A stretch of DNA of 62,216 bases, the filler included, from Collodictyon triciliatum (Eukaryota), in the NCBI GenBank assembly GCA_043381765.1. It is 7 parts of 7 records of this genome, joined end to end, with 100 filler letters (N's around TTAATTAATTAA, not from the genome) between each part and the next. Parts side by side here need not be neighbours in the genome. Positions count along the whole stretch, not along the records: positions 39,739 to 49,768 come from JBHJMP010002815.1; 6 more parts are not named here. One strand, given 5' to 3'. A program made the position numbers and the translations under genes. The notes beneath the pieces were generated by a model. That model had not been told where the DNA came from. It saw only the letters and a program-made list of their open reading frames with translations, and ran no database searches. Positions 1 to 62,216 of this stretch are shown in pieces; position 1 is the first letter of the stretch, and each line of letters starts with the position of its first letter.

Positions 1-95
<95 letters not shown>

Positions 96-96
96 C
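1..96. repeat. (AAC)n microsatellite
   Basis: Perfect AAC tandem array at the window start. Confidence 0.95.
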
Positions 97-99
97 CAG

Positions 100-407
100 G
101 CAGATTACATTCGTCAACCAGATTTAAAGTTTTGAATATAAGTCTCATTGTGGAAGTTAAATTATTTTAATTTTTTTATATCTTATGCCCCGAACCCATC
201 GTTTGTTTTCTGGTTTCTGCTCTGCGTCAAGAAGATATGCAGATGTCAATACTTGGCGACTTCAAGGCGCTCAAAGCAGAGACGCAATCTTCGGTGCACC
301 TACCGGAAGTTGTCGGCTGCGTGGCGGCCATCAATCCGTCGCTCGTATTGCAACGCGGACAGAGGTATTTTTCTAATACTCTATTTCTGAGAGAGCTCGT
401 TGATTGA
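100..407 (+). CDS. Possible 3' exons of an unidentified gene
   Basis: Candidate exons 100-155 and 243-407 (MSILGDFKALKAETQSSVHLPEVVGCVAAINPSLVLQ...) have plausible AG/GT borders. No family recognised. Confidence 0.25.
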
Positions 408-1090
408 AAAAGCGTCATCGGCTGTTTTTCCTTTCAAAGCCCTGACATCAGTTCTTCTTTCTGGGGTCTGCCCATAATCATCTATATAAGCGTAAAAGGA
501 TGAACGCAGGCTCGTTCTTTGGCTGTGTCGTGTGGTTACTCGCCTGCATCTGTCGCCCTGTCCTCCACCCTCCACATGCCGCAACGAGTGCTATCTTGTC
601 GAAGACAGCAGAGCGTTATCTTAAGATGAGCGTTATTTAATGTGCGGCTCTAGTCCAAGAATATAAAAAGGGCGCTCCTCTTGACCCGAAAGAACGCAAT
701 TCCTTTCTGCAAGTCGAAACCTGTCAAAGTATGAAATGAACCACACACCACGGGATGGAATATTCACCCAACAGCACGCCAGCCTGAATGGCCGAAGCGT
801 TTACACTTCCGTGCAAAGTTTCGCCAGCGCGAAAACCTGTCACTTGTGGTCATCCTTTAAAAGTCTCCCTTGAGGTCGTTTTTTGCAGGCCGCCTGTGAT
901 CTCTTTGATTTTTGACTTTGGCCTGATTGTGCTATGCGGCTGTATTTCATGTGCATAAGTGTGTTGTTTTATCTGTGCACGGCCATTCTTCCATGAGCGA
1001 GCCTCACGTGCCTTGAGTAGGTTTTGCTCTAAATATTAATGCACTTTGTAACTATCATGATCACGAGCAGAAGCAAACCACATTCAAAAT

Positions 1091-2385
1091 ATGGAGCCCA
1101 ATCGTGAGTTTTCGTTTTGCATCGATCGCGGAGGAACGTTTACCGACATATATGCACAGGTTTTTCTTTTCTTTTCTTTTATTTTCTTTTCTTTTCTTTT
1201 CTTTTCTTTTCTTTTCTTTCCTTTTCTTTTCTTTTCTTTTCTTTTCTTTTCTTTTCTTTTCTTTTCTTTTCTTTTTTTTTTCTCGTATCTTTTCTTTTCT
1301 TTCCTTTTCCGTTCAAGCCTCTGTGATGCGTTAGCAATTTTCTCCCGCTATTTGCGCACATATCTTTTACGTTCATTTGGTAGTAAGTAACCGCCCTCGT
1401 GTTTAAACTTACATATTTAGCTATTATTGAATATGACTCTTATCATCTATTTCTTATTATTGTTTGATAACAGATTCCTGGCGAAGTCGGCTTTCGTGTG
1501 ATGAAGCTTCTCTCTGTCGACCCCGCCAACTACGATGATGCCCCTAGGGAAGGAATTCGCCGAATCCTCTCTGAGGTTTTCATTGTTATTGTTATTGTTA
1601 TTGCCATTACTTTTGTTGCTATTGCCCACACCTTCTCTTCTCATACACTGTAAGAGACCATCCACATGTGTTCATGGACCTTATCCTAACCATTCAAACA
1701 GGTGCTCGGTCGAGAAATATCAAAGACATCAGTGGAGACCCAAAACATCAATTGGATCCGAATGGGTACGACCGTAGCAACTAATGCCCTCTTGGAGAGA
1801 AAAGGAGAGCGTTCTGCTTTGTTGGTGACCAAAGGATTTGCTGACCTTCTTCGCATCGGAAACCAAGGTTTTATTTTTATTGCCTTCCGTGATATGTTTG
1901 TGTTTGCTTTTGCACATTGCAGGTTCATTAGCAGACTAGATTCAAGTTTTGTTGGACTCCATATGGTTTTTTTTCTCCCTTGAAAAAGAATGCTATAAAA
2001 TACCACTTTCTGTGTATACTTAGCTCGCCCAAAGATTTTTGATCTCGAGATTGCTCGCCCTGATGTTGTCTTTGAACAAGTCGTTGAGGTTGATGAGCGC
2101 GTCATTCTCGAGAAAAAGGATGTCCCTACCGCTGAGGGTTTTTTTTTCCTCATATTTTCTGTGTCTAATCAATAATTACCACCAGTCTCGTCTCTGTATA
2201 TATTTTTCGCATCCTGGAGAGTTTTTTTTTTTTTCCACAGGAGAATCCTGAAAACGTCAGAGAATTTACAATCAGTCGCGTTTTGCTTATATAGGAGAAA
2301 CTGTTATCCAAGGAGTTACTGGTGAAAACGTTATTGTCCGAAAAGTTCCTGACCTTGAAGTACTTCGTTCAGAACTCTTGGTAAA

Positions 2386-2445
<60 letters not shown>

Positions 2446-5400
2446 ATGGTTGAGTTAGCCTTTGATTATTTTTACTATTCTCGAGCATTCATGCACTAGT
2501 AAATTTATTTACTGATGTAATTTTCTTCTCACCAAACACGTACTAGAATGTCTATGAAAGCGGTGTTAGAAGTGTTGCCATCGTTTTCATGCATTCGTAT
2601 ACATATCCAGCTCATGAACAACTTGTGGGGAATCTCGCCAGTTTGTGAACATTCATCCCAGACAGAACCACTTGAAAAGAATGAAAACCAAATTACCCAT
2701 ATGATTGCACCATTATTATTACTTAAAGCAGACGTGCTTTTTTTAAAAAAAATGTCAATACTACAGAGGAGATCGGGTTCACAAACGTCTCGCTCTCTTC
2801 TTCGATTATGCCCATGATCCGTATCGTCCCTCGGTAATTGTTTTGCATATCCTTTTAATAGAGGCTTCATTTCGGAAAAAAGGAGCGGCAGATGAACAGA
2901 AAAAGAAAAGAAAAAAAAAAGAGGAAGGTTGATTACTCACTCTAATCCACTTACAACTCATCTAAAATACAATCAGTGGCTACACCACCTGCGTAGACGC
3001 CTACCTCACACCAAAGATTCGAGATTATGTCACGAGCTTTTCTGCCGGTTTTCAGAATTCTCTCGAAGGAGTTAATGTCTCATTTATGCAGGTTTACAAT
3101 AATGATAACAAATTATTATGTTCTTGTCTTAGATTTCATTATATGTCAAATTAGTTATGATTTCGATAATCACACTATGAAATTGTATGATGTCAGAGTG
3201 ACGGTGGGTTGACATCTATGAATTCTTTTTTGGGCTCTCGAGCTATTATGTCTGGCCCTGCAGGTAGCTCATCATTTTCTGATTATTTAATTCTAAATAT
3301 AATTGTAGATATTTCTCAAAAAAAAAAAAAAAGAAGCATGTGGCTTCGTGATCTGCATAAATTATTTTTAATATCTTAGTAAATTTACTNNNNNNNNNNN
3401 NNNNNNNNNNNNNNNNNNNNNNNNNNNNNNNNNNNNNNNNNNNNNNNNNNNNNNNNNNNNNNNNNNNNNNNNNNNNNNNNNNNNNNNNNNNNNNNNNNNN
3501 NNNNNNNNNNNNNNNNNNNNNNNNNNNNNNNNNNNNNNNNNNNNNNNNNNNNNNNNNNNNNNNNNNNNNNNNNNNNNNNNNNNNNNNNNNNNNNNNNNNN
3601 NNNNNNNNNNNNNNNNNNNNNNNNNNNNNNNNNNNNNNNNNNNNNNNNNNNNNNNNNNNNNNNNNNNNNNNNNNNNNNNNNNNNNNNNNNNNNNNNNNNN
3701 NNNNNNNNNNNNNNNNNNNNNNNNNNNNNNNNNNNNNNNNNNNNNNNNNNNNNNNNNNNNNNNNNNNNNNNNNNNNNNNNNNNNNNNNNNNNNNNNNNNN
3801 NNNNNNNNNNNNNNNNNNNNNNNNNNNNNNNNNNNNNNNNNNNNNNNNNNNNNNNNNNNNNNNNNNNNNNNNNNNNNNNNNNNNNNNNNNNNNNNNNNNN
3901 NNNNNNNNNNNNNNNNNNNNNNNNNNNNNNNNNNNNNNNNNNNNNNNNNNNNNNNNNNNNNNNNNNNNNNNNNNNNNNNNNNNAAAAATTAAGTCATTGA
4001 ATTTTTATTTCTGTTTGTAGAAAAAGAGGCTCTGGATTTGGATGGAGCTCTGAAGAGCTTCCAGGAGCTCACAGACTCTATCAATCGCTACTTCAAAGAG
4101 GTATTTATACATGGGATTTGGCCCTCGGCACCCTTTGTTACAACAGACACATAATCATACATACAAGCAGCATGCATTGAGTAGTACGATTACCCTTGTC
4201 AAATACTCTTCAAGATGAAAATAACTTGAACATATATAGTCTGGACAAACCAAACCACCTATGACTGTCGAGGAGGCTGCTTTTGGTTTTCTGAGTGTAG
4301 CAAACGAAGCGATGTGTCGACCTATCCGCTCTTTGACTGAAGCTCGTGGTTTTGATCCCGTTCGTTTCCCTTTCACTTTAAGTTTCTTTGTCTGTGTCAT
4401 AGTCCTATAAATGCGAAACCTATCTTGTTGATTGATGATATTCTTTATAGAGAGACCACGAACTATCATGTTTTGGAGGAGCCGGTATTTTCTTTTTATT
4501 CATACTCTGCTTATATGCAGAAACTGAAATGTTGCAGCGAATACCACATCATTTCATTATGATTATTTGATATAAATAAGGTCCCCAGCACGCATGCGCC
4601 ATTGCTCGGGCATTAGGTATGAAGACTGTATTCATTCATCGATTCTCTGGCATTCTTAGTGCCTATGGACTGGGTCTTGCTGACCTTGTTTGCGACGAGC
4701 AGGTTCACACTATTTTGCTTCATTTTCTTCTATTATGTGTTCGGAGTTCATTTCTTATATCTTACCTCACATAAATAATCCGATCCTTGCATCCGTATAA
4801 TATATGCTCACATTTTGATTTTGCCTGTTTAAGAACCATGAACATTTTGCTCTCATCAGATTTTTTTATTAGCATAAATTAAATCATATGTAAATAAATT
4901 ATATATTTCTTTTATAAAAAAAAAAAAAAACACTCAGGAACCTTGTGCCGCTGTTTATTCTGATGAGATTCTTCCATCTCTAAATACACGATTGGATGAG
5001 CTAGAAAAGAATGTTAAGAAGGAACTCTTATCTCAAGGCTTTGATGAAGCATCTGTCGTTATCGAGGTTTGGGACATATCTATTATTTAATCGTCGATGA
5101 TGCTTCGCATACTCATTGTATAATTTGGGGAAGAGGACTCTTGGGTAAATACCTTATAATGACGTTGTCACCCAACTTCTAGAAATATTTGCACCTTCGC
5201 TATGAAGGAACAGACACATCGATTATGATTATGAAACCTGCCGACTCTAACTATGCGTCGGCCTTCATGGCCCAGTACCAGCGCGAATACGGATTTATTT
5301 TGCCTGTAGGTTATCGATAATTATAAAATATCTAGTGTTGCATGTTTCCTGAAGTATTTTGGTAATATATTATTTTAAATTTTTCTAATTACAATAATAT

Positions 5401-6267
5401 TAAATTGTGCTCTTGAATTAGCTTGGATATATGCATAGAAGCTAAATACTGATTACGGTCATATTCTGGCGATTTATATATAGGGGCGAGCCATCGCTGT
5501 TGATGATGTTCGAGTTCGGGGAGTTGCAAAGAAGCAAAAGTGAGGAGCTATGCAACATTAGTATTCATACACATGTCCATACAAATTATGTTAAATATTG
5601 GTGTTAAAACTCAAGCTTTTTGATTCTCTGCTCTAGGATTCAATGCCCTCAGTTTACTCCAAAGTCATCTGAACCATCCGCTGTTGAAGTTACAAAGTGT
5701 TACTTTGAGGTAATAGTGCAATTTCAATCAAATTTAAATAAACGCTCTCTTTTTTCAAACAAAGGTAAATCATTCTATTTTCATCATATTCCGATTAAAA
5801 TATCACTCATAGGAGGGAAAGCTCGATACCCCGATATACCTTCTTCAAACACTTGGTCTTGGTTCCAAGGTTTCCCCAATCATACAGAAGCATGCGTTTT
5901 CATTCTCTTCGAACGACCAAATCATGTGTATCATATTCCTGTCATTTTTCGATTCCGTATACAGGTTGCTGGTCCGGCATTGATTATCGAGGATACTTTC
6001 ACCCTGGTCGTTGAACCGAGATGCTTTGCTACAATCGTCGAAGAGGGCATTGAAATTCAAGTGGAAGAAAAGGTGTCAACCAGAATGAGGTGTGATTTCC
6101 TTTTATAATAAGCATATTGTAGTTCCATCCTCCATTACGTAATCTATTTTATAAAGGTTTTATTTACTTTATTATTATTATTATTATTATTATTATCATT
6201 ATTATTATCATTATTATTATCATTATTATTATCATTATTATTATTATCATTATTATTATCATTATTA

Positions 6268-6364
<97 letters not shown>

Positions 6365-7250
6365 GCCCTCTAGTACCGATCTTGATACCATGCAACTCTC
6401 CATATTCGGACATCGGTTTATGGGTATTGCTGAGCAAATGGGGAGAACCCTGCAGCGTACTTCAATTTCAACAAACATCAAGGAACGTCTTGATTTCTCT
6501 TGTGCGCTGTTTGGGGTGGGGACATACACCTAGGACGATTAATTTTTATTAATTTATTTTAAAAAAAATAACAGCAACCCCCCCCCCCGGCTTTAAGTGT
6601 GCTTTATATAATACAAGAAACTGTAAATTAATAAGACCTTTACTTAATGACCTTTTCTGCTTATAATCGCCAATTTTTTGAACACATAACTGAACCAAAC
6701 CGATTAAATAATAATAATAATAATAATAATAATGAAAAGCCTGATGGAGGTCTTGTTGCGAACGCTCCGCACCTTCCTGTTCATTTGGGCTCCATGTCTG
6801 AAACTGTGAAGTGGCAGATTAATCACTTAGGCAAGTATTAAAATATATATCTCGCTTTTACCCTTTCTTTTTTTTTTTTATGTATTTCTGCCTCAATTCA
6901 GTATATTGTAATACTGGAATCACATCTTTTGTAAACTACTTTATTCTTTGTTCTAAGAATACTTTCTTTTTTATGTCGCGATACTATTAAGGTGAAAGCT
7001 GGAAGGAAGGAGAGGTCGTCGTTACCAATCACCCTCAGGCTGGGGGCAGTCATCTTCCGGATATCACTGTAATTTCACCCGTAAGTTTGCGACTAAAAGA
7101 AAATTCGAAAAGGTTATCCGTGTCATAGTCATTGGTATCTACATTTATTCGCCTTGGAATTTAAGGTTTTTGCTGAGGGAAAGCCGGTATTTTTCGTTGC
7201 GTCACGAGGCCATCACGCGGATATTGGAGGAATTACACCAGGTGTGCAGG

Positions 7251-7340
<90 letters not shown>

Positions 7341-9043
7341 TGTTTTATTGCCTCTAGATTCTGTGTTATGTTTTGTTTTCCTTGTCGTGTCCAAAGGGAA
7401 CACAGAAACATCTTAGTGTACAGAATAAAATTTTCAATAAATGTGTAGGATCTATGCCTCCATTTTCGCACGCCTTAATTGAGGAAGGAGCTTGCATTAA
7501 GAGCTTTAAGTTGGTCGAGGATAATGTTTTCCAAGAAAAAGGTATTATACGATGTCTCAATTTCATTTTGTAAGCGCCAATTAATTACATTTGCCACCGT
7601 TGCATGCATATCAAAGATGAATACTGTCTTGCTGGTATGTATTTTACCACACGATGAGTGTAAATTAATGGTCATCTTGACTCAAATCTATTATGTACTA
7701 CAAATCTCTTCGTATATAGGAATAACCGAGCTTCTTATGGCTCCTGGAAACATTCAATTACCAGGGCGCTCAAACAGTGGAACAAGAAATTTGAGGGATA
7801 ATCTTTCCGACCTGAAAGCCCAGGTACATTTTATAGTTACTAAATGGTTGTTGCGAACAATTTTTAAGTAATACGACAAGACTCTACTTCTTGCATCATC
7901 ATCATCATCATTTATATATTAATACTATTATATAAATGATGACATCATATGATATGTTGGATGTAATTTGTAGTATTTGCTAACTATTTCGATAATTGAC
8001 TATTATTATTTTGTTTTTGTTTTTGTTTAATGAACAAAAGGTTGCATCCAATAAGAAGGGAATTACTCTTGTCGGGGATTTGATTAAAGAGTATGGACTT
8101 GATGTTGTCCAAGCCTACATGATGCACGGTCAGAATATGCTATTATTATTTAAGATTCATTAAATAATTGTAAATATGCACGTATTAATCACCGTGGATT
8201 TATCCTTTGCTTTCAGTGCAAAACAGTGCTGAAGCTGCTGTGCGAAATATGCTGAAGGCTATATCCCTCAAGCACGGGTTGGATGAGATTGGCACTTTGG
8301 AAGCAGATGTAGGATTTTATATTTCTTTCTTTTCTTGTATTTCATATTGTGGTTTTTTTTAAAAAAAAACAACAACAACAACAAATATTTGAGCTACTAG
8401 CCAACACACCTAAGTAAATTCCGCTGGTGTTTAGGATTTCATGGATGACGGCACTCCGATCAAGTTAAAAATCTTCATCGATCGCTCGGATGGAACTGCC
8501 CATTTCGACTTCACAGGGACTGGACCTGAAGTATATGGTACAGTTTTAATTCTGGTCGCGACCATCATCTCATAAAACATTATGATGGAAACAGGGGGAG
8601 AAACAACATTTTCTGGCATAATTAATTCATACTTGGCATACCCAAACAAATTAAACAAACAGGTAACTGCAACTCACCTCCAGCTGTTACCACATCTGCT
8701 ATTCTGTATTCCTTGAGATGTTTGGTCAAGGAAGAAATTCCTCTGAACCACGGCTGCCTTATTCCCATTAAGGTCTTTATGTAACTCGATTATATGTAAA
8801 TTCCTCTTTACAGTAAATGCATGATTTTTTTGCACACATTCGGACCCTATCTCACGCGTGCTGTCGTGCATGAACGTCTAGATTACCTTGCCCAGCGGAA
8901 GCATTTTGAATCCCTCTGAGACTGCTGCTGTTGTTGGTGGAAATGTTTTGACTTCTCAAAGAGTTACCGATGTCATTTTGACTGCTTTTGGAGTTTGTGC
9001 TTGCTCTCAAGGCTGCATGAATAACTTTACTTTTGGAGATGAG
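1091..9043 (+). CDS. OPLAH: ATP-hydrolysing 5-oxoprolinase (hydantoinase A+B fusion); about 30 visible exons, 3' truncated, some exons lost in N gap 3390-3983
   Basis: Spliced exons give [122 protein letters not shown] and [14 protein letters not shown]...[11 protein letters not shown]. Confidence 0.95.
6170..6364. repeat. Compound (TTA/TCA)n-(TTG)n microsatellite inside an OPLAH intron
   Basis: Seen directly; it ends about 9 nt before the 3' splice site. Confidence 0.95.
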
Positions 9044-9125
9044 GTAAACTCCTTTGTGAATTCCTGAATATCCATTTGCTACAGGACATTAAAAATATGT
9101 CGCTCTTTCATCTATCCTTCCTCAC

Positions 9126-9169
<44 letters not shown>

Positions 9170-9229
9170 TTTTTTTTTTTTTTTTTTTTTTTAATTTTTT
9201 TTTTTTTCCTAGAAGGGGGGTATTTTTGG

Positions 9230-9329
9230 NNNNNNNNNNNNNNNNNNNNNNNNNNNNNNNNNNNNNNNNNNNNTTAATTAATTAANNNNNNNNNNNNNNN
9301 NNNNNNNNNNNNNNNNNNNNNNNNNNNNN
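9230..9329. other. Artificial contig-joining linker (N-TTAATTAATTAA-N); also at about 19377-19476, 29510-29609, 39639-39738, 49769-49868 and 59898-59997
   Basis: The same six-frame stop 12-mer sits in 100-nt N spacers recurring about every 10.1 kb. Confidence 0.95.
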
Positions 9330-9499
9330 CACATAAACACATACACACATACACACATACACACATACACACATACACACATACACACATACACACATAC
9401 ACACATACACACATACACACATACACACATAAACACATAAATAACCAGCGATCTGAATAAAAGAGAACCCTGCTCACGCAGATTCAAAGCTGACATTAG

Positions 9500-11279
9500 C
9501 GTATTCGAAGCGACCTTGAAGTATGGAAGCCGCCCAAGCTGCGACCGATAGATCACACCGCTTTGAGGACTCTATGGACCTGGTATTTATGGAGCCTTAC
9601 CAGCCTCTATACTCACCACGCCGATCGTTTACTATCATATGCACGCTCAATGTTTTTATTTATCATATACCCTCTTGACAAAAATCTTATCAAAAAGATC
9701 GGTGAACTTTTTCAGGTCTTCGATGATAATATCCGCGAATCACTTACAAGTATTCTGAGCCAAATTGATACAGCGATGCACATGCAACTGGAAGAGGTCG
9801 GGTAGTTCGTTATTTGTCAAAGTACCACATCACATCGATATATGAAATGAAAATATTCCATCTATTGGGGTGCCTAGTCATTCATCTAACATATTTTCAA
9901 AAAAAGTAAAACAACCCTTTGAACTAATACAACAAAGCTCTCACCATATACAGTTTTGTAAAGAATGATGGCATAAAATATATTACCATCTATTGAATGA
10001 AGATGTTTCATACACGTTAATACCTAGTTAAAATCAAAAATACAATATAAGAGGGCATAATGGAAGTAAAGTTTCTTTTATTTTTTGTAACTTATTTTCA
10101 AAAAAAACAAAAACAAAACAAAACAACTGATAAACTCCATTTAAAAATTCAGCTCCTTTCATGCAAGATTGCTCAACAAAAACCTATCAGCATATCAGAA
10201 ATGGAAATCATTCGCAGACGTGATATATACAAACATACGTTTCAATCTTGGAATCAAGCGAAGAGGAAAAATGTACAAATACCGCATATTCAAAATGCCT
10301 TGTTTCTCGTCAAATTTCAACCGATGTTGACGAAAAGCTTCCTCCTGGGAAGTCGTGTTGAGGTATCAATTTCCTACCAGCCTATAAAATACATACAACT
10401 ACCGCTTGATGAAAAGGATATACTGTATCATGTCAGAAATGGGCTGTTTCCTATCGTAAGAGATCCGACGACCATAGTGGAGCCTCTTCTTAAATTGGAT
10501 AGGGTTCCCAATCCCGAGGAAAGTTCATCTGCGTGCTCATCTTTGTGAGGGTTTGCCATTCATCCAATGACAGGCAATGTGTTTATTTCAGTAGAGCATT
10601 CTCATTGCATTTTGGAATTGAATACAAAGCTTGAAGTGATTCGCTGTCATAGAAATTTTGGAGATGAATGTGGTAAGTTGAACCAACCCCGTGGGATTTC
10701 ATTTTCGCCTGACGGGAAAAGATTCGTTGTCGTCGACAATTCTAACAATAGGATCTTATTGTTTGACCAAGACATTAACTTCCTAAAGATATGCAGCTTA
10801 AACGAAGCAAAAAAACTATCGTACCCCCAAAATGTAGCCTTTGACAAGCAGGGTGATTTCTACATCGCCGGAGGAGCCTCAAATGCAGTTTTCAAATTCG
10901 ACTATGATGGGAATCATGTGTGGACGTTTAATGACCGGAATGTGAATCCTCATTTGGATTGGACGTGGGGCATTGCTGTGAGTGATGATAATGAAATATA
11001 CGCCTCGTGCTCTGGAAACATTCTCCATGTCATATCGGCAGAAGGTGTGTTTCTTCGCCATGTTCGCGTTTCTTTTTCTTTAAGCAACTTTGATAACATC
11101 ATTCGAGGCCCGAATGGCTCACTCGTTGTTTCTTGTCATAATGGGGACAAAGTTTACTTTATCAATCCTGATGGCTCTGTCATACACTCCATTATTTTGA
11201 AGAAACCGTCAGGGGCTGGATTTTCTTCAACCAGCAGTTTTTCGTGCTCTCTTACCCAGGAGAGATGTTTGGCTTCTAG
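9500..11279 (+). pseudogene. NHL-repeat (beta-propeller) protein gene with an in-frame TGA and a likely terminal frameshift
   Basis: NHL motifs GKLNQPRGISFSPDG.RFVVVDNSNNRI, LSYPQNVAFDKQGDFYI and WTWGIAVSDDNEIY. ORFs 10060-10548 and 10567-11391 share a frame, split by TGA at 10546-10548. The last blade continues in another frame (FFNQQFFVLSYPGEMFGF*). Start and upstream exons are uncertain. Confidence 0.65.
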
Positions 11280-11903
11280 TCCCCCCTACGCTGTCCGTGT
11301 CTTTCATCATAAAACCTTTTTTAATCACCTAGCCTTCTCAAAAATAAGGAAAGGAAAGGAACTGAAAGGAATCGGTATCGCGATGAGTTGAGATGATACA
11401 AGACTTGCCCATAAAACCCCAAACAAAAAAATGCAGCTTCTTCCCAGTTCTCATCTCACAAACTAAATATTCCAGCTATGGAAAACTAGCTTGGCCGCTA
11501 TTCATCGCTACATTCCGATTATTGCTCGCTCTAAGGCGTCTACAGAACGCTATCCAACCTTCTAGAAGCCTTCCAAAAAAGATGATAGCCTTCACACTTT
11601 CGGCAACCCACTCGCGCGATCGTTTTTTGATCCAGTTGAAAGGTTTCCTCCGCATTACACATATATAATTAAGTGCGGATGCAACAGTGAAGTCCACGAA
11701 GGGTCAGCAGAAAGCCCGCCACAACCTCATTCCACCACAAAGCAGTCACACAAACACTTGCTGAGCAATGAAAGGAACGTGGAGCCCCTTAGAAAAGACA
11801 CACAGAAGCACAACTCTTTGATCATGCAGCCATTCGGCACTAGGCACATCCCTTTCTCTTCCCCCCCCCCCCCCCCTTTAATCTTTTTTTCTTTTCCCCT
11901 TTT

Positions 11904-11943
<40 letters not shown>

Positions 11944-12079
11944 CTTTTCTTTTCTTTTTTCTTATTTTTCTCTTTTCTCTTTTCTTTTTTTCTGCCTCTC
12001 TTTCTGGATCAAACCATGCCACCCCTGGCAGAGTAGCTAACGGTCTCTCGCCCCAGACCCCGGAATCCACCCAGCCAGA

Positions 12080-13141
12080 ATGAGCGCAACGCCAAAGATG
12101 CCATACCGCCTGCTCGGCCCCACCGGGCTGAAAGTCAGCGCGCTGTCCTTCGGGGCGTGGGTGACCTTCAAGAGCCAGGTCGACGTGGAGAACGCATACG
12201 AGCTGATGAAGACGGCGTACGACTCGGGGATCAACTTCTTTGACAACGCAGAGGTCTACGCGGACGGCGACGCGGAGCGCATCATGGGACAGGCCATCAA
12301 GCGCGGCGTGGACGAGAAGGCGTGGGACCGCGAGGATCTTGTGGTGAGCACCAAGGTCTTTTTCGGCCACGACAAAAAGAACGGGCCCAACAGCAAAGGC
12401 CTGTCGCGCAAGCACGTTGTGGAGGGCGTGCAGGCTGCACTGCAGCGCCTGCAGCTGGACTACGTGGACCTTGTCTTCTGCCACCGCCCCGACCCGCTGA
12501 CTCCGATTGCCGAGACCGTCAAGGCCATGCACCATGTCATCGAGCGCGGCTGGGCCTTCTACTGGGGGACCAGCGAGTGGAGCGCCCAGCAGCTGACCGA
12601 GGCCATGCAGGTTGCAGACCGCCTCGGCCTCCACCGCCCCGTCATGGAGCAGCCGCAGTACAATCTCTTCATCCGCCACCGCGTCGAGGTCGAGTATGCG
12701 CCCGTCTACAAGAACTTTGGCCTGGGCCTCACCACATGGTCGCCCCTGGCCTCCGGCGTCCTGACCGGCAAGTATGCAGGCGGCCAGATTCCCGAGGGCT
12801 CGCGCCTGTCTCTGGCCGAGTATGCCTGGCTCAAGGAGAGCAAGACAAGCGGCGCAAACGCCTGGCAGATCGACCGCGCCGAGGCTCTTCGCCCCATTGC
12901 CCAGGAGCTCGGCTGCACCATGGGCCAGCTGGCCATCGCCTGGTGCGCCGCAAACACAAACGTCTCCACCGTCATCCTTGGCGCAACCTCCATTGCCCAG
13001 CTCAAGGAGAACCTCGCCGCCCTCGACATCATCCCCAAGCTCACCCCGGCCCTCATGGCCCGCATCGACGAGGCCGTCCAGACCAAGCCCAAGTTTGACG
13101 AAACCACCATCTACGTAAACTCCATCCGCAAACTCGACTAA
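12080..13141 (+). CDS. Aldo-keto reductase, Kv-beta/KAB1-like (AKR6-type), intronless
   Basis: 353-aa ORF with LKVSALSFGAWVTF, GINFFDNAEVYA, STKVF, GLSRKHVVEG, CHRPD, WAFYWGTSEWSA, EQPQYN and WSPLASGVLTGKY. Confidence 0.93.
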   Translation: MSATPKMPYRLLGPTGLKVSALSFGAWVTFKSQVDVENAYELMKTAYDSGINFFDNAEVYADGDAERIMGQAIKRGVDEKAWDREDLVVSTKVFFGHDKKNGPNSKGLSRKHVVEGVQAALQRLQLDYVDLVFCHRPDPLTPIAETVKAMHHVIERGWAFYWGTSEWSAQQLTEAMQVADRLGLHRPVMEQPQYNLFIRHRVEVEYAPVYKNFGLGLTTWSPLASGVLTGKYAGGQIPEGSRLSLAEYAWLKESKTSGANAWQIDRAEALRPIAQELGCTMGQLAIAWCAANTNVSTVILGATSIAQLKENLAALDIIPKLTPALMARIDEAVQTKPKFDETTIYVNSIRKLD

Positions 13142-13366
13142 CTCATGATAAACCTGCCCGTGACAATGACTCGAGTCGGGTTGCGCCGTGCATCGGTTCT
13201 GTTTTGCTTAGTCTTCGTTTCCCTATTTCGATCTCCCTTTGGTGGTATCGATGCTGTTCCTTCCTTCCTTCCGTCTCTCCCTCCTCCGCCTTATCTCTTG
13301 ATTATTTTTCTCTTTAATTCATGGGAAACAAGATTCAGTATCAAGCTCTGCAGAGACACGGCTTCC

Positions 13367-15555
13367 TCAGAGTGGCAGGCTCAGTGGGTCGCACTTGACA
13401 AAGTACTCGGCTGCATGGAACTCTGCAAGTCCAAGGCGGTCCAGACTCTGCGCCGAGGCCAAGTTCCGGTCTCTCGCGCGCTGCCAAAACTCCCTGGTAC
13501 AAAGTCGTGTGTTTAGAGATAACAGCGTTTGGGACACCTCAAGGCAGGATGGCCTCTGTGCGGTATTGATGAAGCAAACCGCGGATCGCTTCCTGGGAAT
13601 GCAGCTCGATCCTTCTGGGTTTCGTGGCGGTAGATGGCATCAATCTTTCGTTGCAGGTCGTCCTGCGTTGTGGGGGACTTTGTTTACTGGATGTACAGCT
13701 TGATTTCACCCTATTGCATTTCCTATCTCGCTCGTCAGGTAGCAGAGATTTGGAATACGTGAACCTGTGAGAGAGGGACAAAGACGTCGGCCTCATGGAC
13801 ATGATATTCCATCCAGGCTCCACGATATAGCCACACTGTGGGGTTATGTGCGATGCGACCCAAATGAGGCGTGCCCTTACATACATACGGATGGGTGAAT
13901 GTGCAAATCCTTCCATAGATATGCATGTTTCGCGTTTGCATGTATATATTTATGTTTATGTACACAAAAAGCTGCCTACCATCTCCCATTGAGAACCTGC
14001 AGGGAAATCGTCCGTGGTTCGCTGTCTCTTTGTAGCGGGTATATCTGTATCTTGCACGTTGTTTGTCCTCACGTGTCTTGCCAATGCTTCCCGAATGGCA
14101 TAGTAGCACATCCTCTGTGGCGCCAGAGAAAGAGGCATAGGGGCGAGGGTGAGAGGAAATGAAAACTGCCTGCTCTGTTGCAAAGCAGTTAAGAATATGC
14201 ATATACATACGTGTGTTCCGTGCGGGTCTGAAAGGTCACCGGCCATGAAAACATGGCTCGGCTGCACTTGTTGCAAAAGCCCGAATATGATGGCGATATC
14301 GCCCTCTCCAATCGGATTCTTGCGTGCAGTCCCCGTCTCTGCGGTATGTAGAATAGGGACATATTGGCAAGGTGTAAGGTATGGATGACAGCTCGGATGT
14401 CTCTGTGTTTTAGAAGAGATGATATCGACAGGGGTGGAAAGGCTCGCGAGTGGGGGCTGAGTTGTGGTATCTTTGGGTGGCCAAGTGAGAAGTTTTGAGA
14501 TGGGTATAGTCTCGTACGATAGAACGGCAAATCCAAGAACTTGACGGCGTCGTGTTTGAGGCCTATCACTTCGACTGCAGCCATGGCTTCGGTGTAGCGA
14601 ATGTTTGCCTTGATTACCATGTCACTCTCATTAAAATGCCCTGGGAATTGCCTTTTCCTTCAAACAAAACAAAAACAAAAAAAAATCCAACAGAAGCCAA
14701 GACTAATAGAGGAAAGCAGAGGCACCATCCGTGAATACACCTGGCTTTCAAATGGTCGGCGCCATGAATTATCAACACCACACCGAAACCCCCTTCCTTC
14801 ACTTGAATCGAATAAAGGAAGGGAAAAAAATAACTGTCAACCTTAAGCTTTTGAATAACCAAAGGGTCGGGGTCTCCAGGCTTTTTCTTCGAGAGGATGT
14901 CCAGGATTTCGTCGCCCTTCTCCTGTAAATCTTGGATTCCTTGGGATTCAAGGAGGTGGCTTTGAGACAATTTTGTAAATCGCAAGTGACGAATGAGGTC
15001 CTACAAAGCAAATGATACTGTTGGTCGTTTATTTCATCATCACTCGTACTGAAAGTTGTAGTAGAGAAATCAATTAGGTTTCAGGGATTTTCAAAAGCAA
15101 GCAGTACGAGTGAAGAAAAACAATCATCCTAATTAAAAGATAGCAAAGTGAAAGAAGACAGTTAAAATATAATTCCTTTTTGACAAACCCTGTCCAAGAC
15201 AGAAACAGAGCCATTTGTGCAATATGCAGTGATGCATTCATTCCCGGATTTGATTATCTTGTGCATTAGTCCTCCCATACATATGACATCAGCATCGGGA
15301 TGGGGACTGAAAATCAAGACCTCAAATGTGCGAAATAAAATCGATGAGTTTCGTGAAATAAAATGAAAAATGAAAAATGAAAAATGAAAAATGAAAAATG
15401 AAAAATGAAAAATGAAAAATGAAAAATGAAAAATGAAAAATGAAAAATGAAAAATGAAAAATAGAAAAGAAAAGAAAATAAAAAAGAAAAAGAAAAGAAA
15501 AGAAAGAAAAGAAAAAGAAAAAGAAAAAAAAAAAAAAAAAGAAAAGAAAAAGAAA

Positions 15556-15586
<31 letters not shown>

Positions 15587-18500
15587 GAAAAAAAAAAGAA
15601 AAAGAAAAAGAAAAAGAAAAAGAAAAAGAAAAAAGAAAAAGAAAAAAGAAAAAAGAAAAGAAAAAGAAAAAGAAAAAGAAAAAGAAAAAGAAAAATGAAA
15701 AAAGAAAAAGAAAAAGATAGCATATCATCGCCTCGTTGAAAAAGGAAATTTGTTTACCTTTTCTCCTTTGAATATCTGCTTCTGTGTCAATATGCGACAT
15801 GATAAATCCTGGTATACGAGTTCACACAGTTTGTCAAAGGCTTGATAAGCATAGGTCTAGTGAAATTATAAGGGAGCCATATCATACATTTGAATGAAAG
15901 AAAGAAAGAAGAAAAAAAGAAGGCATCATATATGTTGATATCAATATATGCTCTATTAAGAAAATTGTTTTAAAATTGTCAATAATGAATTGTTTCTGAA
16001 ATATCATACGAGAGAATGCAAGTGATTCTTTTGAAAATCTCCTAAAGTGAGAGATAAAATCGGCTTTCTCAAGGTCTCGGCCAACCAAAGCACTGCTCTT
16101 TTTGCAGTCACAAAATCCCATACCAATTCCTTGACAAGCCATGGTGTGGTCACACGAGTTAACTACGAACATTTTTTTAAAATTTTTTTTAATAATAACA
16201 TGATAAGAGGTCAGTAAAGCATATGGTATGACATAAATATGAAATATTGTGATAAAATCGCTCCATAAAAGACATCTCAAATATAATCATTAGAAACCGA
16301 TGGATAGTATTTGAATTATATTGATACTAAAGCAACCTCAGCCGCGGCAGCTTTGTCAGCATATATCACAGTATTATTGTGTCCTTGGAGGAATGAAGCA
16401 GTGACTGAAGTTGAAGGAGGATTTTCTACCGCACATTTAATCATCTTTGCTTTATGCTCACCAGTAGCAAGAAGAATAATCTATTTCCAACATTGATGTA
16501 TTATTGTTTGTCGATGAATGATAATAAATGTTCCCATATCTAGGAAGCCAAAGATTCTCGAGTACATTTTTAATTACCAATAAAGGGAAAAAAACAGAAA
16601 ATAGTGAGACATTATCTATGATTCCTAAAAAAAAATAATTAATTAGTGTTTGAATGGTTTGTGGGAATAAACATTTGTAATTACCTCACGAGCATCCAAA
16701 ATAGTTGCAATTCCCATCGTGATGGCTTGGTGTGGGACCTATCATTTTTAAACACATGAACACTCCGTGGATAAGGTGGACACACTTGACATTAATCTGT
16801 TACAAGCAAAGGGACACATAGTGATTATTATTTTGAAAAAAAAAACATTTTCTTCTCCAAAAAAGTCATCAGCAGCAGCTTTGCGGGTAATTTCATCTAA
16901 AACAACTTTTCTAGTTCGTGTGTTTTCACTACTTCCTGAAACAAAAATTTGGTAAGATATCGGTCAAAAATTGAAGGTTTCAAAATGGTTACAATAAGTG
17001 AAGGATATTGAGAAAAAAACCTGGTTCATTGAATCCTATATGTCCGCTTCGTCCTATGCCAAGAATAAGCATATCCAATCCCCCAGCCTTTTGATAAAAT
17101 TTATTGGATGGGTTGGTAGAGATGGAATATAGGTGAATCAAATAAAATAGCGAATCATGTTGAAAATATACATATATTATAAAGAATCTTAACTTTTTTA
17201 ATCATGTCTTCATATCCCAAGCACTGTGTATCAATTTCATCCTCTGATTGAGGCATCGCAAGCGGAATATGTGTGTTTTCCAGATTTATATTCACATGCT
17301 ATCACCCAGTAATTAAATATTTAACACTTCAGAAAATGCTGTCTTGGGTTACAAGCATGCAACATTTTATGAGAAAATTTCATAAAGGCTTCTCACTAAA
17401 AAGAATTTCTCTCGCATGAACGTGTGGTAACTGTGGATAGAATCAGGACTCATGGGATAGTACTCATCCAAATTAAAAGTCTAAAATTCAAACATAATCA
17501 TTTTATGAATGAATGGGATCTAATATTATGAAAGTCACGCAGTCTACGATAATCTGAGAAGAATCTGATGAATCTGATGAATTGTGTTTTAAGCTTTGAG
17601 AATGTATAACTACCTTCACAAGGCTAAAGTCAAGACCTTCTTCTTGGTGCATTCGAATCTGTAGTGTACAATTTTGATTACAATAATCTAATACAACTGG
17701 ATGAAAATCAAAAGTATCACTGGGGATAGCAGAATTATGCCAAGATATAATCTGAAATGAAGATTGTTTCAAATCAAATAAAAGAGAGGGAAATACTTAT
17801 ATAAAGTGATGATTATTCTTAGTAATAAGCGTGAGCATTCATTAAATGCGCACAAATATAATGCAATCTGTCTTTGTCGCACCTTTCAGCAACCCTTTGT
17901 CGATCAGTTATGGAAAATGGAGAGATATGCCATGTTTTATTTTTGGATGTTTTTTTTCTTAAAAAAGACAAACTAATTCCCGATAGACACCGATAGGCGT
18001 AGTCCCTGTGGGCAGTCCTAGCACAGTATATTCACCAACGGTTGATTTCTTTCGAATCTATTCCCGAAATAGTTGTGCAGCTCAGAGAAGCACATATTGT
18101 ACGTCGCAATATATTTGCTCTGCTATTTTAGGCATCAACCTCTAGCCATAAATTTTCATATCAATCGGACCTTTTTATCTTCAATACCACTGAATTTCTC
18201 ACTAATTTTGCCTTCTAGCCTTCAAACTTTCTATTTAACTTTGATATATACCTTCGGGTTGGGCGTTTTATCATTATCATTATCATTATCAGTATCAGAA
18301 TCATTATCATTATTAATTGTAGTCTATGATTTTCCTAATGTTTATTTATACTTTATGTTTTGTAAAATGTTGTTATACGCTATTTTTCATTTGTTTTCCT
18401 TTATGTTTTCCTTCTCATTTCTGCTGTCCTAGCCCCATTTGTTCTTGTGGAAGGGATAGTTTTAAGTAACTTGAGACAGAGACCAACAACGTACCAGAGC

Positions 18501-18605
18501 TGCCACCTTCTTCGCCGCTTCGGTCGCAACGACACCAGAGTCGTCGAGTATCGACACCGGTATTCTCTCGAACCGTGATTCTCCAAAACCAACTCCGAGA
18601 GACAT
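13367..18605 (-). CDS. nagB: Long-form glucosamine-6-phosphate deaminase fused to a PIG-L/LmbE-like deacetylase domain, multi-exon
   Basis: Spliced exons give MSLGVGFGESRFERIP, VLGLPTGTTPIGVY, TFNLDEYYPM, LGIGRSGHIGFNEPG, AITMGIATI, LTRVTTPWLV, VLIFSPHPDADVICMGG, FMAGDLSDPHGTH, VWLYRGAW and HETQKDRAAFPGSDPREFWQRA. Stop is TGA at 13367-13369. Confidence 0.9.
15361..15716. repeat. (GAAAAAT)n / (GAAAAA)n purine tract in a nagB intron
   Basis: Seen directly. Confidence 0.9.
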
Positions 18606-19027
18606 CTAGCCGGTTCTTGTACTGCGGGGGCTGTTGAAGAGCGCACAAACAGCTGGTAGAACCTGCTGCTGGGAGGAAACAAGAGAGTAGGAATTATAGG
18701 GAAAAGGACAGAAAAAAAAGAGGAGAAAAACGGAAAAGAAAAGAAAGGATAAGAGTGACGAAAAAGGAAGAGGGAATAAAAAGAAAAAGCAAAAAGTAAA
18801 GGAGAATAGAAGTGTGGAGAAAGTAAACAGAGTAGCCCAGAGCTTCCTCTTCATATTTATTCCTCTCCTCCTGCACAAGCCAAGAGAAGCGCAGATGATA
18901 ACAGATGAATAAGAAAAAATAAAAGTGAATTTAACGTGAATCGAACAGCCACCAATAAAAAAAACTGAATACAGCCACTATGAATCGAATAGAGGAAAAA
19001 CTGACTGCAGTCAAAAAGGTTACTACA

Positions 19028-19108
19028 TATTAGAACCTGGAATCGAACAAAGACATTTCAATTTTTGGGGTATGAAATTTTGACGTTCTTCCATTGAGCT
19101 ACTCTAGC
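19028..19108 (-). tRNA. Degenerate tRNA-like element (probable pseudo-tRNA; anticodon ambiguous)
   Basis: Minus strand reads GCTAGAG-TA-GCTC-AATGGAA-GAAC-G-TCAAA...TTGA-AATGT-CTTTG-TTCGATT-CCAGG-TTCTAAT. A-box TAGCTCAATGG and B-box GTTCGATTCC are present. Every stem has mismatches and the anticodon loop is enlarged. Confidence 0.45.
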
Positions 19109-19125
19109 TTTCTTGCTCTGCAGTG

Positions 19126-19376
19126 TAATCTATACCAATATAATCTATACCAATATAATCTATACCAATATAATCTATAACAATATAATCTATACCAATA
19201 TAATCTATACCAATATAATCTATACCAATATAATCTATACCAATATAATCTATACCAATATAATCTATACCAATATAATCTATACCAATATAATCTATAC
19301 CAATATAATCTATACCAATATAATCTATACCAATATAATCTATACCAATATAATCTATACCAATATAATCTATACC
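19126..19376. repeat. 15-bp tandem repeat (TAATCTATACCAATA)n at a contig end
   Basis: About 17 near-perfect copies running into the N spacer. Confidence 0.95.
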
Positions 19377-19488
19377 NNNNNNNNNNNNNNNNNNNNNNNN
19401 NNNNNNNNNNNNNNNNNNNNTTAATTAATTAANNNNNNNNNNNNNNNNNNNNNNNNNNNNNNNNNNNNNNNNNNNNATATGTTCTTAC

Positions 19489-19913
19489 CGCGGCTGTTAT
19501 ATATCCTTTGGCTTCGGACAATGAGATAAGTTCTTCGCATTCTTGTGGTGTGAACAGATTGTATATATAGAAGCAGAGCTTGTGCTGCATGAGCAAAACA
19601 AAATATCAGAAATTAGAGGCAATAAGCATTCGTTACTATGTGGACAGCATAGTGAGTCATCCGTGTACATTTGCTCGGGGACAAAACATATGACATTTTA
19701 CACAAAGTAGAAATAAGAGTCACATCCCACCTGATCGTTCGGGTTGGGGAGCTTAATGAGATTATACTGCGGTTGAGCTACTACATCATTTGTTTGAATT
19801 TCATTACATTTTCAAGTATATGCACAATATGAACTCAATGTCATGCGCGACCAGTGTTGGATAAATATAATTATAAGTGTATTGAACTGGGATAGCAAAC
19901 CTGAGCTCGTCAT
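19489..19913 (-). CDS. N-terminal exons of a prolyl-4-hydroxylase-like 2OG-Fe(II) oxygenase (truncated by contig end)
   Basis: Three exons give MTSSVAQPQYNLIKLPNPNDQ-HKLCFYIYNLFTPQECEELISLSEAKGYITAA. The N(L/V)(F/L)(T/S)xxECxxLI motif is typical of this family's N-terminus. Catalytic residues are not in the window. Confidence 0.6.
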
Positions 19914-20625
19914 TTTCTTCCGCTGCAATGTGCTTGATCTTTGGTGAGGCCTCGACGTCTAAAGGTTCATTCTTTAGGAGGGATCATTTCTTAACGAGTG
20001 ATTTATCTTCTTTCTAGTCCTTTTTTTTCTTTACTTTCCAGAGTTTTGTGAATTTGTATTCATGTTTGTTGTTGTTTTTTCTTTTTTGTCTGATTTCTTC
20101 TTCGCTTTATTAGTTGTGAATGCCTGTGTTAATATATAAATGTTGTGCGCTTCGTCTGCGTTGGTTTCCGCGGATTCATTCGCGGAAATGGTGTTGTGTT
20201 ATCTCGGAAAATACTGCATTTTATACATATGTGGAATATATAGCAGTAAACTTTGTGCCGCCACAATACTGGCGGTGTGGAAGTAAACACCAATACAAAA
20301 ACAGACACCCGTGATATTCACACCATAAAGTAGAGAGAAAAGTAACATTACAAAGCCAGTTATACGTGCATGAGCGAGGGATGCTTTGTTATTGATAAGT
20401 ATGGGTTGCTACATCTGCGTATTGGTTCAGTTTTTCGATGCACCTGTGCTGATTCAATTTGTAGTTCTATTTATTTTATTTTTTTTAAAAAAAAATAAAA
20501 ATAAAATAAAACTTTATGAGTGTGAATCGACAGTCCTCAAAAAAAAAAATCCAGTTGAAACAATCAAACACAATGTATTTCGTGTATAAAATAACCATAG
20601 TGGGGTAGTTAGATATACAATACCA

Positions 20626-22276
20626 TCATTTTTTTGTCAGATTGTTGGAGATATCTGCAGCCAGAGATTTCGAAGCCCAAAAGTTCTCTGTTTGCCAAAA
20701 CATTTTGTATTGGATAGATTTCCATGCTTTAACCATCCCCGAATTTGTGTATTCCAAAACTACACTATCTTGGGATTGCGTACATGGTGTACGTCTGATA
20801 TAGACTATTCAAAATGGCTATACATTCGTACATAACCACACCATTTGTAACTTGTGGGTGCTGTAGTTTTGGGTACTTTCCTTTGTAAGTCATCCACACT
20901 AAGCAAACAAGCCTTGAAGAAATCGCAATGACAAGTTGAACACAAAAGACTTTTAAAAATAAAGCAGGGTCGGCAATTTCTCTAGATGCGTTCAAGACAG
21001 ATATGGAGCGAGTTCCGTAGATGTAAAATGTGCTGCAAAATATGTTGAACATATTAATCCTAAAATTCATGGACATGAACATCATCCGGTAATTTCGATT
21101 TTTCAAAGGAACGCCTTCTCCTGATATTCTGTTATTTACAGACTCATATTCTCTGTCTATTGAACTAAATGATGTGATCGGCACAACACTTTTAGTTGTA
21201 AACCGAGGCATCAATTTTGATAGACAATTGTATCTTACCGACAAAATTACAAGCAAACTTGAATGTCAGGAACCTTTGAGTATACGTTAATTCACTGGTA
21301 ATTTCGACCATAGCTGTGCCTAAACTGAAGGCAATGAGGCCATATATTCCTTCTGTAGACATCGTAGACAGTAGTCTGCCACTAAATTGTAATATCAAAT
21401 TATAGGGATACAGTATAAGTAAACGCTGATAAGTTCCTATTACTGATCCGGATACCATAAGTAGTTTTGATACGACTCTTGTAGAAATATCAAAAGCTCG
21501 AATACAAACACTCTGATAATAAACTGGATAAAATAGTTATATATTTTGAATATTTCAAACAATTGGATGGCCCCTATGTAAAAAAATATGAATGATAAAG
21601 TTATTTTGATAGCATTCAAAATGGTTCCGTCTTTTATCAAGTGATAACCCAGCTTCTCAAAAGATGTCATGCTGCTGAAAGGGTTGGAATTTTTTTTCAT
21701 AAAGTGACCAATTGTTATCAATGTGAAAAAGAACCACAATTTCCCAAAAATATCGTCATACTATAGATCCAAGAATAAATTAATTGTCCCAAAAACTGCG
21801 CTGACAAAGAAGCAGAAAGCCCCCACCGTATGCATCACTGGATTTGTGAAAGTAGAACCGAACGAAACACGACAGCCGAGCCATAGACACATATTTGACA
21901 AATTGGTGCTCAATATTTGGCTTAATGTAATGTAATATGACATTTTTGAACCATGAGACACAAGAGTCTCCGATATCCAAAGAGGCACAAAAGTGATAGT
22001 GAGAAAAACTATTGGAGGAAAGCTCATTTTCAAAACATATGCGATGTCGTAAGCCATCAGTTGCTTTGCATGCTTGAGAGCCTCTCCAAACGTTACCCCA
22101 TCGGGCTCAATAAGATCTGTATCACTCAGAACCCAGTCGTACATGTTTGCATCTCCCCCACAGCTGTTCTCCACTGCGATGGTGCTTTGCTTAACTCGGA
22201 GGGTCTTCCCAAGTTCCGACTTGTCCCTCGCTCTTGTGTGGTCTCTTGCGTCTGTATTGGGCTTTTCTTCCTCCAT
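20626..22276 (-). pseudogene. Intronless multi-pass membrane protein gene, disrupted
   Basis: Consecutive hydrophobic ORFs (22276-21761, 21739-21440, 21458-21192, 21256-20765, plus a tail to 20626) join into one protein if TAG at 21761-21763 is read through and three frameshifts are allowed. Confidence 0.55.
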
Positions 22277-22720
22277 AAGCCGCGGCTAGTCTCTGACCTT
22301 GTTGCAGGAGCAGGCGGCAGAGTCACCAAACAAGTCACTGGGCACACATCAGAGAATTTGTTACGTTCGTCGAAAAGTAAAGTTGCAATGAGTAATATTT
22401 CGATGTGTGTGTTGCGCAATCATTCTCCATCACATGCAGTGAATGACGTGACGTGGTGGTGTGGCTACCACGAAAAGATTTGTGCCTCTTGGCGTATTTC
22501 TGGGCGCAGAACCACATCGACTTTCATGGCGAATTGACATCAAACACCTATTATTATATCTGGAATATATATAATTCTGATCTACACGCATATTTTACAA
22601 TCCGAGACTCTTAATAAGTCGCAAGATATTGCATATAAACACAATATGTGTACCTGACGAACTCAGTGTCCACCGGACGCAGGTTTGGGTTAATCTGTGG
22701 TGTCTTGTGCTTCAACCATC

Positions 22721-23902
22721 ATGTCAAGTTGCCTGTCAAGCGACTCCGCACCCAATACACGGAACCTTGCCAACCGCCTCAAAGACAAACTCAGAGATCT
22801 GCTGGGATGGAAGCATTTCCACACAAGTGGGCGATCCTTTCTTCGCTCTTGCTCGCGTCTTTGGTGGTCTTTGGAGAAGCACGGGGAGACCAGAAGAAAA
22901 CAGAACAGGCGATTGCTGGCCTTGAGAACGTAGGCGATCAAACGCCGCGATATGGAAAAATGGATCAGAACTACGGAGAAGGTTTTTCTGTGCAATAACA
23001 CCCACCATACAGCTATGTATCTCTATATCGAAGACATTAAATAAAAGAGATTTTTTTTAATTAGAGCCCAACACAGATAAAACCGACCACTTTAGCTTAT
23101 CTCCCAAACAATCACAGAAGTCAATCGTATCATGGCCGAATTCGCACGAAGGAGTCGTGAAAACCCTGATTTCTTCAACCGCCAAGAGATCATAAACAAG
23201 GCACTTGGAACTAATCAGCTTGATGAGGATATGGACGGCCTAGAAGTTAACGAGGATGATATGTAAGTAAGGACTGTACCGCATTCCTTTAAAGTGCAAA
23301 ACTCGTATTTTTTTATTTTTTATTTTTGGATTAAGCACTAAGTCATTTCCAATAAAGAATTCACCTTCCTCATTTGCGTGCGATTTATGATATGTACAAG
23401 GCTGGAAGCATCAACAAATACCATCCGCTTTATGTAATTCGATCTACTGCTATATTTTCTGCAACATCCACGATTTAGATTGATATATTTTCCACTGCAC
23501 ATCATTTTTTTTTTGTTTATTTTTACAAAAAAAAAAAAAAAAAAAAAAAACGGCTTACTCAATATGAATACTTTATGTGTTCATGCGAAACAATCAGCAC
23601 CAACTTTTGCCATGTAAGTAATATTATATTGCCGCTTTGTATTATGATAATGTCTTCATGCAATCAACAATAAATATTGATACATCCAATATCAAATGCT
23701 GGCATTTCAAATTTTAGTTCTCCGAAAGAGACATGAAGAGAAGCTCACAAGGAGCGCAGATAACCACATCGAGAAAACAGTCATGAATCCACTCGATATG
23801 GTGCGTGAGAATATCTACCCTGATTCAGTCCCTAAGCAACTAGATATTCACAAACTCATCGAGGAAATGAATAAGGAACAGTCGAAGAAGAATGTGGAAT
23901 AG
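22721..23902 (+). CDS. Hypothetical helical protein, 3-4 exons, first exon uncertain
   Basis: Clear exons at about 23096-23262 (LISQTITEVNRIMAEFARR...) and 23718-23902 (LRKRHEEKLTRSADNHIEK...NVE*) splice in frame to ...MEKWIRTTEK. Confidence 0.5.
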
Positions 23903-24824
23903 TAAGGTACTCTTGAGTTTTAATAGTAATTTTACCTCATCTATTAATTATTATGTATTTGAAGAAATGCACATCCCTGGTTTTACATTTAAAACCCTAA
24001 CCCTAACAAACGATAGATATCAAGACATGTTGTCGCATTAGTCTTTTTGGTGCCTAGCAGACAACCTTAGTTGATAATTACTTAAAAAAATGCGCTGTCA
24101 ATTCTCTGAAATAAATTCTTTATTCGATTTAAACTCTTTCATAATTTTTTAACACTCAACGTCAACACACATATTCCCAGTATATTTTTTAAATATTGAA
24201 TGAAAATATTTTCAATAACTACATACCGAAAAAAAAAGGACTAAAAGCAAGTTAGGATACAGTAATAGAATAATATATATAAATCGACTTTTTAAACCAA
24301 TACGAGGCAATGATTAAACAAAACATGTATCGCTTCATGTTTTCTTCCTGTCTGCATGTCAGAAAAGGCAACTATTTAGGCCTTCTTATAGGTACGAGAG
24401 GGCCTTAGAGGCAGGCTTCATCACATGTCGTGTGAGCGCAAAGTATGTCCGCAAAACACTTAAGGATGAATTTCAAATCATTTAACTAGACAGAACTACA
24501 CTTTGAATCTCATAGAGGTGAATTTTTTTTTTTTACAAAACTACAGGGGTGACTTTACTCCGCCAAAAAGAAAAGCACCAAAGGTTTAGCATTGTCACGT
24601 TTTAGGAAGCCATAATTCTTAATAACAGTAAATACAACACGGAAAACAAATATATATATATATGTAAATGAGAGATATTGACTAAATATGTGGAACGAAA
24701 TATTTCGGACGAGATGTTTATTGGAGATAAAAGGTGGGCAGGAGCGTGGTGCTAGAAGGAGGCGTTGTGCTGTGACTTCATCACCAGGCTATATGATTCG
24801 AAATCACGCACAAGATTAAAGGGT

Positions 24825-27800
24825 TCAGTTTCTGTCACTGCGTAATTTGCTCAGATGAACTCCGACACTCACTATATCGGCAATCTAGTAGAATATGGGC
24901 TTAGCATATGGACTCATATCATAAATGAAATTAAATTAAATAGGGCAGCAACGTGCATATTCTTTGGTTTTGATGGCCTAAGCTCATTACTTTAGCGGGG
25001 TAGATGGTCATCTCAGCGCAAGTAGAAGGTGCCATTTCTCTAAAATTTTCGGCATTATGGTGCATTTGGAGTTGGGCCGGTTGAGCCGATTGAGCCGATT
25101 GAGCCGATTGAGCCGATTGAGCCGATTGAGCCGATTGAGCCGGTTGTGGCTTAGACCTCACAGCCTTCTGTTTAGCTGCATCAATTATCCTCCTGATGCT
25201 ATTTTGGATACCAATCACGGATTTGCGTTCACGTTCTGTCTTCACGAAAGTGACAGCCACACCACTATGGCCTATCCGCCCAGTTCGACCGGACATGTGC
25301 AGATAGGTAATCGGGTCCTCCCTACATGTGATGAAAATAAGCATAAGTATTCTTGGATGAGGTAATTATCCAAAAGATTTATCAAAAAAATAGAAATGTT
25401 TATTATAATGTGCTTTAATTATTAGCATACACTTTGGTTTCGAATACTATGGGAATATCCCGGATGATAACCAAGGAGACAGTGGGGATATCGAGACCAC
25501 GAGATGCAAGTCGAGTACATATCAAAAGCTTGATAGTTCCTGCTTCAAACCTGCAATAAAAGAATTCATCCAAATGAGCCCTCTGATATAAGGGATTATG
25601 TGAGTTGCAGAACTTACGATCTGAAGACTCCGCGTCTGTTTGTAATTTTACCGTGAAGGTAACACACTTGTGCTCCCATTCTTCCTCTCAAAGAATCGTA
25701 GATAGTCTGACAATCCTTTTGAGTCTAAAAAAAGAGGGGGTTGTTTATCATTTTTGGTAACACCGCGTGAGGCGATCCTTTCTTTTCTGTTTCTAAAGTG
25801 TTTCGAGATTTGATTTAAGGAATTGATTTGTACCTCGACAAACACCATTGTTTGAGCACCAGACCACGAGTAATGTAGCTTTTCGATCAATGACGCCTTT
25901 TAATGGATAATTCAGAGTAAGGATGCCATGCATGAAGTAAAAAAAGAATTGTGTGTTTAAATGATTTTTAAATTCAGATTTATTTCAAAATGCTTAGTTA
26001 TTCCCACAAAACCATGTATATTTTTTTACCTCTTCATGGATACTTTTCGGTGCGGCTAACTGAAAACAAAAAAGATAAATGAAAAAGAATAAAATTAAAA
26101 TTCTAATGGAAGGGCGAGCTGAACAACGAATAAAAACTAGAACATTTAATGATAAATAATTGGTGTAGACAGTTTTTTTCTTATTCTTCCTTTCAATTTT
26201 GTGCAGATGGTGGAAATGTTGGCTTTGATTCTGGTGTAGACAGAGTTATTGTGGCATGTACTTACATCGCCAACCATATCAAGATAGACGTGTGTAATCG
26301 AGTTGGGGATTCCCGGACATATGACCACCGCTGGATTCACTGTGAACTTCTTTGATAGTTCAAAGTCCGCCTCGGTGAAAGTAGCAGAAAACAAGAGAGT
26401 TTGAAATTTGCGAGCTCTCATCCTTGCGTTCCCGGCTTGCCCGACCATGATACTACGATAAAGGGATTCGTTAGGTGACATTCACTCCAATTTTGAGTCA
26501 TCCTTCCTTCAATTAGTTTACAAGGATTAAATAAATAGTTTTACCTTTTAACCTTGTTTACTTGAGATATCGTATCCAAATTCTCTAGCAGCATGTCAGC
26601 CTCATCGAGAACAAAGAGGTTGACCTGGGTTTATTTTTATATACATTTTTAATGCCTTAAAACACAGGAAAAGAGCTTAATTGATGAGAATACCAAGTTT
26701 TGTTATCTTATTATGCAATTAACGAAGAAGCTATACCTTGCTCACAATATTGTGATTGCTGTTCGCTACATTCATCAGGGTCTTTGGTGTGCAAATTATG
26801 ATATGGGAGCCTTCACATTCTTCGGCCATTGCACCATGGCCTCTATCTCTCTGGTCTTCAGTTCGAGTCAGCTTTGCAACACGTAAGCCAGTCAATGAAG
26901 ACCCCATATTCACAACCCAGGAGTACGTCATCTCGGCAAGTTCTAATGTCGGAGACACACATACTACCTATATTTGATGGTGTCAATTGCCAACCCACCC
27001 AAAATTGTCGCATAATTAATTTTTTTTGAAGATCAGACTAAAAAAAAATGTGACGAAAATACAAGCCTGGGGGTATTTATTTGCGATGTTCACACGGTTA
27101 AGCATGCATATCACAAAGCCCGATGTTTTCCCGGAACCAGTGGGAGCAACAACAATAAGGTCCTGCTGCCTAATTGTTCGTTTCGTCATGGGAAAACATT
27201 CACGAAATCAGGATTAATAGTTTCTTTAGATTATTTTAAAAGAAAGGCAGAGAATGTTATTTATAACCATGTAGTAAATCAAGTAATGATAAAAATTACT
27301 CTATTGATAGGAATTTGTGAAGAAACAGGGACTGAATAATCGTTGGCCTTTTCCAACCAAATTGACTGATGGGATCAAGCATCTCCTCTTTCCTATGATA
27401 GCAATAAGAAAATAATTCAGAGTTCTTGAGCCATATTTAAACACTGGTGACGCAGGTTTTGTTTTCCAAATAATATATTTCTTAAGGGTTTAACGCACAA
27501 GTTCAGTTGGTGGAACAACTCCTCGCAATAGACCATTGGGTTGGTAGGCTGTTTTTGGAATACTTGAATAAGAACAGAAGTTCCGTCTTCACGCTCTATA
27601 TACTCAGATTCGACGAGAGACTCAATCAATTCTCGGTATTCCTGATTTTCTTCTTCGGCACATTCCGGTCTTGAGCTAGTATGGTTTTTTTTTGTCACTT
27701 ATCGTTGCGTTTCTATTTTTATGCAGCATACATATTTTGGATACTACTTTAATAAGTTGTAATAGAACCAAGTTCTCCATATGAAAACTTCTCTATTTCT

Positions 27801-28430
27801 CTCATGCTATTCCCATCATTTGTTATCCAAGGAAAAGTAGCATGGTGTAAGTTGTCGTATTATTAATCCAGGGAGACTTACTCAGCGACATTTGTTTCCT
27901 TAACTCTGGAGCTATCTGCTTCGGACATTGGTTTTTGGACTGTGGAGTAATCTGTTGTATTTGAATGTTCGCTTGATAAGATGTTCAAGAGCTTTCTCTC
28001 TGGCGGTAAATGAACTTATTTGATAGATGAAATAAACGCAAAGGTTTAAATTGCTGGTGAAAATAATATGTACTTTCTCACTTCATCAAATTAATAGATT
28101 GAAGGAATAATCAGAATGATACCAGAAAATAATAATAATAAATTGTATGTTTAAGTCATTCAATGCCTCTCTCTCTCCCTCTCTCTCGTACTATAATCAG
28201 GTCGCATTATATTACTAAGAGGAACTTTGTTATTGTGAATGGTGAAACTTCACATGAACAGAGTGTTTCCTTTGAATAGAATAAAGAAAAAGAAAAAAAA
28301 AAGAAAAAATATCAAAGTGCTTTATCTGTATGTCAACTTGCTGCTTCATATGCGTACATCTTTGAAGAGTCATTCGGAGACATTTAGGCGTGAGGAAATG
28401 CCCATGAGTCGCAGTAAAGACAACCGCCAT
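24825..28430 (-). CDS. DEAD-box RNA helicase, divergent DDX19/Dbp5-like
   Basis: Q motif GWKRPTIIQ, motif I APTGSGKT, NKYPQ-VVCVSPTLELA, ICTP, VLDEADMLL, LLFSATF, RGLDIP and YLHMSGRTGRIG. Start codon and last exon are approximate. Confidence 0.8.
25075..25146 (-). repeat. Coding 9-bp tandem repeat encoding (SAQ/PAQ)n
   Basis: (TTGAGCCGA)n on the + strand, within a helicase exon. Confidence 0.9.
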
Positions 28431-29372
28431 GTTCTCGCTACCAGTTGCAGTGAGTTATGAGCTCAATACTGGTGAGTTGAACGCACGCGATTGGGCGGTG
28501 TTTTCGTGCTGCCTCGCCAGTATTTTCATTTCCCCTGCCACTGTGCCTTTACAACAATACTGATGATACGCAACACATGCCGGATTCCTGCCTCCTGTTT
28601 TCATTTGTCTCTTTGTACTTCACCTCTTTGCTTTGACGTGGATCATTTGCACTTTCTGATTCCAGTGCCACAGTAATCAAACATCCTTAATGCAATCCTC
28701 TATTTCACCTCTTTATATAAGGCAAAAGCTAATCCGAGATTCGGCTCATCTCGCGTGGCTCTGGGCACAAACTCGGAATTCAATAATCTTAGACGGGGAA
28801 TCCAAGATAGTTTAATCATGATAAATTAAGGTGATAATCAGGCGATTGAGTTTGGTAGCAAATGTGGAGTATATAATTATTAAGTCATATCTGCGTCATA
28901 ATACACTCGATAAGTATACAATGATATAATTATTCCATTATATATGTACTAGGAGATATATATGAGATAGGGTATCTGAGTTATGGGTGAGGCTTCATGG
29001 CACTTTCGCGCTGTGGCACGCCAGGCAAGAATCATCCTCCTTGCTTCAAACACACACAAACGCATCGAGATATATTTACATTGTAAATACAGAGTGAGTC
29101 TCTCATGTCCTATGGCGACCACATAAGCAGAGATGATGGGAAGATGAGTGGTTGGGTCATCCGAAGCCTTTTCGCATCATTGGGACAGAACCCTCCAACG
29201 ATCAGATTTGGTTTAACTGACCTTCTTTGTTCTTTTCTTTTTATTTTTTCTTCCCTTAATCCGAAGAAAGTCCAACACAGGCACCAATGGACGAAGAGCA
29301 TGATCTGCTGAGGTTTGAACCTAGTCCCTTTCTAATGGTCATCTCTGTCTAGGCCCGAGGCCCACCCAAAGA

Positions 29373-29509
29373 AGGATATAAAAAAAAGGATATAAAAAAA
29401 GGATATAAAAAAAGGATATAAAAAAAAGGATATAAAAAAAAGGATATAAAAAAAAGGATATAAAAAAAAGGATATAAAAAAAAGGATATAAAAAAAAGGA
29501 TATAAAAAA
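29373..29509. repeat. About 14-bp tandem repeat (GGATATAAAAAAAA)n at a contig end
   Basis: Seen directly. Confidence 0.9.
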
Positions 29510-29819
29510 NNNNNNNNNNNNNNNNNNNNNNNNNNNNNNNNNNNNNNNNNNNNTTAATTAATTAANNNNNNNNNNNNNNNNNNNNNNNNNNNNNNNNNNN
29601 NNNNNNNNNCTAATAATAATACTAATAATAATACTAATAATAATACTAATAATAATACTAATAATAATACTAATAATAATACTAATAATAATACTAATAA
29701 TAATACTAATAATAATAATACTAATAATAATACTAATAATAATAATACTAATAATAATAATACTAATAATAATACTAATAATAATACTACTAATAATAAT
29801 AATAAATTTCACCATTCAG

Positions 29820-32800
29820 GAGATATACCACTATTTGAATCGTCAATAAATCTAGAATACATCGTCATTTATGAAACACGTATTACAGGTAGCTCATCTT
29901 ATTCTTTAAAAGACCATATACGGCATTAAAATATTGTGTCCTATTTCTTTCTTTGCTTGTTAATTGATTATACTGTATGATTTACTGTTTTTAACTTTTT
30001 TCTTTCTTTCACTATCATAGGTCAAATGCCCAGCTGCGACAGACACCCAAAGTTGAAGCAGATATTTCTAGTATCAAACGAATTGACAGGTAAATTCCAC
30101 AAAACTATCATAATTATTCACTGATTATTGAATAATGATGTACATGATTTTCTTTCAAGGGAAACACTGGTACTATTTTCTTTTTACTTTATAAATATAA
30201 TTTTCTTTCATCCAATTCAAAGACATGTGAAAGATTTTTTTTCCATTATTCGATTCAAAGTGTAGCGAGGTTAAAAGACATGTGAAAGATAATTGATGGT
30301 AATGAGGTCACCACTATTTTTTCAGGCTCATTAGAGAATCTCTCAACTTGCCCTCTCCTGACCGAAGTACATGTTAGCTCAAACAAAATCCAAGGTATGA
30401 AAGTAGAAAAATAACAAATAAAACTTTCTACTCATACTTTTTTCATACTAGACCACGAATCAATATTTTTCTATTTAAAAACACCTTATGTGACAGGCGT
30501 GTTATCGAATCTGGACCATTTCAAATCAATGATAATACTAAATGCCTTTTACAATAAAATTGGAGGTATCTAGCTCGTAATATCTGTATGATTATTTCTA
30601 TTTATTATTACTTGATCTATCATACTTTTTGATTTAACCCGGTACAATAATTCTATTTTTTTTTTTACTTTTACTTTTATCAAAGGTAATTTGCCACCCA
30701 CGCTTAATTCATCTACAATACAAGAACTTGATGTTCATGACAATCTGTTAACAGGCAAGCTATTTTTTCCTGTATTGTAAATTGAAAAGTCATCCTATGA
30801 AACTCTGCTATTTGAATCTAAGTCTTTATTAAATCAAAAATTTCTATGTAATCAAAGGAGAAATTCCGAAGCATCTTAGTCCAAGACTTATTCACTTTAG
30901 TTGTGGGCTGAATAGTATATCAGGTTGTTCTATATAAGTGATAATATTGTACAAAAACCCAAATAATTGATTAAGGAAATCATCGATGATAGGGGGTATG
31001 TCAATGCTGCGCGATGCTATTAATTTGGAAAAATTGTATCTTGGAGGAAATATATTGAGTGGTAAGTATCTTTTTCTTTTGTAAGGAAAACAAATGGCAA
31101 GTACTTCTCTTTTGTGACCAGATTGAATTTTGAAGCAAAATGGGAGGAGCCAACCTGTTCTAAAAAATCAAAACATTTTACAAATACTTACTTTTCGTAT
31201 ATGTAAATCACATATTAATGACACTACTTAACTGGTTCTGATTAAGGATTTTTGGATGATTTCAGTCACAATCCACGACTTACTATTCTTGATGTTGGCG
31301 GAAATATGATAAAAGGCAATAAAATGACATACAATTTTCTAATTATATGACTCAAAATCTTTGTTAATATGGGCGCATTTTTTGGTTTTTTCATGCAAAA
31401 TTGACATTCTTTATTTTTATTTTAAAAAAAATATTCTGAAAAAAAAAAAAGGCTTGCAATAGTTCTATATGATTTTGAATTATTTTTTTCTAGGAACCCT
31501 ACCTGAATTTAAAGGTTCTCTACTACTGGTGGAAGTAATTCTAAATAGTAATTTACTATCTGGTATATGTTAAATAGAAAACATATTGACTAAATGTTAT
31601 TAATTTAATAGCGACTATCGTATATTTTTCTTTTTTCATCCAGTGAAATTCTTGACAAAATAAACTTAATCACTTGTAATCATTTATAATCAGATGCTAT
31701 ACATTTCCCATCTGATTTTTTTTAACTATGACTTATGGTAGGGTCTATTCCTGACTTCTCTCATTTAAAAAATCTTGAGATACTATTCCTTTACGACAAT
31801 AAACTGCAAGGTAAGAAATATTCGTTGGTTTTAAAAATTTGAAGAAAATAATCAGTCTTATTTTCTTCAAAAGTTATGAGGTCAAACGATTTCGAAGTAA
31901 TTAATTGAATTTATTCACATGGTTTGTTATCCTCAGGTGTTCTTCCGACCTTTAGCGAAAATGAATTATTGCTAGAACTTAGTCTCTTGAACAATGAATT
32001 GAAAGGTTTACTTACCCTATCGATAAAGTTGGTTATCAGATACTTTATTTTCACTTATATGTACTTTTTTTTTGTCTGGTCGTATGTATATTCAATATTT
32101 CTTTGTATTATTTCATAGGAACTATTCATGATTTTGTATTACCCAACCTGAATGGCTTGTACCTCATAAATAACCGACTGGAGGGTTTTTCTTTTAAAAT
32201 AAATTATCCTACGAATACGATAGTACGACCCTGTAATAAATATTTGAATTCTAAATGATTATTTTCAGGAACTATCCCGAACTTTTCTTCGTTGCCTAAT
32301 TTACAGTACATTTATCTATCATCAAACGATCTAACAGGTAAGCATAAATCATAACATACCCTTTACGATAGAAAATCTTACTTACATAACTACCTATTTA
32401 CGTATAAAAGGAACTTTGCCCGAATTTCAAGGACTCGGAGAGCTTTTGGTCATGTACATATCAGACACCTTTGTTCATGGTAACTGCTTAAAATGAACGT
32501 TTGCATGTATGAATTGCTTTGTTTCTAAAAGTTCTTGAAGGTCGTGGAACTTCGTCCTAAAATAAATATAAAAGGCAGTATCCCAGGTTTCTCTTCGCTT
32601 AGTAAAATTAGAGAAATTGTTCTATATAACAACTTCCTTACAGGTAATTTCAATTGCAGAATAATTTTTGTTTTAGAAACCAATTATGTTTTTTTTTTCA
32701 AATAAAATAATGACCGATGGATATCAGAAGCAAAATCCATTATTATCACTATGACTATGACTATGACTATGACTATGACTATGACTATGACTATGACTAT

Positions 32801-35613
32801 GACTATGACTATGACTATGACTATGACTATGACTATGACTATGACTATGACTGTAATTGTTATCTCCATCATATGAAAATTCCCCTTTTATATTGACCAA
32901 ACCCATTCCACATTGCCTCTTGTTTTTCTTTTGATAAGGATCTATATCCTTTCCAAAACGTCTTCCCAGTCTCAGCATTATAAACATCCAAAATAACGAA
33001 TTCACAGGTTTTTTTTTATATAACAAAATAACAGAAAATATTTGATATTTACCCACTGATTAAATATATTTATCATTTATATTCCTTTTGTTTGTAGGAT
33101 TTGTTCCTGACTTTTCAAATGTCCGTTTTGTCGAAAAAATAGATTTATCAAACAATTGTCTCACAGGCATGTTTCTAGCTTATTATTTCTCCAAAATTTT
33201 GTGAATAATATTTTATCCCGTTGGTCCAACATCGGTATGGATGGAATCGATGCACTCTGAAGTAAAATTTATAGGAACTATTCCAAACATTGCTGGTCTT
33301 GATCGAATCACAAGCATTAACTTATCTGGGAATAATCTCGCTGGTGCGCACAACCAAATCAATTACCATATTTGATTTCTTCTCAAATATCCATGTATTA
33401 ATGTATAATTTTTCATGAAGAAACCACGCTATCTGATTTTTTTTTGATTCTTATTTATTAATAACAGGAACAATACCAAACTTTTCCTTCATAAGATCAA
33501 TCGAATTACTTCATTTGTCCAGAAATATGCTATCGGGTCTGTACTGGTATTTTCATAATGAAAAAACATATTCTGTATAATTATCGAGAGCAATGCATAA
33601 ACATTTTTTTTTTAAAAAAAAAAGACCAATTTTTTTATGTGGGATAGTATTACCTGGTCGGCTTATATTAATTCATGAATGTTTCATTTTCATCATCAAG
33701 GTGGCGTTCCAAACTTCGATATGGTCCCAAATCTGAAGTATTTTTCTGCGCATTCCAATCTGTTAGAAGGAACTTTGCCCTCCTTTGAACTATGTCCTGT
33801 CTTATTATCAATTGAGCTGTTTTCAAACAAACTATCAGGCACTCTACCCAATATCGTTCTACATAATCTGGAGCATTTAGATATAAGTAACAATCGATTC
33901 CAGGGGCTCATATCTCCTCTAATGGAGGTTCCAAATATCAAAGTCCTAGACCTTTCTATTAACTCATTCGATGGTCACATACCAAATACACTTGGGCTGT
34001 TGAAAAGGCTCGAAAAAATATACCTGTCAAACAATAGCTTTGTCGGCACTATGCCTGAATTATTCTGGGAACTTCCTAAGCTCTGGTTAATTGACCTGAG
34101 TTCCAATCAATTTTCTGGGGATGTGACATGGTTCATAAGCCCAAAGTACAAGCTGGATACACCGTATTTCTATCAATATCTCTACCTAGACAACAATAAT
34201 CTCAGCGGGGAAATGTCATGGTGGATATATCAGTTTGTGACTCAGGTGCAAGTGCTGTCATTGAAGAACAATAAAATCGCTAAACTGAACGACGCTCCAA
34301 ATATCTTAGATTGGAAACAATTGGACGTATCTGGGAATCCCATAGAGGGTTCATTGCCTGAGAGCTTCTCAAACTTTGTAAAGATGACATTACTTGATGT
34401 TTGTGGGACAAATATGAAGTATACAAATCGCTCTATAATACCTTCGTTCACTACTTATGGAGAGCCGTACCAACTTGAAGATACTCGCATGTTGTACCTG
34501 TGCCCAAGTATTCGGTCAATGGAGCACTCAAAAGAGTTTTCAATCCTCATGAGTCCGTCGTACTACGATCACATTTTCTGTGAATGCCTGCCCAATTATT
34601 TTGGAATACGCAACGTGTGTTTAAAATGCCCTGACGGATGCCATTGCGAAGACGGAAAAAGTTTGCAAGGATGCTATGCATCTCCTAGTGTGATTGATAT
34701 AAAATCACTTGTGCTATGTCCTTTTGCTGACTCTTGCAAGCAAACCCTTTCCGCTGACAGGACAGGAATGCTGATGGGCGATGAAGACGAGAGCCAATGC
34801 CAGGAAGGGTATACAGGTCGCGTTTGCTCAAAATGCGAGGACGGATACGGATATCGTGGACGAACGTGTATTGATTGCAATGACACGTCTATCTTTGTGA
34901 CCATGATTTTTTCACCCATAGCGTTGATGGGGTTTGTAGGGGCTTTAATCCATTTCAACTCTCCAAACACAGGTTCGCTTCCGTTGATCATTTTTTTTAT
35001 CTGTAGATTTAAGAAGAACTGGTTTATCACATTCATTTTTATTTGCTTTTCCTCTCTCTCGTCCCTATTTTAGCGAAAAGTTTTAACAATCACTGATACG
35101 CTCACGTAGGGAAGTTGAATATCGTGGTATTTCATCTACAGACGCTCTCTATTATATACACATCGTTGACCAATTCCAGGCAATTGAGTGAAATGATAGA
35201 TTTTACATTTTCTCTGGGGTCTATATCCATTCCGACAATCTCGTGTGTGTTGGGAACTACAGACGCACTATCCCCGTTAGTATTCAGCTACGGGAGGCTG
35301 ATTCTGTTGCTTGCTATAGCCATTTACATGCACCATGTAATTCCCATGAGCGGAAGAAACAAAGTACCTTTTTTTTTTTAAATAATATTTTTTTGGTAAA
35401 TGAACTACTATTTAATTTTTTTTATATTTTTTTTAATGATTTTGTAGTTTACATTCTTATTTTTTTTTAAATATTTGACCATCTATGATGAGGATGATTG
35501 CGATGAGCTTATTACATAGCATAATCTTCCGCAGTACACAGAAATGAAGGGGGATAACCATGTGCAATCGAACCAACAAAATCAAAATTCTCACAGTACC
35601 CTTTTTTTTTCTA

Positions 35614-35647
<34 letters not shown>

Positions 35648-36761
35648 GTTATTCACGTATCCCTTACACTCCTCCACATCATGTATTACCAAATAGTCCG
35701 AGACGTGTTTGGCGTCTTTGGTTGTACGCTATACGACGAAGGCGATGGCTTTTGGTATCTGAATGCATCGCCGTGGATCCGATGTTCACCCACCTCTGGG
35801 GAGTATATGAACATGCTAAGCATTTCCATCCCCGTGTTTCTCTTGTTCGTAGTTGCTTTGCCGTGGTTGGTGTGGAAAGTGATGAGAGACATCAGAATAT
35901 CGCAAGCATGTGACTCCAGGGATGAGCGTTACGGATTCCTCTACTTGCCGTTCAAGAAGGTTTGGATTTTAGCTTCTCTGGCCTTTTCAAACAAAAGCAG
36001 AACATACGTTCCAATCCTACAAGTTTATGAAGCAGAAAAAAAGGAGGAGGAATAATCAAGAAAAATCAGACTCATCACAGAGAAAAAAAGAAAAAAAAAG
36101 AAAAAAAAGAAAAAAAAAGAAAAAAAAAGAAAAAAAAAGAAAAAAAAGAAAAAAAAGAAAAAAAAGGAAAAAAGGAGAAAAAAAGGAGTAAGAGACCCAT
36201 GCGATTAACATGTGATCTAACATATAGGAATGTCAATTCTGGGAGCTTGTTATTTTGGGGAGAAGGATTGCCTTTTCTTTGGTGACCACGGTTGTTCCAT
36301 ACACCTCTCAAGGAGTACTATATCTTCTCATTATTCTCGTGATTCAGGTAACCCTGGCGATGCAGGATGCAAACCTCGACACAATCCAAACACAACCGTC
36401 ACCAATATCCACCCACCTACCCACTCGCACAGATACCCACACAGGCAGATTAAGATATTCTTGCACCCAGGTCTCCATATGGCTGCAGCAGAAGTACGCT
36501 CCATACAAGTCTGCCATAGAGAACCACATGGAAGCATCGAGCCTGTTTGTTATCTTCATCTCGTTCTTTTCAGCGCTGCTGGACTCGGACCAGGTCGGGG
36601 GCGGATGGGCAGGTCCTGTCATCGTGGCGCTCAATTCCCTGCTGTTTCTTGCCTTTGGCCTTGTTGTCCTGGCCGCCAAAGTCGGACTCTCCGGGAGGGT
36701 CTACATCCACCGGCTATCAAACTATGTGCTCTGGGTTCCTCCGATTGATGAGGATGCGTGA
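29820..36761 (+). CDS. LRR receptor-like protein: extracellular plant-specific-type LRR solenoid, Cys-rich region and multi-TM (about 7TM) C-terminus; 5' truncated
   Basis: Nineteen small exons (29820-33536) each encode G-x-I/L-P...L-xx-L-x-L-xx-N-x-L-x. Large exon 33701-34972 has more LRRs plus [17 protein letters not shown] and [19 protein letters not shown] exons carry [23 protein letters not shown]. Stop is TGA at 36759-36761. Confidence 0.88.
32746..32852. repeat. (ACTATG)n hexanucleotide microsatellite in an LRR gene intron
   Basis: Seen directly. Confidence 0.95.
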
Positions 36762-37195
36762 GGCTGCAGCAAGATTGAGGGTCTTCCTTTTTTTTTTTCT
36801 TGTCATTTTTTTTTCTTTTTTGCTTTTGCTTGAATCGAGATGATGATGCTGCCACTTTGATGGCAGAAACAACAAGATCAACGCGCTCACCCCATTATAA
36901 AAAGAAGCTCTGGTTTCCAATGGTAGAGATGAGATGAGATGAGATGAGATTAGATAAGATATAAATGGCCTAGTGAGTTAAGGATGGCGCTTGCGTCGAT
37001 TCCTTTATCCTGCATCTGCTATCTTGTTTTGATTTGGCGGGCGTTTATTCACTGAGTGTTCTCATCGATTGCAGGGAAAAAATAAACGAGGAGACGAAGG
37101 CAACCAACTCTATATAATTATTTTAGAAGCTTATATCATGTGCAAGATTTATGTTAATCTGACAAATAACACTTTTTTTTTCCGGTTCATACCTT

Positions 37196-37666
37196 TTAGT
37201 CCTTCTTCTTTTCCGCAGCCGCAATCAATTTGGCCACGTCAATCGGGTCCGGGGCAGTCACACGACCAAGCAAGAAGCCAATCACAAAGACGAAGGTGAG
37301 GAATATGGCGAGACTGAGACCAGCATTGTTTTGGACCAGTTTCTTGTTGAAGAACGAAATAAGCGAGAAGTTAATAAAACTCGAAATATGGCAAAATGTT
37401 CATGGTGGCGTTCATTTGCATGTATTCATGCATACTGGTGTAAAGTGAGGAATCGTAAAATAGAAAGAAAAAGAAAAGAAAGTGAAGTTGATTTATACTG
37501 AAAGAGAATTACAAGAATTGGCTCCAGATATCCATTTAAGACCTTCTCGGGTGTGGAGCTAAATATTTTAGATATTAAACATGATGTAATTTCTGTAAAC
37601 ATAGGCAGTGTTCCAAATTCTTAAAGTGAATATAGTTTGGGCTGTGGTAATGACGTCAGTGAAATT

Positions 37667-37708
<42 letters not shown>

Positions 37709-39005
37709 AAAGGAAAGAAATCGAGCAGTGAAGAGAAATGAAAATTAGGGTCATTAGTAGATAGAGACGAATAGGCTTATTATAAGTTTTTTTTTTTGAC
37801 AAAAGAGAATCTGCCTCGAAAAAAATCTAGCAGAAAAATGGTGATTAAGTACGCATTGTTTCCGGCAGCAGCTGGTGGTGGAGGTGGGACGGAGCCGGGC
37901 TTTGGCATATCCGTGCCATCAGAGTGGCTGTCTGAAAGGACAAATGAAGTGATGGTATTGAGGTCTCTAGCTTGGCGGAAGTCGTATACCTTGTTGTTCT
38001 TGAGCAACTTGACGGTGGGGTACCCGCGGACACCAAATGTTTGGCAGGTTTCTATGAGGTCAGAGAAAAAAAGAGAAAACCGGAATTGTAAATTGAGAAA
38101 TTATGAATATGTGAGGCTAATAACGAAATTGACAAGACTCTCCACTATCCTGCACAAAATTGAAAGGAAGAATAAAAAAAAAAAAACGAAACTGACAAGA
38201 CTGCAAAATACTCGTTCATGAGAGCCTGATTCCAGGTTATTTCTTGATAATAACAACAATATCGAGAATTTTGAATTGAACAATGGAATATATCAATAAT
38301 ATCGAAGCAACTTTGATGATACAGAATGATAATCGGTGAGAGGCGCAAATCAATACATACGCTGATTCTTGGTGCAGTCGACTTTCACAATGTATGCCTT
38401 TCCTACAAGGTTAACGCCAACCTAACATATGACAAATGAAGACTAGGTTATGTTCAAGAATGTATAGACATGTTATTAGAACAGAACAAGATAAAAAAAC
38501 TCTCAAGAAACAAAACAAATAAACAAATATATGCTTGCATACTTCATCATAGATGGGAGCGAGTTTCTTGCAGTGGCCACACCACGGGGCAAAGAACTTA
38601 ACGAGGGTGGGCTTTCCAGTTGCTTGGAATTCGTTGATCTGAAAAGACAAAGAAACCGTATGAGGACAAAAGTATAGTGCGGCCATATAAAGCCCTCGAT
38701 CTAGAAGGTGCTTAGATTCCCTCCGAACAACAGGCCTATGATGGGTCGAGATAAACCCGAACACGAAGACAGAGCAAACAAACAACTGTACTTCAGTTCT
38801 TGGCTTCAAGATCATTGAGCTGTGATCCAAAATGTCTTTGTTATCATTACAAATAAATAAATAAAAAAAAAAGGATGTTAATATAGAGAAAGAGGACGGA
38901 GTTCACCTTATCAAAGAAGTTCGAGTCTTCCAGGTCGATCACACTGGCATTGGCGCACGCGGCAGCCAAAAGGACGAGGCTGATCACAGCAAGGCGGAGA
39001 GACAT
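37196..39005 (-). CDS. Single-thioredoxin-domain ER membrane protein (PDI/TMX-like)
   Basis: Signal peptide [55 protein letters not shown]-terminal TM helix and a lysine-rich tail ending AEKKKD*. Confidence 0.88.
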
Positions 39006-39938
39006 CTTCTATAAATTCTGCATAGAAACAAGACGTTATATTCGGTATGGTTGATTCCCACAGGCTCTTACGTCCAGTCTTGAAAAATACTTGCTGGATT
39101 CCTCTGCCTGGCTGTGCACTCGCCTCGCGAACATGCTTGGGAAGAAATCTTTCGATGCCCGATGCTTAGAGCTGATTCATGAGGTGAATGTTCTTTGGGC
39201 TTCCGAAACATTCGAAGAAAGAATCCATTTGCGTATAAAGGATTCGTTATTGAATTTTCCATAAATGAATAATAGTCTGAAATTATACAAGTTATTTCTA
39301 AATTAGTGCCAACTATGAAAACAATCCGCGCAAAGAGGGCAGTGGGAAAGTAGAGTGTGCGTGCGAATGAAATAGAAACTCAAATTAATGGTGCAGAAGT
39401 GGCATTGCATTGACACGCTTGGCTGTAGACAGTGATAAAAAAAGTATATATATAAAAAAGAAAAGCCGCATTCAACTCAGGAAATAGTATCAAGAACAAC
39501 GTTTGTCACGCAACTCAGGTGGACTCAAAGAGTCAGAAGAATTGAATCGACCAGAAAACTCTTATGTTCTGTGACTAAAAACAAAACAAAAATCACAAAA
39601 CAAATAAAACAAAAAAAAAAAACAAAAAAACAAAAAAANNNNNNNNNNNNNNNNNNNNNNNNNNNNNNNNNNNNNNNNNNNNTTAATTAATTAANNNNNN
39701 NNNNNNNNNNNNNNNNNNNNNNNNNNNNNNNNNNNNNNTACTATTACTATTACTATTACTATTACTATTACTATTACTATTACTATTACTATTACTATTA
39801 CTATTACTATTACTATTACTATTACTATTACTATTACTATTAGTCGCATATGAAAATATTACGTTTAAATGTGTGTTATATTGCGAGAAAATACGCGTAA
39901 TATGGATTAATGAGCAATTTTAATACAAAACATTTTAC

Positions 39939-42168
39939 CTCAACAACATCTCCTATATTTGGTTTCGGTGCCGATTCAGTGGGAGATTCCCCTCTGTATT
40001 TCATAAATGCTGCGCTTGCTGGCGTTGGTCCAGGCGAGAGGACAAACCGAAAATGTGATGTTCTGATGATTGTTTACATTACATTATTGAGTATCCCATC
40101 ATAAACAAAAGGCAATCATTTACACAGTTTACACTCTACCTAACAATTGGTATGGTATTGTATCAGTGTATGTAAGGACACTATTTTATTAGACATTACT
40201 TCTGACATGGTAACAAAGCAAATGCAGCCTTACAAATATTCTTATTTTATTTAATTACACAAATAAAAGTTACGAGTTCGAGGTGTCTACATCAATTAGC
40301 CTTTCACACCATCCCAAAGTCGTATACTGTGAATGCAAGACATTGATTTAATCCCATTCCTTTTGTTATAACCAAACAGTGGCCATATTAATCCTCACAC
40401 GGCATGATTTAAGTATTCATAATACATATATATATTGATTCTAACTTCAAAGACGTGAACTGGTAAAGCATCGAAGAATTCATGTGCGATGACAATGGTG
40501 GGAGCTGATTCACAAATTAATTAAGTCAAATCGACAACCCTTCATATTCCTATGTCAATTAAGGAGAGAGAAAGCGAGTTCTATGATAAGATAACATACT
40601 TGAATCGCGAGGAAGAGCCGAAAACGAATCATACCACGAGACTAATGACCCGTCTTCCCTTGTAGCTGATATGACCCGGCTACTCCCCTGAGACTGGTTT
40701 GATTGAACTCCTTTGATAGACTTTGCAATTTCGCGGATATCTTTAGAAAATTGAGACTGGGTCTTTGCAGTCTCAGCAGTTGCCTCCCTCGGGGGATTTA
40801 TGTATCTTACACAGCCAAGTTTTTCGTATTGAATTTGACGCAGATGAGGGCTGACTTCAACCAAATTAAGGTTTACATTCCCTTTCAAGAGACCAAATTT
40901 TGATGTAAACTAGCGATTAATGACAATAAATTAGTATTCATTGCGTTATATGTAAAGTCACATTATTCCTTTTGCATTAGGAAGTAATAATGTAAATGAA
41001 TGCGATTGTTTCAACAAATTGGGTCTCTTCGCTTATGGGAATCAAATATGGGAGGTTAAAACACCACATGGGCTCACAAGGTGTCCATATATTAAAATAA
41101 TATATGTTTAACATTTTTATCGGTCATGTATTTGACCTTTAGAATATCAGCAGATAGAGTCCCGCGACCTGGTCCTAGTTCTACCAAATTAACTTTTTGA
41201 GGATATCCAAGTTTTTCCCAGGTGGTTACAAACCATATGGCCATCATCTGTTTATTTGACTTTGATCAGTTGTGCTTTGCTTTGGTAAAATCTATTAATG
41301 TGTGCATTTTCATTCTTTAAACGTTATGGCTAATACATTATAGTGAAACGATAATTAAATACCTCTCCGAACATCTGAGATAATTCTGGAGATGTTATAA
41401 AGTCTCCAGATTCGCCAAAGACATCCCTTCCCATATAATAACCAAGGGTGGGGTGAGTTAGGCATTCCCTCATGTACGAAGCTACACTTAAAGGACCCCT
41501 AAGCTGTTGTTTTTTTAATCTTCTAAATACGCCGATACTACAATATTATTACAATATTATAGTAGATTCACGGTATCTGCACATATGTGAATGTGCTGTG
41601 TACCTTGATTTTTTCCTGCAACAATGAACCTAGAGGTGTTATGGCAGGTTTTGAAGACTTTCCCTGAGACCCATCCACTGGCTTTTCCGAGGTATCGTCT
41701 ATTGTAAGTATATATGGAATCATTATGGTAACAACTAACATGATGATTGTATAAACGAAAGGAAGAAGCGCTTTCCTCTGCTTCTTTTTGCGCAAGCGTA
41801 GGCAGCAAAGGATAATCAAGGAGGTCAAAATATGCGAAGCAGGAAGAGGGCTGGTACAGGAGAGCGAGAGCAATCATGATTGAGTATACGTATGCATCTG
41901 CGCAAGACGTACATGTGTACTTTCGAAGGCCAGAGCGGTCGATGGTTATGATGTTTTCCAATGTGCCATTCTCCGCTTGCGGGCCAGTCTTTATATCGGC
42001 TGGAGCTTTCCACACAGACTTTTGACTTTTTGCGTCGTCCGAGTAACTGCGACCTTGAACAACAACCGGAGTCCACAACCCACGCAGTAGCAAAGCGGAC
42101 GGCCTTAGAGTCTGCACGATTCCGACGCCGGAATATAAACAAGATCGATTCTTTCGAAGGTGGATCAT
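39939..42168 (-). CDS. NDUFAF7: Complex I assembly arginine methyltransferase (MidA family), 3' truncated
   Basis: Presequence-like N-terminus, ITIDRSGL, GPLSVASYMRECLTHPTLGYY, GDFITSPELSQMFGE, LVELGPGRGTL, LVEVSPHL and IAHEFFDALPVH. Confidence 0.92.
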
Positions 42169-43078
42169 GGCTATTCAAAAGCCTGTGGACTGTGGGTCCG
42201 ACCGCAGTTAGAGCAGAGGCATCGCCAGTAAAGAACATAGTCTTTTGTTCACACATACATTTGTTTCTCTTTGCTTCTCTTTGTTTCTCTCTGTTTCTCT
42301 TTGTTTTTTCTTTGTTTTTTCTTTGTTTTTTCTTTGTTTTTTCTTTGTTTTTTCTTTGTTTGACTTTTATGGGGCGTATGTGACTGTCGTCTTTTGTATG
42401 ATTCTGCAGACACCTTTGTGGGTGTTTCGCAATGAAGTGGATTTCCTAATATTTCTTTGTGTGTGTTGTTTGTCGCATATTTGCCTTTGACTTTATTCCT
42501 GCGGCAGAAATGTGCGTTCTCGACTGTCCTGTTTTGTTATTACCATTCCCAGTATCTCTTTCTGTCTCTTTTTCTTACTTTCTGTCCCTCTTTCGTTCCC
42601 TTTTCTTTTTTTTCTTACATCGAGCATATCATACGAAAGAACGAAAGTAAGTTCCCACGAGGCGGGATATTTCTAAACTCCTGAATTATATGGTGTATAT
42701 GGCGCTATATTCACTTGTCCTGTTTTTATCTCAATCTAGGGGTTGCTTTTGTGCTTCCCACAAACTCTAAATCGCTTATTGCACACTTATCTTGTTTTCA
42801 TTTCCCTATACCATTTTCTTTCATATGACCAATTCACTTCACGTTTCCTTGTTTCTTCATGGCACGATGCTTATGTCGAAATAAACGCACTTAATTGGTT
42901 ATCGGGCATTCCGCAAGTGAAGAACACAAAGCCAAGATATCAGCAAGAATTATATAATTAAATATGAAACATACATTTTTTGACATGAATAAAATGGGAG
43001 AATGGGAGAAATATTTTCGAGAAGTCTTTTTATAAACATGTATTTTTGTTTATCAGCGCCAATAGACACGTGTATTTA

Positions 43079-44719
43079 TTACGCCTTCTGCGCCAGGGCG
43101 GTGAGGCATTGATTCACAACATTCAGTAGTGGAGGATTCTCCAATGCAGCACATATCCTTTCTTTATCATTCAGCTGCTTATTCACTAATTTTGTGCAAC
43201 GCCATATACATAGTTTGGATTAGAGAAATTACTGCACTTTTTTCTATTAAAAATATGCGATGATACCTTTGATGAACCAAAGTGATGTGTTTTAAGTTTT
43301 ACGTGATTCCTCTGAAGAGTGAGAACCTGGCGACACAAGAACCGTTACCTGTGAACATATTTTGAATATACCCGCCTTTTCTTGAGTATTTTTTGCATTT
43401 ATTTTTTCCTTCAATCAATTCAAATTGCTTTTTTTTTAAAAAACATTAAAATTATATAAGCTAACTGAATAAAGATGAATGATGCCTTTACATTATGTGT
43501 ACATGATGGGATATGTGTTTACAGACCTTGAAAAATTGGGGCAAAGTCCTCATAAGTTTCACGCGGATACACAAACCAATCAGTGTGGACATGGAGCAGT
43601 GTGGGACCGTGGGCGTAAATAGGACTTGCAGTCGGCTGTTGTTAATTTCGATATGCTCTGTCCTGCGTAATACAATGTGTCGATGTTGGGGTTAATGGGA
43701 TTGTTATATTCAACCCTGAGGGAATTAAAGCAGCTGTTTAAGTCCACGCATTGTGGTAACAACAGAACGAATATTAATGCCATTTCCCAAATGTTATAAT
43801 CCAAAACAAAACAAAACAAAAAGAAGGAATACACGAGCATCACGGCTCACTAAATCATCATTAATCGGACTTAGGTCAACACCTTACAACATTCAGCTGC
43901 TCTAAGGAATATGGGTGCTCTGGGTCCTGTTCAAGTGTAAAATAGCATGTTTAGACCTTAAAACATTTTATTAAGCACCCATATTTAATTGAATAAATGA
44001 GGGAAAAAATAAGCACCCATACTTGATAATATATAGCCAAGCATGGGCTGTATTGGATGTTGTAGTTTTTTTTATATAGTTACACCAAAATATTGGCAAC
44101 ATGTTTTTCTTATAAAAACGAGTTATTTCAGCCATAAATAAAAATAAAATAAAATAAAATAAAATAAAAATAAAAATAAACGAGGCTCATTCAAGGTACA
44201 TTTGAACATAACCGAGCCGTACCTTTATATCTCTTATGTATTCGAATATTTCTTCTGTTGTGAAGGGTTCTGCAGAGAGGTATAATATTAGAACATAATA
44301 GCATCTGTTTTTTTTTTCTTTTCGCCTTCGAGATAACACAGCCTAGCCAAATGCATCANNNNNNNNNNGAAGGGTTCTGCAGAGAGGTATAATATTAGAA
44401 CATAATAGCATCTGTTTTTTTTTTTCTTTTCGCCTTCGAGATAACACAGCCTAGCCAAATGCATCAAGCGCTATGAGCTTGTTACGGGGTACTATTGAGC
44501 TTCACCATAAATTAAAAAAGAAAAAAAAAGGGCAAAATAAAAAAAACCAAAGTCTTCGAGCTCTTCGTCTCCATCTTGCTTTGTCCATTCGTCTGCCCAG
44601 AAGCCCTTCCCTATCTTTAGAGAGTCTTGCACGATTCTACCCGCGCGTGAATCGGCCCTCTTTGCGGAAACATCGAAGACGATTGGGTTTGGATTGATCT
44701 TCTCGTCTCCGGGTTGCAT
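43079..44719 (-). CDS. CIA2: Cytosolic iron-sulfur assembly component 2 (MIP18/FAM96 family)
   Basis: [62 protein letters not shown] and [16 protein letters not shown]. Confidence 0.92.
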
Positions 44720-45459
44720 GGCTAAATAAAAAAAATAACCTTCTTAAGTATGTTATCCTTTGCTAGCCTTCAGCTCACGGGGCCCCCAAACAAAATACTA
44801 TGAACATATATAATCATACCATCGGGAAAAATGCTGAACGAAAGTAAATCAATGGGAAAAAAAAAAGGAGAGATAAAGAAATAGAAGGAAAAACAAAAAT
44901 AAAAAGTATTCAGGGAGATTGGGAAATAAAACCAGGGTTCGTACTCTTCCCTTTGTAAATTATTCCACATTATTAATGTAAACTTATTATGGAATATATA
45001 ACAATTAAAGACAACATTGTCATGTGTGATTTCAATTGGCTGTGGTATGATTTTTTTATCAACCAAACTAATTACAAATATATACATTCAAATACACCAT
45101 GAATCATTTCACTAGCAGGACGAATAGTTTGCTGTGTTCGAAAATATTGTTCCCGCAGTGCAAGCAGACGCGTGACCTCTGCAGCCAAAACAGAAAACAA
45201 AGCGACTTTTGGGCCTCAAAGCTATTGCCTTTCTCTATTCCAAACACGAAACTCTTGTCCTACCGCCTCGCCTCCTGACAGAAACGATGATTGCTAAGGG
45301 CACATATATTTGAGGAATAAACAACTTCTTTTTCCTTTATTCGCCACCCACACATCTCTCAGTGTTAACATTCAGTCAGCCAGCCAGCCTGCCAAAAAGG
45401 GTAGTTCACTTGACAAAAATAAAGTTGTATCTTTTTAGAGAGGAAAAAAACTGGTGCAA

Positions 45460-46575
45460 ATGGACCCGCAAACTCCCGTAGAGAGAAGCCCTCCGATAGC
45501 AGCCGAATACTCACCTGATAGGCTCACATCACCCACACGCCACCGACCTCCTCCTATTACCACAAAATCTGCGGTGAACTTTACTCTGCCCACACAGAGC
45601 GAGCCGAAGGCACCGATACCCTCAGCATTGCCTTTTGGTCTTCCGACTCCGTCCTGGATGAATCCAGTTTCTGTCGGCGAATCCCGAACCATTTCATCAG
45701 GTCCACCCATGCTGAAGCCGGCTCGTCTTCAAAGGTCTGATGACGGAATCTTCCAGTACGCCCGCCCGTCTTTCTCGCCGCTGGGTGATGTTTTTGTCGC
45801 TGGTGTTTTTGTGGAGGCTTCACAGCAATACTCTGGTGTTGCGGAGCGAACTGCTCTTTACAGCCCATCCAAGCCTATCGAACAACCTCCAGGTCACAGC
45901 CCTGACGAAAGGATTCATGAGTCATTCTCGATGAATAATATTGCCGGGTCTGCTGGGCAACAGTCTGCTCTGGAACACAACACTGCTGACAACAAAACAT
46001 TCGTTGCGAGCCAGCAACTTGAATCCCCGAATGATTTCCAGGGTCTGCCCAACGCTGATATTGACGAGCAGAAGCAGCAATATATGGATTATCTTCGGAG
46101 CTTGTCTTCTGCTCAGTTATCGCTAGCTCATAAATCAATGAGGAATCTGGAATCTGGGAATATCCCGTTGTATCGGCTGTCTCCAGACCCGGACCGGCAT
46201 CTTGTGGGTCGAATCATATACAGATTTTCTCTTCAAATTCCCGAGCATACGTTGAGGATTTTGGTAATAACGTCATTCTTGTTTAATCGTACTCAAGTCA
46301 TTCTTCTTCCTTTTTTTTATTCCCCCTCGCCCAGTTTACCCAAGGACTTCGTCTCACTTTATACTCGATGAACATAGGTGATTCTCTGGCACTTTTTATA
46401 CGCTATTTCTGTGGTTGGCTCTGTCATTGAATTCTACATTGGCACACTACCCCAATTTTACAGTGATTCGTATACTGGAAACTGGTTGGTGGCCAGTCAA
46501 CTTCGTTTTTTTTCGCTTCATAAATTATTGATTTTTTTTTAGTATCCTCAAAATTCGTATGCAGTACTTGGCTAT

Positions 46576-46666
<91 letters not shown>

Positions 46667-49432
46667 TTAGATATGATGTGATTTTTTGAATCTTTAATTC
46701 AACAAAATTCATGGCAAGCGATTTATTAAACTACGTAGGGGAATATTGGATTACATATTCTCAATTGTTTTTACAATCGATCTGGTCTTCCGATTCATGA
46801 TGACACCATGGCGAAAATTCCTTACGGGTGGGTTAATATGTGAATTCTTCACAAAGGAAATACATGAGCATTAAATTTTAGATGGGTAACGTTTTTTTTT
46901 TCTTTTTGCAGATGTGATGAATTATCTCGACATACTCGCACTGCTTCCATTTTACATGTCACTCTTCACAATGGTTGGCCCTCTGATACACTTTTTTTTT
47001 ATTTTAAGATAATCTTTAAATAATACCAACCAAAACTGCAAATGACTATTTTCTCCCGAAAGCAACTCTAGTGTAATTTTTCTTCGTAATTATATGAACG
47101 AAAATATAAGGGAGTCCATAGCTTAACTCTCTTCCGAGCCATTCGTTTGCTTCGAATCTTTCGGATATTCAGGCTCTTTCACGTCAATCGCTATTGGAAA
47201 GGCTCATCGGTAGATTCATCAATATACCATCAATATATGTAAATCAAGAGAATCAAGTATTCAATACAAATCAGCTCCAGACCTAACAATATAAACTATT
47301 TTCTCTCTTTTGACTGTATTATTAATGAAATTCAGGCAATATTCGATACATTTCGTGCGAGTCAACATATGGCTGTCGTATTGATATATTACATGGCCAT
47401 ATTTATTACAATAATGTCTGCCTGTGTCTTTTTCATAGAAAGGGGGGAATGGAGTAGTGAAAAATCCCGATGGGAGACAGATGGAAATAGGAGGTAAATT
47501 TAATCCCAGTTATTATATATTTTCTATATATCAATTCATTATATATACACCTGATGATACAAAGTAGTATACTCTAAAAAAATTTATAAAATAAAACCCC
47601 CAAAAGTAAATTTGACTCTCTTTTGACTGCTTACTGGTGGTGTGTTGTTACCGTTGCCACAATTGGCTATGGTAAGTTTAATACGATAAAAAAAATTAGA
47701 AAAGTCCGCATATGCACTAATGTATTCCCATTTATCCTACAGAAAGTTTATTATATTTTTTACTCTAAAGCACTCCCTTATCGATTGTAATAGGGGATAT
47801 TGTGCCAAAGACTTCGTTGGGTCGATTTTTTGGAATCATCACAATGCTCACAGGAGTTCTTGTATCTTTTAGTATAACTTATAGGAATTAAAGCATGAAA
47901 TTTTATCGTATTCATTACATGTCTAATTAGATGGTAGCCTCCATTATATCAGTAATTGGCACTCACTTCAAACAAGAATGGCATTTAAAGAGATTTCGTG
48001 TTGGGGTAAAGTTTGACGAATATCACATTTACCCGCTTAATCAATTGACCGAAAGGAAATTTCATTTAGGACAAGCTCATATTAAACGCATCCAGAAATA
48101 AAGCGGCAAGATCAGGCTATCAAGTAAGAGCAAGAATTCATCGAAATGTATCTATTACTTGAATATGAACTCAATTTACCCTATATTTGATGCTGTTTCT
48201 AGACGACCTTTCGATATAAACTACACCGCTTCCTTGATGGGCAAGTGCGTGGATTTTATGTGAGTAATTATTATAATTATATTTTATAGCTAGAAACATC
48301 TGCCTCGGTATATTATTGAAAGTGATTTTACTTTGAATGGAATGAAGGAAAAATCATATTAAATGATTTGTTATACTAGAGTCGAATGTACCACGTAACC
48401 TTGATATTACTTGTTATCTGTTCGATAATATTTATGATAATTCAAAGTTATGAAGCTTTTGATGAAGACAGAAATGATATGAGTTGGTGGGTCTAAATCT
48501 TTTCAATTTAAAATATTTTTGTTGTAATTTCTATCATGCTCGTAACATTCTTTATCTATTCCATCTAGGATAGTGCCTGAATATATATACACGATTATAT
48601 TCACATCGGATTTGTTATTGCGCATAATTACGGCCCCTAACCCAGTGTCATATGTGTTCAGTTAGTGATTTTATTATATCGTAATAAGTGCAATATTTCT
48701 TATCAAAACCACATAATAATTTGCACTTTATACAGAACCTAGGTCATTTTTCGATTTGGTTGCTCTGCTCCCTTTTTATCTTGACTTTATATCAACCAAG
48801 GTACTTTTCAACCCCTCGATATCTTGCTCGTCTTAATTATTTTTTTATATCTAACACTTAATTTTTCATCCAATTTCCAATTTGGACCCATATACCGTAT
48901 ATAGGTCATTCAAGGATTTCCAGCTTGGAGAGCGATAAGATTGATGGGAATATTTCGTATATTCAGACTAGGAAAGTATTCAAAAGGATTTAGGGTTTGT
49001 TGGTCTTGAAAAGGATGTATATCATGCAAAAAGAATAACATCACCAAAGCTCACCAGAAAGAAAACACATACTAATGTATTTTTCTTTTAGATTATAATG
49101 GAGACTATTGTGAAATCGAAGCACGCTGTATATCTATTGATCTACGTTATCTTGATTGACCTTTTCGTTTTTTCATCTGCCTTGTATTATGCCGAGCGCG
49201 GGGAGTATCATGACAATAGGTTCTGTCGGTCTTATGAAAACAAAATATGCGAGCCAAGGTTTTCCTCTTTGAAATGCATTCTTCATTATTATTTTACCAT
49301 TAAACACAAAATTCGTGATTATTTTTATATTAAAAAAAGACGAATGAGTACCGATACATATAAATAGTCCGTTCGGGAGTATTCCTGCCTCGTTTTGGTG
49401 GGGAATAATTACAATTAGTACTGTTGGATTTG
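45460..49432 (+). CDS. Voltage-gated K+ channel with two tandem 6TM units; 17 visible exons, 3' truncated
   Basis: Unit I: S3 NYLDILALLPFY, S4 FRAIRLLRIFRIFRL, pore YWWCVVTVATIGYGD and S6. Unit II: S3 FFDLVALLPFY, S4 WRAIRLMGIFRIFRLGKY, pore SIPASFWWGIITISTVGFG. The linker exons are stop-free and in frame. Confidence 0.85.
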
Positions 49433-49941
49433 GTTTGCATTCACAATCTTAAAGCTCACCATTCGCAAAAACTTTATTAAATATGAAATTTGATAGCAAG
49501 AAACGAAAAAGGAATTAGTTAAGTGTCAAATAAATAAATAAACAAATAAACAAACAAATAAACAAACAAATAAACAAACAAATAAACAAACAAATAAACA
49601 AATAAATAAACAAACAAATAAACAAATAAATAAACAAATAAACAAACAAATAAACAAATAAATAAATAAATAAACAAATAAACAAATAAACAAATAAATA
49701 AACAAATAAACAAATAAACAAATAAACAAATAAACAAATAAACAAATAAACAAATAAACAAATAAACANNNNNNNNNNNNNNNNNNNNNNNNNNNNNNNN
49801 NNNNNNNNNNNNTTAATTAATTAANNNNNNNNNNNNNNNNNNNNNNNNNNNNNNNNNNNNNNNNNNNNTTGATGAGTTGTGAACGATTCCAACGTCCATG
49901 TTTTTTTTTTTTTTTAAAAAAAATAATGTATTGGTGTGTAG

Positions 49942-51382
49942 GGGCGACTATGTTATCAGTACCTCTGGATTTGACGTGCCCGTCACTATTACTCCCCTCG
50001 ATGCCCAAACGTAATTTCACTCCATCAAATCTAAATGAATCAGCTTTTAAATTCCTCCATTTGCTTAAAACTGAGATGAATAAATATCACCCTAATCAAT
50101 TACTTTGCATTGTTTGTAGCTTTGCCGTGGAGGTTGATGGCAAGAAGGTCACACTGAGCACCGACTGGAAGGTTTGATTTATTACTCTTGATGCTCTCTG
50201 GATTTCCTTGTCTAAATTGCATACCTGGTTTTTTCTTTGTACGGGAAAGATTTATTGCGAGGTTGATATTATGATTAACATGTTTATTTTTTTTTAAAGC
50301 TCGATACACCAATTGTCGAGTTGGTAGTTGGTGGTGAGCACGTAATTATTCAAGTCCCAAATCGCACCACGACGGGTTTCAAGGTCGTCATTTCGGGAAA
50401 TCCTGTAAGCTTTAACCATTCTCTACTATATGGGTTATGATTGATGAACAAAAACAAGTTCAATTTTATCCTACTATGTGGATTTTTTTGGGGGAAAAAA
50501 AAAGAAGAGCCTAACGGACTCTGATATCGCGATAGTATGATGTATCCGTTCGCACACAGCGCCAGTTTGAGCTGAATAAATTCATGCCGATAAAGAAGGT
50601 AAAGCCTTCGTCACCGCTCTAAATTTTATCTAAAACATGGCAGTCAGCATTCCTCTTTCCTTTCTTCTTCTTTTTTTAAATTTATTATACAAAAAGATAA
50701 AAAAATCATTTATTTGGTGTTATTCCATCCGAACCCGTGCGGGCAAATATTTATACGTATGTTCATCTCATTCCGCCAGGCTATCGACACGAGCAAGTTC
50801 CTTCTTTCTCCCATGCCTGGTGTCCTTCACTCGGTTGCTGTCAAACCAGGAGACAAGGTAAGTCTCATGACAAAGCAACCATCCAAATATCATGGGAACC
50901 CATCAACCTCACTTAATTTCAGCCACAAGAAAAAGAAAAAAAGAAAAAAAGAAAAAAAAAAGAAAAAAAGAAAAAAAGAAAAAAGAAAAGAAAAAAGAAA
51001 AAAGAAAGAGAAAAAGAAAAAGACAGTGCGTTATCTACCTCACCACCCATCTTGCAAAATACTAACTGACCAACAAATACATCTTTCCTGTGCCCACCAT
51101 ATGTGGATGAAAAATAAAATGAAATATTAGGTTCTTGCCCAACAGGAGCTCGTCATTGTGGAAGCCATGAAAATGCAGAACGTGCTCCGTGCAGAGCGCG
51201 ATGGCATTGTAAAGGAAGTGAAGGGTATGGTGTACTCCACAATCATCACTACAAATAATCACAAATAATCACACTATCGATCGAAGAAGGGAAAAGCAAT
51301 AACCACAATCACACCACAAATACCAACAGTCAAGCAAGGAACCAGCGTTGCCGCCGACGACATTCTCATTTCCTTCGAGTAA
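49942..51382 (+). CDS. PCCA: Propionyl-CoA carboxylase alpha subunit, C-terminal part (BT and biotinyl domains)
   Basis: ELNKFMPIKKAIDTSKFLLSPMPG and biotin-attachment motif VEAMKMQNVLRA; stop TAA at 51380-51382. Confidence 0.82.
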
Positions 51383-51587
51383 CCGCATCCTGAACCAAAC
51401 ACCGTGCACCCACCCGGCATCTGCTAGCCAACAAGAATAAAAGCAAAAGCAAAAGCAAAAACAAAAACAAGAATAAAAGCAAAAGCCAAAAGCCAAAAGC
51501 AAACTCAACTTCATATGCTTGTGTTTATTCACTCCCGTGGCCAAGAGAACCCCTCGCCAGAAAGAGCGACAGAGACCAGCAGCCATC

Positions 51588-52481
51588 CTAGCCCAGATGG
51601 ACATGGACATTCTCGACATGGGCCCAGGGCACAACAATGAAGCCGAGAGACCGCATGTACGACCGGGCCGGTTTGCTGCCTTCGCCGCGGTGGGGCGATT
51701 GCACAATAGTCTCTTCCTGCGCGTCTGACAGAAGCAGATTGCGCTGGCGGTCAAAGCAAGCGAGTGGGCCGCTCAGAATCCGCCCGTCCCGCAGCTGCAC
51801 ACGCACCACCTTGTTGAGATACTCGCGCACACGCGCAATGCTTTCGGGCTCTGCCTGCCCGGCGCGGTCCGGAGTCACCCAAACGCTGGCGTCGATGCGA
51901 GCAGGCTTCTCCAATGCCTCGGCCTGCTCGGTCTCAGCAGCCTGTGCGCTTTGATCCAAGGCAAACGGGTTGGGCGCGCGTTGGGTGGGCGGCACAAGTA
52001 GGCTTGGGTGGATAGGAAAGGGGAAAATCTGGCGGAAATCCATGGGCTTTTGCCGGTGGCCTTCGTGGCCGTGGTCGTGATTGCATGGGCCGTCGTGTGG
52101 GTGATGATGTTGATGACCGTGTTGATGATGGCTGCTGCGTTGAGGCCCATGTTGATGGTGGCCGTGGTCGTGATTGCAGGGGCCGTCGTGTGGGTGATGA
52201 GGTTGATGGCCATGTTGATGATGGGTGCTGCGTTGAGGCCCGTGTTGATGACCGTGATCGTGACCGTGATCATGATTGCATGGGCCATCGTGTGGGTGAT
52301 GATGTTGATGACCGTGCTGATGACCGTGTTGATGACCGTGATCGTGGCCGTGATCATGATTGCATGGGCCATCGTGTGGGTGATGGTGGCTGTGATCGTG
52401 GCCTTGCTTGGAGGAGCGGCTCGAAGGGCGTTGCGACATTCTGGTTTTCCTGCAGAAAGTTCTGGGCTTAAGAGTTGCCAT
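51588..52481 (-). CDS. Sm/LSm-domain protein (NAA38/Mak31-like) with an N-terminal His-rich repeat, intronless
   Basis: C-terminal YLNKVVRVQLRDGRILSGPLACFDRQRNLLLSDAQE...RSLGFIVVPWAHVENVHV* is an Sm fold most like the NatC small subunit or SmB. The start is ATG 52481 or 52439. Confidence 0.8.
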   Translation of the reverse strand: MATLKPRTFCRKTRMSQRPSSRSSKQGHDHSHHHPHDGPCNHDHGHDHGHQHGHQHGHQHHHPHDGPCNHDHGHDHGHQHGPQRSTHHQHGHQPHHPHDGPCNHDHGHHQHGPQRSSHHQHGHQHHHPHDGPCNHDHGHEGHRQKPMDFRQIFPFPIHPSLLVPPTQRAPNPFALDQSAQAAETEQAEALEKPARIDASVWVTPDRAGQAEPESIARVREYLNKVVRVQLRDGRILSGPLACFDRQRNLLLSDAQEETIVQSPHRGEGSKPARSYMRSLGFIVVPWAHVENVHVHLG

Positions 52482-53098
52482 TCGTATCAATGAGTGATAA
52501 AAAAGAAGAAAGAAGAAGCAACTAGTAAAGGGAGGAAAAGAATCGGTGACTGTGATTGCTCCGGTTGAACCTGTTGTACGCGAGAAGTGTCTGTGACTTT
52601 TCTTTCTTTCTTTTTTTTCTTTCTTTGTGTGTGTGCGTGGCTCTTTCTTTTGATCTGATCGAGTGGTGCTCAAACCTTATCTCGAAAATCGCAAAGTCTG
52701 AATGTGGCGTATTACCAAAAATGCTTGCAGTGATTTCTTTTCTGTCGTAATTTGCGCTTCCAGATTCCAGAGACATTTGTTCTGGGTTTGCATCGACATG
52801 ACAGTGTCTCAAAAAGGCAGCACAAACATTTGTTTTTGTTAAAACTAAGGTCGAGGAGGCGCGCTACGTCTTTGTTCTGGGTTAGCCGCAGTATTTATAG
52901 ATGGCCTGTTCGATTGCGAGGAATCTTCAGGTATGTTGAATTCTTTAATGTGGCGGCCAAGAATCAAGACATACATAACATTTAATAGACAAACGCATAT
53001 GAACCACCTTTGCGTTCGCATTTGGTTCTGAATAAATTTTAATGTTCTTAAATAAATATTAGAAGAAAACCTAAAGGACAGAGAACCCGACCAAGCGA

Positions 53099-56000
53099 AT
53101 GGATAATATGTACGGGCAGCACCCTCAACAAATCTACACGACCGCTAACACTTGGCAGCCAGATGCATCGCCAAATGGACATAATGTGTCCGGCGTACAA
53201 ATAATGGACTCCACAAGAGGCACACATGTATGGCCATTGTGCATTTCAAAGAGAGAAAAAGCTCATCAAAAGAATCAAAAAAGAGTGCTTCTAAAACATA
53301 ATAGGAAGCCTATTTCTTCTAATATACTTGCAAATTAAGGTTATCAGCAACGTGCCATACCTGATGCCGACTTTCGAAGATAATAAAGATGTGAAATCCA
53401 AAGTGGAATGTAACACCTTCCTTCCTTTTCTTTCCTCTTTCTATACACCCACGATTGCATCCATTTTCTTTTTCTCCCAAGATGTTTGTCTTAATCATTA
53501 TAACTTTATCATTTTCTTTCTTCAGTTACAAGTTCTATGACATCCGCCAGCTTCTCAAAGACAGTGCCAAAACATAAAACAGCCTTCCAAAATCTTGCAC
53601 CACTGGTCATTCCAGCTTCCTATCCAATCGCAGCCAACAATCCAATCCAAATACAGCCTACATATACTCCCAATCAGTAAACTTTTCTTGCTAGATAGTA
53701 TTATTACATTCATTCCTTTGATACTTCCCCAAAGTATTTATCTGTCCAACTGCTCTGATTTAACTAAAAATTCTTTTGTTAACAGAATACGCGTTGGACA
53801 AAATAGTGCACCAACAACTTTCTTCCAACATTCTCCGGTCAACTTTTCACAAATAAGCCCGGCCACATACAAATCCCATGGTCAAGTAAATAGCGCCCCG
53901 ATAAGCCCTGCTCGGATTGCACACATGCAACCCGGACAGTATCCCGCAGCCACACAATTCATAGTTAGCCCTTCCCCGAAACACATCCAATACATAACAA
54001 CGGTAAGCCAATCATCCAACGAAATGAAATCATGATACTCAGTGGTAACTTTTCTTCAAAATACATAGCCAAAATCCAACATGTTTCTCCCAAGCTACGA
54101 ACAAACACAGACCATCACACAACATCCAGTAAATAGAAATGAAAACATGCACTCATTTCACCCAGAATCAAAAAGGACGAAAATGAAATTATAAACATAT
54201 TTAAACACGAGATTGCTAATTTTTTATTTTTATGTTCCAGGCCCAACCTCTTTACTACCACCCTCACCATAATGTTTCTCTTCAAGCGCCTCATGTTGCG
54301 CCTCAACCAGCACTAATTAGCAACATTCAAAACACCCACATTCAGGTCTAAAGAAATGAAATATTTCGGAATATATATATATATTATTGAGACTAATATC
54401 CAAATCACGAACAGAGTCCTATCGAATACAATCCTTTGACAAAAAATCCCATGACTTATGAGCAAGAGCGTGAATGGGAACGTTTGGGGGGCATAGCAAA
54501 ATATCAAGCTTCATACACCACTCCATTGAGCCCTGGGACGACAGGTTTATCCTTATCTCAATTTGAGAGGAAAATCGGAATGGAAAAAACGATGGAAAAT
54601 TGAATCAAGATATCGAAATATTAATGTACATGTGATTACAAAAAAATGGAAAAAAATAGAAAAACGAAACAATAAAACAATAAAACAATAAAACAATAAA
54701 ACAATAAAACAATAAAACAATAAAACAATAAAACAATAAAACAATAAAACAATAAAACAATAAAACAATAAAACAATACTTAAGATATGAATTATTATCC
54801 ACATTTTAATATTAAATACGTCTAATTGGTGATTCAATCGCCAGCGTTATTAGATAGAGTTGCCATAGCAACAGCAACTTCAGGGGTTGGCATGATTGCA
54901 ACCCAGGCACTCCTTCTCCAGAACAACTTCCTTATGACTCACCCAGACAGAAGGTAATCCATTTAGGATACACAGGAGGAGCAATGCCTGAAATTAACAT
55001 ATTTAATCTTCATTATTCATTTCATGTATACAAATAACTACGTTCTTATTTGTAAACTCCAAAGGAAATCGTCTATGGAAAGAATGAAGCATAAAATATC
55101 TCATCGAAAGGAAGACGACCTAAACTGGAGCACAATAAACGACACATACCCCGTAAAAATCCATGCCGGAATATTTGATGAAGACAAGGCTCTCTATTTG
55201 AAAGGTCAGTTAATATTGGGCCAAACACCCCAGCCACTAATAAAGACTCTGGTTTTGGAAGGAAATTGTTCACCGACCACACTCCAAAAACCATGGGATA
55301 TTAAGGCCGTAAAAACACTTTTCATTTTAGAGTACCACAACACATCCGAACTTGATATCTTTGCCGGAATTGATGCTGATCACCCCGAGAGTCTTGATGG
55401 TTTATTCAGAGGCTGCGCGAGGGCTTTCATAATTCCATCCCAGAGCTCTAGAAGAGTAGAAAATGTACTTACTGTTTCATGGCACTAAATATTCAAAAAA
55501 ATGATTCACAGTCTTTCGCACATAATTAATTCAAATCGCAATATGTATATATTAAAAAAAAAATACCACTCAAATAAAATGCAAAATGTATTACAATAGA
55601 CAATCTTAATGATTGATGCTGCCAAGAGGAGTGGTGTGCGTCATATCGTTATGTTATCTATAATCGGTGCAAACGAAGAGCCACTTTTATTCGCCAAGCA
55701 ATACGGGTAAGTAAGGGTGAATATAGAGAAATCAAGCTTGCTTTAACTGATGCCTATTAGCTAAGATCTCTCGACAAGAATATGCATTTTTTTCTTCGAC
55801 ACGATAAAGCAGATGATTTTCATTCCAGAATCTGATAAGCATTCAAGTTTTTGCTATACTCACCGCCATAAATTGTAGGGAAATCGAGAATCATTTGATG
55901 TTTAGTGGGTTGACATGGACCATATTAAGATGCTCCTTTTTTTATCAAGACTTGTTTGTCTTCACATCCAACATCCAAAACAAAACTTTGCCGCTTCCGG

Positions 56001-57110
56001 GAGGCCAGGGTAGATGGAACCCTGTGGATATGACAGGTATCGTTCTAAATCAAGGATTGGCTGTTGCCTGTTATGTCAAATCATTCATTTCTAATCTATT
56101 ATTCTTCAACCGAATCTGCATCTCCAGATGTCGGAAGGGCTGCTGCTGTTGTGTTGTCTTCTCATGGGCATGAAAACAAAATATACAACCTAACTGGACC
56201 GCAGTCATATGGTTAGTTTATAGGAAATCAAATATATATATTACTTTTACAATATAAGATGAGTCGCAGCGCAATCATTTGCTTTCCGAAGAAAGACTTC
56301 TTTAATATATATTCCCAAAAAAAAAAAGATGGACAAGAGCTGGCCAAAGTTATAGGGTCAAAGTTAAGAACAAAGGTGATTTACCAGGAAGTGTCTACAG
56401 GTCGAATTTAACAGAACTGTAACACCAACCTAACTCATGTGCATGATATTCTAGCCCATGCAATGATTAGCAATATTAGGCACAAAAGAAATAAGAGCTC
56501 TAATTTGTCAAACAAAGGTCATGCAACAAGGGAATACTAACGCATTTCATTCGAATGCTAGATGAATTCAAAACCATTCTGATGCAGAGGGGAATGCCCA
56601 TGTGGCAAGCGCAGGGAATGGCGCAGATGTTTGAGTTTTATAGATCAGGTAACACCTCCATTCGACCGAAATATCAACGATATACTTGCTATCTGATTCT
56701 CATCGGTATTCACTTGCAATTTGTGTAGAAGAGCTTTCTTCAGTATTGTGTTTTTTAAACATTAGTCACTCTTTGTACCCCGAAATTCAAATAACCACTG
56801 CGGGTCAAACTCCCTAAAAAAACATCACGAGCGATTTATGTATAACATCCCCTTTCTGATTGCCAGCTCGAACCGATGACAATTCTCAAGACCTCCAAAC
56901 CCTACTTGGCGGGCGAACTGATTTAGGAACGTGGTTGCAACGCAATCGCCAAAGGTGAAAGCATGCTCTAGTATATTTGTATGTTGCAGGTTGTTCAAAG
57001 AATTACAGTCCACTATGTACAGCAATTCAAAGTGGGATGTGAAACGGTATACAATAAACGCCAGGTTCAACGAAGACGATGACCTTGCCCTTCCTGCTCT
57101 TCCACGCTAA
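53099..57110 (+). CDS. NmrA-like atypical SDR domain protein with a long Q/P/S/H-rich N-terminus
   Basis: Exons give IDAAKRSGVRHIVMLS, EIENHLMFSGLTWTILRCSFFYQ, PVDMTDVGRAAAVVL..HENKIYNLTGP and ELAKVIG. Upstream low-complexity exons appear to splice to it, but some borders are uncertain. Confidence 0.72.
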
Positions 57111-57392
57111 GGCAGCACCCTTTCAGAGACTTACATGGGAGCGAGGCTGGGAGAAGATGAGACAATCTCCCCACTTGATAGTGGTTACAACGCACAAGTC
57201 TGTACATAGTGAAAATGATAGGAACATGCGTGTTCACTGAAGTGATATGAGAGCCTATGAAAATAAACAAGATGAAGAGATATCGATCTGCAAGATTAAA
57301 AATCGCCTAAAGACCTCCCCTGCACCATCTTTGCTTACTTTCCTGGATGAGTGAAGTAAATCAACGAAAAGTAGATTCCTGGTAGTTAAATT

Positions 57393-59644
57393 TTATTCAT
57401 CCTCGCCGTCGCCTTCTTCATCGTCCTCGGGCTCAACAGATTCATGGTCTGCTGGTGGGGGTTTGTTGGCCTCTTCAAATTCTTGCTCTTGCTCGACTGT
57501 CGGGTCCACGGTTTCTGTTGGCGTTTCGCTCTCTCCCAATACAATAGGTGGCGGTGGAGGTGTGTACGCACCGTGGATGTACTTGAGTCCATTGCCAAAA
57601 TAATATGTGGCAAACTTTTTTCCAAGACCTGTGCCACATTGCGAAAAAACAACAACAAAAGACAAACAATAATAAATCATTACCGATGAAGTGAACAGAT
57701 AATATTCCGTGCACATTCAAGGCTAATAACTGCGCACCGTAAGTGTATGAGCCTGGCCAGTACGACGATGCCAAAATGATGGGGATAAACTTGGTGGGAA
57801 TGAAGCCAGAGCCAGGTCTTCGAAGCAACCAGGCAGGAACCTTTCCATCGACCACTGTCGCAAAATGAATAACATTAACAGCTTAATAAATACTAGTAAG
57901 AAACAACTGCGACACAATTAAAAAAATAGATTTTTTTTCATGATTTAAAAGAAAAAAGAGAAAAAAGAGAAAAAAGAGAAAAAAGAGAAAAAAGAGAAAA
58001 AAGAGAAAAAAGAGAAAAAAGAGAAAAAAGAGAAAAAAGAGAAAAAAGAGAAAAAAAAGAGCAAAGGACAGCGAACAACGTACACGCATCTTCGTTTAAG
58101 GGGGCCAACAGCGCTGGGCCAGTCTCCTTTGTGTCCTCTTCTTCCTCCTCTTCTTCCTCGGCATCTTCTTCTTTGTTGGGCTTTGGTTCTTTAGGGGGTT
58201 TCCAGTACTCAGTTCTTCCTTGTGGCAAAATATAGCGCCTATGATGGGCCCAATTCTCTAAATTTGTCATTTCATTCAACTCTATTTCTTCAAATTCAGG
58301 ATTAACTTCCAGGTCGGCCGCAGGAGCTATTATGATGTACATATAAGATAAATAGGATTGAAAATATCAGGAGGTTTTCGATGAACAAATTGGTCATTCA
58401 TATGATGGCCAAGTAAGAACTCTACAAACTGGTTTCGTCCGACTCTTCCGGGGCCACGTAGAATCCTTTGGGACTTATGTAAGTAGCGCTCGAAATGCGT
58501 GCGATTTGGGCTCGTAAGTAATTGAGTTCTGTTCCAGGGAAAGGCGGGTAACTGTGGATTTCAGCATTCAAGTTTCCGGTAAGCATCTTTCGAATCTGTC
58601 TTGCAACCGATATCTGAGCAGGGGTTACATCAGGAAGTTGAACCCAGGACTCACCAACTAATTGTTTGTGTATAAATATGACATTTAATGAAAAATATTT
58701 AGGTAATTATCATCATCACTTTGAATTGGAGAAGGAAAAAAGAGAGGCAATTATCATTGTTTACTGCATTTGACAAACGATGTGGTGCGATAGATACAGA
58801 TTAACAAGGAGAACCTTTTGTGGTGACGTAGTATGTGTACAGATTTGGGCCTGTCTGATTCTCCACAGGAACTTCGTAAGGCTTCCTTATTTCTGGGCGC
58901 TTCACCTCTACTGGGGGTTTTGGTTTTCCCTCGTCATCTTCGTCTTCATTTCCTTCATCGGCGGCCTTTTCTGCGTCTGCGTCATCCTCTGCAGATGCGG
59001 GAACGACCACCGGGTCTCTCTTAAACTCGGCCTCGATAACGTAGTAGTAGTTGTGGATGGCGTTGATTCTTCCAAAAAAGCGGATTGCAGCCGGAGAGAA
59101 TTCATCAATAAGGCGTTGAATTCCCAGGTGCTAGGTTGTTCCATCAAAGGTAGAGAGTGAAAATGAGAGCACAATATTAATTGTAAACGATACTCATTCA
59201 TTCTAATGTGTGTGAGGTTTTGTAGTTGCTCGGTGCATATTCTGGCTTCGATAGTGAAAAATTCGTACCATATGAAATATTTCGTCTTCATTCAGGCCTA
59301 CACCAAAGAATGAAAAATACTCTGCCTCCTCAAACAAATTTGGGATTTCGGCTACTGGAGTTGTTATATCTTTGGCCTTCCTTGTTTTTTTCGGTGCCTG
59401 AATATCGTTAAAAGACAAGTTTAGAAGAAAAAAAGAGGTATGCTTCGCAAGTTGTAAATAACTATTCATTGTCAACATGAAAAAGCATTGTCTTTTAAGC
59501 GAATAAGCTTCCATAATTACAAAATGAGAGACCAAATGATATACAGTACGATAGATCATTTAGTGAATAAACAAAGAAACTCACCTCATAAAGCGAAAGC
59601 TTTTGAGCTAGAGCGTGAATCTGAGGTTGATTCTCCTCAATAAC
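57393..59644 (-). CDS. RSPH4/6: Flagellar radial spoke head protein RSP4/6 family, 5' truncated
   Basis: IRFFGRI...[84 protein letters not shown] and an acidic tail. Confidence 0.92.
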
Positions 59645-59997
59645 CTATATCAACGACAGAGAAAGTCATTTTGAGTATCGATGAGCTTCTATGTACACAC
59701 ATATTTCACTCGAGGCCATTCGTAGTTTACAATTACAAAGCGATAATAACAATAACAATAACAATAACAATAACAATAACAATAACAATAACAATAATAA
59801 TAACAATAACAATAATAATAACAATAATAATAACAATAATAATAACAATAATAATAACAATAATAATAACAATAATAATAACAATAATAATAACAATNNN
59901 NNNNNNNNNNNNNNNNNNNNNNNNNNNNNNNNNNNNNNNNNTTAATTAATTAANNNNNNNNNNNNNNNNNNNNNNNNNNNNNNNNNNNNNNNNNNNN

Positions 59998-60100
<103 letters not shown>

Positions 60101-60113
60101 CAAACTCTTGCAG

Positions 60114-62120
60114 GACTTTTTCTCGCCTCTTTCTTCGCATGGGGCACATCAACCCAGCTTCCAGCGCCAACAGTCCATGCGGACACTTCCTTCTGCCCCT
60201 GGTTTATCCCATAGCGTTTGTTTTTATTCGACAGGAAGCTTATCGGATATATTCGCTTGTTGCAATATATAGGATATATCTTTTGATTACAGCGCATAAG
60301 TGATCCTCAGTTTTTTTTTTTTTTTACACATGGAGATGTGATCCCATCGACCTTGTCTTTATTTTCTTATGCAAATTACTCTACAAAACCGTCGTATACA
60401 CTCGGTTCTGAATCTCATCCACAAATAAAAAAACGCATATTCCAATAATCCTTACTTCTCATACCAGAGTTCATTTATTGGCGGTTCCTTCCCAGCACCA
60501 GTGAATTATGCCCCACAATCCACTCCGGCCATGACACCTTATCACGGCTATGTATGTTACTCCGACTCAGATAATACTACATTCATGAAAGAAATATTGA
60601 TGCATTCTCTGATTTATTTGCTTATCCAAGGAGTCAATTTAAAACGATTGATTGTGGGCTTTTTATAACTTCTATGTTAAGAATAAAGTACACGCTCTTC
60701 ATGATAAAACTACATGACCATTTCATTTTAAGTCTTTTTATGCTTTAATCCAATATTGTGAGCCTTTTTTTTATCTGTCACAGTAGAATATCACTTACCA
60801 AATAATATACACCTATACATTGCACAAAGGCCACATCTCAGCCATACCAGCACGTATCATATCAGCCACCAGTTTCTCGCGATGTTTTTCTTTCTGGAAC
60901 GAACGTGCATAATCGCCCTCCGCCGCCACTAGCACGACATTCATCTCAAGTAACGAGCTACATAATAGCTCCATGATTATGCTGACTCATAGATAAAAAA
61001 AGAAAAAGAAACCCCAGAGGAATGCCATTTTCTCATTTTCTTCTGTCATTAAACATATTTTTCTCTTTTCTTGGATTCTATTTCTAGAATGTTTAGCATT
61101 TGATTGCATTTGCCACTCTTTTCCTGAATAAAATCTCGTTCAATAATGTGTGTCATACCACACATATTTCCAACAATAAACTTTATTCATAGATTTTGCA
61201 ACCTTCTATCTACGCGAGCGCACCCAGTCTTTACTCCAGCCAGTCAGCAGTGCAATACCGCCCACAAATGCCGCAAAACAATCCAAGCCCTCGTAATTTT
61301 CCACAGCAATACGTTGTGCAGCCAGCCATCCCGCAAACACCATACGCAAACTACATTTACCCTCAATGTAAATTATATTATATATTTGCAAAATTACCCA
61401 AATATAAATGCTCATATCTAACTCACAAACATATATTTGGTGTTGTGACGACCTAAAAACCTGGAATTAGCCGATACATTATTTTTTTTTGGTTTCTCAA
61501 AAATATATTATTCTCTTTTAACATTAATATATATTTCCTTCTGTCTTGACCACAGATTCAAACTATATTCAGCCATCTGTCCAGTACCATACTATGACGA
61601 ATATCCCCAGACAAGTCCCGTCTGTCTCTGGAAGAAAGCAGAGTTACATTCGGGTCAAGTCAGAAGATCAGCCTTCCACATCGCAGCTGCCCGACCCTGC
61701 TGGATTTGCTGAGATTGTGTCGCAACAACTACCAGCGAAACCCCGTAATATAGGATGAATGCTTTTCTTCTTTCCCAGCAACCACAAAATTCGTCCGCGT
61801 TTAACATATCGTGGTCTTGTCTTCTGCATATCCCTTTCACATTATTTTTAGACTTCTTGATTTAATTTCGTGCAAGCTTACATTATCATAAAATATCAAT
61901 AATTCATATCACAATATTGAAATATCCTGAACAGAGCCCGGGAATCAAGCTGTAAAGCAGACATCACCACTTCGACCTTCATCAGAAAAAGTAGAGGATA
62001 AATCTACTCAAGATTCTAATGCTTCAAAACCTGCATCGACAGTTGATTCTGACGCAAAAAAGCATGAAAATCCACCACCGGCTCCTCCTCCACAGGAACC
62101 CGAGGTTTCCTCTCGCCTTT
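60114..62120 (+). CDS. Internal exons of an unidentified low-complexity (P/Q/S/Y-rich) protein
   Basis: Several GT-AG-bounded, stop-free blocks (e.g. QPSIYASAPSLYSSQSAVQYRPQMPQ; DSNYIQPSVQYHTMTNIPRQ). No domain recognised. Confidence 0.45.
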
Positions 62121-62216
62121 CAAACAAACAAACAAACAAACAAACAAACAAACAAACAAACAAACAAACAAACAAACAAACAAACAAACAAACAAACAAA
62201 CAAACAAACAAACAAA
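62121..62216. repeat. (AAAC)n microsatellite
   Basis: Seen directly at the window end. Confidence 0.95.

Follow-up and report, generated by a model that had tools for sequence, protein, structure and literature searches.

The window, a 62,216-nt stretch of DNA, contains a 24-exon gene at 29820-36761 (+) with a predicted product of 1174 aa. This gene, truncated at its 5' end, probably encodes a large membrane protein of the cell surface related to proteins of Diphylleia rotans, in which an ancient tandem array of leucine-rich repeats (LRRs), one per exon, now serves mainly as constitutive structure. Such a layout has precedents in brown algae, plants and vertebrates; here it is joined to an unusual multi-pass membrane domain.

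Nineteen consecutive exons each encode one leucine-rich repeat

That 19 consecutive exons of 66-69 nt each encode one LRR, as originally predicted, was borne out by reading the sequence directly, by scanning it mechanically for phase-1 AG...GT exons and by tabulating the exons. The exons occupy 29820-33536 (+); 17 measure 69 nt, and exons 6 and 12 are shorter at 66 nt, giving repeats of 23 or 22 residues, and the introns that follow them span 69-295 nt. The positions below come from the exon table, combined with the sequence itself for exons 5, 8, 16 and 17 and with the column analysis for exon 14.

29610..29819 (+): contig start, (CTAATAATAATA)n microsatellite and 3' end of the intron preceding the first visible cassette
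29820..29888 (+): LRR cassette exon 1, 69 nt, phase 1-1, 23-residue unit
30021..30089 (+): LRR cassette exon 2, 69 nt
30326..30394 (+): LRR cassette exon 3, 69 nt
30497..30565 (+): LRR cassette exon 4, 69 nt
30686..30754 (+): LRR cassette exon 5, 69 nt, GC donor
30858..30923 (+): LRR cassette exon 6, 66 nt, 22-residue unit
30993..31061 (+): LRR cassette exon 7, 69 nt
31247..31315 (+): LRR cassette exon 8, 69 nt, GC donor
31494..31562 (+): LRR cassette exon 9, 69 nt
31742..31810 (+): LRR cassette exon 10, 69 nt
31937..32005 (+): LRR cassette exon 11, 69 nt
32119..32184 (+): LRR cassette exon 12, 66 nt, 22-residue unit
32269..32337 (+): LRR cassette exon 13, 69 nt
32411..32479 (+): LRR cassette exon 14, 69 nt, degenerate repeat, Asn position occupied by T
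32575..32643 (+): LRR cassette exon 15, 69 nt
32939..33007 (+): LRR cassette exon 16, 69 nt
33098..33166 (+): LRR cassette exon 17, 69 nt, GC donor
33275..33343 (+): LRR cassette exon 18, 69 nt
33468..33536 (+): LRR cassette exon 19, 69 nt

The introns split the same conserved Gly codon, again in line with the original prediction: all 19 exons are bounded by phase-1 introns, start with GN and end with a single G (G|GN), and every junction restores a GGN codon. Separate exons, a single phase and lengths that are multiples of three, by which one-LRR-per-exon arrays are recognized, were found in 19/19. With lengths of 66 or 69 nt and phase 1-1 throughout, the cassettes are symmetric, and the frame would survive if one were skipped, duplicated or swapped, as had been proposed. 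Acceptors are AG in 20/20 cases, including that of exon 20. Sixteen cassettes have GT donors and three (exons 5, 8 and 17) GC donors; the latter were missed by the strict GT scan and placed by eye and by homology, with no in-frame GT alternative close to the GC donor of exon 8. The 295-nt intron preceding exon 16 carries a (CTATGA)n microsatellite.

The count of 'at least 19' cassettes was well chosen. A spacer (N44-TTAATTAATTAA-N44) occupies 29510-29609, and the contig begins at 29610 in the microsatellite, leaving the 5' part of the gene, with its N-terminus and any signal peptide, outside the contig.

A position matrix trained on the 17 units of 23 residues scored these same units at 30.9-53.3, and the best other 23-mer reached -0.5 on the same contig outside the LRR exons and 5.4 in the other 52 kb. 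Of 59 plus-strand matches to a loose LRR regular expression across the window, 26 fell into the 29-34 kb bins. Across 19 right-justified rows, the framework columns were kept (G1 17/19, N20 17/19, L12 13/19, P4 12/19) and all x columns were variable, with entropies of 2.6-3.3 bits. The predicted contrast between framework and exposed positions is therefore present, but because convex x positions vary as much as concave ones, it is the generic LRR pattern and no special signal.

A Cys-rich stalk and a multi-pass membrane domain follow the repeats

Five further exons complete the gene, those of the membrane domain having been located by tblastn with D. rotans proteins and by alignment (exons 21 to 24).

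33701..34972 (+): exon 20, 1272 nt, phase 1-1; LRRs, Cys-rich region and first membrane helix
35110..35336 (+): exon 21, membrane domain, 70% identity to P0001
35648..35959 (+): exon 22, membrane domain, extracellular loop with Cys
36228..36347 (+): exon 23, membrane domain, carries a 10-residue motif
36471..36761 (+): exon 24, final membrane helices and stop codon

The joined frame is open through all 24 exons. The intronless exon 20 encodes ten further LRR units of 22-30 residues, bringing the visible repeats to 29, of which only the first 19 are split. Its Cys-rich region, weakly matching DUF7630, forms a stalk between the LRRs and about eight membrane helices, seen as about eight hydrophobic segments and modeled as a confident helical bundle (pLDDT 82). 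Pfam searches returned only LRR families and the weak DUF7630 match for the window exons, with no kinase, ROC or COR domain, and likewise no kinase, ROC or COR domain in 17 family members; the protein is not a single-pass receptor and carries a multi-pass domain with no assigned family.

This membrane domain is the best conserved part of the protein (55-70% identity by tblastn; 55% to P0125 over 555 columns), and it may be related to Flc/Pkd2-type TRP domains. Among its language-model neighbours, the nearest Atlas clusters with a name have PF06011 (TRP) in 25% and 12% of cases. Three of the 17 family members matched PF06011 in the same part of the profile, with 16.6, 10.9 and 10.5 bits, all below the curated gathering cut-off of 28.5 bits, whereas the window membrane exons and P0126 had no match at E ≤ 10. 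PF06011 proteins (fungal Flc1-3, S. pombe Pkd2) likewise combine a large extracellular N-terminal part with a multi-pass domain; the ectodomain here consists of LRRs and DUF7630. In searches of the PDB, none of the 440 fold matches listed for the membrane-domain model reached E ≤ 0.001, and the sequence search gave nothing significant (sole match, E 0.8). No GPCR fold match was significant, the best having E 0.55 and a TM-score of about 0.2.

The gene belongs to a protein family of Diphylleia rotans

The sole full-length relatives found are transcripts of D. rotans, a predatory flagellate, with which the window gene forms a family. Among 24 representatives looked up, 22 belong to this family: 21 D. 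rotans EukProt transcripts and P0151. The D. rotans paralogues make up at least 16 clusters at 50% identity, and the family has so far been found only in this lineage (Diphyllatea, CRuMs). The window protein shares 44.2% identity with P0001 over 1170 columns and 44.9% with P0125 over 1173. Both alignments run end to end along the 1174-aa model with one gap of at least 5 residues each, so a single gene spans all parts; LRRs, Cys-rich region and membrane domain are each collinear with D. rotans transcripts. In the tree, the window gene is nested among D. rotans paralogues as sister to P0125 (support 92/88), both within a clade that includes P0001 (97/94). Intron positions at junctions 21/22 and 23/24 appear conserved in D. 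rotans, judging from isoform ends that resemble retained introns. The assignment as an LRR ectodomain gene of a protist stands; elsewhere in the window, on a different contig, a gene of Kv-beta type shares 81% identity with D. rotans.

In the family, 8/17 members carry LRRNT_2 N-terminal caps (best E 3.4e-07). The ectodomain model of a homologue, P0002 (pLDDT 80.9), found its best PDB matches in ectodomains of plant LRR receptor kinases, among them MIK2, GSO1, FLS2, RGFR1 and ERL1 (E reaching 2e-28, target TM-scores reaching 0.79); the plant-type superhelix is a result for the P0002 model. The family architecture reads signal peptide, plant-type LRR N-cap, some 30-35 plant-type LRRs, Cys-rich stalk and about eight membrane helices, without a kinase. 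In the literature search, no paper among the matches listed contained the phrase 'leucine-rich repeat'.

An old array with conserved membrane-proximal repeats

The cassette exons share on average 40% nucleotide identity (maximum 57%) and 25% amino-acid identity. Intron-against-intron blastn returned two short low-complexity matches only, and the position matrix detected no LRR relics in introns or elsewhere on the contig (best -0.5, against 30.9-53.3 for real units). The cassettes are old and their introns unrelated, and the window gene bears no sign of recent or ongoing exon shuffling in the form of near-identical exons, related introns or relic exons. Most likely, the 19 cassettes arose by ancient tandem duplication of one unit, a 69-nt exon with its intron, which would explain why all introns share one phase-1 site in the Gly codon; the copies then diverged to their present identity of about 40%.

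Exon order among homologues, proposed as a check on shuffling, gave a divided answer. Units 13-28 are collinear with P0001, with a mean unit score of 41.1 on the diagonal versus 16-23 at shifts of 1-4 units, and the collinear P0001 unit was the best match for 12/28 units and for 7/9 of the tested exon-20 units. In units 1-12, on the other hand, the collinear partner was the best match in just 2/12 (P0001) and 0/12 (P0125), and at variable positions collinear cells reached the 97th percentile in 1/12 and 0/12, respectively. Unit-level counterparts of the 12 N-terminal cassettes are thus undetectable in the closest homologues, and this near-absence of collinear signal makes unit turnover or shuffling possible among them. 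Excess variation on the concave face, a further expectation, was not what we observed: in units 13-19, concave residues were more conserved (14/35 and 16/35 identical) than other x positions (11/56 and 8/56). Gaps of 21-23 aa, about one unit, separate the window gene from its paralogues, but as such gaps also occur in the part that is intronless in the window gene, exon structure is not needed to explain them. Repeat order is stable over the membrane-proximal two thirds; the 12 distal cassettes show a pattern of fast evolution or turnover, and unit number one of slow change between paralogues.

Constitutive structure or a diversifying repertoire

The original prediction went further and envisaged a diversifiable receptor, with prey or pathogen recognition as its role; the latter is speculation. 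On this reading, alternative or mutually exclusive cassettes, or frequent exon shuffling or conversion between paralogues, would actively generate a repertoire for binding prey or microbes. We regard this as possible but unlikely. It can draw on the in-frame modularity of all 19 cassettes, the minimum of 16 D. rotans clusters, the hypervariability of distal units 1-12 between homologues, the 21-23 aa gaps and a brown-algal precedent (excerpts of PMC11378527). The window gene also has GC donors in 3/23 introns. In other organisms, such donors frequently go together with alternative splicing.

Homologous transcripts, to which the search for skipping isoforms was directed, yielded no plain cassette skipping in 31 D. 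rotans isoform pairs. One pair of the 31, from one Trinity gene, swaps exactly one Gly-bounded LRR unit: P0165/P0287 and P0288 carry different 22- and 23-residue units in the same place, the remainder being identical at 708/708 and 1024/1026 positions, with the two further differing residues of the P0288 pair near the unit. The swap agrees more closely with alternative use of cassettes than with a structure that is purely constitutive, but the deviating isoform may instead represent an allele, a paralogue of recent origin or a chimera made by Trinity. In a further pair of the 31, P0003 and P0128, a deletion of 12 residues begins at the Gly and recreates a Val codon, as might result from an alternative acceptor in phase 1. 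The predicted diversifiability is only partly supported. In its favour are the lack of correspondence in units 1-12, the one-unit gaps and the single swap; against it stand the age of the cassettes without recent duplicates, related introns or relics, the collinearity of units 13-28, the conserved rather than hypervariable concave face of units 13-19, and the recurrence of the gaps where no introns lie.

In a bolder form, diphyllatean predators would possess a large receptor family whose plant-type LRR solenoid gates, or is anchored by, a Flc/Pkd2-like TRP domain, and whose phase-1 cassettes are used combinatorially (mutually exclusive or swapped, as in P0165/P0288) to vary the distal binding surface. 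We consider this distinctly unlikely; if true, it would amount to DSCAM-like or brown-alga-like diversification in the recognition of prey or microbes by one of the deepest lineages of eukaryotes.

A comparably doubtful proposal denies the array any role in repertoire diversity and treats the solenoid as an invariant arm that a channel-like or adhesion protein extends outside the cell, such as a contact or stretch sensor, with the exon layout a neutral fossil of array growth. The stronger conservation of the membrane domain and of the membrane-proximal LRRs agrees with such an arm, as do the PF06011 leads, fission-yeast Pkd2 being reported as a stretch-activated, calcium-permeable putative channel (excerpts of PMC9727806). 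However, recognition suits the large expansion of paralogues and the hypervariability of the distal LRRs better than one mechanical role would, and the TRP relationship is sub-threshold and without structural confirmation.

A pseudogene or assembly artefact, that is, a decaying repeat array or a mis-joined contig, is hardly credible: the contig end does cut the gene at a microsatellite and cassettes 1 and 14 carry T for the canonical Asn, but the 24 exons keep 1174 codons open with consistent splice sites and are collinear with expressed D. rotans transcripts, and P0001 and P0125 units likewise have T at the Asn position. We therefore retain the constitutive, anciently duplicated array as the preferred reading, in which the LRR solenoid would likely bind an extracellular ligand or surface and be coupled to the multi-pass domain.

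Comparison with known one-repeat-per-exon systems

One-repeat-per-exon LRR arrays are a textbook substrate for exon duplication and shuffling, and in brown algae LRR exon gain, loss and alternative splicing have been proposed to diversify receptors (excerpts of PMC3341825 and PMC11378527). The predicted resemblance to Ectocarpus ROCO genes extends to the register, as the 'type I LRR exons' described in the excerpts of PMC3341825 begin in the same way (GxxPxx...). The ROCO arrays of Ectocarpus and Saccharina share with the present gene one LRR per exon, a uniform intron phase and plant-type repeats, with exons starting at the Gly of GxxPxxLxxxxxLxxLxLxxNxLx. They differ in exon length and phase (72 nt, phase 2, in the excerpts of PMC11378527, against 69 or 66 nt, phase 1, here), and Ectocarpus introns contain related non-coding LRR relics and bear signs of recent shuffling, neither of which we found in the window gene. 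ROCO proteins are cytosolic LRR-ROC-COR GTPases, in contrast to the extracellular solenoid, stalk and multi-pass domain seen here, where moreover introns split only 19/29 visible repeats.

The same register in a CRuMs protist, with an intron at the Gly that opens the repeat, widens the distribution of the design, in a version with another phase, another length and another protein architecture. It offers a concrete locus at which to ask if the design serves diversification or is a mere fossil of repeat growth. The family, pairing an ectodomain of plant-type LRRs with a multi-pass and possibly TRP-like domain, is a candidate for surface sensing in a lineage of predators about which little is known.

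In plants, each LRR of ERECTA has its own 72-nt exon. Plant LRR receptor kinases and RLPs (ERECTA/ERL, SERK, FLS2, MIK2) resemble the family through the best fold matches of P0002, which include ERL1 and ERL2, and through the LRRNT_2-type caps. Their repeats have 24 residues against 23 here, their single-pass TM with a kinase (RLK) or short tail (RLP) is replaced by the eight or so membrane helices, and sequence identity, at 25-33% over partial coverage, is generic LRR similarity. In SERK genes, exons mostly correspond to single domains (excerpts of PMC3061892). The genes of the vertebrate LH, FSH and TSH receptors join LRR exons with in-phase introns to a multi-pass domain, and their LRR array is thought to have grown by exon duplication (excerpts of PMC11378527); their introns are in phase 2, their repeats far fewer and their membrane domain a rhodopsin-type 7TM.

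Nineteen consecutive exons each encode one leucine-rich repeat

The window is made up of pieces of 10047, 10033, 10029, 10030 and 10029 nt and two partial pieces at its ends, joined by six identical 100-nt spacers (N44-TTAATTAATTAA-N44); the arrangement looks like contigs ordered by size and connected through a six-frame stop linker, so that genes separated by a spacer are not genomic neighbours. Microsatellites mark most piece ends. The leucine-rich repeat (LRR) gene lies on the piece at 29610-39638, which opens inside a (CTAATAATAATA)n repeat, so that the gene lacks its 5' end. A tblastn of three homologues (P0001, P0002 and P0003) against the window returned nothing before 29820, and an LRR regular expression found no second LRR gene in the window. 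The resulting model comprises 24 exons and 1174 codons, with the frame open throughout.

Exons of the LRR gene, and spacers in the window
29820-33536, plus strand: exons 1-19, the LRR cassettes
30858-30923, plus strand: exon 6, 66 nt
32119-32184, plus strand: exon 12, 66 nt
33701-34972, plus strand: exon 20, same phase; ten intronless LRR units, Cys-rich region and first membrane helix
35110-35336, 35648-35959, 36228-36347 and 36471-36761, plus strand: exons 21-24, multi-pass membrane domain and stop codon
9230-9329, 19377-19476, 29510-29609, 39639-39738, 49769-49868 and 59898-59997: spacers

Direct reading of the sequence, a scan for phase-1 AG...GT exons and an explicit exon table together gave 19 successive LRR exons, 17 of 69 nt and two of 66 nt, bearing out the original observation of one-repeat exons whose phase-1 introns split a glycine codon. 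Every cassette opens with GN and closes with one G, such that a GGN glycine codon is rebuilt at each junction. All acceptors are AG, while donors are GT in 16 cases and GC in three (after 30754, 31315 and 33166). Exon 8 offers no nearby in-frame GT alternative to its GC donor, and the GC donors of exons 5 and 17 retain the full 23-residue unit, as in homologues. GC-AG introns make up 3 of the gene's 23 introns (13%; donors at 30755, 31316 and 33167), far above the ~1% of splice sites typical of most eukaryotes. Cassette introns span 69-295 nt and are AT-rich (GC 26% vs 36% in exons); the longest, before exon 16, holds a (CTATGA)n microsatellite (about 32750-32853), and the intron separating exons 22 and 23 contains a (GA8-9)n purine run (about 36080-36185).

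Each cassette encodes the unit G-x-[IL]-P-x-F-x-x-L-x-x-L-x-x-L-x-L-x-x-N-x-L-x. Across the 19 units the framework columns are kept and all x columns vary (2.6-3.3 bits), in line with the claim that exposed positions differ between exons; yet this variability extends to both faces of the repeat and is therefore what LRRs show in general. Scored with a position matrix derived from them, the units themselves reached 30.9-53.3; any other 23-mer reached at most -0.5 elsewhere on this contig and at most 5.4 across the other 52 kb. The cassette array is a non-chance pattern. LRR units in exon 20 are less regular (22-30 residues). The sole other gene seen on this contig encodes a thioredoxin-fold protein with a WCGHC motif (37780-38902, minus strand; Pfam Thioredoxin, E 1.2e-10) and converges on the 3' end of the LRR gene.

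The cassettes belong to an LRR protein with a Cys-rich stalk and a multi-pass membrane domain

Pfam assigned LRR families to the gene and weakly matched DUF7630 in exon 20. Neither the membrane exons nor P0126, a membrane-only fragment from the same family, matched a relevant Pfam family at E<=10; a hydropathy scan revealed about eight hydrophobic segments. We extended the Pfam survey to 17 family members.

Pfam families among 17 family members
LRR families: 16 of 17 (the 17th being the membrane-only fragment P0126)
DUF7630: 11 of 17, Cys-rich region
LRRNT_2: 8 of 17, N-cap
NIDO: 2 of 17, extra N-terminal domain
FG-GAP_2: 2 of 17, extra N-terminal domain
Kinase: 0 of 17

The extra domains precede the LRRs in some D. 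rotans paralogues (NIDO in P0275 and P0284, FG-GAP_2 repeats in P0165 and P0136), and the ectodomain is therefore modular beyond its LRR units.

An AlphaFold model of the homologue P0002, computed with the family alignment (pLDDT 80.9), found its best PDB matches in the ectodomains of the plant LRR receptor kinases MIK2, GSO1, FLS2, RGFR1, PEPR1, ERL1, HAESA and BRI1 (E down to 2e-28; target TM-score up to 0.79). The membrane domain, modelled alone from P0126 (pLDDT 82), gave no PDB fold match at E<=0.001 (0/440). Bitter-taste GPCRs were its best fold matches but reached a TM-score of about 0.2 and were rejected as relatives; the sole match of P0126 among PDB sequences, to a 36-residue chain, was not significant (E 0.8). 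In the ESM Atlas, the nearest named clusters carried PF06011 'TRP' on 25% and 12% of their members (scores 0.97 and 0.96). The same profile was matched below threshold by three family members (P0134, E 0.0035; P0278, 0.19; P0276, 0.26), all within one profile region, about 240-408 of 426. We regard distant kinship with the Flc/Pkd2-type TRP domain as a lead rather than as membership.

Family members looked up are almost all Diphylleia rotans transcripts

Queries from exon 20, run as a word-indexed search among longer proteins and as a HMMER scan over all 1.84 billion representatives, returned thousands of generic LRR matches, including plant receptor kinases that share 25-33% identity along part of the query. 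Coverage of the whole query, Cys-rich part included, was confined to a small set of proteins. Among 24 representatives looked up, 22 belong to the family: 21 are D. rotans EukProt transcripts and the remaining one, P0151, is a short protein of metagenomic origin. P0294 and P0333, which complete the 24, came from a separate Kv-beta search and are Kv-beta-type proteins outside the family. No protein in either search matched the gene at more than 48% identity, and the gene itself is therefore absent from the protein collections. With P0126 as the query, a word-indexed search among longer proteins retrieved four matches, all from the family and two of them confirmed D. rotans transcripts, but it skipped known family members and is uninformative on the family's range.

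Over its full length the spliced model aligned with P0001 (1504 aa; 44.2% identity across 1170 columns) and with P0125 (1445 aa; 44.9% across 1173 columns), with one gap of at least 5 residues apiece. Since these alignments begin at homologue residues 304 and 256, respectively, about 250-300 residues are absent from the model; this stretch would hold a signal peptide, an N-cap and several more LRRs. A tree inferred by maximum likelihood from the C-terminal 560-600 residues placed the gene as sister to P0125 (92/88) within a clade including P0001 (97/94), nested among other D. rotans paralogues. The family expansion is therefore older than the split of the two organisms.

Repeat units are collinear near the membrane and lack clear counterparts at the distal end

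We compared individual units, anchored on the LxxLxLxxNxL motif, with those of P0001 and P0125. Mean unit scores were 41.1 on the collinear diagonal against 16-23 at shifts of 1-4 units for P0001, and 34.7 against 18-22 for P0125. The collinear partner was the best match for 7 and 6 of the nine exon 20 units tested (P0001 and P0125, respectively), for 5/19 and 1/19 cassettes, and for 2/12 and 0/12 within units 1-12. Restricting the comparison to variable positions, the collinear cell lay at or above the 97th percentile in 1/12 and 0/12 of units 1-12, 3/7 and 1/7 of units 13-19, and 5/9 and 5/9 of units 20-28, and no alternative diagonal emerged with either homologue. Collinearity, put forward as a check on shuffling, gave a divided answer: a collinear diagonal with both homologues, but almost no unit correspondence in units 1-12. 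This distal dozen would have either diverged beyond recognition or been replaced.

A few strong off-diagonal matches were seen, among them one between unit 21 and P0125 unit 13 (score 75; 99th percentile 53) and one between the 22-residue unit 6 and the likewise 22-residue unit 3 of P0001. They may mark ancient duplications or transfers of units, or have arisen by chance in some 900 comparisons.

Identity at x positions to P0001 and P0125, respectively
Units 13-19: concave-face x, 14/35 and 16/35; other x, 11/56 and 8/56
Units 1-12: concave-face x, 7/60 and 6/60; other x, 14/96 and 11/96

Within units 13-19, conservation is higher on the concave face than at the remaining x positions; neither class in units 1-12 departs far from background. 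The predicted excess of variation at exposed sites was therefore not observed in units 13-19; the pattern there points to a putative conserved binding surface, the opposite of excess binding-face variation. Constraint probably acts on the membrane-proximal part and on the concave side of the central cassettes, and the distal cassettes are probably free to change. In alignments to more distant paralogues, 9 of 15 compared proteins had gaps of roughly one unit (21-23 residues), some of which fall in the stretch that is intronless here.

The diversifiable-array reading is partly supported, with no sign of recent shuffling

The cassettes carry no signs of recent exon shuffling. Among themselves they share 40% nucleotide identity on average (maximum 57%) and 25% amino acid identity, and adjacency brings no greater similarity (neighbouring exons 42%, distant exons 40%). 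Intron-to-intron comparison gave two short low-complexity matches only, and neither the introns nor the rest of the contig contained relic or reverse-oriented LRR exons.

We further compared 31 pairs of D. rotans isoforms, each pair drawn from within one 90% cluster (14 + 17). P0003 and P0128 differ by a 12-residue deletion that opens at the unit's Gly and leaves Val, as would be expected if a phase-1 intron used an alternative acceptor lying 36 nt downstream. In one of the 31 pairs, P0165 (like P0287) carries GTLSNYFTPLIQNLTLSTNRLA where P0288 carries GTAPNLKMMQMLETLNIGRNMLT, with flanks identical at 708/708 and 1024/1026 residues. Mutually exclusive cassette exons would fit this difference; alternatively, allelic cassette replacement or a Trinity chimera could account for it. 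Several further isoforms diverge just past '...VIQ' or '...DK' and continue with V..., like retained GT... introns. These points match the exon 23/24 and 21/22 junctions, and at least those intron positions therefore seem common to both organisms.

The idea that cassettes could be skipped or swapped stands insofar as the symmetric layout permits both in frame and one unit-swap pair hints at it, but none of the 31 pairs lost a whole unit. A working diversification system goes beyond what the evidence shows, and the original interpretation is in part supported.

A known exon design on a lineage-specific protein

The one-LRR-per-exon design is itself already known, from brown-algal ROCO genes, plant ERECTA genes and vertebrate gonadotropin receptors; what is new is its occurrence on a lineage-specific LRR, Cys-rich stalk and multi-pass protein of a deep-branching protist. 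The brown-algal ROCO array is the closest known design, sharing the register and a proposed role in diversity in the available parts of two reports (PMC3341825, PMC11378527). ROCO LRR exons are described there as 72 nt long and in phase 2 (PMC11378527), as opposed to 69/66 nt and phase 1 here, and ROCO proteins form a different class in which recent shuffling was shown, unlike in this gene; Ectocarpus ROCO loci, in the portion of PMC3341825 available, do contain relic and reverse-oriented LRR exons. In vertebrate gonadotropin receptors, in-phase LRR exons likewise precede a multi-pass domain (cited in an excerpt of PMC11378527). By comparison of the P0002 model with the PDB, the ectodomain has its structural relatives in the ERECTA and SERK genes of plants, and an exon-per-domain habit is described for SERK genes in part of PMC3061892. 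For C. triciliatum and D. rotans, genome assemblies from single cells have been reported in a 2026 preprint (bioRxiv 10.64898/2026.06.11.730069, in excerpt); among the matches listed, the literature on Diphylleia, Collodictyon and CRuMs did not include 'leucine-rich repeat'.

We propose that an ancestral 69-nt exon was duplicated in tandem together with its intron, building the cassette array; this history would account for the position and phase that all its introns share. Because the copies now differ so much, these duplications must predate the divergence of paralogues and species. The ten-unit block of exon 20 may have lost its introns or may be older than the duplications; intron loss is favoured, as its first four units resemble the cassettes and are Gly-initial.

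Further genes in the window

An Rfam search of the whole window at gathering threshold gave no match. Pfam identified additional coding regions on other pieces.

12041-13141, plus strand: Kv-beta-type aldo-keto reductase ORF, intronless, 366 codons (Aldo_ket_red, E 5e-70)
10549-11391, plus strand: NHL-repeat ORF (E 8e-10)
51588-52676, minus strand: LSM-domain long ORF (E 2.8e-08)
57938-58366, minus strand: radial-spokehead-like exon (E 1e-21)

The Kv-beta-type ORF shares 81% identity with a D. rotans transcript and 91% with environmental proteins, and sits in a 58% GC island of a window otherwise at roughly 35% GC. Provided that all contigs belong to one assembly, these identities mark the organism as related to D. 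rotans but distinct from the EukProt strain. The LSM domain is preceded by a histidine-rich repeat (HHPHDGPCNHDHGH... units), an unusual combination, and the radial-spokehead-like exon fits a flagellate.

Follow-up and report, generated by a model that had tools for sequence, protein, structure and literature searches.

The region from 45460 to 49432 (+ strand) of the Collodictyon triciliatum DNA analysed here (62,216 nucleotides, hereafter the window) contains two diverged Kv-like units, which are arranged head-to-tail and separated by the length of one intron. Unit I is complete, with S1-S6 and the filter TIGYG. Unit II runs from S1 to the pore with the filter TVGFG, and is cut by the contig end at 49768. 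On balance, the arrangement of exons suggests that both units belong to one gene, which would encode a two-repeat (2 x 6TM) Kv-like potassium channel. The locus is probably another, incomplete example of the two-repeat Kv-like channels that have already been reported, with its single chain predicted from genomic splicing logic. The exons were traced by hand and checked by script, and all of them are bounded by GT..AG. This tracing and the colinear Pfam matches confirm the two channel units that the first-pass annotation had placed in this region. No further channel exons are found elsewhere in the window.

The first exon of unit I (45460-46263, ORF and donor tracing) begins with a start codon, encodes a 268-amino-acid cytoplasmic N-terminus rich in Pro and Ser (12.3% each), and ends in phase 0 directly before S1. 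The Pfam scan detects neither a T1/BTB_2 match in this exon at E <= 1 nor any family at E <= 0.1, the only match (E 0.31) being at chance level, and no homologues of the exon are found among longer proteins. The earlier description of a Pro/Ser-rich N-terminus that lacks T1 is borne out by these values. The S1 exon (46378-46484) is assigned by tracing and by a hydropathy peak at residues 267-285, and ends within a Trp codon in phase 2. It is followed by the S2 exon (46739-46827; Pfam Ion_trans, E 0.0017), which ends in phase 1, and by the S3 exon (46912-46973; tracing and hydropathy), which ends in phase 0. The 254-nt intron before the S2 exon carries a (TTTA)n array. The S4 exon (47111-47209; Pfam Ion_trans) encodes five Arg at every third position with one more Arg and one Lys, seven R/K altogether. 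The S4-S5 linker, S5 and the turret are encoded by one exon (47336-47493; tracing and S5 profile matches) ending in phase 2. The pore-helix/filter exon (47607-47671; Pfam Ion_trans_2 positions 24-41, E 0.00023) carries TIGYG, the last Gly of which is split in phase 1 and completed at 47794, so that the filter lies at 47657-47671 and 47794-95. The first half of S6 is encoded at 47794-47861 (Pfam Ion_trans_2 positions 43-63, E 0.0006). The second half, together with the start of the linker, is encoded at 47931-48005 (tracing and splice scores), with the donor GTAAAG at 48006 in phase 0.

Unit II begins with an S1 exon (48380-48486; tracing and hydropathy) that is 107 nt long, as in unit I, and likewise ends within a Trp codon in phase 2. 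The S2 exon (48569-48660; Pfam Ion_trans, E 0.016) ends in phase 1 and the S3 exon (48736-48800; tracing) in phase 0. The S4 exon (48905-48994; Pfam Ion_trans, E 0.13) also encodes seven R/K, with the third regularly spaced Arg replaced by Gly in the alignment of the two units. The exon for the S4-S5 linker, S5 and the turret (49092-49258; tracing and S5 profile) ends in phase 2; it would stop at 49219, with a shorter turret, if an alternative donor in this phase were used. The pore-helix/filter exon (49368-49432; Pfam Ion_trans_2 positions 24-41, E 0.011) ends with TVGF and the first base of a Gly codon (49420-49432) in phase 1. The next intron starts at 49433 and runs into an (AAAC/AAAT)n array up to the contig end (49433-49768, tracing). 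S6 of unit II and everything downstream are absent from the assembly, and the run of N at 49769-49868 is a linker joining unrelated contigs, not a sizeable gap. Neither a frameshift nor a stop is found across the six exons of unit II, and its S4 charges and K+ filter are kept.

When the 14 exon translations are scanned against Pfam exon by exon, seven of them match Ion_trans or Ion_trans_2 in colinear order, and six give no match. The S2, S4 and pore of unit I match at profile positions 37-65, 90-114 and 170-190 respectively; the S2 and S4 of unit II match Ion_trans at 39-64 and 91-117, and its pore matches Ion_trans_2 at 24-41. Each of these matches (12-21 bits) is under the curated cut-off, as expected for pieces of 21-33 amino acids. 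The two units share 32% identity (62/196; blastp E 5e-31), and 29.7% from S5 to the pore. Among solved structures, the S4 profile matches Kv1.3, Kv1.2 and Shaker (E ~1e-5), and the S5 profile matches Kv1.3 and Shaker (E 7e-5 to 4e-4). The two profiles are colinear with Kv1.2 residues 289-313 and 319-354, without loss in the S4-S5 linker. The assignment as Kv-like is based on the order S1-S6 with a pore loop (to the pore in unit II), a basic S4, the filter T-[VI]-G-[YF]-G and the long S4-S5 linker. In the available text of the report on tandem channels (PMC7576140), a long S4-S5 linker is a mark of Kv-like rather than CNBD-type channels.

Searches for relatives with short queries yielded little. 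None of 15 candidates scored against a profile made from the two S5 exons, and none of 34 with the 50-amino-acid contiguous ORF around S4; exon-sized queries retrieved no protist homologues. In a metagenome scan, none of 154 pattern matches to the unit I S5 exon was confirmed, and the 567 pattern matches to the unit II S5 exon gave four loci (L001-L004). Each of the four is one S5-pore-S6 exon from a Kv gene of animal type, with 27-37% identity to the model (tblastn); they have no bearing on the fusion of the two units. A scaffold alignment of the exon fragments was dropped as a profile because the S6 pieces were misplaced.

The intron positions and phases of the two units correspond closely. 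The first-pass annotation had listed six matches, and all six hold when the units are aligned: the introns are in phase 2 at the Trp after S1 and in the turret (with Ser as the split codon in both units), in phase 1 before S3 and at the filter Gly, and in phase 0 after both S3 and S4. A seventh, directly before S1 in phase 0, is added here. Homology of the units and their common intron positions indicate a duplication at the DNA level of an intron-bearing unit. The origin by duplication proposed earlier is supported by these positions, by the homology of the Kv-like units and by their K+-type filters. The gene would have arisen when a 6TM unit with introns was duplicated in tandem, and the copies would since have diverged over a long time.

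The question of one chain or two genes turns on the region 47931-48380. The fused splice path connects 47931-48005, 48203-48259 and 48380 from phase 0 to phase 0, and stays open for at least 723 codons. In this path, unit I would be spliced into unit II via a cytoplasmic linker of ~35 residues, encoded by the end of the exon 47931-48005 and by a proposed 19-codon linker/pre-S1 exon (48203-48259; tracing, weak splice scores). The proposed linker intron between them (48006-48202; frame analysis and GC) is 197 nt long and contains an ATG at 48165. The distance from the last unit I exon to the first recognisable unit II exon is 63-197 nt, within the range of the introns of this gene (69-254 nt). 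The exon 48203-48259 has an acceptor behind a pyrimidine-rich tract and the donor GTGAGT. It needs an upstream donor, because it contains no Met and an in-frame TAG lies just before it. When the candidate pre-S1 sequence was compared with the PDB in two reading frames, one frame gave nothing and the other only chance matches to antibodies. One fused gene is favoured because the gap between the units is intron-sized and unit II is intact; that unit II has stayed intact over six exons, although it shares only 32% identity with unit I, indicates that it is under selection and must be translated.

The linker region 47931-48259 had been described as stop-free. This holds if 48006-48202 is spliced out, but fails if the region is read straight through, where an in-frame TAA is encountered at 48099-48101. 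This stop lies within AATAAA at 48097-48102, the sole AATAAA between 47800 and 48400. Several other observations speak against the fusion. The upstream frame is open over 47931-48260 save for this one TAA, and within the proposed intron it contains one stop in 65 codons, as compared with five and six in the other two frames. The GC content of the proposed intron is 0.34, above that of most introns (0.19-0.31). The open frame and the higher GC would agree with a coding tail behind which a second gene starts at the ATG at 48165. In a splice matrix built from 13 introns, which is overfitted and does not separate the rival paths, the donors at 48006 and 48260 score 3.3 and 1.6, the rival donor at 48249 scores 3.4 (training donors, 3.2-10.7), and the acceptor at 48202 scores 4.6 (training acceptors, 3.8-11.9). 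The splice sites of the linker are thus at or under the bottom of the training range. In addition, many other stop-free paths exist, and unit II is incomplete.

These observations give some weight to two separate, adjacent genes that arose as tandem duplicates, although we regard this arrangement as rather unlikely. The first gene would encode a 540-amino-acid single-unit Kv-like subunit, which ends at the TAA at 48099-48101 and whose transcript is polyadenylated after the overlapping AATAAA. The second would start in the same frame at the ATG at 48165 and pass through the donor at 48249 (GTGGAT) to S1 at 48380, and its N-terminus would be very short. The two subunits would either assemble together or make tetramers of their own. 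Unit I is indeed readable as a complete 540-amino-acid ORF with a stop, the frame from 48102 to 48260 is open, the path from the ATG to the donor at 48249 contains no stop, and this donor scores no worse than those of the fused path. The hexamer at the stop is one of 23 copies in ~9.7 kb outside two simple-repeat arrays. However, the stop and the ATG are only 63 nt apart, which leaves no room for a 3' UTR and a promoter, while the only other same-strand ORF pair readable in the window (n=1) is ~690 nt apart (an NHL-repeat ORF ending at 11391 and the ATG of an aldo-keto reductase, AKR, at 12080). The strong donor GTGAGT at 48260 would be left unused, and the Rfam search finds no spliced-leader or other RNA family in the window. 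Codon usage does not favour a second gene either. When stops are counted, the log-odds seemingly favour the upstream frame, but this effect disappears when stop codons are excluded and stop-free controls are used, and it was dropped as evidence; 48102-48248 then has an LLR of 3.9, where the controls average -2.6 (sd 6.5), and is not marked as coding.

The same stop may be read in two other ways. It would be an improbable case of one locus with two products, in which splicing of the 197-nt intron yields the I-II tandem, and its retention with cleavage after AATAAA yields a free unit I subunit. This is consistent with unit I being structurally complete in both readings and with the polyadenylation hexamer on the retained-intron stop. 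Against it, the coincidence of the hexamer with the stop is expected by chance about 1 in 20 from its density. It is quite improbable that a gene once fused, or a single long linker exon (47931-48248 in one frame), has been broken at 48099, either through a nonsense mutation or through a mistake in the assembly, leaving unit II untranslated or decaying. In favour of this reading, the upstream frame runs through 110 codons with one TAA, but this openness is not statistically unusual, since stop-free windows of 49 codons are common in non-coding controls (645 window positions), and unit II keeps its functional motifs over six exons without frameshift or stop. Reassignment of the stop codon is rejected: TAA is a genuine stop in this assembly, since it closes the AKR gene at the point where the homologues finish. 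An exact look-up of the AKR protein gave no entry; its best representatives are 56-58% identical to it, and the third best is from Phytophthora megakarya. No close relative of the source organism turned up in the collections searched.

For the fused two-repeat gene, the predicted protein is most naturally read as a two-repeat chain that assembles into dimers. Two chains would make up a pseudo-tetramer, with GYG and GFG filter strands alternating around the pore and with two voltage sensors of different sequence controlling its gating. Both K+ selectivity and voltage gating are predicted for the tandem from its filters and S4 segments, and the S4-S5 linkers of Kv1 length in both sensors suggest a domain-swapped geometry. 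The chain might continue past the contig break into a third and a fourth 6TM unit, giving a four-domain, CNBD-less Kv-type channel with GYG/GFG filters. We consider this highly improbable. The cut of unit II inside the intron after the filter, with no more channel exons on the other contigs, leaves room for it, but nothing supports it, and the tandem Kv-like channels published so far have two repeats. If true, Kv-like repeats would here make up a K+-selective equivalent of the Nav/Cav body plan.

The two-repeat GYG architecture had been put forward as novel, on the ground that GYG filters are missing from multi-repeat chains. Novelty fails and this premise is not supported, because tandem two-repeat Kv-like channels were already reported in some protists in 2020 (PMC7576140). 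As described there, these channels have two serial 6TM Kv-like repeats without a CNBD after repeat 1, filters of the TVGY/FG type, repeats that are ~30% identical and S4 segments that are non-equivalent. The present locus resembles them in all these features, with 32% identity over 196 amino acids, 29.7% over S5-pore and the change from Arg to Gly in S4. It differs in that its single chain is deduced from genomic splicing logic and its repeat 2 is truncated. Intron positions common to both repeats are seen here, and the available text of the report contains no discussion of them. The same text cites the CNGK channels of animal sperm and choanoflagellates (PMC7576140), which are also K+-selective multi-repeat chains but have four repeats with a CNBD after each, whereas the ~35 residues between S6 of unit I and S1 of unit II leave no room for a CNBD.

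Of the solved structures, those of the animal Shaker family (Kv1-Kv4) match the S4 and S5 profiles best (E ~1e-5 to 1e-4). The family shares the S4-S5 linker of Kv1.2 length and the GYG filter, but the present protein has no T1 tetramerisation domain and two serial units instead of one. K2P channels (4TM/2P) likewise have two non-identical pore loops per chain and form the pore from a dimer, and GYG in the first loop with GFG in the second is the typical K2P pairing. They are without S1-S4 voltage sensors, whereas here each pore unit has one. TPCs share the 2 x 6TM chain and the dimer. They have no GYG-type filter, and the inter-repeat linker of plant TPCs carries EF-hands; the present locus has TIGYG/TVGFG filters and a linker of ~35 residues without a Pfam match.

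Covalently linked repeats are thought to be a step from tetrameric channels to TPC and Nav/Cav. Covalent linkage of Kv-like repeats fixes the order and stoichiometry of the subunits, and lets two pore strands and two voltage sensors specialise. In the literature searched, tandem Kv-like channels are represented by predicted sequences only, and no functional or structural study of them was found. The present locus adds genomic evidence, in that seven common intron positions point to repeats derived from a duplicated intron-bearing unit, and it may add another host lineage for tandem Kv-like channels. If the stop in the retained intron is used, one gene could produce a free subunit in one case and a fixed tandem in the other.

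Two Kv-like units lie on the plus strand at 45460-49432, and this two-unit observation is real, far beyond chance. The exons were first traced by eye and then checked by script. Unit I consists of a 268-codon exon 1 followed by eight short exons, which encode S1, S2, S3, S4, S5, the pore and S6 in two halves, and unit II repeats the same exon pattern through S1, S2, S3, S4, S5 and the pore. In an exon-by-exon Pfam scan, 7 of the 14 pieces match Ion_trans or Ion_trans_2, colinearly in both units, and every match falls under the curated cut-off, as expected, because the pieces span just 21-33 residues. The two units are 32% identical (62/196, E 5e-31), and their selectivity filters, TIGYG in unit I and TVGFG in unit II, are found where the first-pass annotation placed them. 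All six intron positions and phases that it named as shared coincide on the alignment of unit I with unit II, and a seventh match, in phase 0, is located immediately ahead of S1. The best solved structures for the S4 and S5 exon profiles are Kv1.3, Kv1.2 and Shaker (E about 1e-5 to 1e-4). The N-terminus is rich in Pro and Ser, as had been proposed (12.3% each in exon 1), and the Pfam scan of exon 1 finds no T1 domain. In animal Kv channels, Kv-beta docks on the T1 domain, whereas the channel described here has none. A Kv-beta/AKR6-type aldo-keto reductase gene, intronless and GC-rich, is present on another contig at 12080-13141 (+). The GC content is 0.58 in the bin 12001-14000, as compared with about 0.35 around it; the gene matches Kv beta-2 with E about 1e-100 and AKR6D1 with 8e-111, and its protein is just 56-58% identical to the best representatives and 52% to a Phytophthora megakarya relative.

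The channel locus sits within the contig 39739-49768. The 62-kb window carries paired runs of 44 N around TTAATTAATTAA every ~10.1 kb (9230-9329, 19377-19476, 29510-29609, 39639-39738, 49769-49868 and 59898-59997), and these regular N44-TTAATTAATTAA-N44 linkers mark it as a chain of separate ~10 kb contigs. Features flanking a linker are not genomic neighbours. The sequence past 49869 is an unrelated contig, which bears the 3'-terminal part of a biotin-dependent carboxylase ORF; tail to tail with the end of this ORF, about 320 nt apart, is an LSM-domain ORF (51588-52676, -) with a long His/Gly/Gln/Pro-rich repeat containing many HGHQ-like units. An (AAAC/AAAT)n array occupies the end of the channel contig (49530-49768) and is the probable reason why the assembly stops within the intron that follows the filter of unit II. 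No additional channel exons are found in the rest of the window. A (TTTA)n array (46565-46668) lies within the S1-S2 intron of unit I. The DNA is AT-rich with short GT..AG introns, which identifies the source as eukaryotic. Long homopolymer-coding runs at 6112-6552 (+), read as poly-Leu/Ser, poly-Cys or poly-Ile by frame, adjoin an oxoprolinase (Hydantoinase_B) exon and may represent a low-complexity intron or insert. The window also contains a radial-spoke gene, indicating that the organism builds flagella.

The second S6 exon of unit I can end at 48005 with the phase-0 donor GTAAAG, from which a skip of 197 nt leads to an acceptor preceded by a pyrimidine-rich tract. The exon that follows (48203-48259) has 19 codons without Met, has an in-frame TAG upstream, and exits via a GTGAGT donor to unit II S1 at 48380. 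The overall path is 723 codons without a stop, and the gap is inside the 69-254 nt intron range of the gene. The linker is stop-free, as first annotated, only if the 197 nt are spliced out; if they are retained, TAA at 48099-48101 is met. In the latter case unit I ends as a complete 540-residue single-unit protein, which would fit two separate adjacent genes. TAA codons do terminate translation in this assembly, and the one here is enclosed by AATAAA at 48097-48102, the sole copy in 47800-48400 (density, 23 copies per about 9.7 kb with two simple-repeat arrays left out). The unit I frame is open again at 48102-48260, with an ATG at 48165 that could join unit II S1 through a GTGGAT donor at 48249. 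The proposed linker intron has one stop in 65 codons in the unit I frame versus five and six in the other frames, and its GC content (0.34) is above that of most introns. However, the stop-to-ATG distance in a two-gene reading would be only 63 nt, and the one other readable same-strand ORF pair in the window is ~690 nt apart. In a splice matrix built from 13 introns, the fused-path sites score at the low end of the training range or beneath it, and the rival donor scores no better. A codon-usage score first leaned to the open frame, but this signal is gone without stop codons and against stop-free controls. Neither candidate pre-S1 frame has a match among solved structures. All six exons of unit II are undamaged despite an identity of just 32% to unit I, and its S4 charges and filter are kept, which argues that it has long been under selection and must be translated. 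One fused gene spanning both units is moderately probable, with more weight given to a spacing of intron size, to the undamaged state of unit II and to published precedent; this interpretation is plausible but unproven. Two separate genes are unlikely, and the little probability that is left goes to a locus with two isoforms or to a fusion that has since been broken. The AATAAA on the retained-intron TAA could be a candidate site for a short single-unit isoform.

If the units are fused, two 2 x 6TM chains would form a pseudo-tetramer, in which TIGYG and TVGFG strands would alternate around the pore. Such GYG/GFG-type pairing is also typical of K2P channels. Each pore unit would be driven by its own voltage sensor. 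Unit I S4 has five regularly spaced Arg, unit II S4 has Gly at the third position, and the shares of the two sensors in gating are probably unequal. When mapped onto Kv1.2, the S4 and S5 profiles show no shortening of the S4-S5 linker, and a domain-swapped arrangement is predicted from this Kv1-like length. The S6-to-S1 linker, about 35 residues, contains no recognisable domain in the Pfam scan. Word-indexed searches with exon-sized queries give no protein homologues of the channel. One of two metagenome scans finds no relatives, and the other yields four contigs with animal-type Kv S5-pore-S6 exons. From S5 to the filter, unit II (49092-49432) is 45% identical (28/62) to one of these (L003:3414-3602) and 30% identical (22/74) to unit I, suggesting that the units are very old or evolve at different rates.

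The two-repeat Kv-like architecture is not new. PMC7576140 describes tandem Kv-like channels and CNGK, a four-repeat K+-selective type, so that the novelty first claimed is lost and it is no longer up to date to hold that GYG filters are absent from multi-repeat chains. According to that paper, the repeats of tandem channels are <=30% identical, repeat 1 and repeat 2 each fall in their own clades, S4 charge content differs between repeats, and the type was not found in ciliates, apicomplexans, diatoms, phaeophytes, labyrinthulomycetes or foraminifera. A full-text search gives no further papers on tandem Kv-like channels, and the supplementary accession tables of PMC7576140 might already include this lineage. 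The locus is probably a new, truncated example of an already known two-repeat type, and contributes useful gene-structure evidence together with an interesting stop/AATAAA feature in its proposed linker intron.
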